From Podarcis filfolensis (lineage: Eukaryota), in assembly GCA_964270895.1 (NCBI GenBank), contig OZ185437.1: a stretch of DNA of 64,000 bases; one strand, written 5' to 3'. Of this stretch, positions 1 to 64,000 are shown piece by piece. The notes under the pieces were generated by a model, which ran no database searches, was not told the DNA's origin, and worked only from the letters and a program-made list of their open reading frames with translations. A program made the position numbers and the translations under genes. Position 1 is the stretch's first letter. Each line of letters opens with the position of its first letter.

Positions 1-107
1 GCTTCAAGAGACTTTTGAAATGGTCTCGCCTACCTGATTTGGAAGCACCTTTGCTTCCTTAACATTTCCTTGAGAAGTTCAGACTTCTGGAGAAAAGCAA
101 CTCCAGA

Positions 108-287
108 ATACGCTTCAGGTTACAGACTCCGCTAACCCAAAAATAGTGCTTCAGGTTAAGAACTTTGCTTCAGGATAAGAACAGAAATCGTGCTCTGGTG
201 GCGCGGCAGCCCTATTAGCTAAAGTGGTGCTTCAGGTTAAGAACGGACCTCCGGAATGAATTAAGTACTGAGCCCGAGGTACCACTG
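108..287. mobile_element. Tc1/mariner-like MITE, left end missing
   Basis: Right TIR GAGGTACCACTG followed by TA; body matches the copies at 37891 and 39163. Confidence 0.85.
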
Positions 288-1119
288 TATATAGCACATA
301 GCCAGAGTTCAAATTACTTCATAAATTCTCACTAATAATACTTATTATTCCCATGTTACAGAAAGTAGGGTTGGGTCAGAAAATGTAGAATTCAAGGTAA
401 CTAAGCAAATTTCTATTTGATATGAATTGAATCACAGGATTTTCTAGCACACCTGCTCTGCCAGTATTTGTTTATATCTTGACTTTCTTTCACTGAGCTT
501 ATAGCAGCATAAATGGTTCTCTCCTTCAGTCTATTCTCATAAAACACTGGGGGGTAAGTGGAGAAACAGGGATGGGTTCAATGCTCACGGTTGAGTGGGA
601 ATTTGACCATGGTTCTCCTAAGTCCTAGGTCCGACACTACCCACACGTCAGTTTTCAGAGGCACAGAACCAAATGACTGCAGTCTCACCCTTACTTGGAA
701 CCAATCTGCCTGATCACAGCCCTGGCGTTCCTGGTCACAGTTACATTTCTTTGTGCTTGTCTGAACTGACATGCTTGCTGAAGACATCAGCAGTACCCCC
801 TGAAGCCCCCTGCTTCTATTCTGGCCCCGAACAGCATTTCCACGCAATTCTTTGCCAAAAAAACCAGAACTAATTTTCTCCACCACACACCAAGATTATG
901 TGCAACACTCCCATCTGTTAAAATACTATGGTACTTCAGTAAACAGACCAGTAAACAGACCATCTTGTCTTTGAAAGCGATAACCTGCTTGCTTCTCCTG
1001 GTTCTGACTCCCCATATTCCCATACCCCTTTTTGGTTCCGTTGCCCTGTACGCCAGCCCATACAAAGATTAATGACTCTTAGCTCTTCAACTTTTAAACT
1101 GAAGGGTTTCGATTGCTTA

Positions 1120-1242
<123 letters not shown>

Positions 1243-2030
1243 TTAAAGAAAGGAAAAGAGGAGTTTGATATTTTATAACTTACACCCTGCGCTTTAATGT
1301 AAAACATCTTCAGGGCACCTAATAGCACAAAGTTAAAAATTTAAACGATATAAAATAGCACAATTAAACATCAGCATCACAACAAATGTAAAACAACTGC
1401 CCAACTGAAGCCAATAAGACCAGTTAATGATTACTATTTAAAGTCTCATTGATTTTGAGCCATTTAACACACAACTTCAAAATGGAGTCCTCAAATTCAC
1501 TACACTGTAGTTTTTTCAAAGGGATACAGTTCCTGAACTCGAAGGACATGCAGAGTAGAAAAACTGCCCTCTTTATTCCACACCTAGACAAAGCTCCTAT
1601 TGTATTGATGTGTTTCCCAGCTCACCAACCATTCTGATGGAAGTTGAAGATACTGAAAGATACTGGGCACAGTATGACTTGGGACCTAAATACTTGAAGT
1701 TATCCTGGAATCTGCTGATGGGGCCCTACTGAGAAGTGCACCAGTGAGTGATTGCAGCTGCTGTTACTATTATGGTTTTACCATTTCAATATTTGTCTGG
1801 TGTTCATGTTTTGATATTTATGATTACAGTTGCATTGAAGTTTATATTTGGCTGTGGTATTTGCCATGTAATTACTATATATTGCTTTGGGATCACTTTT
1901 GACATGACCGGCAGCCAATAAATCCAAGGAATTGGACACTGAATATATTCATGTTAAAACAGGGTGAGGTACTGACAGATACTAAAAAAGAATTAATAGT
2001 TATTTTTCAAACAAAAGGAAATAGAAGATT

Positions 2031-2606
2031 TGTGGAGAACTGTCTGGGATATTTTGTGGGAAACTGCAGTCAAACATAACTATGCATGAGTGCTGGTTAG
2101 TACATGAAGGGGTTAAGAACAGAGAAGTTTGTTCCTAGACTCAGGTCACACTTCTCTGATGTGGGAGGAAGTGAAGCCTTCTCTTCCTGTTCCCTCTCTC
2201 TGTGCCATGTAACTAGTCAAGAAGATTTGTCTAAGCAAGCGCCAAGCTTAGAGCATGTGTTTGATGCTTTCTGTATTTTCTACCCAAGAGTGTTCTGCCA
2301 GTGTTCTCCTTGCTGCTGCTTGGACAAATGCATGAATCTTTGGAACCTCTGGAACATTTTGTAAATAAAGTATTTTAAACGTACTTACCAGTGTGTAGTC
2401 AGTTCATTGCAAGAGTGGTAGAAAAAGAGGAACACTGTAAAAGGGTCTACCAACCTATATTCCTATTGATATTGCTGCTAGACTTTTGTGTGTTTAAACT
2501 CTGCTATTGGGGGCTCTCTTCTGCTACAGAGTGTGCAAAGCTCGATGTTTTGAATCTGGGCACCCAGCGGATTCTTTTGTTATTTACCCCCCACATGTGG
2601 GTCACA
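2031..2606 (+). mobile_element. Solo LTR (576 bp), antisense to MAN1A1
   Basis: TGTG...CACA termini, perfect 6-bp TSD AAGATT (2025-2030, 2607-2612), AATAAA at 2364-2369 followed by a GT-rich U5-like tract. Confidence 0.78.
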
Positions 2607-2859
2607 AAGATTAATATTTTCCTCCCATATGTTTAAGACTCATAAGCTGAGTATTTATCAGTATTTCCAACTAATGCACAAGGTGGGAGGGCACTAAGAA
2701 ACTAAAATCAAGGAGTTAGAAGGAATGAATAAGGACACTGTTAATGAGGAATTATTTAAGGAACTGGGTAATTATAAAATTCACATGAGGCAGAAAAATC
2801 ATTAATTTTTACTAGGCAAGCTTATTTTGAGTGAAAATAAAACACATTATTCAAATTTA

Positions 2860-3111
<252 letters not shown>

Positions 3112-4368
3112 TCAACTCTTCAGCATGTGGTAGAGCTTTATTAATTTACGTGAATCATTCATATAAGGTTAGTACTATGCCACAGAAATATTTTTGCCAT
3201 TTCTGAACTCCACTATTCAATGCTTGTGTCATTAATGCATGACAGTTTAGTGTGGAGGGCACAAATATTTTGAAAGCATCCCAATAAAACTTATAAAAAC
3301 ACACCTTCTATGACATTTATTGATATCCCTGTCCCTTCCAGGAAATAATGCAGAATAAAAAGGGCAAACTGGGGAAACAAAACTAGAAGAATGAATCTGC
3401 TTAAAAATTGTAGGCAACAATATTTCCAAGCTGAAAGTTGGGTCAAAGATAATGTTGGACTATGAATAGGCCTTATGTATGAACCACTCTAAGTTTTCTA
3501 GCAATATTGCTTTCTCTCACTCCAGGTTTTATTGGAAGAGGAAACATGTCCTTGGTGAAACTTTAGCTTGAATATTTAAAATCTTATTATTTTTTGAGTA
3601 CATAATGCCAATTGGTTGAAAGGGTTTATATGCCAACAGTTTAGCCTGTTTTAAATAGGCTCAACTGATCTCAACTAGAAGTCAGGTCAGGGAACACTCC
3701 TTCAGCCGAGATTCAGCAAGCACCCTCACTTTTGACTCTTAGGTGTCTCTTCAATATCTTTTTATACTGACAACTCTTGCATTGGTTTGAGTTCTTTTAG
3801 TCTGGCCCGCCATTTTAATTATTGTTTTGTACTGTTTTTAATTATTTTTGTGTTTTATTGAAGTATGCCGCCAGAGACTATAGCATATAAATACTTTAAT
3901 AAATATTGATCTGTGCTTGTTTCAAGTTCTAGGTAATTCAAAATTAAGCTCTCGCATGCACTGATCATACTTTGCAGCCAAAGTTGATACAAAAGTCTGC
4001 TACTTTTCCCTTTACTGGACAGTTTGGTGTAACTTGGAAGTTCACAAGACAAGTGTTCGTTCCTCTGGAAGCAGAAGCAACTATTAAAACGCTACTGAAA
4101 TCTACAATGTAGTCGTTAGTAAAGGCAGTTAAGTCCAAGACATAGGAATACATTTAAATCTGCTGGGAACATGTTGCATTTTTTTAGCTTTTTAAAAATA
4201 CCTGTAAAAACAAACCCTTTAGAAGTTTTCCCATTGATGTACATGGATATTGGACAACTGTGTACAATATCTATTGAACGTGTTTTTACAGAGGCAAAAT
4301 GATACATAATGCATGTGTGCTGAAATGGAGAAGCTTCCAAGTAAACTGAGTGGAACTGATTTCTAGCA

Positions 4369-4505
4369 CAGCCTTCTCCAATGTAGCGCCCTCCAGATGT
4401 TTTGGACTATGTCTTCCATCACCCCACACCACTGGCCATGCTAGCTGGGGCTGATGAGGAGTTGGAAGTCAACAACATCTTGAAGGCACCAGGTTGGAAA
4501 AGCTA
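4369..4505. mobile_element. Older relative of the 26084 hAT MITE
   Basis: Shared CCCTCCAGATGTTTTG core, degenerate TIR, TSD TTCTAGCA/GTCTAGCT (6/8). Confidence 0.75.
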
Positions 4506-4798
4506 GTCTAGCTTTTTACACGTCTGTCAAACTAACACAGGCACTCATTGGCTGATAGCCCACTACAAAACTTGCTACCAGTGTTAAAAGAGAGCGAGAA
4601 GCACTCTTTAGTCAATAAGAAAATAGATTACATCCTGTACCAATCATAGTTTCAGTGGTGTTGTCTAACTACACCAAGGACAGAAGGTGGTTGTCAAAAG
4701 CAGTTCTACAGCTTATCTTTGAATGCATGAATATACCACTCTGGGTCTTAATATCAAGGGGAAACTCCCCCTCAAAAAACTTCCCTCCAAACAACATA

Positions 4799-5025
4799 CA
4801 GTGGTACCTCGGTTTATGAACTTAATCCGTTCCGGAAGTCCGTTCTTAAACCGAAACCGTTTTTAAACCGAGGTGTGCTTTCCCTAATGAGGCCTCCCAC
4901 CACTGGTGCCCTTTCACCATCCGGATTCCGTTCTTAGACCAAGGTAAAGTTCTCAAACTACTTCCAGTTTTGCGGAGTTTGTAATCATTCGTAAACAGGG
5001 CTGTTCTTAAACTTAGATACCACTG
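4799..5025. mobile_element. Tc1/mariner-like MITE, reverse orientation
   Basis: TA|CAGTGGTACCTC...GATACCACTG; contains TTAATCCGTTCCGG. Confidence 0.85.
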
Positions 5026-5469
5026 CACTCTGCTGACTGTAATTTATTTTAACTGTTTTTAATACTAAATTTTAAATTGCTGTAATCTGTGTCATGTGAC
5101 AAAGGTATTTGAGAGCAGAAGCAGTAAAGGAGTCTAGAAATGCTGTGAAGTGCTGAAAAGCTGCAGAATCACTTAGCATGCTGAATCACTGTGAATCATC
5201 TTGAGGGTGACTCATTCTCTGTATAAGTATCGTACAGACAGTCAGTCCATCAGTCAGTGTGTATGGAGCCTGACTCAGAAGTGAAGCCTGTACTCTCTGT
5301 ATGCTCTGAAGCTAGTTTAAATCTTCTGTTCACTATGCTGTTTATTTGCAAACAAGTTTTAACATGGTAAAGCTTTTATTCTTTTACTGAATAAGACTCT
5401 GCATTATTAATTTACGCTGCAGGTCAATCTGCTCTGGGATCTGGTGGTGAAGGGCACGTAAAAATAATA

Positions 5470-5519
5470 GATGACCCTCGTGGACCCTTCCAACTCTACA
5501 AGTCTGCGATTCTGTGATG
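5470..5519 (+). mobile_element. CR1-type 3' tail remnant
   Basis: TAGATGACCCTCGTGGACCCTTCCAACTCTAC...GATTCTGTGA. Confidence 0.65.
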
Positions 5520-5671
5520 ACAAGTAATACAAATTCAATGCAGAAAAAGTAAAATGTATTAACTATGTTGGGGTGGGGGAAAGCAAAATGCACACCACTA
5601 ACCATCAATATAGAAATGGGCATGTTTTTTTGGGGAAAACCCTCTGGAAAAGAGCTACTCCACAAAGTTTA

Positions 5672-5899
<228 letters not shown>

Positions 5900-6124
5900 C
5901 TAGAAAAATGCAAAAATATTTTTGTATTAGAAATAGACGCTCAGCTGGAAGACATACTGCAGATCAGAAAGGGTACCAGAGGATGTTGTCATAGTTAACA
6001 AGAAGAATCAAGGAAGTTCTTTTGAGACAGGAAGGCTTCCCTCAGAAACTAGAAGCGTTGCCCAAATTAGAACAATATGAAAAACAAACTTGTACCAAAA
6101 ATGCTAGCAGACGGTAATGGTTGT

Positions 6125-6430
6125 AAAAAGGAAGCATGTTGCTAAAAACATTAAGACAAACAATAAAATAGTCTTTAAATACATCAGAAGCAGGAAACCA
6201 GCTAGGCAGGTGGCTGCATCAATAGAAAGCAGGGGAGGAAAAGGAGTGTACAAAGGAGTTGAATACATTTGTTGTGTCTGTCTTTACTGCCTGAAGTGAC
6301 ATTTTCAGGGAGCGATGTGAAGAACAGAGGCAAATAGTGACAAAGGACAAAATTCTAGGCCTTACTGACATATTTAAAATAAACAACTTGCCAGATCCAG
6401 ATAGTATCTACTCTAGCATTCTTGAACTCT
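6125..6430 (+). mobile_element. CR1 ORF2 internal fragment (degenerate)
   Basis: HVAKNIKTNNKIVFKYIRSRK..., later remnants resembling the K.PGPDGI motif. Confidence 0.75.
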
Positions 6431-6836
6431 CATGTGAAAAGATTTAGGGGCTTCTTAGTCTGCCTGGCAGCAGTCCCCCTCCCCAGAAGCGACTTCCATA
6501 GGTTGGTATAGTATTTCATGAAGAATGAGCAGCTGTCATGGCAAGGGCAGATTTCGGCACACACAGTATGTTACTAGTGTTTCACATATGCAGTGGCCTC
6601 TGTACAGCATGGGCTTAGTTGACATATTCGATTAAACTTTTTAAAAAGATGGAAACCCAACTTATTATGCTTCCCTTTAGCTGAGGGAAAGGGCTACATT
6701 TAGTACATGACTGCCTTTAAAAACCCACCATCTTTGAACAGTCACAAAGATACATTTTAGTCACAACAGCCAGTGAGGGCTTCATTCAGAAATAATAGAT
6801 TTTCAATATTTCGTTACTGCTGTTCCTTGTAGCCAT

Positions 6837-6854
6837 GGGGGGGGGGGGGGGGGG
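6837..6854. repeat. G18 homopolymer
   Basis: Direct reading. Confidence 0.95.
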
Positions 6855-7517
6855 CGGATCCTGCAAGGCAGGATACACATTCCGTCAACTAATGTTGTCA
6901 ACATAAAAGCTATTGAAAAATGTGCTGTCATGATGTTTTGAAACAGAATTGACACATGTTTAATAACCATGAAGGTCTGGTTCATGTAGGTCTGTGTGAA
7001 CCATGTAGGTCTGTGTGAGCAGTCCCGCTTCCCTCATGCCCTATCACACACCATTCCGAAAGGACCCTCGATCCTGGGAGCAGCTTCTGAGGGGAGGAGT
7101 TTGGGATATCCTTGGCATGCGAGCAGAGTCTATCTATGGGTCAAACCCATTACATTTACAAAATTTTTCTACTGCCAAGCATGGAGTAAATTATATGCTT
7201 TGTTAGTACTGTACCTCTTTTCACAGATAAATAGGCTTTGGCTAATCTTACAACTAGAGGGAAACTGGGAATCTGACCACCAGACACAGGTACATAATCA
7301 GTACGATGTGAAGACAGATGTAGGAGAAAATCACGGTCTATTCATAAATTAGGAACAATGACATTCATGTAAAGTAGATGAATATACTTAAAAGTTTTGT
7401 TTAAAGGAATACATATTCAATCAAAATTTATTGTTGAAAACATTTAAACAATCCAGACACTTAACATATGCTGCAAAGCCCCTTTCTTTAGAAGGTGTTT
7501 CATATTAGAAAATCTTA

Positions 7518-7706
<189 letters not shown>

Positions 7707-8491
7707 TTAAGTGTCTGTACACTCCCCACCTAATTTTAAAGATGAACTGCAAAATAACTCTTTGCACAGTAAAGCCGGAAACCCAAGAAATTATTTTAAT
7801 TTGTAACCCTGCGCACACTTATCTAGGTGTAATTGCCATTGAACAAAGTGAGGCTGACTTCCAAGTAGATATGCAAAGGATTGGGCTGCAAGCCATTATT
7901 CAGAATAAAAGTGCTCTACAAACAACACTTTTTGATAAGCTGATTATATATAAATCCAATCACTCTGTATTGTATTACTTCAAAATAAAGTGCTCTGCGA
8001 GCATGAAAGAATGTCAAGCATTTGGCATATTTAGCTGAACTCTACCCCTAACATAAAGTTAAAAAGTCCTCCCATTCAACCTGATTTGATGAACTCATTC
8101 TATTCTTTCTATTCTACAAGTGGGACTGACACATGGTTCAAATGCAATGCATACCGTCATCTGGGTTTAAAAAGGTGAACCAGTCCAATTTTAAGTTGAC
8201 TCTTTAGGTTTGATTTTAAGTCATGTTGTTTGATTTTGCAAGTTGATTCTCCTTTAGGTTAAATAGGAGGCAATGCTACACTTAAGAGTTTTATTGAACC
8301 TTTTAAATGAATATTTCTAGGATGATGAGATACATTTTATGCTTTCTTTCTTTTTCCAGATCATAGTGCATCTACCTCTTCTAAGGTGGCTAAATACTGT
8401 GCTGCTGCATGTAAATTAGTCACCAGGGACTAATTGTAACAAACATCATTTTGTTTTCCGTGTCTGGTGCTTTTATAGTATGATACAGTTA

Positions 8492-8706
8492 CAGTGGTAC
8501 CTCGGGTTACAGACGCATCAGGTTACAGACTCCGCTAACCCAGAAATAGTACCTCGGGTTAAGAACTTTGCTTCAGGATGAGAACAGAAATCGTGCAGCA
8601 GCAGCGCGGTGGTAGTGGGAGGCCCCATTAGCTAAAGTGGTGCTTCAGGTTAAGAACAGTTTCCAGTTTCCAGAACGAATTAAGTTCTTAACCCAAGGTA
8701 CTAGTG
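8492..8706. mobile_element. Tc1/mariner-like MITE
   Basis: TA|CAGTGGTACCTCGGGTTAC...AAGGTACTAGTG (degenerate right TIR). Confidence 0.85.
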
Positions 8707-10431
8707 ATTTTATTGTTAGGGCTCTTTATTTTGTTTTCCTTGATATTTTATATATTTGCAAAAAAATTCTCGTCATTGACCATAATGGCAGATTTCCTAA
8801 ATGTCAGTCATTGCTATGACTTCAATCACAGCAAAACAGTGAAAGGAAGAATAAAGTAAGTGTTTCACATAGCTAATGAGCAGAATACTGCTGGAGCAAT
8901 GTGCCCCGTATGGACCAGAAATTTATTTATATTAAATGAAATCTGGAAAATTGAGGAGTATGTCTATTCTGGGAGGGATGGGGGGGGCAGCTTTCCCTTT
9001 CACACCTATACCAAATATCCTGAAAAGAAAAAAAAGTCTATTTAACTTCATGAAGTTCTTCCTTTCCAAATTATGCCTTCAAAATTGAAAGGACAGACAT
9101 GCTTGTTTACTCTTTAAGGCTTAAAACCAAACAAGTAATATGGCCAACTTTTTCCTATTAAAGGTTTCACCTTTACAATGTGCATCTTTAACTATCAGCC
9201 TGTGACCTGGTATTTAGTTTTCTGAAATGTTACCTTTGCTCTCCATTTCCAAAGAAATGTTCTGTGATGGCAAGATAGAATTACGAAGAACTAACAAAAC
9301 AGAACACTTTTTTTAAAGTAAAGAAATACCTCATTAATTACGCGAGTGTCCACAATACAAAGAAGAAAGAAGCTTTTCTCAGAAGAATGAGTGCACTCTC
9401 TGTGATGGAAGGTTGATCTCTGAATAGCAGCATTTAAATGACCTTTGCAGTTTCCTAAATGAATTACCTCAGAAACTCTTGACATTTGCAGACTAAATAG
9501 CACAAGCAGAGTCTCATCAATAATAAGTCCTGCTATTATATCCATTATTGCTAGAGACAAATCTAATTGACCCATGACGCTGAAAATCACTTTCAATTTG
9601 CAACTGAAGTAACAAAGGCTAAATAAATGTACAGGAACAATAGCAATAAAATAGTTCTGACATTCGGAACTATAGTACTGCTGGTCTAATTGTAGTAGAA
9701 AATATTTTGCCTCACAGTGGCTATTGTTTCAGACTCAATATTCTCTAAGGCCCAGTGTCAACATTTTGGTGGTATTTAGTAAAAGGTAGGGTGTGCACCA
9801 GATTCAACCAAAGCCCAAAGTCCAAGCTAAATCAGGTTGATTTGTGTCCTGCCTAGAGTGGGTAGAAGCAGCAACAAATCACTACAGGGCAAATGGGCTT
9901 GTCCCAAAAATATTTGTACAGATTTACGCCTATCTGTAGCTCCAAACAGTCTCACAGAAAGCCAGGCCAATGTTTCAATTATTAATTACAATACCATATA
10001 AGAATTCTAGTGTGGAGAGAAGGGGATCTGGAGGAAGGGTAGCATGATCTCCTCCTACCAAACATTTGCTAATCACAGGCTTACAGGGATGAGCTGGACT
10101 TTGCTTCATGCATGCTGCAGGGCTACCTAGAAGGCTCCTGGTGTGTATGAGAAGTCTTAAAATGAGAAACACTTTTGGAAGTCCTGTCTCTTATAAAGCG
10201 TTTGATGGGTTTGGTTGCATTTCTTCAGCTTGTGTTTGTTTTTTCTCGTTTGTCACACAATCCCAGTTCCCTCGTTTGTTTGTTTTGAAATGTTTGCCGT
10301 TTTATTTTTTATTTTATTATCGTCTCATTGCTAAGAATATTACATTTTGATTATCTATTGCCAACCACAAACTACAAGAAGGATCTAGCTTGTGTTTTGT
10401 AGCCTAGAGGCGTTTTACCTTTTTATCTCTA

Positions 10432-11036
10432 CAGTGCTACCTTGGTTCTCAAATGCTGAAAATCTGGAAGCAAGTGTTCCTGTTTTCAAATGTTTTTCAG
10501 AAGCCGAACATCTGATGCGGCTGTCAGCTATTGTTTCCGGGGCACCTGTACCAATCAGAAGCTGTGTCTTGGTTTTCGAACATTTCGGAAGTCAAATGGA
10601 CTTCCAGAATGGATTAAATTTGCGTTTTTGTTTCGGAGGCTTTTTCGGTTAACTTGTTTTTGTGACTGTGTGGAACCCAGTTCAGCTACTGATTGATTGT
10701 GTGACTGCGGAAATGGATAAAAGCCCCCCATCCAACAATGACTATCATCAGTGCAGGTAAGAAAAAATAATAATTTTAATTTTTACCATCTACAATACTG
10801 TCTTATTTATTTTATAGTACAGTACATTGATTATTGCTTTCATTTTATAGATCAATGGTCTCGATAGATAGTAAAATTCATGTTAAATTGCTGTTTTAGG
10901 GTTTTTTTTAAAAGTCTGGAACAGATTAATCCATTTTGCATTACTTTCTATGGGAAAGCGCACCTTAGTTTTGTAACGCTTTGGTTTTGTAACGGACTCC
11001 TGGAACCGATTAAGTTTGAGAACCAAGGTACCACTG
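10432..11036. mobile_element. Longer (605 bp) composite Tc1/mariner-like non-autonomous element
   Basis: TA|CAGTGCTACCTTGGTTCTCAAA...TTTGAGAACCAAGGTACCACTG|TA. Confidence 0.8.
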
Positions 11037-11694
11037 TATTTGCCATCCAGCCAAACCTTGTGGCCACAGCCTACTGAATGCAATATTATCATAATTTATC
11101 AGCAAACACAGGAGCATGAGAAATGACATGATTGAGCACCGAGTCTAATTTTTTTAATTACTTTTTTTGAAAAGCAAATTTTAAAGGTGTACAGCACAAA
11201 AAGACCTGCAGCTATCCATCTGCAACTAGGCAGTTACTTCCCTCTAGGGAGAGGTTACCATGCCCCCAGTTTACATGTTTCTATGTCAAAAAAGCAAGTT
11301 ATTGTAGCTTTTATTCTGCAATGCCAGTCAATGTGATTTTGGAAATTTGTAAAATCAGATCGAGCCTGATCCAGATTTACAACCAGAGCAACAAATCAAA
11401 TAAACGTGTCTGCTATAACACTTTGTGAATTTTGAAATTTTGTATCGGTAAATCTTTTGTTAAATATTTATTATTAACAAGTAAAATAGATACATGTGCT
11501 CTCAAGATGACTGCTGCATTTGTAATGAACTGTGTCCCATTCACAAAACGAGTTCCACCTGCACAAGATAATTTCCCCTCCCTCTTCTCCCCCATGCAAC
11601 CCCCCCATTCTTTTCTGAGTGTTCCCAAATCCCTCCAGAGAGGGAGAGGAGACTCATTGTGCTTGCATTTATAAATTATGAAAATGCATTTCTA

Positions 11695-11994
<300 letters not shown>

Positions 11995-12726
11995 CTATGT
12001 CAAATAACAAAAACAATCATGGTGTTTCATATGCATACTTTTTGGTGTATTTTACATAAAGAATTTATTCTTTGCAAAAAGAAAAGAAATGTATGACTAT
12101 TCAAACTTAAGGGAAGCAACTCTTTCAAGAGTACTGGATTATATTCTAACTAAACTTCTGCTGACAGTCTCATGAGCAGAGTTTTGCTTTTGGGACACAT
12201 TCCACAGTGAAAAGGAAAGAGGAAAGAGAAAATGCTTTTTGTCAATCTTTCCTTCCCACTGCAGCCCCTTGAAAATCTGCTTGAAAATCATGAGAAGCAA
12301 CAAAATGGGAAGAGGAAATTGACAAAAATGCTGCCAAGCCCATACTCCAACCAGACCTTCTGCAGGATTCCAGTTGCCTATATAAACAGAAGCAACCTTT
12401 CTATTTGCAGATGAGTTGTTAGGATTCAAGCCATCATTTTATACTGGCTTGCACTCTCCCCCGTCCCACTCTCACACACAGCCCATACTGGGATGGACAT
12501 CGTCCAGAGCTATTTTGTGTAGCTAATTAATGACTTCTTGCTAGATTAGTGTTGAACATAGCTGAAAAGTAATCTGGTTCCGTAACTCCTCAATATATGT
12601 TTGAGAACCTATGGCTGCATTTGAACTTGGGTATTCAGTAACTATAGTTAAAAAATGCAAATAACCTGTGTACAAGCTGCTTGCTGTCCTAGCAATCCTG
12701 TTTTGCTGCTCCTTGAGCTGAGCAAG

Positions 12727-12905
12727 GAAACAAACCACAAACTGGTTGACTTAGCATTATATCCAAACCAGCCGTTTGTTTCACTCTCTAAACCCGAAGC
12801 CAAGGTTTGTTCTTAGTTGCAGATTGTTGTTTGGAGAGAGAGAGAGAAGCAAACCAAGAGTGCTGCTTTGGACAAAACATAAAGCAGCCCTTTGTAGTTT
12901 GTTTC
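12727..12905. mobile_element. Probable old MITE
   Basis: Inverted arms GAAACAAACCACAA / TTGTAGTTTGTTTC (13/14). Confidence 0.5.
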
Positions 12906-13653
12906 TACTAAGAGAGCAGAGAAGTGGAAGAGCCTGGGCTGGATGAACAGGCTAATTTGTTAACTGCTTATCATTATATACAAATGAAGCATATGTTTGT
13001 AATGCAGAATGTATTAGGGGCAATTATGGGTTGTGTTCCATGTTGGGCTATTACAAATGTTTCATCTGAGCAACTGTATCAGCTTGCCAGGCGGAAGGGT
13101 GTCCATCCCCCCCATGTGCTACTCTAGGGGATCACCCAACCACTTCAGCGTCAATTTCATGGGTGCAGGGGGCACACGAGGGGAGGCCTTACTGCAAAAG
13201 CAGCTACACAGGGCTTCCTCCGATGGGGTGAAATATACCTAATAAGCCCTATGTTTTTAATCGCACACTCAAGTTAGCTGGAAAACATTTCTTTTGAATC
13301 AGCACCTAAAACAGTCTGTTGTGCCATAACAGGCAAGCACAACATGATTTAGGGATGATTACTACCTGTGAAACTACTAATAAGCTGGATACAAAAAAAC
13401 CTAATGCACAGAAAATCCACACACGCTTTCTCTCCCTTGTTTGCCGTACAAGGTCAACCTCTAAGATACTTAAAATGTGCACACTTCTATCATCCTACTT
13501 TCATAAAACATTTGAAAGAAGTGCTGGAAACCAAATCATTTGTACTCTGAAAATAAGTTCAGAGGATCCAAAGAACAAAAATGGAGATATTCCCGACAAC
13601 TGGCAATTGTCACACTTCCAAAAGTGTGATGCAACTACTGGCAAAAACTCTTA

Positions 13654-13827
<174 letters not shown>

Positions 13828-15109
13828 TTACAACATCATGCACTATGTAGTAGCTTGACAAGAAAAATAAAAGCCCTGAATACTAAATGCTAAATGCAAT
13901 AAAAAGCCCCTGCTATGTAGCCTCTTATTTAATCACATTTGCATCTCTTCAATGTTCACATGTACTTTGCTTTTATTTCCTGTTAATGCTGTTAAGCAGT
14001 CAGAGCAGCACTTGCTTTGGAGTATGCCTAGTTCACAATACTTAGAAGAGCTGCATTACCAAATCATTTTTATGTGAACCTGAATACCCTCCAAAGAGTG
14101 CTGTTCACCTAAATTAGCTATTTGTAACTATAGGATGGAGCCAAAATAAAATGTATTATTCAGTTCCTTTTCAATATTAGCACATTTAACCTATCTGCAC
14201 TGCTTTGGTACTACTGCAAGTTGAGAGGATGCCCAATTTAGCAATAAGCTTGTTATACACAGCCCATGAAGGAGAAGGCTTAGAGATACTAGCCCTTCCC
14301 AAGCAGATCTTCTCTTTCTTCCAGAGTACCATACATTACTGACACATGCTTCCTTGAGTGAACTTGTCTAACAGCCTCAATCCTATGAAATAAGCCCAAA
14401 TTAGTTCAAAGGTGCTTATGCCCAATGGACGTTGACTCCTTGTCACACTTGGCCAGCTTTATGTGATGAAAACTGAACCAGCATCCATCCTTAGTATTCT
14501 CTTCCAGCTCTTGCATGGAACCTACTAGTCTGTCATCTCAGGCTAGTTATGGTCATGAATCAGTTATCCACATGAGTGAACTCTTGACGTGACTACAACT
14601 GGCGTGAAACCTGTATTTCTTTTCTTCAAAGGTGTGTGAAACCACTACGGCAAAAAATCCATGTAGTTTATTTTCAAAATAGAAAGTTGTATAAAAATGT
14701 AGTCTCTTTTCAAAACTTTAAACTAGGATATTATACTTCATGCTACACCTGATACAAAGCATGGGCTGTTAAACAAAGCATTGACCTTCCAGTGAAATAG
14801 AAACCAAATATTACATTAAAAAGCTTTCTGTGTGAATCTTCTGTTACTTATTTTACATTGTGGTTAACAATAAGAACTTCCAAAATAGAAAGCACCAAGG
14901 ATTTCTAGGTCCACAAGTTCAATACATGATTACTTTGAAATTTCTGATGAAAGAAATAAGGCAACCTCTTTCAAGAGTCAGCTGAACAAAATGGAATTCA
15001 GTTTTTGAGGCTTTGGGCAAAACTTGGTATAAAAATGATCCTGGCCAAGACCCTATTTTGCAACAAAACAAATATTCTCAGTATGCTTATATTACCATGT
15101 ACATCCTTG

Positions 15110-15727
15110 CATGAAAGTAAATCAGACCTGGCTGTGGCAATGGACTCTACATGGGGGTACCTTTGCAGACTGCAAGAAGCTTCAACCAGTCCAGAATGGA
15201 GCAGCAAGAATGCTTGTGGGAGCTCACCCCTGGATCAGGCTACACCTATCCTGTGACAACTGCACTGGTTACATATTTATTTTCATGTACAAGTCAAAAT
15301 ATCAGAGATGGTTTTTAAAACCCCAAATGGCTCTGGCTTAAGATATCTGATGGAATGCCTTCGCCTGTGTGTTGCTAAGCTATGGGAGAGACTCCCATCC
15401 ATCAGGGAGACTTATTTTACTGTGAAGATAGCAAGGCCTTCTCAGTGGGCAGCCCCCACGTTGTGCAACATGTTGTCTGCTGAAGCCTAGGTTGTTCATT
15501 CTCTTGTTTTCCATGGGTTTGTGAAGATGCTTTTCTTTCAGCTGGCTTTTGCTGATGGACTATCTGAAGAGACAGTTTTATCTCTGCTTCCTGTTTCTTT
15601 TCAGCTGTTCTTGAATGCATTTTGCCTTTACTGGGGGGCTTTAATGTGAATCTGATCTATTTGTTGTAAACCATCTTAAATTATGTGTATAAGTGTTTTT
15701 AAAAATCTTATCTAAATAAATATAAAT
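15110..15727 (+). mobile_element. L2 LINE 3' part (RT C-terminus and tail)
   Basis: KLQPVQNGAARML...QLHWL-like motifs, AT-rich tail ending TAAATAAAT. Confidence 0.8.
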
Positions 15728-16605
15728 TACAGTAGAAGAACTGGTAGCAAGAGATTTAGTCTGCAATCCTGTGCATGTTTCCTAAGACTATGACCCACTA
15801 ATGCAGTGGGACAGCTAGGTAAAATATGCATGGGACTGAACTTTTAGCTATGTATATTTTCATAGCTGCTTATGATTTATTATTCTCTCTCAACAAAATG
15901 GAGATGCATCAACACCGCTCAGTGCCTACTTGGAAACCCGAAGAAAAATGTGCAGCACTTCATGTCTGGGATTTATTTTACTTTCATCACCATGAGATAA
16001 GTTCAAAAACTAATAACTATTTTTTATGCATAGGTTGAAATAAAGATAGCAAACTCAACTGTCAAAGAGATGAAAATACCAGAGGGACAGAAACAAAGAT
16101 CTGCACTTTCTTCCTGCCAGAGGGGCATTCATTAAAATTCTTCAGGTATTTATGCTTTCAAAGTATGTGGGCTTAAATTCAGGGATTTTTTGTAACAAAT
16201 TACAGGAATAGTGCTGCTGAAGAGTTTCAGATAATCAGTTGGAGCCAAGGTGTATGAAGCACGTCAAATGTGGGGCAGGCATGGGTAATTTCAGCCAGTA
16301 GCAGAAATATGCATTTTAAAAAATAAAAAATACTATATTTACATACATTTCATAAACATTTAGCTTCTTTGGTGAAACAACTGAATGGAAAAGAATAGTT
16401 AAGGAGTTTCTCCAACATGGCTTTATTTGAATATTTCACCTGCAGTTGTAGGCAAATCTGCAGGAATCAACAGGAACTATAAGTTATTTCTTGCCCTACA
16501 TATACATTTAGGTTGCAATTAAATGCACATTTACCTCAAGTAAGTTCCACTGAACTCAGTAAAGGAGAACATCCAATCTTTGTCCCATGCATGAATGAGG
16601 AAATG

Positions 16606-17087
16606 CAGTAGTGCAGTGGGGGGCGGGGGAAAGGAAGGGTGTAGCCCTGGGTACAAATTTCTGAGGGGGTGCAATCAGGCCCCACCACCACCAGCTCCCT
16701 CATCAAGGCCGGAGCTGTGGGGAGGCAAACCGTGCACAGGCCGGGCCTTCAGCTGGGGCAGCACTTCCTTTTCCTCATGGCTGGCAAAGGGACACTTGTG
16801 CATGCTCTGCCCTTGGATGGCCAAGAGGGAGGGATGAAGAAAGCACTGCCAGAGCCATGTGCGTTGCCCAGAGCACCTCGCTGCAGGGACAGGAGGACGA
16901 GGTTACACGGCGAAGCTCCTGGCTTCACGTTTCTCTGCCTTATCTCTGCTCTCAGGTTGGGGTAGTTTGCAAGGAGAGATTCCCTTGATTGGATGCTGGC
17001 CGGCGAAGGGACTGACTGCTGCCCAGTCCACTAGGGGGCACAACACTTGCCCCGCCCAGGGCACTGGCAACCCATGCTATACCCCTG
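16606..17087. mobile_element. GC-rich hAT-type non-autonomous element (482 bp)
   Basis: CAG...CTG ends with imperfect TIR; perfect 8-bp TSD AGGAAATG (16598-16605, 17088-17095). Confidence 0.85.
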
Positions 17088-18965
17088 AGGAAATGTGCAT
17101 GTGTTTGAGAAAGATAGGAGGAGCAAAGCATAGCCTTTTCCCATCTTTCTCATACACTTGCTGCAACACATCCCTTCAGTAAAAAGCCGTAAGCTGTTTG
17201 GTCTCTTACTGTGGCGTGGATCCAACCACCTCAGATGTACAGATGGCTGATTTAGATCTTTATAGTCATCCTTGGCTTACTGTTTTGTGTGTAATGCATC
17301 TGTTTATATATGAATGAATAAACATGTCGGACAAAAAAATGCTGCTTTTAAATATGAATAGTCAGTGTTTTCCTAGATTAGCACAATAGTCATTTCATTC
17401 AAGAAGCAGGTACATGAAGGCGATTTCATTATTGAAAAATCCAGATCCCAGTGCATTTTAAGTACGTACATACTTCTTTAGGTATTGAGTTTATAGCTTA
17501 GTTCCTCATTAGGAAGTACATTCCAGCTCCTGTAAATCTCAAACATACTTTTTATCATCTTTCAGAATACACTTATGTAGCACTGATTAATAAAGGCAAA
17601 CAATACAAGTTTCCCATTGCTTTATGTGCTAAGGGTTTGATTAATCATTTTTCCTGGAGTTTCACACATAGCAGGGGGGAATAAAATATAAGAAAGCTGT
17701 AAGATTATATGTAACAGTGAGAGCCAGCCTTAAAGCAGTTCCCTAAAGCAAAAGCAAGCTGAACACTAAATCAGAGAACCATGAATATGAGTCTGTTATT
17801 CTATGAGCCATGTGATGATAATAAATTATATCTGAAAAAGAATCTGTTAGATCTAAATCCCCCTACAACAGCATCTTGTATAATAGGGAGATTCAGTACC
17901 AGAATCACTCCAAAGCCGCAGGGAAGTCAAATAGATTAAAAGGCAATTCATTCAACATAGCTGTTGGCATTGGGAAGACAGGTCAGTAACACAGCCCTAC
18001 TTCTACTGTCTTCTGACTTCTACTGACTTCTACTGTCAACAGTTTGTACAACCCTTCCAAGTAGCAAAGAAACCTGAAAACAGACTGAATATAAGTGTGA
18101 TCCCTAACAAAGTCACAGTGTGTAGCGCGTTCCCATTCAGTATTCCTGCCAGTGATTTCCTTTTCAGCATAAGCCATTCAATTCCCCTTCCTGTTTTGAA
18201 TTCTACCCTCCACTCCTCAGTCAGTCACCATTTTGTGCCCTCTGAGCATGCTCACTCCTCATTGAGTGGTTTGTGTTATCTTCTGAAGGTTTTTTTTAAT
18301 ACAATAAGTAAAAATAAATCTGGTACTTCAACAAGCCTTGAGTTCCCTCAAGTCTGTCTATTTTCGCCATGTCACACACTTTGAGAAGGAGGGTGCAATT
18401 AGTAAATATTGATTTAAAAAATGCAATAAAAAGAAGAGTAAATATTTGCACTGTTCTTGCATCAAAAGCTGACTCTCATGCAGGTCACCTTTTTGTACAA
18501 TTTGCTATTGTATGATAGAATAAAAAGATGATCAACATAAGAGCATGGGTGTGCATTAAAAAATATACACTAGTTAGTTAATTAATTTACCATTTGCCAG
18601 TTGAAGTAAATTAAGAAAGGAATTGAAATAATTAAGTTACACCAATTTTAGAAAGTCTCAATGTGAAATTCAGGAATATTAACTTTAAATCTAGAATACT
18701 GTGGCTTCACTACCTCCTTACAAATATTCAGAGTAGACTTTGAGAAGACTGGACTTCTATTCAACTGAGACCACAAAAGTTGTTTCAGTTTGCAGAATGT
18801 CTGCAAATTGCAACAAATGAGGAAAATGAGAGAGCAATTATGTGTCACCTCATGTTATGTATTCACACAAGCCAGGAGCCTAAAAGGTAAGATAATACAG
18901 AAAATTGTCGCCTGATTGTCCATCCCAATAAATAAAGGGCAAACAGAAGCTATTGCTTGTTTTTA

Positions 18966-19085
<120 letters not shown>

Positions 19086-20039
19086 TCAGACAAATCAAGA
19101 AACAATAAAATCTAATTCACCTGGAGCTGTGGAATTCTCCCAGGTCAGAGTCACATTAGCCATCCTCCAACACATGGTAAGTAGGAGTTGGAATACTTCA
19201 TGGACACTTTCCCATAACAAAACGAGTTAGAAGCTTTGTTCTAATTTTTAAGTGAAAGCTGAAAGCTGAACATTTTTGGAAAGGGTCCTGGAAAATCTCT
19301 GAAATTGCTCTGCTTGTACACCCATCCATTCATTTATTTATGAGACTTGTAGACCCCAAAACAGATTACATATATGAAAAACAAAATAGAATAAAAATTA
19401 AACATAAAAAATCCATAACTCCAACAAAGAAAAAATAATTTCACATTTCCTCTTTTCATCAAGCCATAAAAATTATGTACAACATACAACTCTATTCTTC
19501 ATTCAGACAATCCTGCATTTTATTATTTAGTTCCCGATTTATAAACCCACCCTTCACATAGTGATCCCTGAGAGGCATACAACATAAAATCAAACTAAAT
19601 CAAGCTAATGTGATTTACCACCAATGATTCACACATTTATTTGCATGTGCTCTAGTGGCCATCCTTCAAACCCATCTAACAGACAAGTGGCAGTCCATCA
19701 CCACATCAGGGTACTGGTTCTAGACAAGACTTGCCAATTTCATTCATGTGCACAGGTAGGTTTTTCAAGAATGCTGGAAACTAAACTGAGTGGATCTGGC
19801 AGTTCACCCACTTGAATCCGTTGCCTCTAATCTATGCCTCTGTTCACCAGCACTTAAAGATGAAAGGAGAACGATGAATAACACTGGCACAAAGCAGAGT
19901 TAGGAATAGAAAACACTTCATATGTCCAGATTTTGCTCGCATTACCAAAAAATGACTATTGCAATTTGCTAATTAGGTTTTGTTATCTTATGAGAAGAGG
20001 AGCAAAAACCCAGTGGAAAAAAGTTTAATTCAGCTAACA

Positions 20040-20233
20040 GTAAAACTTCTGTTAGCAGAATGGGGAAGGAAGCACTTTTCAGCTACCCCCTCTCTCTCTG
20101 CAGTCTGCCATGCCTCCCTAAATCTGCTCTGAAGGATTGGTAGGATGATCTGGAGTAAATTTAGAGAGAGGTTGATGAAAGGGGGGATAGCTGAAAACTG
20201 CTTCCTTCCCCATTCTACTAACAGAAGCCTTAC
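20040..20233. mobile_element. Palindromic (fold-back) MITE
   Basis: About 46-bp terminal arms with 4 mismatches; weaker inner arms. Confidence 0.75.
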
Positions 20234-23034
20234 CTATCTGAATGACACAAACGGATTATAAACCTAAGCAAAGATTTTTTTTTAATGTAACTAAAATTCC
20301 CTGTAAAAACACAGAGAAGAAAAATGAAAAATGTAGACAGGGCACAGAGTTTGCAGATAACTCAATGCACATGAAAGTCATTGCTCTAAATAAAATTCTT
20401 ATCTACATATTACTTGAAAAGAACCTCAGTCTGGAGGAGACACTGAAAGTTCCAGGAAGTGCCCTGTAAGTTTTCCTACTTGGTTACATACACAATCTTT
20501 TGCCTGATCAACCTTTAATCTCTTAGCAGAACAAAACTCTACATCTAATTGGTCAATACTTGTTTTCTGGCTTCAGAACATCAGGGACTGCAATCTTTAG
20601 CTGATCTAAGGTCAATTCATGACAAACAGAAAAACATTTATTCCAACGAAATAAAAATGCAGGTTCAGTGTCACAAAAATTGAATTATCTAGGACTGCAC
20701 AAACAATTGACAAATCCTGAATCAAGAACGGAAGCAGAGCCACTTCAAAAAGGTTTGTCTGAAGTGGATCTCTACAAAGCACTATGGGAATTCAGATGTT
20801 TAATCACAGCAAACTGAGTCTCCAAAAAATTCTCCTCTAGTTTGTCATAGAAGAAAAATGCCAGAGCTGGGAGAGGGAGATGTCTTTTGTGACAGACAGG
20901 TCTAGCTTTTAATCAGAAGACATCATTTTACCAGGGCTCTCCAATCACAGTGCCTTGGGAGACGGGATGCTGAATACATCACCTAGTTTTTGTCTCTTCT
21001 GTGCTTTATCAATTCTTTGTGCTCTGCCAGTGGTGAATGCTTGGAAAACACTGAACATTAAAGCCCTTCTGCCTTTGTGCCACATGCCAAAAATATCCAC
21101 TCCTATCAAATCAGCTTTGTGCTTAGTTTCTGTGACTTTTGGTGCCAACTGAGCACAACACAAGCCTGAAGCTGTTTCTTTCATTCATCATAACTCCCTA
21201 GCCACGGCACTCAACGTCCTGACATTTTGCAAGTTACTTTCCTAGGGAAACCTCTACAATGTGCAACATCTTCATAATAAAATTGTTGCCCTACAGTAAA
21301 GTGCCCACCAGCTCAGGTGTAACACACACACCAAGAATATAGGTGTGGTTAATCCAACAGGCTATATGGGTGAATACCCAGGCGATGGTGATGCCCCAAA
21401 GTGGTATCAGACGCAAAGTCTGGCAAATCACTTCAATCTCTTCTCCCAAAGCAGTAGAAGACAGAAGGGAAGGGGCAAAGGGAACACACAATAGGGATTA
21501 ACACACACACCAGGCAAAGGAAAAGCAGGCAAGAAAGGAAAGGAACAAGCCAGCAGTAAAGATGGTGGACAGGAGTAAAGTTGGGAAACCAAACAAAATG
21601 GTGACTGGTAAAAGACAAAGCAGAGGAGGAAAAAACAACAACCAACCCTCAATCATACCAACCAAACAGACAAAAACACTCTGGAAAACACATCATGCCA
21701 CACACCACTCATATAAAGAATAATTAGAAAACATAAGCTTTAAAGAGACAGAAGAAACACCTGAGGAGAAATCAGTAACAGGAGCCAGAGAAGATGTGTA
21801 GAGCTTTCGTCAAAGGCATATTGGGAGTGATCTACATCCCAATATGTTGTCCTGCCTTTCAACCACTAGGTGGGGCCATAGACACAACCTGATAGCCTTG
21901 TTACCACAATGTGAAATCTGCAAAGGCTGTGTTGCAGAACTGCTACAGACATCCTTCTGAAATTTGGCAGGATTCATCCACTTAAGAAGGGATCAAATGT
22001 TGCTCTTTTCCAAACCAATGAAGTGGGCTCCAAACCAAATCTTGTGGTTTATACACACCCCTAGCATTTTCTTCAGTTTCAATAAGCTGGTAAAGTAAGT
22101 AAATAATGTCCAAATTCAATGCTCTGAACTGTTGCATCTTTTAAGTAGCAATCCAATTGGGTATGCAGGTGTTAAAAGTTAATTGGAATGTCATTTTCCT
22201 ACTGTTTTATCTATTAAGTAGTTGAAGTAATTTATTCTTTCAGGGAGACACATGAAAAGGTCTCCATTCTTATAAGCCAAATTACATTTAGGACAAGTCA
22301 AATTACTTCGCAATCTCAGAGATCCTAATAAAATATGGCTATAATACTGATAACCACAAAATGGTGTAATGTATGGAACATAAGCAAAGTTTGCTGTGGG
22401 ACCAGAAAACTGCAGATGTAAAGAGGAGGCTATCAGACAAAGTTGCCTGATGGTGTAAAGTTGGTGAAAGTGTTACCACAAGTAAGATGGAGTCCACAGC
22501 ACAGCATCAAGAAGGAAATTCAGAGAAACTGAACACCACACTTGCTGCATGGGAAGATTTCCTCTCTCCTTCTATCATGTGCTGTTCCATTGGTTCTCCC
22601 AAGTCCCCACCGAGCAAATTTTGGAGGTAGGGAGCAGTGTGGGGAGTTGACCAGGGAGAAGCCCCATTATGCAAATAGAAGTCCTTGCACAAGGTCTCTG
22701 CTGACGGGACTCATAAGCTGAATCCTGCCGTCAGGGAAAAATAGTTGTGCTGATTTTAGGCAGCATGATACAGCGCAAGCTCACACTGTCTCCCTGCCCT
22801 GCTGCCACCCTACACTTAAGTACAGGCACCCTAAGAACAATATCCCAAGACTTCTCAAAGAAAAGCAAAAGAATTCCCATTTTTGTCTTTTCAATTACTG
22901 TGTATGTAAGAAATAAAAAGGGGACATCAACCTTTCTAGACTCTCAAAGTTATTTGCATACTTGTTATGGGAGATGAACTCCTCATTTGGAGTATGTACA
23001 TACAGGGTAGTTTACAGGAACTTTGGGAGTGAGA

Positions 23035-23202
23035 GTCTGGGAGTGGCACAGACTCCCACAAGAGATGATGGACTCTCCTTCCTTGGAGGTTTTTAAGCAG
23101 AGGTTGGATGGTCATCTGTCATGGATGCTTTAGCTGAAGTTCCTGCATTGAGGGGTTGGACTAGACGACCCTTGGGTCCCTTCCAACTCTATGATTCTAT
23201 GA
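23035..23202 (+). mobile_element. CR1 LINE 3' end
   Basis: TCTCCTTCCTTGGAGGTTTTTAAGCAGAGG...CCCTTCCAACTCTATGATTCTATGA. Confidence 0.88.
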
Positions 23203-23266
23203 CTCTCTTGAAGAGCTCAGCGATTAGGTCTTCCCATTCTTGAGGCATCCCAGACCCAAGTTGCTA

Positions 23267-23554
<288 letters not shown>

Positions 23555-25485
23555 CTATGAATACAAATACAATACATTTTTAGGTAAATTATAGTGAATT
23601 TTCAACATGAAAAGGAAATACAATGTCTGCAGTAGTATCCAGTTGTTTCTAGGGTCTGGTTTGCATGACATGGTAAGCCAAAATTTGGCAGGCAGCTCTA
23701 GAGGAGCTTGCAGCTGCTTTGCTCCTCCTGGTGCTTTTAACTCCTGTGCTGCACTGAGCTAAGTCAAGGTTTGACTGAGCACGTTGTTTGAACCCAAGCT
23801 CACAGTAAGGTTCCCTCCTCATTAACCACAAGCTGTATCCATTATTTTTTACAAACTTGGCTCCATATCACAGACAGTGAAGTCACTATGAACTCTTTGC
23901 CTCCAGGAGGATACACTATCCAAAGATTTAAGCGTAATTCTTGCCCAATTTGCATTCAGTGTTTATGCCAGTTTTAAGCTTCAAAATGCAGTATGAAAAA
24001 GTTTATATCCAGAAGCAGAAATAAAACGATGCTTCACAAATACAGAAACATCAGTTAAATTCTAAGAAAATGTATTTCTTGTTTCCACAATGAAGGAAAT
24101 ATTTCACCTAAGGAAGAGTTTAACAGACTACTAAAATCATTTGAACCTCACACCCTTACCATGTCCACAGCACTACGTTTTTGTTTTTAAAAAACCCCCT
24201 AAGAATAGGATTATTGGCAAAAGCTCTTTGTGAATCATACCTCTATGGGACAAACACATTTTCAGGATGTTGTTATTATTCCCTGTCTTTCCAGAGAAGA
24301 CAGTTCTTCCTAGATTCTTTATGCCCATTTCTTTGTTGCAAATAGTTACACCATTTTACAACAATTAATATATTATGTATTGTTTGTTACACTATTCACA
24401 TGATCCTGATCTTGACTGGGACTCTGCAGTGGTTTCTCATCCAAATTCCCCCATCTCCTATTTGCCCCTGAATGGACTGTCTGCTATAAACAGCACTGCC
24501 AGGAGCAGGAGCAGCCACAGGAATAACTTCTTGGTGGAGAACTGGCAGCTGTAGGCGATTCTTCTGTTTAGTACTCTATGGGGCTGATTTTCATCCAGAA
24601 AGCAAAATTAAGCACTTAAAAACAACAGCCTGTGCTTAACATGTAGTTAGGCCATTAATTACTGCCTAGCTTATGCCAATTTTTTTATAACAAGGCAAAA
24701 ACTCTGCATACAGCTACAGCTCTCTTTATTAGTATATTAATTCCATAGCATGATAAGTTTTGTTTTAAATGTGGAGAGAAAAGATATCACAAAAACTTAA
24801 AACTTTTTATCATATATTAAATTACTCAACTTTCTCTCATACAACTAAGGATACTATCATTTTAAATTATAGCCCTAAATAAACCTGCAGATTTGCTGAA
24901 GCTAACAACTGTACAAACCATAGCATTTCTAGAGTATGTTACACAATCCACTGAGGCATGTGGAACAAATGAAGCAAGAGATTGCAGTCAATGTAGACAT
25001 GAAAGCTCTGTATTTAATAGGAGAGCTATCCTTAAGCTCATTATGGCAAGCTAGCATCACCCTGGGAAAACATGTGGATGAGAGAGATTTGAAGAGAAGC
25101 TGAAGAGGCTTTACTTAACTTCTAGGAAACCAGTCTGCATTTGAATGGGAATGTGGGGAAGAAGACAATGAGGAGTCTTATTCAAGCCTGTATCAGATTT
25201 CCCTATGAGCAGATAATGAATGAAGTCTCAAATCAAAGATGATGGGGGGGGGGCACTTAAAATATTCTCTCCCCTCTCGCAAGCTTCAGAAAATTATAAA
25301 GCTATATCATGTGTAAATGTAAGAAATAAAATATCTGACGAATGCAGTTGAAAATCAGTATGCCATATATGATGATGAAGATGAAAAAAGTAACACAGGG
25401 ATCATGGATTTTAACATTAATTGTCTGTCAGCAACCTATTTCTATATCAAATATACCATAAAGGTCAGGAAAGAGAAATAATGTA

Positions 25486-25653
25486 CTGTATTCTTCCATG
25501 TATAACATGCCTCCATGTATAAGTTGCCCCCTATTTTGGGGGACTCCAAATTGAGAAAATGGGGGGGATATTGTATCCATGTACAAGACGACCCACAATT
25601 TTGAACATAATTTTTAAATAAAAAAACCTAGTCTCATACACAGAAAACTACGG
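25486..25653. mobile_element. Tigger/pogo-like MITE with a different TIR (CYGTATT...)
   Basis: TA|CTGTATTCTTCCATGTATAA...TCTCATACACAGAAAACTACGG|TA. Confidence 0.7.
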
Positions 25654-26083
25654 TAAGTATTTGTATAAGAGTTGGGAGGAGCAGATCTAGAATCAGGAAG
25701 TGGCAGGGGAATATGAAGACTTCCTTCCAATATGACCTTTTAGTGGGGAAGGGGGAAGAATATGTACTTGCTCACTGAATTGTAAAGTTGCAGAGCAAGC
25801 CTTTTCTAAAAGTTGCTGGGTCAGATATGGATTTTCAACTCCAGTCAAGTCAGCACTGGCTATTACCAGGGTCAGACTTTGGTAATATGGCCCCCTGATT
25901 GAATAGTTGCCCATATGTTGGCAAACTACCAGCTGTAAGGTCTGTTTATGCTATACTAAGATCACCTTTGTTCTTTTAAAATCAGATAATTCAGGAGTGA
26001 ACTTATTTCCTCTCTACCTTTTGCAGAATTCTATGTTCAGAATTTGGCAGCTCTGCCATCACACATTGTTCATCTCCCTTAAT

Positions 26084-26220
26084 CAGGCTTCCTCAACCTT
26101 GGCCCTCCAGATGTTTTGAGACTACAATTCCCATCATCCCTGACCACTGGTCCTGCTAGCTAGGGATCATGGGAGTTGTAGGCCAAAAAACATCTGGAGG
26201 ACCGAGTTTGAGGAAGCCTG
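26084..26220. mobile_element. hAT-type MITE (137 bp)
   Basis: TIR CAGGCTTCCTCAA...TTGAGGAAGCCTG; perfect 8-bp TSD CCCTTAAT. Confidence 0.92.
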
Positions 26221-26675
26221 CCCTTAATCATTGGATTGCTCTACCCATTTGTCTTTTTTTGTTGTTCATTGGAAGTTTCTTTCTTTGAGTAAGCCCATTT
26301 ACTATCACTATTATCAATTACATTTATTAGATGCCGCAGGCTACTCAAAGTGACTTTACATAAAAAAGAAATAATAAATTTAAAGTTTATCACAAAGGAA
26401 GTTAGAATTCTATGTCCCAAGCTGCATCACTTTGTATTTACGCAGAACTACATTTTCCCTCGTACTGCTTTTGGAACTCTTCATGGTCTGCTTGGAATTT
26501 TCTATCCTGAATACTGTCTTCCACAAGTTTTACTATCTCACTAATCATCCCTGTCTCCAGTTTTCACACTAAATGCCGTTAGTCTTAATACAGAACATTG
26601 CAGCACTCAATTTTTATGACTTTATTCCATTTTTAGCTACCCTCTGGTTCCTGTTTATTAACTAGTTGATCCCTA

Positions 26676-26954
26676 CAGTGGTGCCTCGCAAGACGAAATT
26701 AATCCGTTCCACGAGTCTCTTCGTCTTGCGGTTTTTTCGTCTTGCGAAGCACGGCTATAAGCGGCTTAGCGGCTATTAACGGCTTAGCGGCTTTAAGAAA
26801 AAGGAAACAAACTCGCAAGAACTCGCAAGACGTTTCGTCTTGCGAAGCAAGCCCATAGGGAAAATCGTCTTGCGAAGCGACGCAAAAACCGAAAAACCCT
26901 TTCGTCTTGCGCGTTTTTCGTTTTGCGAGGCATTCGTCTTGCGGGGCACTACTG
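26676..26954. mobile_element. CpG-rich Tc1/mariner-like MITE with TCGTCTTGCG subterminal repeats
   Basis: TA flanks; 22-bp TIRs with 2 mismatches (CAGTGGTGCCTCGCAAGACGAA). Confidence 0.88.
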
Positions 26955-27809
26955 TATTTATAACGTAGGCCTGCCACTGTTTGTGAATTAATTTCATTAA
27001 ATCTTGCATGAAATTACTCCCATTTATTAGGAAGGATTAAAACTAAAAATATATTTAGTTAGATATTCCTCTGGTAACATCATCACAATATACAGCAAAG
27101 GCTAGATTTAAATACATAAAGACTTCTGGGAAACATCGAGGTGATTATAAATACCAATTCCACAGTGACCTGACAAACAATACCTTGGCAGAAAGATTTT
27201 TCTTTCAGTGAGACACGCAGGAAGCAGATAAATGGAAAGGTGCTGCTGCTTATAATTTTGTGTTAGAATGGGATTTCCTGAAATTTTAATTGCTATATGC
27301 TGAGAAAAACTGAGGTGATACAGCCTCTTTTCAACTTTAAGAATAGGAGGCAGATCATTAATTGCTGCCTTGGTCTAACAAAATATTGTTCACATTCTAG
27401 CATTACATTCAGATCCTCTCTAGAACAGCTCCATGGGGTGGGAAAACACAATTACTACAGAAATATGACACCCGGGTTTGCAGCTCTTGGGACAGAGGTA
27501 GTTATGAAGGTCTTTTAAAGTAACTGTCTACCTAACATATGTTTTCTAAGTAAGAACACAGTTTAACTAGCATTTAAATTTTATTTTATAATATACACAC
27601 CTCACAATTATCTTATAAAAAGATTCTTACTAAAGGATTTTACATTTTAAATAGGTAGTAAAGCAAAATGACATACTGGAAGTCCCATTTGAATTGTGTT
27701 AATTAGCTAAAGATTTAAAGTTTAAAGCTCTGTCTCATTTGAAGAGAAAAAGAACTGTCATAAGGGTGAGATAAGTAACTTGCTTAGAATGAAACTTTCC
27801 TAGGCCTGT

Positions 27810-27910
27810 TCTGGGTTTGAAACCCATGTTGGGCAAAAGATTCCTGGACTACAAGGGGCTGGACTAGATGACCCTTGTGGTCCCCTCCATCTCTACAGTA
27901 CTATGATTCT
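27810..27910 (+). mobile_element. CR1-tailed SINE fragment
   Basis: Degenerate B box then GGACTAGATGACCCTT...CTATGATTCT. Confidence 0.65.
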
Positions 27911-27973
27911 CTTCCGAGGACTGCTAAAAAAACCCAGTATCTCCGAACATACTTCAAGTCAGGGTTGTTGCTA

Positions 27974-28147
<174 letters not shown>

Positions 28148-29419
28148 TTAATGATAAGCTTTTTTTGCTGCTCTATCAAGAAATATTTATAAAGCAGACA
28201 AAGATCATAATAACTTCCATGGTTCTCAGTCTACACTAGCTACAATAGAGTTGCAGATATTATGAAGGGAAAATCCTTACAGTAACTGGATTTTTAAATT
28301 TGCTTTAATGTCCTATTCTATGGTACTGAAAATCTGATGCACACTTGTATGCTATGGTCTAGTTGTCTGCATTTGTGAAACTAAATTTCTTGTCAACAGG
28401 CCTGCAAATCAAATATCAGTCCATAAATAATAAAATACTTCATTTTGTAGAAAGCTTATGATTGAAACAGAATACCTTGAATAATAACTATGATCCCTGC
28501 ATTAAGAGCACTATTTGGGATTCTTTCCTATCCTGCTACACTACCTGAACACCATCCTTTTGTTCGCACAGCCCCCTGCAGCATGCGACATTTCTTCACA
28601 CTCCACATTCCTCCAATAATACATTTTGGATTCTGTGCCTCAGTTCTATTATCCTCCAGGCCCTGTCTATAAGATGCTCTTATTCTGTTACAGAATATGA
28701 TGATATTGCGTCTCACCATGATGAGAAGGTTGGGTGCAAGAAAGGTGGTAGTTTGTTAGGTGTTTTTTTTTTAAGTCTCAGCATTTCTATTCTGAATCAC
28801 ATCATTTTAGCTATTTCTCCTCTACCTGACCCCTCGGTTAACACAAGTCTTTCTTGTAACAGTGCATTTGTTATTCATTAACTACTGAAATGTTATAGCT
28901 GTGTACAACGACAAATATTTTACAGAAAAAGATATGAGATATCTTGCAAACAATGCAAGAACATTAGCATGTAAAGAAAATGTAAGCAATTCTTTTGGCG
29001 AACAACTTCTGAATGGGCCGTAACTGGCAATTGCAAAATCATATAAGTGTCTTGAAACAACACACATCAGTGTAAATGTCCTTTCTGTAAAACCAGCAAA
29101 AAAAGCACAAATAATAAGCTGAACCACACATCCCACACCAACATACGACTCTCCATTCACTAAGAACAGTAAGAGAAAGTGAAAGGCATACCCCAGGTTT
29201 TAAAAGGTTTGAATACATGAACTTGAAAACTGGCTGAATTCTCAAGTGCTCAATTCTAAACTAGAAAGAAAGCATAACACTTGCCTACAGGGAGATTGCA
29301 CGCTCTGATTCATGAGTCAACCAATGTGGCACCTGGAAGCACCCACAGAGGCCTCCCCTGCCACCTGCAGCATCCCCTCCCTACTGCTGAAATTTGGCTT
29401 GAAAGAATATGCTGCTCTA

Positions 29420-29938
29420 TGATGATGCTGGGAACAACTGCTGATCTGAATTGTCTGCTTTCAGCATAACTTTAGTTGTATCTTCATGGCCATCAAAGAA
29501 AATGCAGTGAATTTTGCCCATCTAACAAAGAACATCAAATTCCTGAGCCAGGGATTTCAGAACTTTTTCTTAGGCCCTCTTGACTGCAAGTCTCTTTTCT
29601 TCAGTGATCAAGCTGGCATCCATAAAGACAGCTGTGGCAAGCAGGCCAATACCATATCTGATGCTCTGCATACCAACATTATGCATTTCTATTGTGTTGC
29701 ACTCTGCCTTTTTATCAGAAGTGGAAGGTGTATTTGGCTTTTCTAATGTCAATTCATAACTTCCACCATTTCCATCTTGGTCATCATCTATGTGTTATTC
29801 ATTTTCATCAGCACAGAAAATTATTTCATTTGATGGTATTGAATCATCTAATCTACTTCTATGCTTATATTCAACAAGCCTTCTCTCATCTTCTTGCTGC
29901 TTCCACTTTTTAACTTGTTTGTTATGCTCAAGCATATG
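29420..29938 (-). pseudogene. Fossil DNA transposase fragment, hAT superfamily (hATm-like)
   Basis: One frame of about 173 codons with 3 internal stops: ...NTIEMHNVGMQSIRYGIGLLATAVFMDASLITEEKRLAVKRA*EKVLKSLAQEFDVLC*MGKIHCIFFDGHEDTTKVMLKADNSDQQLFP. Family assignment is from recalled motifs (RYG, FDGR.D.T), not from a search. Confidence 0.72.
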
Positions 29939-30092
29939 TAATACACTTGTGATTACTAGATAATCATTTTAATGATTATTATGCAATTTTACACACATTG
30001 TTTAAAAAAAGACAAGTTTTAAATTACTGGAAATTCCACAAAATGTTAAAAAGTCAGTATTTGTTTGCAAAGTACAAATCAAAACTAAATTA

Positions 30093-30328
30093 CAGTTGTA
30101 CCTTGGTTCTCGAACAGCTTAGTTGCCGAACAAATCAGCTCCCGTATGCCACAAACCAAGAAGTAAGTGTTCTGGTTTGCAAATGTTTTTCAGAAGCCGA
30201 ACATCTGATGCGGCTTCTGCTTAAGTGCAGGAAGCTCCTGCAGCCAATCAGAAGCCACGCCTTGGTTTTTGAATGGTTTTGGGAGTCCAACAGACTCCCG
30301 GAACGGATTAAGTTTGAGAACCAAGGTA
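30093..30328. mobile_element. Tc1/mariner-like MITE, right TIR clipped
   Basis: TA|CAGTTGTACCTTGGTTCTCGAAC...TTTGAGAACCAAGGTA; body resembles 10432-10620. Confidence 0.82.
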
Positions 30329-31173
30329 TATTTATTTAACCAAAATATCTTTTGAATTCCCAACTCATGTTACAACTTTTTAGCAACCCTCATTTTTTGA
30401 AATTTAAAGTTGAAAAATTCAGCATACCCTATTATGAGAACCTACAATTTTATTCTCTTATACTACTTGAAGCTGCATCCCTATGTACACTTACAAGGGG
30501 GTAACTCCCAATGACTTGCCTCTAATTAAATATGCATTGGATTGGCCTGCATGTTTATTCCAAGTGTGAGATAGTATAATCCCAAATCAAACACCACTGC
30601 TATTGGTTTTTCTGTGTTAGATAACATGGCTTGCAGTCAAGCGGTGGGAACTAGCCCTGGATGTTTACAGGGAAATAAATGCATTATCAAGTGGTACTAC
30701 TCACAACACTCCAGCAATTTAGTTTATATTGTGAAGGCAAATATCATGTTTTTATTCCTATGCTTTAACCATCTTTAACCAACATTGTGAAACAAACTCA
30801 GAAAAGCCTTCCAAGACAAATATGCTACTTGACATGACATCATTTAAAGGACAAAATAGGGTAATGCAATTTAATAGCATGAACAGGATAAAGTTATTTG
30901 ATTTACCAATAAATCCTGGAACTAGTTATGCTGCCAGAAGAAGTGTTATTGGATTTAAAATAGTTTATCTTATTAAATCAGCATAAGCTATAAATACAAA
31001 CTTCAGTGTATGGCTCCAGCAGGACAATTTACCCACTGAAATAGCATGTTTCTTAAGTCTCTAAAAGCAGGACACACTGAATTGTGATGCTTAACATCTG
31101 CAGAAGAGCCTTGGATCAGAGTTTTAAGTATGCCATGCCATTGCATTCTCTCTTATATATATCTATATCTATA

Positions 31174-31179
<6 letters not shown>

Positions 31180-31213
<34 letters not shown>
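31180..31213. repeat. (TA)n microsatellite
   Basis: Direct reading. Confidence 0.95.
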
Positions 31214-31218
<5 letters not shown>

Positions 31219-31388
31219 AGAATAGGAGCTTAGCCTTTGAAATAAGTATGTTGTAAGTAGTCATCCTGCCTTATTCCTGACTAGCTGCCACTACAACTTC
31301 CTGTAAACACTTCCCTGAATTCTGGAAGACATGAACTTGTACTTGCCTGGCTGCATGTGAACTACACACAAAGGAGCTTAGCTGAAAT

Positions 31389-31390
31389 GA

Positions 31391-31433
<43 letters not shown>
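31389..31433. repeat. (GAAA)n microsatellite
   Basis: Direct reading. Confidence 0.95.
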
Positions 31434-31434
<1 letters not shown>

Positions 31435-31897
31435 GAAGGGACAACACCAGCAAAACAAAGTACTGCACAATATAATGAAGCAGGTAGACATCGAGGGGAG
31501 GGGAGGGGAGGTTAGCAGTTCACACAAGGATGTTTGCCTGACTGTGATTTGCAACAGACTAGCAACAAATTGTCAGAGTAAAAGCATTACATTTCATGGC
31601 CTTACAGGAAAGTACTAAGAGATAGGCTGTATTCAATGGCCTGCAGGTTGAGCCTCCAATATAAAAAGAACTTTAATCTAAATTCTCAAATCTGCTTATA
31701 TTTCAGAAAGAACTTCTTGGTTGCTGCCTTTCTTTCTGCTATTGTTTTATATCCAGTACCTCATCACTTAAGCCATTAGGACCTGAAACAAATTAGCTCA
31801 TACAGGGTCTGCTATACATTTGCTACTTACTATAACCCAAACTAAACTTGTAAAAAAATGATGTTTGTTCATACCATTGGTACTAGATTTACCTATA

Positions 31898-32058
31898 CAG
31901 TCATACATTGGTTTTCGAACAGAATGTGTTCTGGAAGTCCACTGGACGTTCAGCTTCCAAGGCAAAGTTCGCAAACCAGAACACTTACTTCCGGCTTTGC
32001 GACATTTGAGTTCCAAGTTGTTCGTGAACTAAGCTGTTCCAAAACCAAGGTATGACAG
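31898..32058. mobile_element. Tc1/mariner-like MITE, CAGTCATAC-type TIR
   Basis: TA|CAGTCATACATTGGTTTT...AAAACCAAGGTATGACAG. Confidence 0.75.
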
Positions 32059-32679
32059 CAGTTTTTTTCTTTGTATGAAGAAGATGTATGCAATGTGAAC
32101 TAAGGCTAAGTTTAAAACTTTGTTTTTCAAGAGCAGACAGTCTCACAGAGTGCATTGCAGTGATCTTCACGTCTGCGTGCACACAGAAGTAAATCAATTT
32201 ATACATATGTCATACAACATGTAGATCTAAACTGTAATAAAAATTAAGGTTATAAAAAGAGAAAGACCAGCAAAAATAACTTTAGAAGTAAAAATATCAT
32301 AGTCATATGTCATAACTCTGACAAAGGATTTAAAAATTCTCATCTGCTTGCTATTTCATTGTTCTATACACTGTGCCCACTCATGTTTGAACCTGTTCAT
32401 TCTGTAACTTGTTGAACCCAGATACACCAAGTAATTTTACTCAAAACTGTTATTTCCTATGATTTAATACACCATTCTTTCAGGTGGGGAATTTCCCCAC
32501 CCTGTGACCACACGCAGTATTTTGTATATAGTATCCTTGCAGAAATCAAATTTTTAGATTACCAATGCATGGACCACTGTGGCTAGATTATCTTTGTCCA
32601 GGAACAGACATAGTGGGCATACCAACCAAAGCTAGCTACTGAAATCAGTTGAGCCTCTAGTAATGAAGATGAATGACTA

Positions 32680-33400
32680 CATTCTGACTACAAGCTTGGT
32701 CCTTCAGAAGGAATAAAACTATATCCAGACAAATTTTCTGGACCTGAGGACTACCTATACACAGTGCCTCCATCTTGCCAGTATTCATGCTCACCTTACT
32801 GGCCCTCATCCAGTCCACCATTGCATCCAGAAACCAGCTCAGGGCTTGCATGTTGACTCCTGACTTGGGCGTTACAGAGAGATAGAACCATCTGCTTACT
32901 GAAGCCATCGTTCTCCAAATCTTGTAAAGGCCACCCCCAATAGCTTCATATAGATGATAAATAGCATTGGGGACAAAATAGCACCGCATAGCCTAACTAC
33001 TAGAGGGCAAACACGTTTGGAAGTCCCTAGAGCTCAGTGGCAGAGCATCTACATTGCATGCAGAAGGTGCTAGGTTTAATCCCTGGTATTTCCAGGTACA
33101 GCTAAGTGTATCCCCTGTTTGAAACACTGCAGGGTTGCTGCCAGTCAGTGTAGACAATATAAGCTGTTTCCTTTGCTGCTTTCTGGACTTGCAGGAAGAA
33201 GTGGAACCAATGAAGATCAGTGCCTTCAACTCCCAACCAACAGAAGATATCCAAAAGGATGTCATGGTTGACGGCATCAAATGTTGTTGAAATATCAAGA
33301 ACGAGTAACATGATTGGACTTCCACTGTCCCTCTCGCAAGCAATGTCATCTATCAAGATGACAGAGGACAACTCAGACCCAAAAACCAGATCACAACCGA
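32680..33400 (-). mobile_element. L2 reverse transcriptase fragment interrupted by a SINE
   Basis: LLVLDISTTFDAVNHDILL...WFHFFL, then AILSPMLFIIYMK...MVDWMRASKVSMNTGKMEAL. Confidence 0.85.
33017..33166 (+). mobile_element. tRNA-Ala-derived SINE (Squam3-like), 3'-truncated, nested in L2
   Basis: Same head and body as the 60738 copy. Confidence 0.78.
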
Positions 33401-34439
33401 GACTAGTAATGGTCAAGATAATCTGCATCATACAAGAGTGAATGTACTTGAACTGTCACTACCCTCTCTCAAGCACCTTCCCCAAAATGGGGGTATTGAT
33501 GATTTATCCCAATTACCACTGAATCAAGGATTTAACAGATGCTCCTAAAGGTGATGGTGAAGTTTACACCCACTACCATACCCTACAGATAACACAGCCA
33601 CTATGAGTGCTGTGGTGCTCACAATGTAACAGAGCCTCTTCAATTACACCAGTCTAAACCACTGAGTCAGCAAGAATGTGGTGTTACACCTGCTCTCTGT
33701 GCTATTAGACCTTTCCTTGACAGTATTTGTTTAGTTTGCAATCTATGTTGCCAGAAGTGAATAATTATTAACATGTGCCAAGGTCAATATATGTAAAGCC
33801 CCATAGAAAAGCTGTTATTTCCTTTCCAACCTTGGCATTTAGACCACAGTTTTAAAAGAAGCAGCAACAAACTTGAACTGTTAATCAAAAGAGCCAGCTA
33901 CTAAGATTGCTCTCCACTATATTTAACAATTCTTCCAAAAGTGGGAATATAAATTTAATGGCCTTTTGGTAGAAGAAAAAAGTGTCAGTAAAGAGTATAT
34001 TCTAAGTACTGTGGCATAGCAAATATTCAGCTTCTCATACATTTGCCATAATGCACATGGGTGTACACTATGGCAGCTAAGACATAGTCTATAGAACAAG
34101 CCTTTCATCTACATTTTTCCCCAGAGTAGAAAACTTCATGCAGAATTGCAGCAAGCAAAAGGCTGTCACTAAGAACAACCCCATATTTCATTTTCTCCAT
34201 CTCATTCTTATGTGAGGTAATATTTAACAGATTTCCCCCTTTCTCATCATGAATGAAGTGGAACATGTTGCCTTGATACAGTGTTATAGAAGGCAATAAA
34301 TAATTCCATGATCATGGTAAAAAGAGCATGAACTGGGAAATCTGGATGGTGATTGCATGTACTGTTCCCTCAACATTATAGGGAAGGAGAAACAGGGTGG
34401 CTGTTTTTGATGGCAGCTATGACTTAATATTTTGCCTTT

Positions 34440-34610
34440 CCGCCAAGGAGCTAAAAGGTAGTCCTGCCCCCCTTCCATTTCATACCACAACCCTGTGATA
34501 TTAGCTAGGCTCCAAGCACACAAGGCCACTTAGTAAACTTTATATTCTAGTGGGAATTTGAACCTGGTGTCCCTGCCCTTAGTCTGACTCTCTAAACACT
34601 ACTGCAGTTT
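34440..34610 (-). mobile_element. MIR/CORE-like SINE remnant (similar remnants near 585-645 and 57720-57835)
   Basis: CACAACCCTGTG...GGGAATTTGAACCTGGTGTCCC...ACACTAC. Confidence 0.55.
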
Positions 34611-35362
34611 AGGCCCTTTTACTTCACTACTGAACAGCTAAAGAGAAGTTTCCAAACATGAGATGGAGATTACCATGAACATGCAACCCAAAAGACAACT
34701 GAATTTATCGCGTTAAGAGTTATGGCTGGCTAAAGCACATTAAATGAAACAAAAGCTTGGATTCCACTATTTTAAGCACAAAATAGAAGCAGCTAAAGGA
34801 GAAAAGATCTACAGGACAAGGAGGCTATTTTTGTTGCTGTTATGGAAGTTCTTAAACTAAGAAACAAGGCTCCCTCAAATATTCCAGAAATTCCTATTGT
34901 AAACTATAATCTATTAATAAAGGATATAGATGTTCGAAGCTGATAATACAACAAGAAAAAACTGAATGATTCTAATTGCCATTTTATGTAGTTAGCATGC
35001 CTATTTTGAAGAGTGCTTAAAATCTTTAATCAGTTTGGCCAGGTTCCATGGTCAACATATGATAACCTTACCATTTTAAATTATTATTTTTGATACTTGA
35101 AGCCACTCCAGGGCCCTAAGGAGTCATGCTGGTGGGAAATCCCCATATAAGGAGTGCAACACTGTAGTATACCTTGTATGATCTTCCTTGTAAGTGGGGA
35201 ACAAACTAATAAGACAATGCTGCTTTGGTTATTTTCAATAATCAACCATTTACAGATAACCAGCTGTTGTGACATGTGCTAAGAGCCCACATGCTTCTAA
35301 TGTAATCTCTAACTTCAGAGCAGTAAATCAGATGATGTCACTAAGTACAAAAGCACATATTA

Positions 35363-35554
<192 letters not shown>

Positions 35555-36173
35555 TCAATGTGTTGAATTCAGTGGTTAATTAAATCCATATTGTATTGTA
35601 GACATACCACTTTAACATAAAGCATTATTAACATTAAGTTGCTGTTGTGGTGTTTTAGTTATAGTAGGGAGTCTTTTATTCAATTCCATTCTCTATTGTT
35701 AATTAGGAATTTGTAATGCGCACCCATTAATTCTCATTAAGAAGTTTAGCTAAAAGACTATTAATCCAATTAAGAATTTCCCTCTAAGACAACAGGCTTC
35801 TGAAGCTGGGAACTACAGAAAAGATATTTTATTCCCTCACAACATATGCTTACAAAGTTATGAAAGATAAATCATATGTCTGGTAGAGAATGCAGTTTGG
35901 TTACAAGCTAGCAGACTGAAACAACTTAAAAGAAAAGAAAAGAAAAGAATGTACCAAATCAATGACGGCAGAATACATTCTAGCAAGCAGTGGGGTTTTA
36001 TGGAATATGTTAAATGATCAAATCCTGTAATAGGAGTACCAAAGAACTAGATGCTTTCCCATATTTACTAGATGAAAGACTGGTGTTCTGATATTTCACA
36101 GGACTCCCACAGCAGCACAGTCTTTGTTCCATCCCCATGCCATGGTTGCCACTAAGCAACAGCTGAGTAAACA

Positions 36174-36409
36174 CAGTGGTACCTTGGTTTAAGAACAGCT
36201 TAGTTTATGAACAACTTGGATTAAGAACGCTGGAAACCTGGAAGAAAGTGTTTTGATTTGTGAACTTTGCCTTGGAAGCAGAACATGTTTTGCTTCCTGT
36301 TGAGTGTGTTCCATTTGTAAATTGAGTCCCGCTCTGCTATGGGAAAGCATGCTTTGGTTTAAGAACGGACTTCCGGAACGGATTAAGTTTGTAAACCAAG
36401 GTACCACTG
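36174..36409. mobile_element. Tc1/mariner-like MITE
   Basis: CAGTGGTACCTTGGTTTA...TAAACCAAGGTACCACTG. Confidence 0.85.
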
Positions 36410-36492
36410 GAACTTCCATTCAAATAGACTTCCTAAAAGTTTAGGTAACTTTTCTTAAAAGATTCAAGAAGACAACTTCACAGAAAATGACA

Positions 36493-36739
36493 TTTCCTTC
36501 ACATGATTGGTCTAAGTGCCACTGATCACATCAAACAAAAATGTCAAGAATATAATTTATAAAGCTACTACATTTTGGTTGGTGTGTATACTTGTATCAC
36601 AGCCCAGTTTTTGAAGGCAATACAATAGCCAATCCATATGTTGAGGGAGAGAGCAGACAGATCTTTGGGGAGGAAGCATTATTCTTGACATTTTTGTTTG
36701 ATGTGATCAGTGGTGCTTAGACCAATCATGTGAAGGAAA
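36493..36739. repeat. 60-bp inverted repeat (58/60) with 127-bp spacer
   Basis: Arms 36493-36552 and 36680-36739 compared base by base. Confidence 0.97.
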
Positions 36740-37089
36740 GGTTGTAAAAGGAGGAAAGGCAGTAGAATTAGAAATAGATTTCCCACTTTCCTCTGCCCCT
36801 TGATAGTTTTAAATGTGGATGTTCCTTGGTATGGCTAATTTTAACACCATGAGTGCCATCTTATGAAAAATAGTGGAACATATGCTTCTAATATGTCTGG
36901 TCTGACAAATCTGATAATGGGGGAGGCAGGAACAACTGTGTGTTCTCTCAGACTGTGCTCACACTCCCATTTACTGTGCACTCAATGCATTTCCAGTGCT
37001 GCATTTTTCATCCCTGTTCATCTGATGTTATCCAAAATGCAGATCAAGTCTGTACTTTGCTATAAAATACTACAGCCTGATAAGTTGTT

Positions 37090-37228
37090 AGAATCATAGG
37101 ATGATAGAACTGTAGAGTTGGAAGGGGCCCCAAGGGTCATCTAGTCCAATCCCCTGCAATGCAGGAATCTCAGCTAAAAACACCTAAGGAAGGGGAGTCT
37201 ACAATCTCCCAAGGGAGACAATTCCACT
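37090..37228 (-). mobile_element. CR1 LINE 3' end
   Basis: AGAATCATAG...GTAGAGTTGGAAGGG...GGTCATCTAGTCCAA. Confidence 0.82.
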
Positions 37229-37743
37229 AAGAGCTCTTACTGTCTGAAAGCTTTCCCATATGTCTAGTTGCATGTTTAGTTGTTTGTTTATGTTTTCCAT
37301 ATGTTTTGCTGTAACTTGTCAAACCAGCTTCACACCTGTTAGAGTCCTTAAGTTGCTTGTAACTTGTCTCTAGCCAATATGTAAATACCTTTGCATAGAG
37401 TAAAGGCATCCGTGTCCCCTCAACACTGCTTGGTATATACACAAACAAAAACAAACCCGACACTAATAAAGCTGTGCTGATGTGAACAACTGGGGGGAGG
37501 GGAAGCTGTAAAGAGGACAAGGCGGGGAGGACAACATTGCTGCACTCTAAGGTGACAATGTGAACACACTGTCATTTGACAGCCCTTGCTTTTTTCTTCT
37601 TAATTGCTCTCCAAAGTTATCTGCTGCTCCTCATTTGGACAGAGTTCTTTCTAAACCATTTTAGCCAACAACAAAACCTGGTGAAAACTTAAATTTTCAT
37701 TATTGCTTGTTTTCTTGCTATTCTATTCTATGTTGTGTTTGTT

Positions 37744-37747
<4 letters not shown>

Positions 37748-37784
<37 letters not shown>
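37748..37784. repeat. (GT)n microsatellite
   Basis: Direct reading. Confidence 0.95.
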
Positions 37785-37787
<3 letters not shown>

Positions 37788-37890
37788 AATACACCCCCCC
37801 TCTAAGTGGTTTAATAGTAGACAATCTAAAGCATTCATTAAAAATGCCAATAAAAATATTAAAAGCAAGTTACATATTTATAAATATATA

Positions 37891-38115
37891 CAGTGGTACC
37901 TCAGGTTACATACGCTTCAGGTTACATATGCTTCAGGTTACAGACTCCGCTAACCCAGAAATAGTACCTCGGGTTAAGAACTTTGCTTCAGGATGAGAAC
38001 AGAAATCGTGCTCCGGCAGCGCAGCGGCAGCAGGAGGCCCCATTAGCTAAAGTGGTGCTTCAGGTTAAGTACAGACCTCCGGAACGAATTAAGTACTTAA
38101 CCCGAGGTACCACTG
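37891..38115. mobile_element. Tc1/mariner-like MITE
   Basis: TA|CAGTGGTACCTC...GAGGTACCACTG|TA, with three roughly 16-bp internal CTTCAGGTTACA units. Confidence 0.9.
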
Positions 38116-39162
38116 TATATATAAAATCAGTAATTTTAAAACACAGTAGTGTTGCTCCTTATCTTGGTTGAGATTTCATATTTCAGGTGTTCTGACTATT
38201 TAGTTTTCTCTCATCTCAGAATTGTATGTCAGTAAAACACCGAAATACTTTAATAAAGTGCTGCTTATCTACAATACACATTCCAATGCCAATCTTCCAT
38301 CATAAACCCTTGAAACAAAACCCAAAACTGGACCTGGACCACATGTGAGGTGAGTACCCCCATGTTAACAGGATTATTGGTCCTTATTAGTGTACCAGCT
38401 GTTCATACACAAGCGCCAAATTTATACCTGTCAAACATGAAACAGACTGAAACTGGCTTTCCACATATGCTAATAGTCAAGTACAAGATTGTAAGAAGAG
38501 AAACCATTCTGGTGTGTGTGTGTGATTTATAGATTATGATGTGATCCACAAACCAATTAAACTTTGACCTAAGTCTATTCTCCATTTTCAAGATAAGCAC
38601 AAATACAAACAGGGTTGCTCAACTGTACTGAGAAAAGTTCACATGTACACACTCATGCACGCTTCTTATATATACACATACATACACTCTTCTATATTGC
38701 ATTTATAGTCTGATCTGCAATCCCAGGAGACAAGATAGTAGTGTTTCACCTGCATCGGTCTGAGTTTCCTTCTTGGTGTGATTCCTGCCTGCAAGGGGTT
38801 TTTTTGGCTGACAGCAGAGTGCAGTGTTGTTTGGTTGCTGACTGACTAGATGAGCAGGGATGTGATCCAGAGCACATCTTATCACAAAGGCAAATCGTGC
38901 TGCGGGCAGCAGGATTAACACCAAAGGGGATTTCCACTTGCAGGAGTTATAGGAATATGGGTGCATCAGGATACAGAATTGTAGGCCAGGTACTGTAGGT
39001 TACAGGCCTGTGAGACCCTGGGAGAGGGGAAGTTTGGTTTGGTGTTGTTTCCCTTGAGTGAGAGACAGGGGAACAAATGCTGTAGTTGTGTTCTCACTGA
39101 CAGCGTGGGATTTGTCCACTACTGGGCCTTACTTAGTCTACTATCTGTGGCCCTATCAACTA

Positions 39163-39404
39163 CAGTGGTATCTTGGGTTACATACACTTCAGGTTACATA
39201 CGCTTCAGGTTACAGACTCAGCTAACCCAGAAATAGTACCTCGGGTTAAGAACTTTGCTTCAGGATGAGAACAGAAATCGTGCTCTGGCGGCGTGGCAGC
39301 AGCAGGAGGCCCTATTAGCTAAAGTGGTGCTTCAGGTTAAGAACAGTTTCAGGTTAAGAACGGACCTCCGGAACGAATTAAGTACTTAACCCGAGGTACC
39401 ACTG
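39163..39404. mobile_element. Tc1/mariner-like MITE
   Basis: TA|CAGTGGTATCTT...GAGGTACCACTG|TA; near-identical to the 37891 copy. Confidence 0.9.
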
Positions 39405-39622
39405 TATATGATGATGGTGCTAAGATGTGTCTAGGCCAGCAGGTAGCAGCGAGTTAAGAAGATGCTACCTTGATGTCAGTGTTGGTGAGTAGGGTAAGGT
39501 ATAGTCTTGAATGGAGGAGCTGACCATCTGGGGCAGAGGTCTAGAATGCATACCCCGTCTCCCATTTCAGCCCTCCCACTTTTCCAGAAGTTACTGGTAG
39601 ATTATCCACCGAGTCTTCTGGT

Positions 39623-39760
39623 CTGATGGTGCTATTAATGAATGTCAGATCAGTTTATAATAAGACCACGCTCATCCACAATCAAATTGGCTGACCTGCC
39701 ATGTATTACTGAAACTTGGATGGGTAAGCTGGGTGGACCTAACCTAACTCAGCTGTATCT
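39623..39760 (+). mobile_element. L2 ORF2 APE endonuclease N-terminal fragment
   Basis: LMVLLMNVRSVYNKTTLIHN, then (frameshift) ADLPCITETWMGKLGG. Confidence 0.7.
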
Positions 39761-42700
39761 CTCTCTTCTTCACCACAAAACCTCTTGATGTTGGGATAAG
39801 CTTCAAGAGTCTGCCCCTGGTGTTTGGACAGAGAGACAGATTGAGGATGCTCCTCCTCTATCAAATACACTGTTGTCCAGCAGTGGCTATTCTGTTTTGG
39901 CATTTTATTTCTGTGTCTTGCTATCACCACATAATAAAGCTGCTCCTGCAACTTCTACCTACTTGAAGAAAGTGCATTTATTTCAGAACAGCACTGCATG
40001 GCCCCAACACTTTCCATATCTTTACTGAACAACCCATACTCACAACCCTTAATGCTTCTTTTTCTGCATGTTCACACACACACATTTTTCCAGCTCTGCA
40101 AGTCCATCTGGTAAAATCACAAACCCTTTCAGCTGTGCTACTGCAGTGGTGTGAAACCCTACACTAAGACCATAAATATAAACACACTCAGGTCTTTTTG
40201 CAATAATTTCTTGAATATCCCAGCAATAAGTTGAATTCTAGCTAGAAAAATCAAAAGGAAAAAAAAATCACAACCATGGTCTGAATTATAATTAGGACTG
40301 CACTATTTGCAAGCAAACATATTTTTTTAAAAAAGAAAGGGGAACTTGAAGTCCACTCCCACATGTTCCTAAAGATACAATTTCAAATTCCTGCCTTTTC
40401 CAAGTCATTTTTGGGATGTCTTTGCAGCCCAGGTAGGCTGATGCAATTACACCATTTAATAATGCCTCCCCAGGCATTATTAAAGTCAGCAAGTTATCAA
40501 AACTAGCTCAAATGTGAATGCAGTACTTTATTAAGATGGAAAACATCCTGGGAACTATATTTACCTCTCACAGAGCTACAATTCTGGCTGAACTACTGAA
40601 CACAGCTATGAGAATACTGGTTTGGGAGTAGACCTATGATATAATAGGAAACATATGGAGGTCGTCTATAGCTGAGGAAGCAACCAATAATGTAATAGAG
40701 ATGAAAGGAAGGAGGGGTGAACTGACTCCTTTTATGCTATTTGGTGGTTGTTTATTTTGTATACGAATGAAGTTTACAAAATACATTATCAGCCACATCA
40801 CTACAAATTTGGATGTTGTGACCATCTATACTTGTTGATACTTTAAGTTGGAGAAGAGGACATTGTAAGAGATTGTGTTTCTATAGAACCCTGATGGAAT
40901 AACGTAAGAGAGTCCTGTAGAATAACTAAATAAAAAAATATTAAATATCCTCTATGCACTTCCTTTTCAAATCTTGCCACATGCAATTTTGTTTATGTTT
41001 AGATTTTTTGTATATTATTTTGATAAGGCACAAAGATCAATAGCAATTCCATGCTCATATCCAAATGGGAAGAATATTTTTGTGGAGCGAGACGTGAGTA
41101 AACTGAGTAGTCAGCATCTTGGGATCATCAGATTTTGCACTGTCACAGGTAGAAGAAAGGACATATGGGTAGTTTCCCCACAAGCAGCAAAAGACATGCC
41201 TTGTGGAAGAAAGTGACTAGGTTCCAGGTGTCCTTCACAAAGTTTATTAAAAACAATTATGACTAAAAAACCCCCACATTTTAAAAACTTAATTTTGTTA
41301 TACTATAGTAACCATGGATTTATTTTAAGTGAAAAACTAAAGCTCTGTCAGCATAGTTATGTCATGCATTTGACTTGGGAGATTTCTGCTAAGTTCCAAT
41401 GATAGTACTCTCACTGAAACTTTATTTGGTCCAGCACAATTTGCAAACTATTCATAATTACTTTAGCAGGTGCAAATAGATCTAAGTTTCAAAGATGGAA
41501 CATGTTTTACCAAGATAAATCTATTAATTATAATGTCAAACTAACAGTGATATTCATAGTGAAACTTTTACTTTTAATCTTGAAAGGCTACATATGGAGT
41601 GCATTTCTCAGAGCTACAGATGGGTGGAGAACGAGAACCACATAAGCCAGCCCTACTCTTCTTTTTATACAACAGAACTAGCAAAGCTATATTTTAATAA
41701 TTATTCAGCAATTATCAAAGGTAGAGCTAAAAAAGCAGTGTCAGGAAAGTTTAATCACATGTCTCCATGTGAATTTTAGTCAGTGAAATACTAAACCACT
41801 GTCAATTGCCTCCAATGCCAACCCCTAAGGCTGCTAGATTCAATGTCAGATACAGTTCTTATGCCTTACATAAATAGTTTAACACTTTTATCCAACCCTT
41901 AAAGACACTAGACCTCTGTCCTAAACTGTGTTGCAATTTTGGACCATACAACTTATTTATTGTTTGTAGGGGGTAAACAAACAATCTTGAGAACACATAA
42001 AATTCAGGAAACAAGTACAGTTCATTCCTCTGCTTACCTACTCAAAAGTAAGTCCCTGCAAGTACAATAGAACTTGCTTCCAATGAACTGTAATAGGATT
42101 TTAGTCTTGTTCTATAAGAGCCATGATATTCCTCAACGCTAATGAGATTAAAAGCAATGTGAAGTGTTTAGATATTATTCCTGGTGATCTGCAATGAGCC
42201 ATTGTTGTTGGAACAGCCTAACCAAAATACAATTTATCTTACAAGTTACAATACCAAATCTACTCAAACAACACTGAATCCATTTTGCTCTGATCACAAC
42301 ACATCAGCTCTCATTACAAAGTTAGGAGAGCTGTGTTATTGTTGCTCAAATTCCATTTACTTTTATTTCCTCTAGAATAAACTACAATTTACTTCCATTT
42401 GTAATTCCAAGCACATTAAATGAACAGCCCATTAAAATCAAGTTGGGAGTTGCCAAAACTGTAATCCTTAAAAAGCAAGTTTAAAAAGTTTTGCTTTGCT
42501 GTTATGAAGCAGCTGCATGCACCACATACATATGGCATTAACACACATTACTTGTGGAAGCCAGCCTACCAACTTCACTAAGACTTTCCATCAGCATTTA
42601 TCAGTGTGTTTGCCATATATGTAACCAAAGAATACTTCTCTAGTAAGTTTTGCTGCCAACACCACTTATCTATTATTTCAATGGTGCAATTTACAACACT

Positions 42701-44640
42701 GCACTTTGGCTACATTCTAACACACTTACAAGGAAGACCCATTGAAATCCATGAGTATTGCCAAGCAAACACAGACAAAGTAAGGCTGTCATGATACTTT
42801 CATTTTAGCTTGAGTCAAGATACAGTTTCAAGTGCTAACACCATGTATTTGGGAAAGTAGCAGTCGTCACCAACGAAGTCAATATATAGCAGCACTAGTA
42901 GATGCAGCTATATGTACACAAATTTCAGACCACTGAATCATAAAACCAGTTTGCAATATTCAAAAGAAAGGTGAAAAGTTGCAGATGTCCACATCAGCCT
43001 GCATGAATCGGGCATCATGCCCGACCAGGTTTTTGCCTGCAGCACACTATACAAAACCCAGAAACTTATGTAATTATTGGACAGATATAAATCCAACAAA
43101 GGATCTTAATATTGTAGTAGGCACAAGAGAAAAGCTTTAATACATTAACAGCCAGGTTCTAAAAAGAAAAGAAAAAATGAATCTGAAGGCCTGCTCTGCA
43201 AATATGATGTTAGCTTTGAGGGAACAGGAAGGGGTTATACAGGATACAAAAATAGAGTTTCCTGTTTCTAGATAAGAGGACTGTGATGCACGTAAATATG
43301 AACAGTTGATAATAACCAATGAAAGAAATTCTAATGAGGGGAACTGCAGTTTACTAGATTAACAAGACAATGCTACTTATGATTGCTGCAAGTAAGATAC
43401 ACAAAAATTCAGCCTAGGCACATATACTTAGAAATATTCCATTGAACTCACTCAGTATGACTGAACTTGAAGCCTTCTGAATCCAAATCATGATCCCTTT
43501 CCATACACAGCCCTTACTTTCAGACTTAGGACTGACCAATAAAGAAGTTCTCCTGTGGAAGCAGCCGACTATGTACCATAGCCTACCCTACATGTGACAG
43601 AATCCTTGTTTTACATTTACTAGGAAGCCTCATTGAAATTCAGTGGTGATTGACCCGAAAAGGTGCATAGAACATTGTAAGCTGAACTACCTAAGAAAGC
43701 TAGCAGGCAAATTAACTGCTTTCCCAGGTAGCGTACACCTGGGAAGCTACTGCCACTTTAAGAGGACAGACATGGTTCTGTCACAATCCATGGTCAACAA
43801 TGTGATTTTGTACCACTGCTGCCTTTCTCCCTACTGTTTTTCACTTACTGCAAATATGACATTGACTATACCACTTGCCCACACAGTATCTAATTGAATA
43901 CATGATCCTAGTAGTTCCTGGGAAAATGCTTGATAAAGAAATATTACAGTAGCTTCTTAAGATGCAGGCCAGAGCATCAAAAGATTTGCTAACACATTCC
44001 TAAGATGGTGATGGCTTGTTTTGCTTAACTGCCATCTGTTCATAAGATTTAGTTTAAAAGGTGTACAAAACTTTAAACAGAAACCGAGGGAACCACAACA
44101 GATATGACAATGTATCACTGTGTGTCCCCTTTTTATTGAAACAAAAAACTTCTGAAACAAACTTAAGCTTATTTCACCAAGCATTTGATATAGGAACTTG
44201 AACTACCACTTTGCCCTTATCATAGAAACACGCAGCACAGGTAAAAATCACAGACCCACAAAATCAGACTCCTGTAATTACAAGCCTGATGTGTCAGCCA
44301 AATAGTCACTGATAACAGTAGCAGCTTTGATCTTAAATTTAATTAGATGATTTACTGAGTGATTCAACCTGGGATTTAGACTGGGAATTCAAGCAATTCA
44401 ACACTGTAAAAAAATTAATTCTTAGCAGGCATACACACAATTACAGCTGGTCTGCAGCAATCACTATTGGTACAGCCATCAGAACATTTTCAGAGTTGTC
44501 TATTTCAAAAGTCTCATACTGCACCAAGTCAAAAGCAATGTACATAGCCACTCAATAGCAATCAGTTACTGTATTGATGTTAGGTATGCCTACTCAAGAT
44601 ATTCACCCAAGTCTTCTCTGATACCAGCTTTTTATTATTG

Positions 44641-44671
<31 letters not shown>

Positions 44672-44685
44672 CAGTAGCAGTAGCA
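44641..44685. repeat. (GTA)n/(GCA) microsatellite
   Basis: Direct reading. Confidence 0.93.
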
Positions 44686-45599
44686 CTAAGACTTTCACCA
44701 GGAATAGGGCAGTTACTTAAAAGCACACATGGACACACACTTAGTAACTTAGGTGTTCAATAAAGTGTCTGTGTATGTGGGTTTTTTAAACTTGTTTGTG
44801 CACTAATCAAAAGTTTGGGCAAGAACATGAAATACATTATGTGGGCCACTTCACATATTAAACAATTCTTATGGGCAAGTTAGTCTCATGAAGAATTAGG
44901 GTGCAAGAAAATGTATGCCATTTTGACCACAGGGTATGCATAGGATTGCTACATCTCTGTGTGTTTCATGATTAATAGAAGTGCCTCACAAGCAGGACCA
45001 CTTTTCAACTGTTACTATGTTTTAAAAGTTTAACAAGATCCAAGTGAACAATGAAGTGTATTATCCATAAAGCATGATGTTTAAGAAGTGGTATCAATAT
45101 AATCCTATAATTTCTCCAACATATGGCCTCAATTACAGTAATAGTACAATTCCTCCCAATTTTTCCCAAATAGTAGGAAAATACTGCACATGTGGAAAAC
45201 TTCCAGTAACACTGACAAAGCAGATGAGCAGGGAGAAAACTGAACAGTGTAAAATCGGCAGATGGATGAAGACAAAATTGCACATTTAACCAGGCAATCA
45301 CTAATATATTGACAGTTAAGGACGTCCATCAGTCATTAAAATGCTTTATGACAGTTACTTCTGCTACTAAGCAAAATACTGGAGTTAACTTTTAAGCCCT
45401 CTTAGCGATCTGACTTGAAAAGTTAGACAAATTTAGTTTAGGAAGTTACGTAACACAGATGTATTTAGTTTAGAAAATTACATAATATCGTCAGGATTTG
45501 TTATGTTGTCCAGCACGCCTGCTAGATTTTTCTTTTGAAAGCTGAAATCTCAAGTAGCACTTAAGCAGAAATGTACTCTGGCACAAAATACACCCCTAC

Positions 45600-45605
<6 letters not shown>

Positions 45606-45648
<43 letters not shown>
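45606..45648. repeat. (CA)n microsatellite at the downstream edge of the CpG island
   Basis: Direct reading. Confidence 0.95.
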
Positions 45649-45649
<1 letters not shown>

Positions 45650-46077
45650 CTCGAGACAAGACATAAGATTCAAGCCAACACAAGAAAAAGCTGAGCTTCA
45701 GATAAGATCGGAGAGCTGATGTAGCCTATTTAAATCATCATCCCGTGAGCTCGAAGAAAACCAGAAGCGCTTAAACTATTTTGAATGAAACGTGTCTTTT
45801 CCCCATTAGAAGTTCCTCCTCACGTCAAAAGCCCCCCTCCTCCTCCTCCTCACACAGGACCGTGCCCGACAACGACAACAATGAAATTATTGCAGGAAAG
45901 AATGGGAGGGAGGGTCGCCAAGGTGGCGGAGAGAGTACCCAAGAAGAACACAAGACCCAGCCACACAAGAGCGAGAGGGTGACTTTTCGGGATCGTAGGG
46001 AAGGAAGTTAATTTCTGTATTATCATTGTTATTATTATTTGCGGGAGGGGGGAAGCTGCTTTGAAGGAGTCACCCAC

Positions 46078-46719
46078 CTCTTTGATCTTCTCCCTTTTCT
46101 TCCGGATGGCGGGGTCGGTCGGTTCCCCTCCCACGGCCCCGACGGGTTTGCGGAACGGCAAGTCCGGCAGCCCGGCGGCCCCCGCCTCCCTCCTGCCCAA
46201 CTTGTCCTGCAGCAGAAACTTCGCCTTGTCCTGGTGGATGTCCCTGCGGATCTCGTCGGGCAGCTTCTGGAGGGTTTCTTTCGCCTCCCGCAAAGCTCGC
46301 TCGTGGTCCTCGCGGATCTTGGCCAAGTTCTCCGCGGCTTCCTCTGCAACAGCGGCGGCGGCGGCCCCATAGCCGCTGCTACTACTCCCGGCTCCGGGCG
46401 GCTGCGGCGGGCGCTGGTGTTCCCCGTGCGCCGGGGGCGGCGGCGGCTGCTGCTGCTGGAGGTTGCTGCTGGAGTGGAAGAAGACGCCGCTGAGCAGCTT
46501 GGGGGAGTCCGGCAGGAAGAAGATGGCCCCGAAGCAGAGCGTGATGAAGGCGCTGAAGACCAGCAGAAGCACGAACTTCTCCGTCAGGCGGAACGCGCCG
46601 CTGGGGCCGGGGGCTTTCCTGCCTCCGGGCCCGCCCAAGGGACCTCCGCCCAGAGGGCCGCCCAGGGCGCCCGGGCCGGCGGGGCTGCCGAAGAGCGGCA
46701 ACAGGCTGACGGCGGGCAT
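46078..46719 (-). CDS. MAN1A1: MAN1A1 coding exon 1 (642 nt, 214 codons): cytosolic tail, type II transmembrane anchor, stem region
   Basis: ATG at 46719-46717. Translation MPAVSLLPLF...RLTEKFVLLLVFSAFITLCFGAIFFLPDS...HERALREAKETLQKLP...KREKIKE matches the MAN1A1 N-terminus I recall rather than MAN1A2 or MAN1C1. Donor GAG|GTGGGT at 46077. Confidence 0.97.
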
Positions 46720-47337
46720 CGCGCGGGGCTCCGGGACTCAGCGCCCCCTGTAGGCCGGCGGCGCCCGCGGGGCAACCCGTCGTCACCAAACCGCCACAGC
46801 CGCGGCGGGCGCCGTCACAGCCAGAGCGGGCCGGCGGGACCAGCCCGCGCTTCCTGCCCTCGGCTGCCGGCGGCAACTTTCTTCGTCCTCTTCGGCGGCA
46901 GGAAGTTTTGCTCGGCTGCCGCCGCCTCCTCCGCGAGTTCTCCCTTCACGGGAAGCGGCTGCCTTTGGCCGACGAGGGAAGTTCGGACCCGAGGTGCGTT
47001 TGCGGCTCTGTCAGCTCCTGCCGCCGCCGCCCCCTCGGCTGGTGCGGCTGCTGTCGCCGCTGCCCATTTGACGCCGGCGCTGCCGCCTGCCCTCAGGTAT
47101 CCGGCGAGAGGAAGGCGGAGCGGCGCTGCTGTTATCGCTGTGGCCGCCCAGCCAATTCATAGGAATGATGACACTTCGCTCCCTCTCTCCCCTCCTCCCT
47201 CCCTCCCTCTCTCCCCTCAGAGGCGGCGGCGCCTGGCACTCGGAAGCGGAGGACAACTGCTTACTCGAGCACGGAGCGCGGAACTGAGGCAGCCGCGAGA
47301 GGGAGGCCCCTGCTTCTCGGCGAAGGAGCGCGCTGGA

Positions 47338-47437
47338 CCAATCACAGAGTAGGCGGGGCTGGGTGGTGGCGGGCGAGAGGAGGAGGCGGTTACGGGAAGA
47401 GAAGGGGCGGGGCATTCCAAAGAGCGAGGGGCGGGGC
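47338..47437. promoter_or_regulatory. Core promoter motifs: CCAAT box (47338-47342) and two perfect Sp1 GC boxes GGGGCGGGGC (47404-47413, 47428-47437)
   Basis: Exact motif matches in the CpG island, about 620-720 nt upstream of the ATG; function inferred. Confidence 0.65.
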
Positions 47438-48332
47438 GTGTGGATTTGTGGGTTTTTTTACAGTTGAGAAACAGAGCGTCCCGGGCGGAGGGGGGCGTTG
47501 CTCGTGCAGCGCGCGTGCGGGGTGCCAGAACCGCTGGTTGCAAACGTGCGCGGGCGGGCACGCGCTCACACTCACACACTCACTCGCTCGCTCACACACA
47601 GATGACGACTTGGCTTGTTATGCATCGTCGTCGGCTTCCCCTGCTCGGGCGTACGTGACGCCACACAGGAGGTTAGGCGAAATCCTCGTGCCTGGCCCAC
47701 CTCCCGGACTAGGATTCATTAACCCCGGGTCCGTTCACGCATGCACACGTGCAGTAGTACGAAGTTGCGTTTCTTGATCAATCAGTGGGGCTTTGATTCT
47801 AGCGCGAGATTGCAGCATGACGTGCACCGTCCCGTCCCCCCACTACAAAACTCAAGTTTTAACACTTGTCGATAAAGGATCTTCCTGTGGACGGCCGGCT
47901 GCGTGCATTTTTTTTTTGTTTACTTATTATGTGGCGACAGTTTATGGGAAGGAAGGAATTGAGGCCGAAATCTGACACCGGCTGTAAATATACAGACCGA
48001 TCGATACATTGCTAGGCAATAACGGGCGCGCTGGGCTTCCTGTGCCGCTTGCTTGCTTGACTAAGCGAGACTGGGTAAACGTGCACAGCCCCCCACCGAA
48101 CTTTTCTGGAATTAAACAATGCATTGGCTGAAGTGACCAACTGGGTTTTTCCACCACAATAATCTAGCGGGGCTTCCAGACTCTGCTGCCCATGCACAAA
48201 AGTTTTGCACGGTGTCCTGAGGACGACCTGATCAAATGGAACTGTCAACTTTTCCCTTTTCTTGCGAGGAATCCTATTTGGAATAAGGGAATTTCTCTTT
48301 AAAAAGGGGGAAAGTTGACAGCTATGACTCCG

Positions 48333-48462
48333 ATTTAAATCACGTTGCCTCCCCCGAAGAATGCTGGGAACTGTAGTTTATCAAAGTTTCTGGGACTAAT
48401 AGCTCTGTGGAGGGTAAGATATTGTTCCCAGCATTCTTTGGGGGAAGTCATGTGCTTTAAAT
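48333..48462. mobile_element. Fold-back MITE core of the same type as 63595
   Basis: Arms CCCGAAGAATGCTGGGAAC / GTTCCCAGCATTCTTTGGG (18/19) plus outer arms. Confidence 0.7.
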
Positions 48463-50139
48463 GTACTATGTGGGTGTTACACGACTGTGGTAATGAAGCT
48501 GGAGTCAGGCTGTTGTTTATTTACTGGATGTAGCCTGCCCTATCCCAAAGACTTGGGACTGTTAGCAGTGTACTAATTATTCTGCCATACTCCACACCAC
48601 TCCAACCATGTGACCAAAAATATCCATATTAGCCCTACATCCCTACAACCTTGGACAAGTCTTCTTAAGAAAGTAATTCTAGAGTTTAGGTGCAGCCATC
48701 CATGACACTTGTTTATATTCCCTTGCAGGCATTATTTGGTTCATAGTGGTGGTATGCTTAAACATTATGGTAGAGATGCTCTTATAGCTACAGGGTGGTT
48801 CATAGCCACCAGCCGCTTGAATTCAGCTTGGAAGGTAATGCAGGGTCTGGGAGAATATGGACTGGGTGAGTCACCATTAGAAGGTGGGCTGCAATATTTT
48901 GCATTGCCTAATACTTGTGAATTATTGCCAAGGAGAGCCTTGCATAAAGATTTGGCTATCCTTATTTAGCAACATAAAGGCTCACCTGGGCCTCTGCATG
49001 TTATACTTTGCTGCACAGCTGTTGTGTTGCTGTAGTGCACTCAACAGATAAAACATATGCTCATTTAGGGTCCATGGTACTCTGGGAGCTCTAGGTGGGA
49101 ATTGTGCTAGGCAAAAGGGTTTGTGTGTGGTTGTGAAGGGGATTGAAAATGGTGGTTGTGGACTTTCACCAGAACATTCTTAAATCCAGAATAATACTGT
49201 TTACAACATTAAAGTCTCACATTGAACAAAATGATCCATAGAAAGTACTTTACGATCTGAAAATAGAAACGATGTATGTACTTTTGTAACCCCAGAAAAT
49301 CTTTAATAAAAACAATTAAAAAGAAGAAGAAGGCGGGGGGATGGCCTCCCTGGGTAGAAAAAGTTTGCAAGTGCTTGAAGTAAAGGGAAAACAATCATCT
49401 GATATGTTGCAAAAGAAAAAGAAACTGAATGTTTTGTTTAATTAAAAGTTTGCAATGAACAATGACTCAACGCTTTACCAAACTTACAAAGCTAATTTTT
49501 TCTATAAGAAGTTATGTAAAGCTACACATTTATTGTACATGGCTCTATGCCCAAAGCCCTTGCCAAGCAGTAAATTATACAGTGGTGTTGTAATGAACAT
49601 AGAAATGAAAGGAACAGCTATAAAATGGTTTAACAATAGCCTGCGAAGTCTTTGACATTAAAAAGCACATTTATAGTACGTACAGTACCCCAGAGCATCT
49701 CCAGTGACCATGCAGCTACACTTCACCATATGGTTAAGAAAAATGTGGTGAAGAAACAAACCAAATCAGAACCCTATAATCACCATCTTTTTATTTATTT
49801 TTTAAGGGAACAGATTGGATTTTTTCATGGAAGATTTATTTTACTTGTGACTAGAATTTTAGCAGACAAGAGAAAATCTTTGTCAACTCTTAACACAATC
49901 ATTTATGTGACTATATTCCTCTTAGGCTAGTGCTACATTGTACTGCAGACCACTGCTTTAGTTTGTTTGTTCTTTGTGCACCAGCACATTGTATTATGTT
50001 ATGGCCACAACATAAGAGGCTGCTAGAAATTGAATTAAAACTCAGTTTGTTGACACTCAAATGCAGCTGGGCATATGAAGTGAAGAGAAAGGGAAAGTAT
50101 TGCTTGGTTGGATTGCACGTGCTCAGTGTCTCTTGAGTT

Positions 50140-50520
50140 GGGATGGAGGAGAAATTCAAGTCTGTTTGTATTTAAAGGCGAATTTATCAAATTTTCACTT
50201 CTATCCTTTGCAATTCATACTTACTTATCTGAATTTTGTGATGCAGCTCTCTTACCAACCAATGATAACAAAAATGCATATATTATGTAAAATGTGCAGA
50301 CGAATGAATGTATTAGTGAACATAACGTGAGAAAGGCATTCTGTTAGGAGAAAATGCTTACAAAATGCATAGAAAAAGTGTTTATTAGGAGAAATTTGCA
50401 CTAAAATGCAGAAGTGTTTTTTAAATCACAAATTGCTGCAGAAATGTGGAGAACCGAATTGAAGGTTGGAAAAATAAGAAACTGGGAGAACTTAAACCGA
50501 CAGATCCTTACATGGCAATC
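50140..50520. mobile_element. Probable non-autonomous DNA transposon remnant (GGGATGG-type end)
   Basis: Resembles a lizard repeat type I recall; ends degenerate. Confidence 0.35.
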
Positions 50521-50539
50521 TGTAAAGCGCTATGTATGT

Positions 50540-50800
50540 CTTAGGTTCAAACTATATGAAAGACCGTGTTCCTCTGGTTTTGAGATCTTTGGGGGAGGCC
50601 TCTCAGTCCCACCACCCTCACAGGCACACTTGGTGGGGATGTGGGAAAGGGCTTTTTTAGTACCTGCTCCCAGACTGGAACTCCCTCCCCGGAGAAGATA
50701 GACTGGTTCCCTCCTTGTCCTTTTGCCAGCAGGTGAAGATCTTCTTGTTACAACAGGTTTGGGGGAGCTGACTGCTTTTAATAAAAGGGATGGTGCAGTG
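50540..50800 (+). mobile_element. L2 3' fragment
   Basis: GAAAGGGCTTTTTTAGTACCTGCTCCCAGACTGGAACTCCCTCCC resembles the L2 RAFS..AP.LWNSLP region. Confidence 0.6.
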
Positions 50801-53800
50801 CTGCTTTTATTGCAATTATTTGTATGTTTGAAACACACACTCACAAACATATATTTGTTGCTTTTAATAAAGAAACAATGAGAAACTGAGTGTTAATTCA
50901 GCGTTTATCACTGCTTGGTCTGGAAAGGCCTTCAGTACTTTGCTGTGTTATTTCTTTGTGTCCATGGAACTTCACCTGCAAACACCCTGTGGACCACAAG
51001 CAGTCCTTACACCACAGTTTAGGAATTACTGCCAAGGATATTTAGGAAATTAAGATGACTACGTTTTAAAGATATTCAAGCTAACCACAATTGTGTTAAT
51101 TATACTATCTGCAGGAGGTGTACTGTATTATGTCTTGTGAAAGGTTATGTGGATATTGCCTAAGTTTTAACAATCTTGTGCCCTCAATTATCCTTTTGTT
51201 GTTATTGCCCATTTCCTTCCTTCTCTTACCAAATATGCAGTGTATGCCTGATGTTTTTTCTTTTTTGATGATTCCCAATATGGCTCCACCAATTAAACAC
51301 TATGGAAATTGCTTGCTGAGGGTTCTGATGATCTTATCCTCACCAACTGGAAGGGCATTTACAGATCATAATTTCTGTTGCTAGCTGCAATGCTTTAAAT
51401 TCAAATGCCATTGCTGCATGGAATACAGCTATATACATATTTTGGTGCATTCATTTATGATATATGGTTTTAAAGGGCCTGATGAAACTTGCAGTGACAG
51501 AGTTCTGTAATGGAGGCTCTAAGCAGTTTGCAAAATATGGAAATTAGTTACACAAGACAGACATGATTAAAATACACAATAGTTATAAGAAAACCGTAAT
51601 TAAAATAAAAAACCCCATCACATTAAAACATTACAATGTAAACACTCATAGTTAAAATGTACAATAAAAGAATCCAATTAAAAGTGATAAAAAACGAGTC
51701 TTGCGTCAAGAGATCAAGGGAATGCCTTTGTGAACAGGTGCATCTTCAAGAACTGGCGGGATGCCAGTATAGATGGGGCCTCATCTTTCTGCAGCAAATG
51801 CCTGCCACAACACCAGTACTACCAGTGAAAAACCCCACCTCTGTCTCACCATAAATCATCAGGCTATCATAGGACTAACCAGGTTCCAGTTGTAGATATC
51901 AATGCCCTTACTGAGGAATGGGGTGGAGAGTTGATCTTCCAGGTATTCTTATTCTTCTTATTCATTTCATGTTTATACCACTTTATATGTTTATAGGAAA
52001 AAAATCCTCAAAGCGGTTAATAACACATAAAAACATCAAAGTATACATTCAAGGCAACATAATTGACAGGAAACTAAAATATGAAAGATTTCAAAATAAA
52101 ACATTGCAAAGGAGGTCAACTACAGAATGCACATTTAACACGGCAAAATTAACAAAAAAATCAAATCAAAACAAAGCCTTACTGTAGGAAGTCAAGTATA
52201 AAAATGCACATTTAAAAGAGCATAGTTAGCAAGAGAATAAAATATTATCATAAGCATAGAACATCTACTGGGCAGTGGCTGTGGAAGCTCAGGTTCAATG
52301 ACCTGGATCTGCACTCAAAGACAGCCAAGACAACAGCCTTAGCTTTTGTAGCTGGAGTGATTCCTGGGCTCCATCCTCCCAGGCCAGTGGAAAAAGGCCT
52401 GTAAGGCAGGAAACAGGTCTTCCAGGACTTACAGCCAAGATGACAACCTGCTCTAGAGTTGCTTAGGGCTTTATATGTAAGAATACTGTAAAACTGGCTC
52501 AGTGGCTCATAGGCAGTCTATGATCTCTTAGTACTGGTGTGACATGGGCCCACATTCCCCCTGTCTTCCCCCCCCGGGAATTTATACAAGTATTGCACTT
52601 TCTCCACACCAAGCTTTTAGTACTTAAGGCAGTCTTACAGTTTCTTCCTTCCATCTTTTCCTGCATTCTTCATTCTGCACCAACTCATCTGCTATTAATG
52701 CTTTTCTTTTTCAACTCCTGTCTCAGTGGCTTCTGATAGAATTCTTCCTATGGTGTGGCTTTCCTATTCTATACATGACATTGTGGCTGAATCAGAACAG
52801 ATCTCCAGACTTCACAGCCCTGTTCACAGACATTGAAAAGCCCCTCTCCATGGGTGATGGTTTGGGGAGGGTAGTAGCAGGTCTGATGATTTTTGCCCAT
52901 CTTATCTTGTAAGCTGCAACATTTGTATGCACACTCCCCTTTTCCACCACTCATTATGTGTTCCTTCCAACTTATCCATGCAGTGTGAAGCAGCTGAGTA
53001 AAAGAATGACCCTCACAATGAATTGGCTATGTTTGTAATATTGCGACAATGTGAAATCTGATTGGCAGTATGGAATTGTAACATACAGTAATCACATTCA
53101 CCATGCGATCCCTGATTGGCTAGTTATTACAGTGTGCGAAATAAGGAGAAGTGGAATAAAAAAGTGCCTAAACAGCTGTCCAAAGTGAAAATGAACATGG
53201 GCAAACGGCTGTGTGAACAAGTCAACATTTAATGGTCTTTGGAGACACATTTTTGGACATCCCACCTCTCATTACACCCCTCATTTCATATCAAAAATGT
53301 TCACTCCTGAATATTCATTGCAACCTTACACAAAATCCATTTCTTCAGCAAAGCCTCTACCTGCAACTTTACTGTTAACAGTGGACTCTGTATCCTTTCC
53401 CCATTGCTTATTCATCACACTGTGACCTCTCCCTATACTCCCCTTGTGCTTATTTTCTGTCCAGTGCCTAAGAAACTGTTGGCAATAAAACATGTTAAAT
53501 GGTAGTGGTACCAGATACAGCAAGGTTCTAAAAGTAGAGTTTTAGTAGTGCCTTCTACCTTTATGATTTATCTGAGTTGTAAGAACTATTTCCCAACAAC
53601 CTCCTGTAATGTTCTTCAACAATACCAAGTTGCACTCTCATACTCTGTGTGGTAGTGATCTAAAAGCATTGCAGTCTTTACAACTATTGCAGCTTTTGTA
53701 CTTGGATGCACACACAATTCACTCTCTTTCTTTGATCTCTGGCCTTTAATCATTGTGGGTCCCCCCCTTCAAATCTTGGTGCTGCATTTCAGAATAGATT

Positions 53801-56020
53801 CAACTTCATAGGCGATTTTGCTGCAAATAAAAGCACAATAAGAGGGAACAGTAGTAGTAAATGTATTAGATTTCTTTCTAGTCCAATAAGGAAATATGAC
53901 ATTAGGGTATATTTCCAGATTACAACTCAACATTGATGCCTCTAAATAAAACATTAAGATACTAGGAACAGAGAAATAAAAATTTCTCTGTTTTTCTTCT
54001 GTTGTGTTCCTTAAAAAATAACTTTAAAACTTATGCTGCATGCCCTTTTTATATTCCTTTTATATCAATAATAAATGCTATCCAGAAAGTAAGTGGAAAT
54101 ATTTATTTATTTATTTATTTTATTTCTTATGTTTCCTCCACCATTTAGAGTACTTATTCTGTTCTTTGAACATAAGATTTTGGGAAGGGAAAAAAAAAGA
54201 TACCTTGAAAAAAAAGGGCCAGATTAGCCCATTGGCAATGCCTTGAGACATACCTCAATTTCTTTTTAGTATGTGACATCTGAACAGGCACACTGTTCCC
54301 ATGGGCAAGTAATATAATGGTGGAGAAAAGGGTTTTCTAATATGAATCAACACTGTACTTTTAAAGAATGGTTGGTGCCTGTTGACCACTGCTGCCCAAG
54401 TGCTTATATTTTATGGCTTTAATTTTATTGTCTGTAATGGTTGTATTCTGAGACTTTAATTATTATGCCTTCCCAATGATTTAGAAAGCCTTCATTTTAA
54501 GACCCCTTGCAACCTGTCTCACTTTTGTTGCCGTGTTATTACAGGCCAGTTTTGTTCCACCATTCTCAGCCTAGCCCCACGAATTTCATTTCGTGCAATC
54601 ACTCAGAAGATGGCAGTTCTCAGGGGGGTGGACTGCCATGTGTTGATTAATGCAGCTGGGATGCCTGTGTTCAGGCCATAGCACTATGAATATTTGTCTT
54701 TTTCCAAATGAGATCAAGGACTTTCTCCTTAGTTTTCTAGCCTTAGGGTGCTTATTCCATTGATTTACTCGGTTGGCTTACTTTTTAATAGGGGAAAGAC
54801 TAATCAGGAACAAAAATCCAAACTTGTCTGCTCTCCAGACTTCTTCTGGATCATCTGGTATAGCTAAGCCCAAACTTTGGAAAAGGGGTAGTTGTGTTAG
54901 TGTGTTGTAGCAAAAACAACCATGATTTATTTGGCACTTAGAAGATGGACAGATTTATGGTGGTATATATTTCCATTGGCCAGAGAGACCATTTTGTCAG
55001 TTCATAATCACCTAAGTGCATAGTAGGTACACATATATAACCATAGAGAGAAGTGTTATTTATTGTCGAGGGCCTGAGCACCGAGTCTTCGCTTACATGG
55101 TGACTAGGATGGCTACAAAGCCGGGTGCTAGTGAGACCCCAGACACTCACCCTCTTAATTTCCCCAGAGATGTTTGTTACATTTTGCTAAGCGTCAGTTT
55201 TTGCCAATAGATTTTGGGTGGGGAGAGAGCCCAATTCATGTGCCATGTACTGGGCAGAGAAAATCCTCTTGGTTACCACATAGCTCAGAGAAATACCTGA
55301 CAGCTAGATTTTTGGGGGTGGGTGGGGAGAGGGTCCTCTTTCTCTGAAAGTCAGCCTAAATTTGCATCTATACAACTTAGTTAGAATATACAAATGCTAC
55401 ATCAATATGTATCACGGGCCTCTGCCCTTTTAGATATCTAGCAATGCCCCTTTTTGCTGTCATTGGTTTTAACAAAGTAGACCAAAAGGGCATGCCGTGT
55501 AAGAGATGCAGCATGTGTTTCACACTGCTATACAAACGGGTGATTTGGTTGATTTACAGGGCCTGTGATCTCAGTTTCTCTCTGTTTATGGCATTGATTG
55601 TGTTGCATCCTGGGAAAATACAGAAACCTCTTGGAAACTCCTAGGGAGGACTTAAGGGGTGCAGAGCCTAGGCTGGTCTTGTGCCTGTACACTCCAGACA
55701 TACTGACAGATAAGGACCAGGACAATCACTCCGAAACATGCATGTAAGAAACCTAACACAACAATTCTAGGCATGTTTACTCAGAAGTAAGTCCTACTCC
55801 AATAAGACTAATCTTAAACTTGCCTGGACATCAGTGGGGTGTGTAGAAGTGGCATAGCCATTTCTGCATCTGCAGCCTTGCCATTCATGCCAGCCGGGAC
55901 ACAAGGCAGGCAAAATCCTGCTCGGTGCTACGCCAGCCTGGAGCTGATATAGCAACTTAGCCTAGATCAGGCTCACAATCTTCAAATGATAGCAGTCAGC
56001 CTGGCTTGGAAACGAGTGTA

Positions 56021-56151
56021 TAGTGGTACCTCGGGTTACAGAAGCTTCAGGTTACAGACGCTTCGAGTTACAAACTCCACTAACCAGGAAGTGGTTGCTC
56101 CAGGTTAAGAACCTCTGGAACAAATTAAGTTCTTAATCTGAGGTACCACTG
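56021..56151. mobile_element. Short (131 bp) Tc1/mariner-like MITE derivative
   Basis: TA|TAGTGGTACCTCGGGTTAC...GAGGTACCACTG|TA. Confidence 0.85.
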
Positions 56152-58655
56152 TATTCCAGGTCTGTGCAGCCCTTCTCTGCCCCTGGAATGTTTTGTTTGG
56201 GAGTTTTCCATGGGTTACTCCTGGTAGGAATCCTGCTGCCAGTAATTTTGCCAGGCAGAATGAAGAGCTCTGCACCGGAGGAGAGATGCCAGCATCAGTC
56301 CATGCACAGAGACTAGTGGAACTGTTTTAGGCTGTGCACAGAGAGAGACATCTGCCCCATCCAACACCTTCCTCCCCTGTATTTCAGATTGTGGGGTTTA
56401 GATTGCAGCCTTATTTTCTAAGGCATGTTCAGAATTGTAGATTAAATCTGAAGCTTTTAAGAGGACACTGTACCCAGGGATTAGGCTACAAAATGGCACA
56501 AAGCAGATTTATTTAAAGTAATAATACACTGTTAAAATATATTTTGAAATATGAAGCACCTGTTAAATGCAATGTGCATATTGGTGCAAGATATTCAGAC
56601 TGAAAGAGCTTAAGGTATTCAGTTCAGGTCTCTAGCAATGCAGAAGTAATTAAATGCACATATATCACTTTACGAACACATACCGGGAAAATTGTCAATA
56701 TACAACTTTCAACATCCATTGGTAAAATGCAGCCCCAGCAGTGAACATCACCTTAATGAAAATCTGTGAAATACACAACTGTACAGTGCTCGGCAATAGA
56801 TAACAAATTGGAAATAAGGGAAATATTATGGAGACACAAAAATGGAACATTGTATTTAATTTATGCTTTATATTTCAAAGGGTATTTTAATAATATGTTG
56901 TAACTTTTAATAAGCCTCTTCTGTGCAATTTTGTGCTCTAACTTTTGAGTGTAGCATAGAACTTTTTCTTAGAATTTATTACCCTTCCTTTTTGTATGTG
57001 AGGGTCTTGTACAGCCTTTAAGAGGATTGCAGTGTAGGATCATTTGAATCACGGGGGACCTTGAGCTGCACAAATATGAGGCTCCCTACCAACGATTGAT
57101 TGAGTGAGGGTTTAATAGTCATTTATGCTAAAACATCTGCAGTGGGAATAATTTTACTCAAGTGTACAATATGCTAATATGACAGCATAGGATCAAAGTA
57201 CAGTAACAATTCCTTCATTGAAACTTCCTTGGTAGCAACTGCAGGGAATGCTCTCTAAAAGGCCTTTATTGGTCCTTGGTATCTTCAGTGCTGAACAAGC
57301 AGGGTCCCATGGGCACTGGGAAATGTAGTTCTTCTGGTTGCATGAGTTTTTAATATAGATAGCAGGCAACCTAGAATTTCTTTATTGTTGTTGTTGTATA
57401 GTTGCTTCCTGCCCCCAAATGAAACTCACTCACACCATTTATAATGGATTCATGTTACACTGAAGGCATTAAAGTCAGATATACATTGAATGACTATATT
57501 GTAGAAAGGTAAAGGCACTTTATAAAGAAAAGTAATAGAGGTACAGAGATATAGAAATTTGACTGGGGGCATTACAGGTCTCTTATGAATGAAGAACAGA
57601 CAGGACATAGAACATACCTACATCAAAAAAAAAATCCAACTTATTAATATGTGTAATGTAGGACCTACTCTAGGGAAAATGTGCATAGCATTTCAGTCTG
57701 TTGTATTTCATGGAATCTACAGCAGCATTTTAGCCCCATGACAACTCTGTGAGCTAGTTCAGGCTTAGAGAGAGTGGCTTGTTCAGTGAGCAAATATCTG
57801 AATTGGGATTTGTACCTTGTTTCCCACATCCAAATATTGCATTGCCACAATAGATTACATTCCAGCTACCTCTCGATTTCTTTAGAGGCATCTACTAACT
57901 TCCCTTGACTAAGTGATTGAGAGACAAAACTTCATCCCAACACAGTGTTGGTGAGCAACTATAATGGAAGTTAATCATTAATTGTACATGGACTCAGAAA
58001 GACAATTTTAACCGGAGGAGAACGAGGGATGACACTGTTGTTCTGAATAAGGATGCCCATTAAATCCTAGATTTACCTTTTCATCTATCCATGGAATAAA
58101 TGCACTCTGAAGATCTTGCTATAAAAGTGACTTGCATACTTACCGTACTTTTCTTCTGAAGTTTTTTTTTAAAAAGACACTTTATTTGTGAGAGGCCATA
58201 TGGTGTATCTTATCTTTTTTTGCTCACTAGGTAGAACAATAAATCTATTGTGCCTGATGCATAACAATAGGAATCTGTTAGACCTTGCGGTCCTATCATT
58301 TGGTTGATGATTCAGTTTATATTTACATCCCATCCTTCTTCCCAAAGAAGCTTAGGATGGCATGCCTTTGTTGGTAATGTGCAAGAAAATGTAGAAAGTT
58401 TTTATTTTCAACTCGGCCAAGACGATGGGATGCTCTGTAGCCTGTCCCGAACATATCCTGTTCTCTCTATGAAAATATTGTGTTTCTCTACAGTTTGCCA
58501 TTCTTTTGGTGTTTCCCATTGCTTTGGAAAAACATCAGCTGCCTTACAAATCCTTCCTATTCAGACACATTTAAAAGAAGAAAAATATGCATCAAAAGCG
58601 TTCAAAAAGTAACTGAAGCGCATTGTATAAGCAAGACAGAAGTATCAAAGTATAA

Positions 58656-58820
58656 TAGAATCAAATCACAGAATCACAGAATTGTAGAGTTGTAAGGGAC
58701 CCTGAGGATCATCTAGTCCAACTCCCTGCAATGTAGGAATATGCAGCTATTCCATAGGGGTATCGAACCTGCAACCTTGGCGATATCAGCACCACACTAT
58801 AACCAACTGAGCATTGCTAG
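58656..58820 (-). mobile_element. tRNA-Ile-derived SINE with CR1 3' tail
   Basis: Minus strand GCTCAGTTGGTTATAGTGTGGTGCTGATATCGCCAAGGTTGCAGGTTCGATAC, then the CR1-type GGACTAGATGA...GATTCT repeat tail. Confidence 0.8.
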
Positions 58821-60152
58821 CTTGCTACATTTCCCACTGACTTGCAACAAATTAGACAAGATAAATACAATAAATCCATAGGTTACTCTACTGACAATAC
58901 GACTGCCGTCAGTGGAACATGGAGTGAAGTAATATTTGGCAATACACTTTATCTCATTCAGCTCCTGCCTCAAATCTGCTCCAGAGTATTGAACAAGTCA
59001 TATATGGCCATTGATCATTTATATTTATTTATTTTTCTGCCATACCAGATAATCTCCCATTGATTGAAATTGTATTTCCATTTGCTCATCATATACTAGA
59101 GATGTGATAATTTAGAGCTGGCTGAAATTTACATGAAGCTTTTTTGGTAGAATTTGTTGATAACCATAACAAGCTATAGTATTAGGAGATTGGAAATGGA
59201 ATTATTAGAGGATTCTGAATTCCAAAATCTTGTTTGAGATAGGAAGGCTATTGATATGGAAATGTTGTGTTAAGGAATGGAAACTGCCAAGCAGCATCCT
59301 TAATATTCCAGAGCACAATCCACTAAGAACTAGGATTACATATACTCAACATAATTCCCACTGGAACGGGTGGAAAATATGTGGCAACAGTCCTTATGGA
59401 GCGTACCTCTTTCCCTTGCTAGAAAGATTTGTTTTCAGAATTAGGGAATCTGACTTGAGCTGTCAGTAATGAACATAATTCACTATGGAATCTGAAACAA
59501 TGTCCATGCTAGAGAAATTGAGGCATTCCCCAGTTGTAGATGAAATAAAATATTCACCACAGAAAATATAATGAAAAGGCTGCATAATTTTACATAATCA
59601 TAGCACTAAAAATAATACAACTTGCTTAATTCACGAAGTTTTGGTATTTCTTCTACATGAACATTGCCATTTAGTTGCAAATTCTTCTTCTTTTTTTTGC
59701 AGCGTAATTTTTATTGCCTTGTCTAGGTAAATGTCTCTTGAGCCTGAAGCTGGCCAGTAGCTCACATCTCTCACTTGCAACATCTGTGCAACCAGACAGA
59801 AACAATGAGTCCTGCTAAATAATTCCCGTGGGGATAGGAGACAACCACATCAAACTTTGATTGTATGAAATATTTACCCAGCATGTTCTTTCTATAGAGG
59901 AGCAAAGAGGTTCTTGTTAAGTTAATACCCTTTGTGTGTGTGTGTGGGGGGGGGAATGATTTACTGATTTCAGAAGGCTTCCTGTACAAATGTTTGTTGA
60001 TCACACTGACAACCTTTCCAGTATGTAATGTTGACTGCCTATGTCCCTTTATCACCTTTCGCCAGACCTGGGTCCAGTAATGGAACAAGGCACTGAACAG
60101 GATAACCCCAAGGTGGGCCTCTTGTTCAGCGATGGAGGCTGCACTGGAGCCA

Positions 60153-60153
<1 letters not shown>

Positions 60154-60191
<38 letters not shown>

Positions 60192-60654
60192 GTCGTGTTC
60201 GACTCTTCGTGACCCCATGGACCAGAGCACGCCAGGCACTTCTGTCTTCCACTGCCTCCCGCAGTTTGGTCAAACTCACGCTGGTAGCTTCGAGAACACT
60301 GTCCAACCATCTCTTCCTCTGTCGTCCCCTTCTCCTTGTGATCTCAACCTCTCCCAGCATCAGGGTTTTTTCCAGGGAGTCTTCTCTTCTCTTGAGGAGG
60401 CCAAAGTATTGGAGCCTCAGCTTCAGGACCTGTCCTTCCAGTGAGCACTCAGGGCTGATTTCCTTAAGAATGAATAGGTTTGATCTTCTTGCAGTCCATG
60501 GGACTCTCAAGAGTCTCCTCCAGCACCATAATTCAAAAGCATCAATTCTTCGGTGATCAGCCTTCTTTATGGTCCAGCTCTCACTTCCATACATCACTAC
60601 TGGGAAAACCATAGCTTTTACTATATGGACCTTTGTTGGCAAGGTGATGTCTCT
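60154..60654 (-). mobile_element. 5'-truncated RTE-BovB LINE with (CAA)12 tail
   Basis: Translation PTKVHIVKAMVFPVVMYGSESWTIKKADHRRIDAFELWCWRRLLRVPWTARRSN...WRALVHGVTKSRTRL is the BovB ORF C-terminus; TSD ACT(G/T)GAGCCAT (60143-60153, 60655-60665). Confidence 0.95.
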
Positions 60655-60737
60655 ACTTGAGCCATAATGTATGCTAAAGATTGCTCTTCTTGATATTCCA
60701 TCATAATAAATTATATGGCATTATGCAATGCCATAGG

Positions 60738-60935
60738 AGGAAGGCTCCTATGTAGCTCAGTGGTAGAGCATCTGCTTGCATGCAGAAGGTCTCAGGTTCA
60801 GTCCACAGCATCTCTGGGTAGGACTGGGAGGGAACCCAGCCTGAAATCCTAGAGGGCTGCTGCTAGTCCAAATAAACTATTCTGAGCTGGATGGACCAGT
60901 GGTCTGACTCAGTAGAAGGAAGCATCCTACATGTC
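60738..60935 (+). mobile_element. tRNA-Ala-derived SINE (Squam3-like)
   Basis: TAGCTCAGTGGTAGAGCATCTGCTTGCATGCAGAAGG head; body shared with the 33017 copy. Confidence 0.8.
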
Positions 60936-62318
60936 TAGGAAAGGGCCTTCTCTGGGATGGTGCTCCATTTATGAGGTGTGTCTGGTGCCTACTTTGGGTT
61001 TTGTTTGTTTCAGTTCCAACTTAGAATATACCAATTTGTCCAGGCATATGTGAGGAGGCTAACTAAGGTCGCAGTCCTCACTTGCCTGGCAGTAAGTTGC
61101 AATGGATTCAACCGAACTTACTGCTGAATAGAAATGATGAGGATTGTACTGCTGGTTCAGTGCTGGAAGGATGGAGGCAGCTGCAGTATTAGAGGTTGTT
61201 TCAGAGTGCACTTATGGCTGTTATTTAAATTACTTTTTAATTGCTTTTGTTTGTTTGTATTGTCTTTTGTTGACATTTTGTTTTCTATAATCTGCTCTGG
61301 GATCAATACTGATGAAGAATGGGCTACAAAATTTCAAAACAAATAAAACAATTGCCTAGTATAGTTGTATTGGGTTAATTTACATACCTATAACATTTTT
61401 TAAAAAAATGGTTTATTTTCTTTCCGCGTGTGTGGACAACTGCCTAGCTATAGTCAAAGGCTCAGTCCAATATGAAAGTAACAACAGAATGAACAATTGA
61501 GCACTAAGAGCATAGTGACAACATACAAGAAATTCCTCTCCTTATTCTGTCACTCAGAGCTGACGCCACCCTCTTCAGGGCTTCTTATTTAGCCCTCCTG
61601 ATAACATCTTGTGCACTGGAGTATGGAGGTAGCCTGAGCTTTGGGGACATAAATGGGCAAAACATTGTTGTCAAGAGAAACTCCACTGGTGGGCAGTTCA
61701 AAACTCCTGACTATTCGATTGTCATTGAAATGTTTTGTTTTAAGGAGCTCCAAAGAACGCACAAGTCTGGACTTATTTCTGTAGGAGCAGAAGGGAACAA
61801 ATTTGCTTTTTCCAGCTGGCATAAATAGTCTGCTGCCATCCACCTGATTTTGCTTTCCACTCGGCTCCCTCAGTGGTTAAAATGCCAGCACAGTACATTT
61901 TCCTAATGTGTTTTGTCAAAGTAGCAATTTTCTAATAGTGTCGTATGAAAAGTAGAAAACGACACAAAATGTTTGTGTTTTCTATTGATCTTTAAAATGA
62001 CCCCGCTCCTTTTCAGCATAAGTGACTGACAATTACTTGGCAGATAACCCATGCAGACACCGACCTTGAAGAATTAGAGGAAATCTGTTCCACGGATGAA
62101 GTGTTCTTGAACAATTTCTCTGAAGGATTGCACACAAAAGTGCTTTCCTCCGGCATCATTCATGCATGCCCTCTTGTTCCACTCGCTGACTGTGGTACAA
62201 ACGTGATGCTGTAGTCAATGTAAGGAAGAAGAAGAAGAAAAATAAACAAACTACCTTACACCTCAGTTCCCACCCACATTATTTTATAGAATGCTACAGT
62301 ATAATGTACACACAAGTC

Positions 62319-62700
62319 GGATGCGGGTGGCGCTGTGCTCTAAACCACTGAGCCTCTTGGGCTTGCTGATTGGAAGGTTGGCGGTTCGAATCCCTGCGAC
62401 GGAATGAGCTCCCATTTCCCTGTTCCAGCTCCTGCCAACCTAGCAGTTTGAAAGCACACCAGTGCAAGTAGATAAATAGGCATTGCTGTGGTGGGAAGGT
62501 AAATGATGTTTCTGTGCGCTCTGGCTTCTATTACTGTGTTCCACTGTGCTAGAAGCGTTTAGTCATGCTGGCCACATGACCTGGAACGCTGTCTGCGGGC
62601 AAATGCCAGCTCCCTTGGCCTGAAAGTGAGATGAGCACTGCAACCCCATAGCTGCTTTTGACTGGACTTAACCGTCCAGGGGTCCATTACCTTTACCTTT
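62319..62700 (+). mobile_element. Sauria SINE, apparently full length
   Basis: GGATGCGGGTGGCGCTGTG head, B box GGTTCGAATCC, ACCTTT-repeat tail, TSD CACAAGT (62311-62317, 62702-62708). Confidence 0.88.
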
Positions 62701-63594
62701 CCACAAGTGCACCTGTCTTTAATTCTTATTTTGTTCAAGCTTCACGACAACACCAGAATACCAAAATTGCAGACCACGTAGCCATGCATCATGGCCTTGC
62801 AAGTGCTTGACAACCCACTTCCCCCGTGTTTGCAAAGCCAAGTTAGCATTTAGCCCCTACACAGCACAAAAGTGCTTCACGCAGATGACCTGGTGAGGAG
62901 TATTATCCTCATAACATAGGTCAAGGGCTAAGACCAAGAGGCCTGCTTGGGGTTGCCTAGTGAGCTGTGTGGCAGAAGCAAAGCTCAAAGTAGCTATTGT
63001 GTTTTTATTTTCCCTAGGTCTCTGTTGCTATGCTACACCAGCTCTCTGAAGCAGCTGGGCAACAAAGTCAGGAGTTTTATTGAGCCCTGGTGGGCTGAAT
63101 AAAATTCGGAGGCTATCTACCTGCCAGCGTAGTTGACAAGATCTTCACATCGATTCTCATCAGTGAAATGGGCAGGCTACAGGTTCAGTGCTGGGCATCT
63201 TTGCATGGTTGGGAGTAGCAGTAATGTCAGCTTCATGCAAGCTAGCAGGTCAGCAATCGGTGTGTTTCCCTCCACAACACCAACAAGCAAGGGAACAATA
63301 GACCTTTTTGCAGGTTGGGAAGGTGTACGATGACACAGAGGAGCTGCCAGAGAACCTCAGAAAATATGCCCCATTTAAAATATCTATTATTTCTTTAGCT
63401 CCTCTCTTAGCCTCTGCCTGTTTTTGCATCTCCCCAATGGTAAGAGAATTGGTAGTAACAGACCTTGGAGGCCACAAAAAGTGTCAGTATTGCAACCAGC
63501 TATTCACAGAGAAGGTGGAGAGGGGGGACAGAACATTTATTAAGTGAAATAAATGGTGGCTTGCTTGAACACTTGTGAACCTGGTCTTGATTTA

Positions 63595-63785
63595 GGCTGT
63601 GTGCACAGGATACCCTTAAAACACGTTCGAAACACATTCTTTCACACAAGGAATTCTGGCCACCTTGGTCTGTCTCTCACGGAGTTACAATTCCCAAGAA
63701 CCCTTAATAAACTACAGTACCCAGAATTCTTTGAGGGAAAGAATGTGTTCCAGATGTGCTATAAATATTTAGTGTGCATGCAGCC
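63595..63785. mobile_element. PIF/Harbinger-like fold-back MITE
   Basis: TTA|GGCTG...CAGCC|TTA (3-bp TSD); internal inverted arms. Confidence 0.72.
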
Positions 63786-63814
63786 TTACTCAGCAAACCA
63801 TAGTTGATGTAGAG

Positions 63815-64000
63815 CAGAGGTAGGGAACCTTTCTCAGCTCATGGACCAGGTTCCTTCCTCAGCAACCTTGTAGCTGGTGATGGGTGGAGCCAAAAGCAAA
63901 AGTGGTTAGAGCAACCATTTTGTTGCTTTGGCTTTTGTACAGCAGGCTTCTTTCTGCACACACTTGCACAACCCTCTCTATCCTCCATCCAGGTAAGAAA
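63815..64000. mobile_element. Probable hAT-type element running off the window end
   Basis: Starts CAGAGGTAGGGAACC (hAT-like terminus); other end not visible. Confidence 0.45.

Follow-up and report, generated by a model that had tools for sequence, protein, structure and literature searches.

A probable hATm transposon fossil in an intron of a lizard mannosidase IA-like gene

Does a short open reading frame inside an intron of the lizard Podarcis filfolensis descend from a transposase and, if so, what kind of element did it belong to, how much of that element is left, and by what route did it reach the lizard lineage? We addressed these questions in a 64,000-nucleotide stretch of contig OZ185437.1, hereafter called the window, for which a preliminary description had proposed one minus-strand frame of about 173 codons with three stops and no frameshift. 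The 60-aa ORF at 29570-29752 (-) is present and is the middle part of a longer minus-strand frame, which from 29937 to 29420 contains exactly three stops (29797-29795, 29572-29570 and 29524-29522) and no frameshifts, and its text reads as quoted. Past a frameshift near 29436, frame-2 translation of the neighbouring frame gives '..PSIIIEQH..' at 29438-29405 (-), so that the shifted continuation read earlier as ..IIIEQH.. was also found.

A bare 173-codon frame would on its own be no more than chance, and its ancestry is proven by homology instead. Windows of 173 codons with three stops or fewer are common, numbering about 28 per Markov shuffle of the window against 79 in the real window. Pfam searches with four pieces of the window returned nothing meaningful, a PDB sequence search with a 74-aa piece (29573-29794, -) returned nothing relevant, an Atlas search with the same piece gave no usable lead, and Rfam had no match over 27-33 kb of the window. 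The frequency of such frames in shuffled windows and the empty Pfam and PDB searches with pieces both speak for an open frame that arose by chance in AT-rich intron DNA, devoid of coding ancestry, and it is against this reading that the homology weighs.

When the 74-aa piece was compared by phmmer with 1.84 billion representative proteins, 12 hits were obtained, ten of which are short related ORF fragments that carry the same text at 51-71% identity; one of the ten is a 'hypothetical protein' of Podarcis lilfordi. The remaining two hits are long repetitive proteins and were taken as spurious. The family was extended toward its C-terminus by word search from one fragment (P0005), and the fragment alignment was then used to pull DNA from metagenome contigs, yielding several loci. 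One of them, L001, is a 5885-bp locus with an uninterrupted 794-aa ORF from the first ATG (L001:2183-4564). In a tblastn search of the window, this ORF found one match only, residues 191-372 on 29935-29423, with 61.7% identity over 183 aa (E = 1.4e-56), and blastn aligned window positions 29937-29405 with L001 2751-3318 at 77.4% identity over 570 nt. The protein and DNA matches make the coding ancestry of the frame certain. With an E-value of this order to an intact 794-aa ORF, 77% DNA identity over 570 nt and ten related fragments, the chance reading is already refuted, and we leave it virtually no probability.

The family to which the remnant belongs is large. A word search with L001 residues 230-794 retrieved 398 proteins, the best-scoring of which are mostly 770-800 aa long, and precomputed Pfam domains were absent from all 120 hits listed among them. 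Named relatives come from Hydra vulgaris, the crab Chionoecetes opilio and the teleosts Aldrovandia affinis and Chaenocephalus aceratus; a 90% cluster also holds a protein of the frog Mantella aurantiaca, and this Mantella cluster is 73% identical to L001. A search of viral contigs found no relative. Pfam gave nothing meaningful on fragments P0001-P0024, on the full L001 ORF or on 34 aligned family members, and a PDB sequence search with the full L001 ORF gave nothing relevant. The full element measures about 3.3 kb in locus L001, its 3' end not being locatable on the contig. Beside the 794-aa ORF, the same contig carries a TOP3B-like exon (L001:661-768; 32 of 36 residues identical to human), which, on its sequence, shows an animal host for L001 without saying which animal.

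Two further metagenome loci, L002 and L004, contain complete non-autonomous copies. Alignment with these and with L001 resolves the window copy into the following parts, the MITE being a later guest that lies outside the hATm element proper:

30409-30431, minus strand: 5' terminus TAGGGTATGCTGAATTTTTCAAC, the remnant of a terminal inverted repeat, which can be aligned to L001, L002 and L004 at their 5' ends.
30329-30431, minus strand: 5' subterminal non-coding region, matched by blastn to L001, L002 and L004.
30093-30328, no strand assigned: nested, younger Tc1/mariner-like MITE, recognised by its inverted arms, its depth and its interruption of the collinearity with L001.
30010-30092, minus strand: continuation of the leader past the MITE, a weak blastn match to L001 element positions 111-196.
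29938-30009, minus strand: internal-deletion junction, the gap between two collinear blastn matches to L001.
29420-29937, minus strand: transposase remnant corresponding to L001 residues 191-372 (tblastn, 61.7%, E = 1.4e-56).
29405-29438, minus strand: frame-shifted tail PSIIIEQH, equivalent to the family motif PSIIKEEHYSV (frame-2 translation; reaching L001 3318).

At 30431, the terminus TAGGGTATGCTG matches the 5' end of L001 with 78% identity over 118 nt and can also be aligned with the inverted terminal repeats that bound L002 and L004 (blastn; window 30435-30319 on L001 1693-1809, 78%, E = 8e-20; 72-75% on L002 and L004). Summed contig depth drops from about 1764 in the bin 30374-30440 to 5.6 in the bin 30441-30507, the baseline just outside the terminus, and by the same measure the genome contains some hundreds of copies of the 5' subterminal stretch. 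The possible terminus that had been suggested at 30431-30409 is a true element end, as judged from the alignment with the L001 5' end, the depth drop and the hATm signature described below.

Inward of this end, the leader resumes directly past the MITE in a collinear match of 70.9% over 86 nt, at an E-value of 0.065. The junction follows, at which the copy lacks about 865 bp of full-element sequence (L001 ~1886-2750, including codons 1-190), and L001 residues 1-190 have no tblastn match anywhere in the 64-kb window. The remnant that follows spans a basic helix, an acidic linker, a three-helix pre-catalytic region and the first beta-strand with FFDGH, its secondary structure being assigned from the model of L001. 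Within FFDGH the first Asp is retained and the Arg is changed to His; the CGT>CAT transition proposed for this change is seen directly on comparing GGC CGT GAA in L001 with GGC CAT GAA in the window. Relative to L001, the remnant has three stops, one frameshift and in-frame losses including TAAIT and VDHNK, and it is substituted at 98 of the 504 coding positions aligned (~19%). Homology ceases at 29405, so the element is truncated there, and contig depth is back to baseline below ~29435. A pattern search allowing three mismatches and blastn with three full elements recovered neither a 3' terminus nor any further piece in the 64 kb; the window copy lacks all that follows the EEH motif, namely D430, C459..H462, E747 and the 3' end. 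The view of the locus as a decayed, internally deleted copy thus stands, with codons 1-190 gone and three stops, and 3' truncation has to be added to it.

The nested MITE has inverted arms at 30099-30115 and 30312-30328 (17 nt, 94% complementary), and its end at 30091-30098 reads TA followed by CAGTTG. Loose ends at 30091 and 30328 occur in about 100 contigs per sequencing run, with sharp boundaries, and in each of the four species labels the MITE reaches a summed contig depth 1e4-1e5 times baseline. Inverted arms, sharp boundaries and huge depth together bear out the younger MITE that had been placed at 30093-30328. Other copies of this MITE seem to have about seven extra terminal letters (CCACTGT) past 30328, which are absent here.

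The hATm element is not the only copy of its kind in the genome. The depth of its coding part, counted at 88% likeness or more, is 2-20 times baseline and that of the 5' terminus about 300 times, and this raised depth points to further copies and short derivatives. In addition, contigs in four runs join ~29999 to ~30327 with 22-28 other letters between. These joints indicate that other copies link the 5' terminus to the sequence below 29999 and do so without the MITE and without 30000-30092; they are probably a short derivative subfamily.

These features bear on whether the remnant could instead be a processed pseudogene, or a piece of a transposase-derived host gene (a domesticated hAT gene). 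Such an origin would agree with the intact L001 ORF, which lacks a recognisable 3' terminus, and some family members might indeed be domesticated. The window copy, however, still has the 5' terminus and leader of the element itself, arranged collinearly with those of full elements; that terminus is repeated hundreds of times, and the copy has no poly(A) tail and no intron-loss signature. We therefore consider descent through a host gene highly improbable, and treat the remnant as a piece of a transposon.

Assignment of this transposon to a family begins with its ends. The inverted termini of L002 and L004 are TAGGGTGTGTCAATT and AAATGACACACCCTA, 15 nt long, and the two elements run from TAGGGTGTGTCA to TGACACACCCTA, which matches the published hATm signature. 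The end in the window, TAGGGTATG, is one transition off TAGGGTG, and the L001 end is TAGGGCATG. Terminal inverted repeats of hAT elements start with 5'-YARNG, and TAGGG is found at this place in the window copy, L001, L002 and L004 alike. The two non-autonomous copies (L002:658-3485 and L004:1105-3388) are 93.9% identical to each other and have a common 290-bp internal deletion and perfect hATm termini. Their flanking 8-mers match at zero of eight positions in L002 and one of eight in L004, the best shifted comparison giving five of eight in both, on short-read metagenome contigs that may be chimeric; the window copy, being one-ended, offers no pair of flanks for an 8-bp duplication.

The elements called hATm have 5'-TAGGGTG and CACCCTA-3' ends and 8-9 bp duplications, form a separate clade and have been proposed as a fourth hAT family, with hATm-N entries in Repbase (Zhang et al., 2018, Mob DNA 9:19, PMC6004678). 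The label hATm, as we use it, rests on the terminal signature described there (PMC6004678). The terminal signature is identical, and the full-length relative found here has a single long transposase ORF. The published hosts are only invertebrates and viruses, for example Hydra, the leech Helobdella and wasps with bracoviruses (PMC6004678). This host range overlaps with that of the present family, which has relatives in Hydra vulgaris, in arthropods and possibly in an annelid, and it differs in that the copy described here belongs to a lizard and further relatives to a frog and to teleosts. A further difference is the PF05699 domain, reported in hATm-6 (PMC6004678) and matched by 0 of the 34 members of the family analysed here.

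Conservation across the family was examined in an alignment of 34 sequences (A4). Four motifs named in the preliminary description as typical of such transposases are all conserved in it, as RYG..R.TA, H.KV.RA, FDGRKD.TKVM and KEEHYSV; F349 and H377 do not vary at all in the alignment, and D350 hardly varies. Farther toward the C-terminus lie GGDSTNVNTG, C.LHTNELPLRHL and QS.ER.VK, the last of which we take to resemble the hAT 'S.ER.FS' block. The putative catalytic residues would be D350 (in FDGR), D430 (in GGDSTN), the C..H pair (in C.LHTNELPLRHL) and E747 (in QS.ER). The aligned ranges suggest that D350, D430 and E747 correspond to Hermes D180, D248 and E572. The idea that the D of FDG is the first catalytic Asp fits the model, which puts it on the first RNase H-like strand at about the place of Hermes D180, as far as aligned ranges can tell. 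Nearer the N-terminus, at about residues 120-160 of the L001 ORF, there is a near-invariant cluster of cysteines (C129, C131, C136, C141, C155 and C157), probably a zinc-binding DNA-binding module, which Pfam does not recognise as BED.

An AlphaFold model of the L001 transposase built from A4 has a mean pLDDT of 84. It is ordered as three strands, a helix, a fourth strand leading to D430, a fifth strand, the C..H helix, a long all-helical insert and the E747 helix, and the predicted secondary structure of the family thus fits the hAT plan. A hAT-type RNase H-like core split by an all-alpha insertion is present in the L001 model, of which the window copy retains only the first strand. The top Foldseek hits are to Hermes, with probabilities of 0.99-1.00. 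In VIA-align, the Hermes structures 4d1q, 6dwz, 6dww, 8sjd and 8edg gave Z-scores of 14.1-15.2 over 338-352 residues, placing model residues 304-781 on Hermes 133-609, and 2bw3 gave 11.9 over 334 residues; lower scores were obtained with retroviral integrases (about 10.8, core only), ISCth4 (10.7, 268 residues), RAG1 (8.0, 316 residues), the P element (8.0, 335 residues) and Transib (7.8, 314 residues).

Hermes, a transposase of the Ac/hobo group of hAT from Musca domestica (2bw3, 4d1q, 6dwz, 8edg), is accordingly the best structural match to the L001 model. The two have in common an RNase H-like core with an all-helical insertion and a compatible spacing of D, D and E, and differ in that sequence identity is only 10-11% and that the family has an N-terminal Cys-rich cluster, without a recognised BED finger. 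PF05699, the hAT dimerisation domain, was matched by none of the 34 family members at E <= 1; the Hermes fold match nevertheless covers the C-terminal helices. A family profile run against PDB sequences did not recover Hermes. With no PF05699 match and Hermes not found by profile, membership in hAT rests on fold and termini, not on sequence likeness.

The same observations leave room for another DDE superfamily with a C/DxxH motif, such as P, Mutator-like or Kolobok. Foldseek places Hermes, the P element and ISCth4 together at the top with similar E-values (4e-4 for Hermes, 5e-4 for the P element), structural neighbours in the Atlas include Mutator-like transposases at a TM of about 0.5, and the missing PF05699 match, like the fact that no 8-bp duplication was seen at L002 and L004, would agree with a placement outside hAT. 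Full structural alignment separates the candidates: Hermes reaches a Z-score of 15.2, clearly above the P element (8.0) and ISCth4 (10.7), and its alignment extends across the all-helical insertion domain to the C-terminus. The TAGGGTG/CACCCTA ends, moreover, are the published hATm termini (PMC6004678). We hold a different superfamily to be very unlikely, and the earlier reading of the remnant as an hATm-like transposase is supported by its conserved motifs, its Hermes-like fold and its TAGGGTG...CACCCTA termini.

The host is a GH47 mannosidase IA-like gene lying on the same strand as the element, whose exons were searched for one by one. The gene's second coding exon (35464-35366) and its third (28123-28010) flank the element, in agreement with the placement in 'MAN1A1 intron 2' given previously. 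The first coding exon of the gene is an ORF at 45850-46719 (-), within a G+C-rich stretch (45850-47600) that is open in many frames and is presumably the promoter CpG island. Elsewhere in the window, a 196-aa ORF at 60052-60642 (-), followed by an Asn run, has no Pfam match. We presume from its text ..VMYGSESWTIKKADHRRIDAFELWCWRRLLRVPWTARRSN.. that it is the tail of a LINE ORF2.

At each of its junctions the hATm element is spanned by contigs of four species labels (A-D), which show few differences; those of label D differ by about 1-3%. The insertion is common to these four closely related species labels and is thus older than their split. Relative to L001, the element itself has decayed by 16-18% at the first two codon positions, about ten times the label-D difference, which indicates that the insertion is old.

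Taken together, we conclude with high confidence that 29405-30431 (-), within intron 2 of a MAN1A1-like gene, is an inactive fragment left by an hATm-family DNA transposon (hAT superfamily). An hATm element with termini TAGGGTG...CACCCTA, a transposase of about 794 aa and a Hermes-like RNase H core inserted into mannosidase intron 2 in the same orientation as the gene. An internal deletion would then have removed codons 1-190 of this copy, and a truncation everything past the EEH motif, the 3' end included; the Tc1-like MITE in the leader probably landed there later. The copy also gathered its three stops, one frameshift, in-frame deletions and ~19% substitutions. Owing to this decay and truncation, the window copy cannot encode an enzyme and, having a single end, cannot be mobilised. 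The missing catalytic residues, the three stops and the frameshift exclude activity of this copy and not its membership in the family. No present function is indicated for it.

How the lizard lineage obtained hATm is a separate question, and its answer would add to this explanation. We lean slightly toward horizontal acquisition, from or through an invertebrate, over vertical descent from early vertebrates. L001, the closest full-length relative, is 77-78% identical at the DNA level even in the non-coding terminus. The three codon positions differ between the window copy and L001 to a nearly equal extent (17.9, 16.1 and 24.4%), a pattern which suggests mostly neutral decay of a dead lizard copy and hence an active parent close to L001. 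Around L001, L002 and L004, the flanking DNA has an invertebrate-like CpG content (observed/expected 0.75, against 0.21 in the lizard window), and one contig in the L001 90% cluster was assigned to the bin 'Candidatus Nephrothrix', a symbiont of earthworm nephridia. L001 probably comes from an invertebrate host, and the published hosts of hATm are invertebrates (PMC6004678).

In a tree of 49 sequences, in which stops in the window fossil were replaced by X, the fossil and the Podarcis lilfordi fragment form a pair (SH-aLRT 82), and these two lizard sequences group with L001 and P0025-P0027 (93), inside a supported clade with the Mantella-linked cluster (95). The family also appears prone to transfer, as two teleosts and a crab fall in one tight clade. 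This clade (P0070, P0089, P0065, P0036 and P0047) unites a deep-sea halosaur, an Antarctic icefish and the snow crab with end branches of 0.08-0.18, and looks like horizontal transfer among marine animals.

Against acquisition from an invertebrate, CpG content and the metagenome bin are circumstantial indications of the L001 host, and the relatives in a frog (the Mantella cluster, 73% to L001) and in teleosts would allow a long vertebrate history. The conditional suggestion that the remnant might mark a transfer into lizards therefore gains circumstantial backing from the closeness of L001, the CpG content, the Nephrothrix bin and the tree, and falls short of proof. More specifically, lacertids may have received their hATm lineage from a soil invertebrate such as an earthworm, through prey or a shared parasite, a tentative proposal that we regard as doubtful on balance.

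Fossil hAT and other DNA transposons of squamates have arrived by horizontal transfer, SPIN being one example. As in those cases, the window contains a decayed, intronic non-autonomous copy whose nearest relatives occur in distant taxa. SPIN, in contrast, belongs to another hAT family, and transfer of the lineage seen here is plausible only.

The window copy itself matters little, being one dead intronic fragment of a transposon from a known family, and the question of transfer is the sole part worth following. What the locus adds is that hATm, published from invertebrates and polydnaviruses, has left fossils in lizards too, with relatives in a frog and in teleosts. At least 398 family proteins were retrieved, many of them near full length (~770-800 aa) and without Pfam cover, and such uncovered ORFs are called 'hypothetical proteins', as in records from Podarcis lilfordi, Hydra, the crab and the fishes. 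The lizard fossil and the intact element on invertebrate-like contigs form a candidate pair for a test of cross-phylum transfer, and an origin of the earthworm type, if true, would extend hATm to a dated transfer from invertebrate to reptile.
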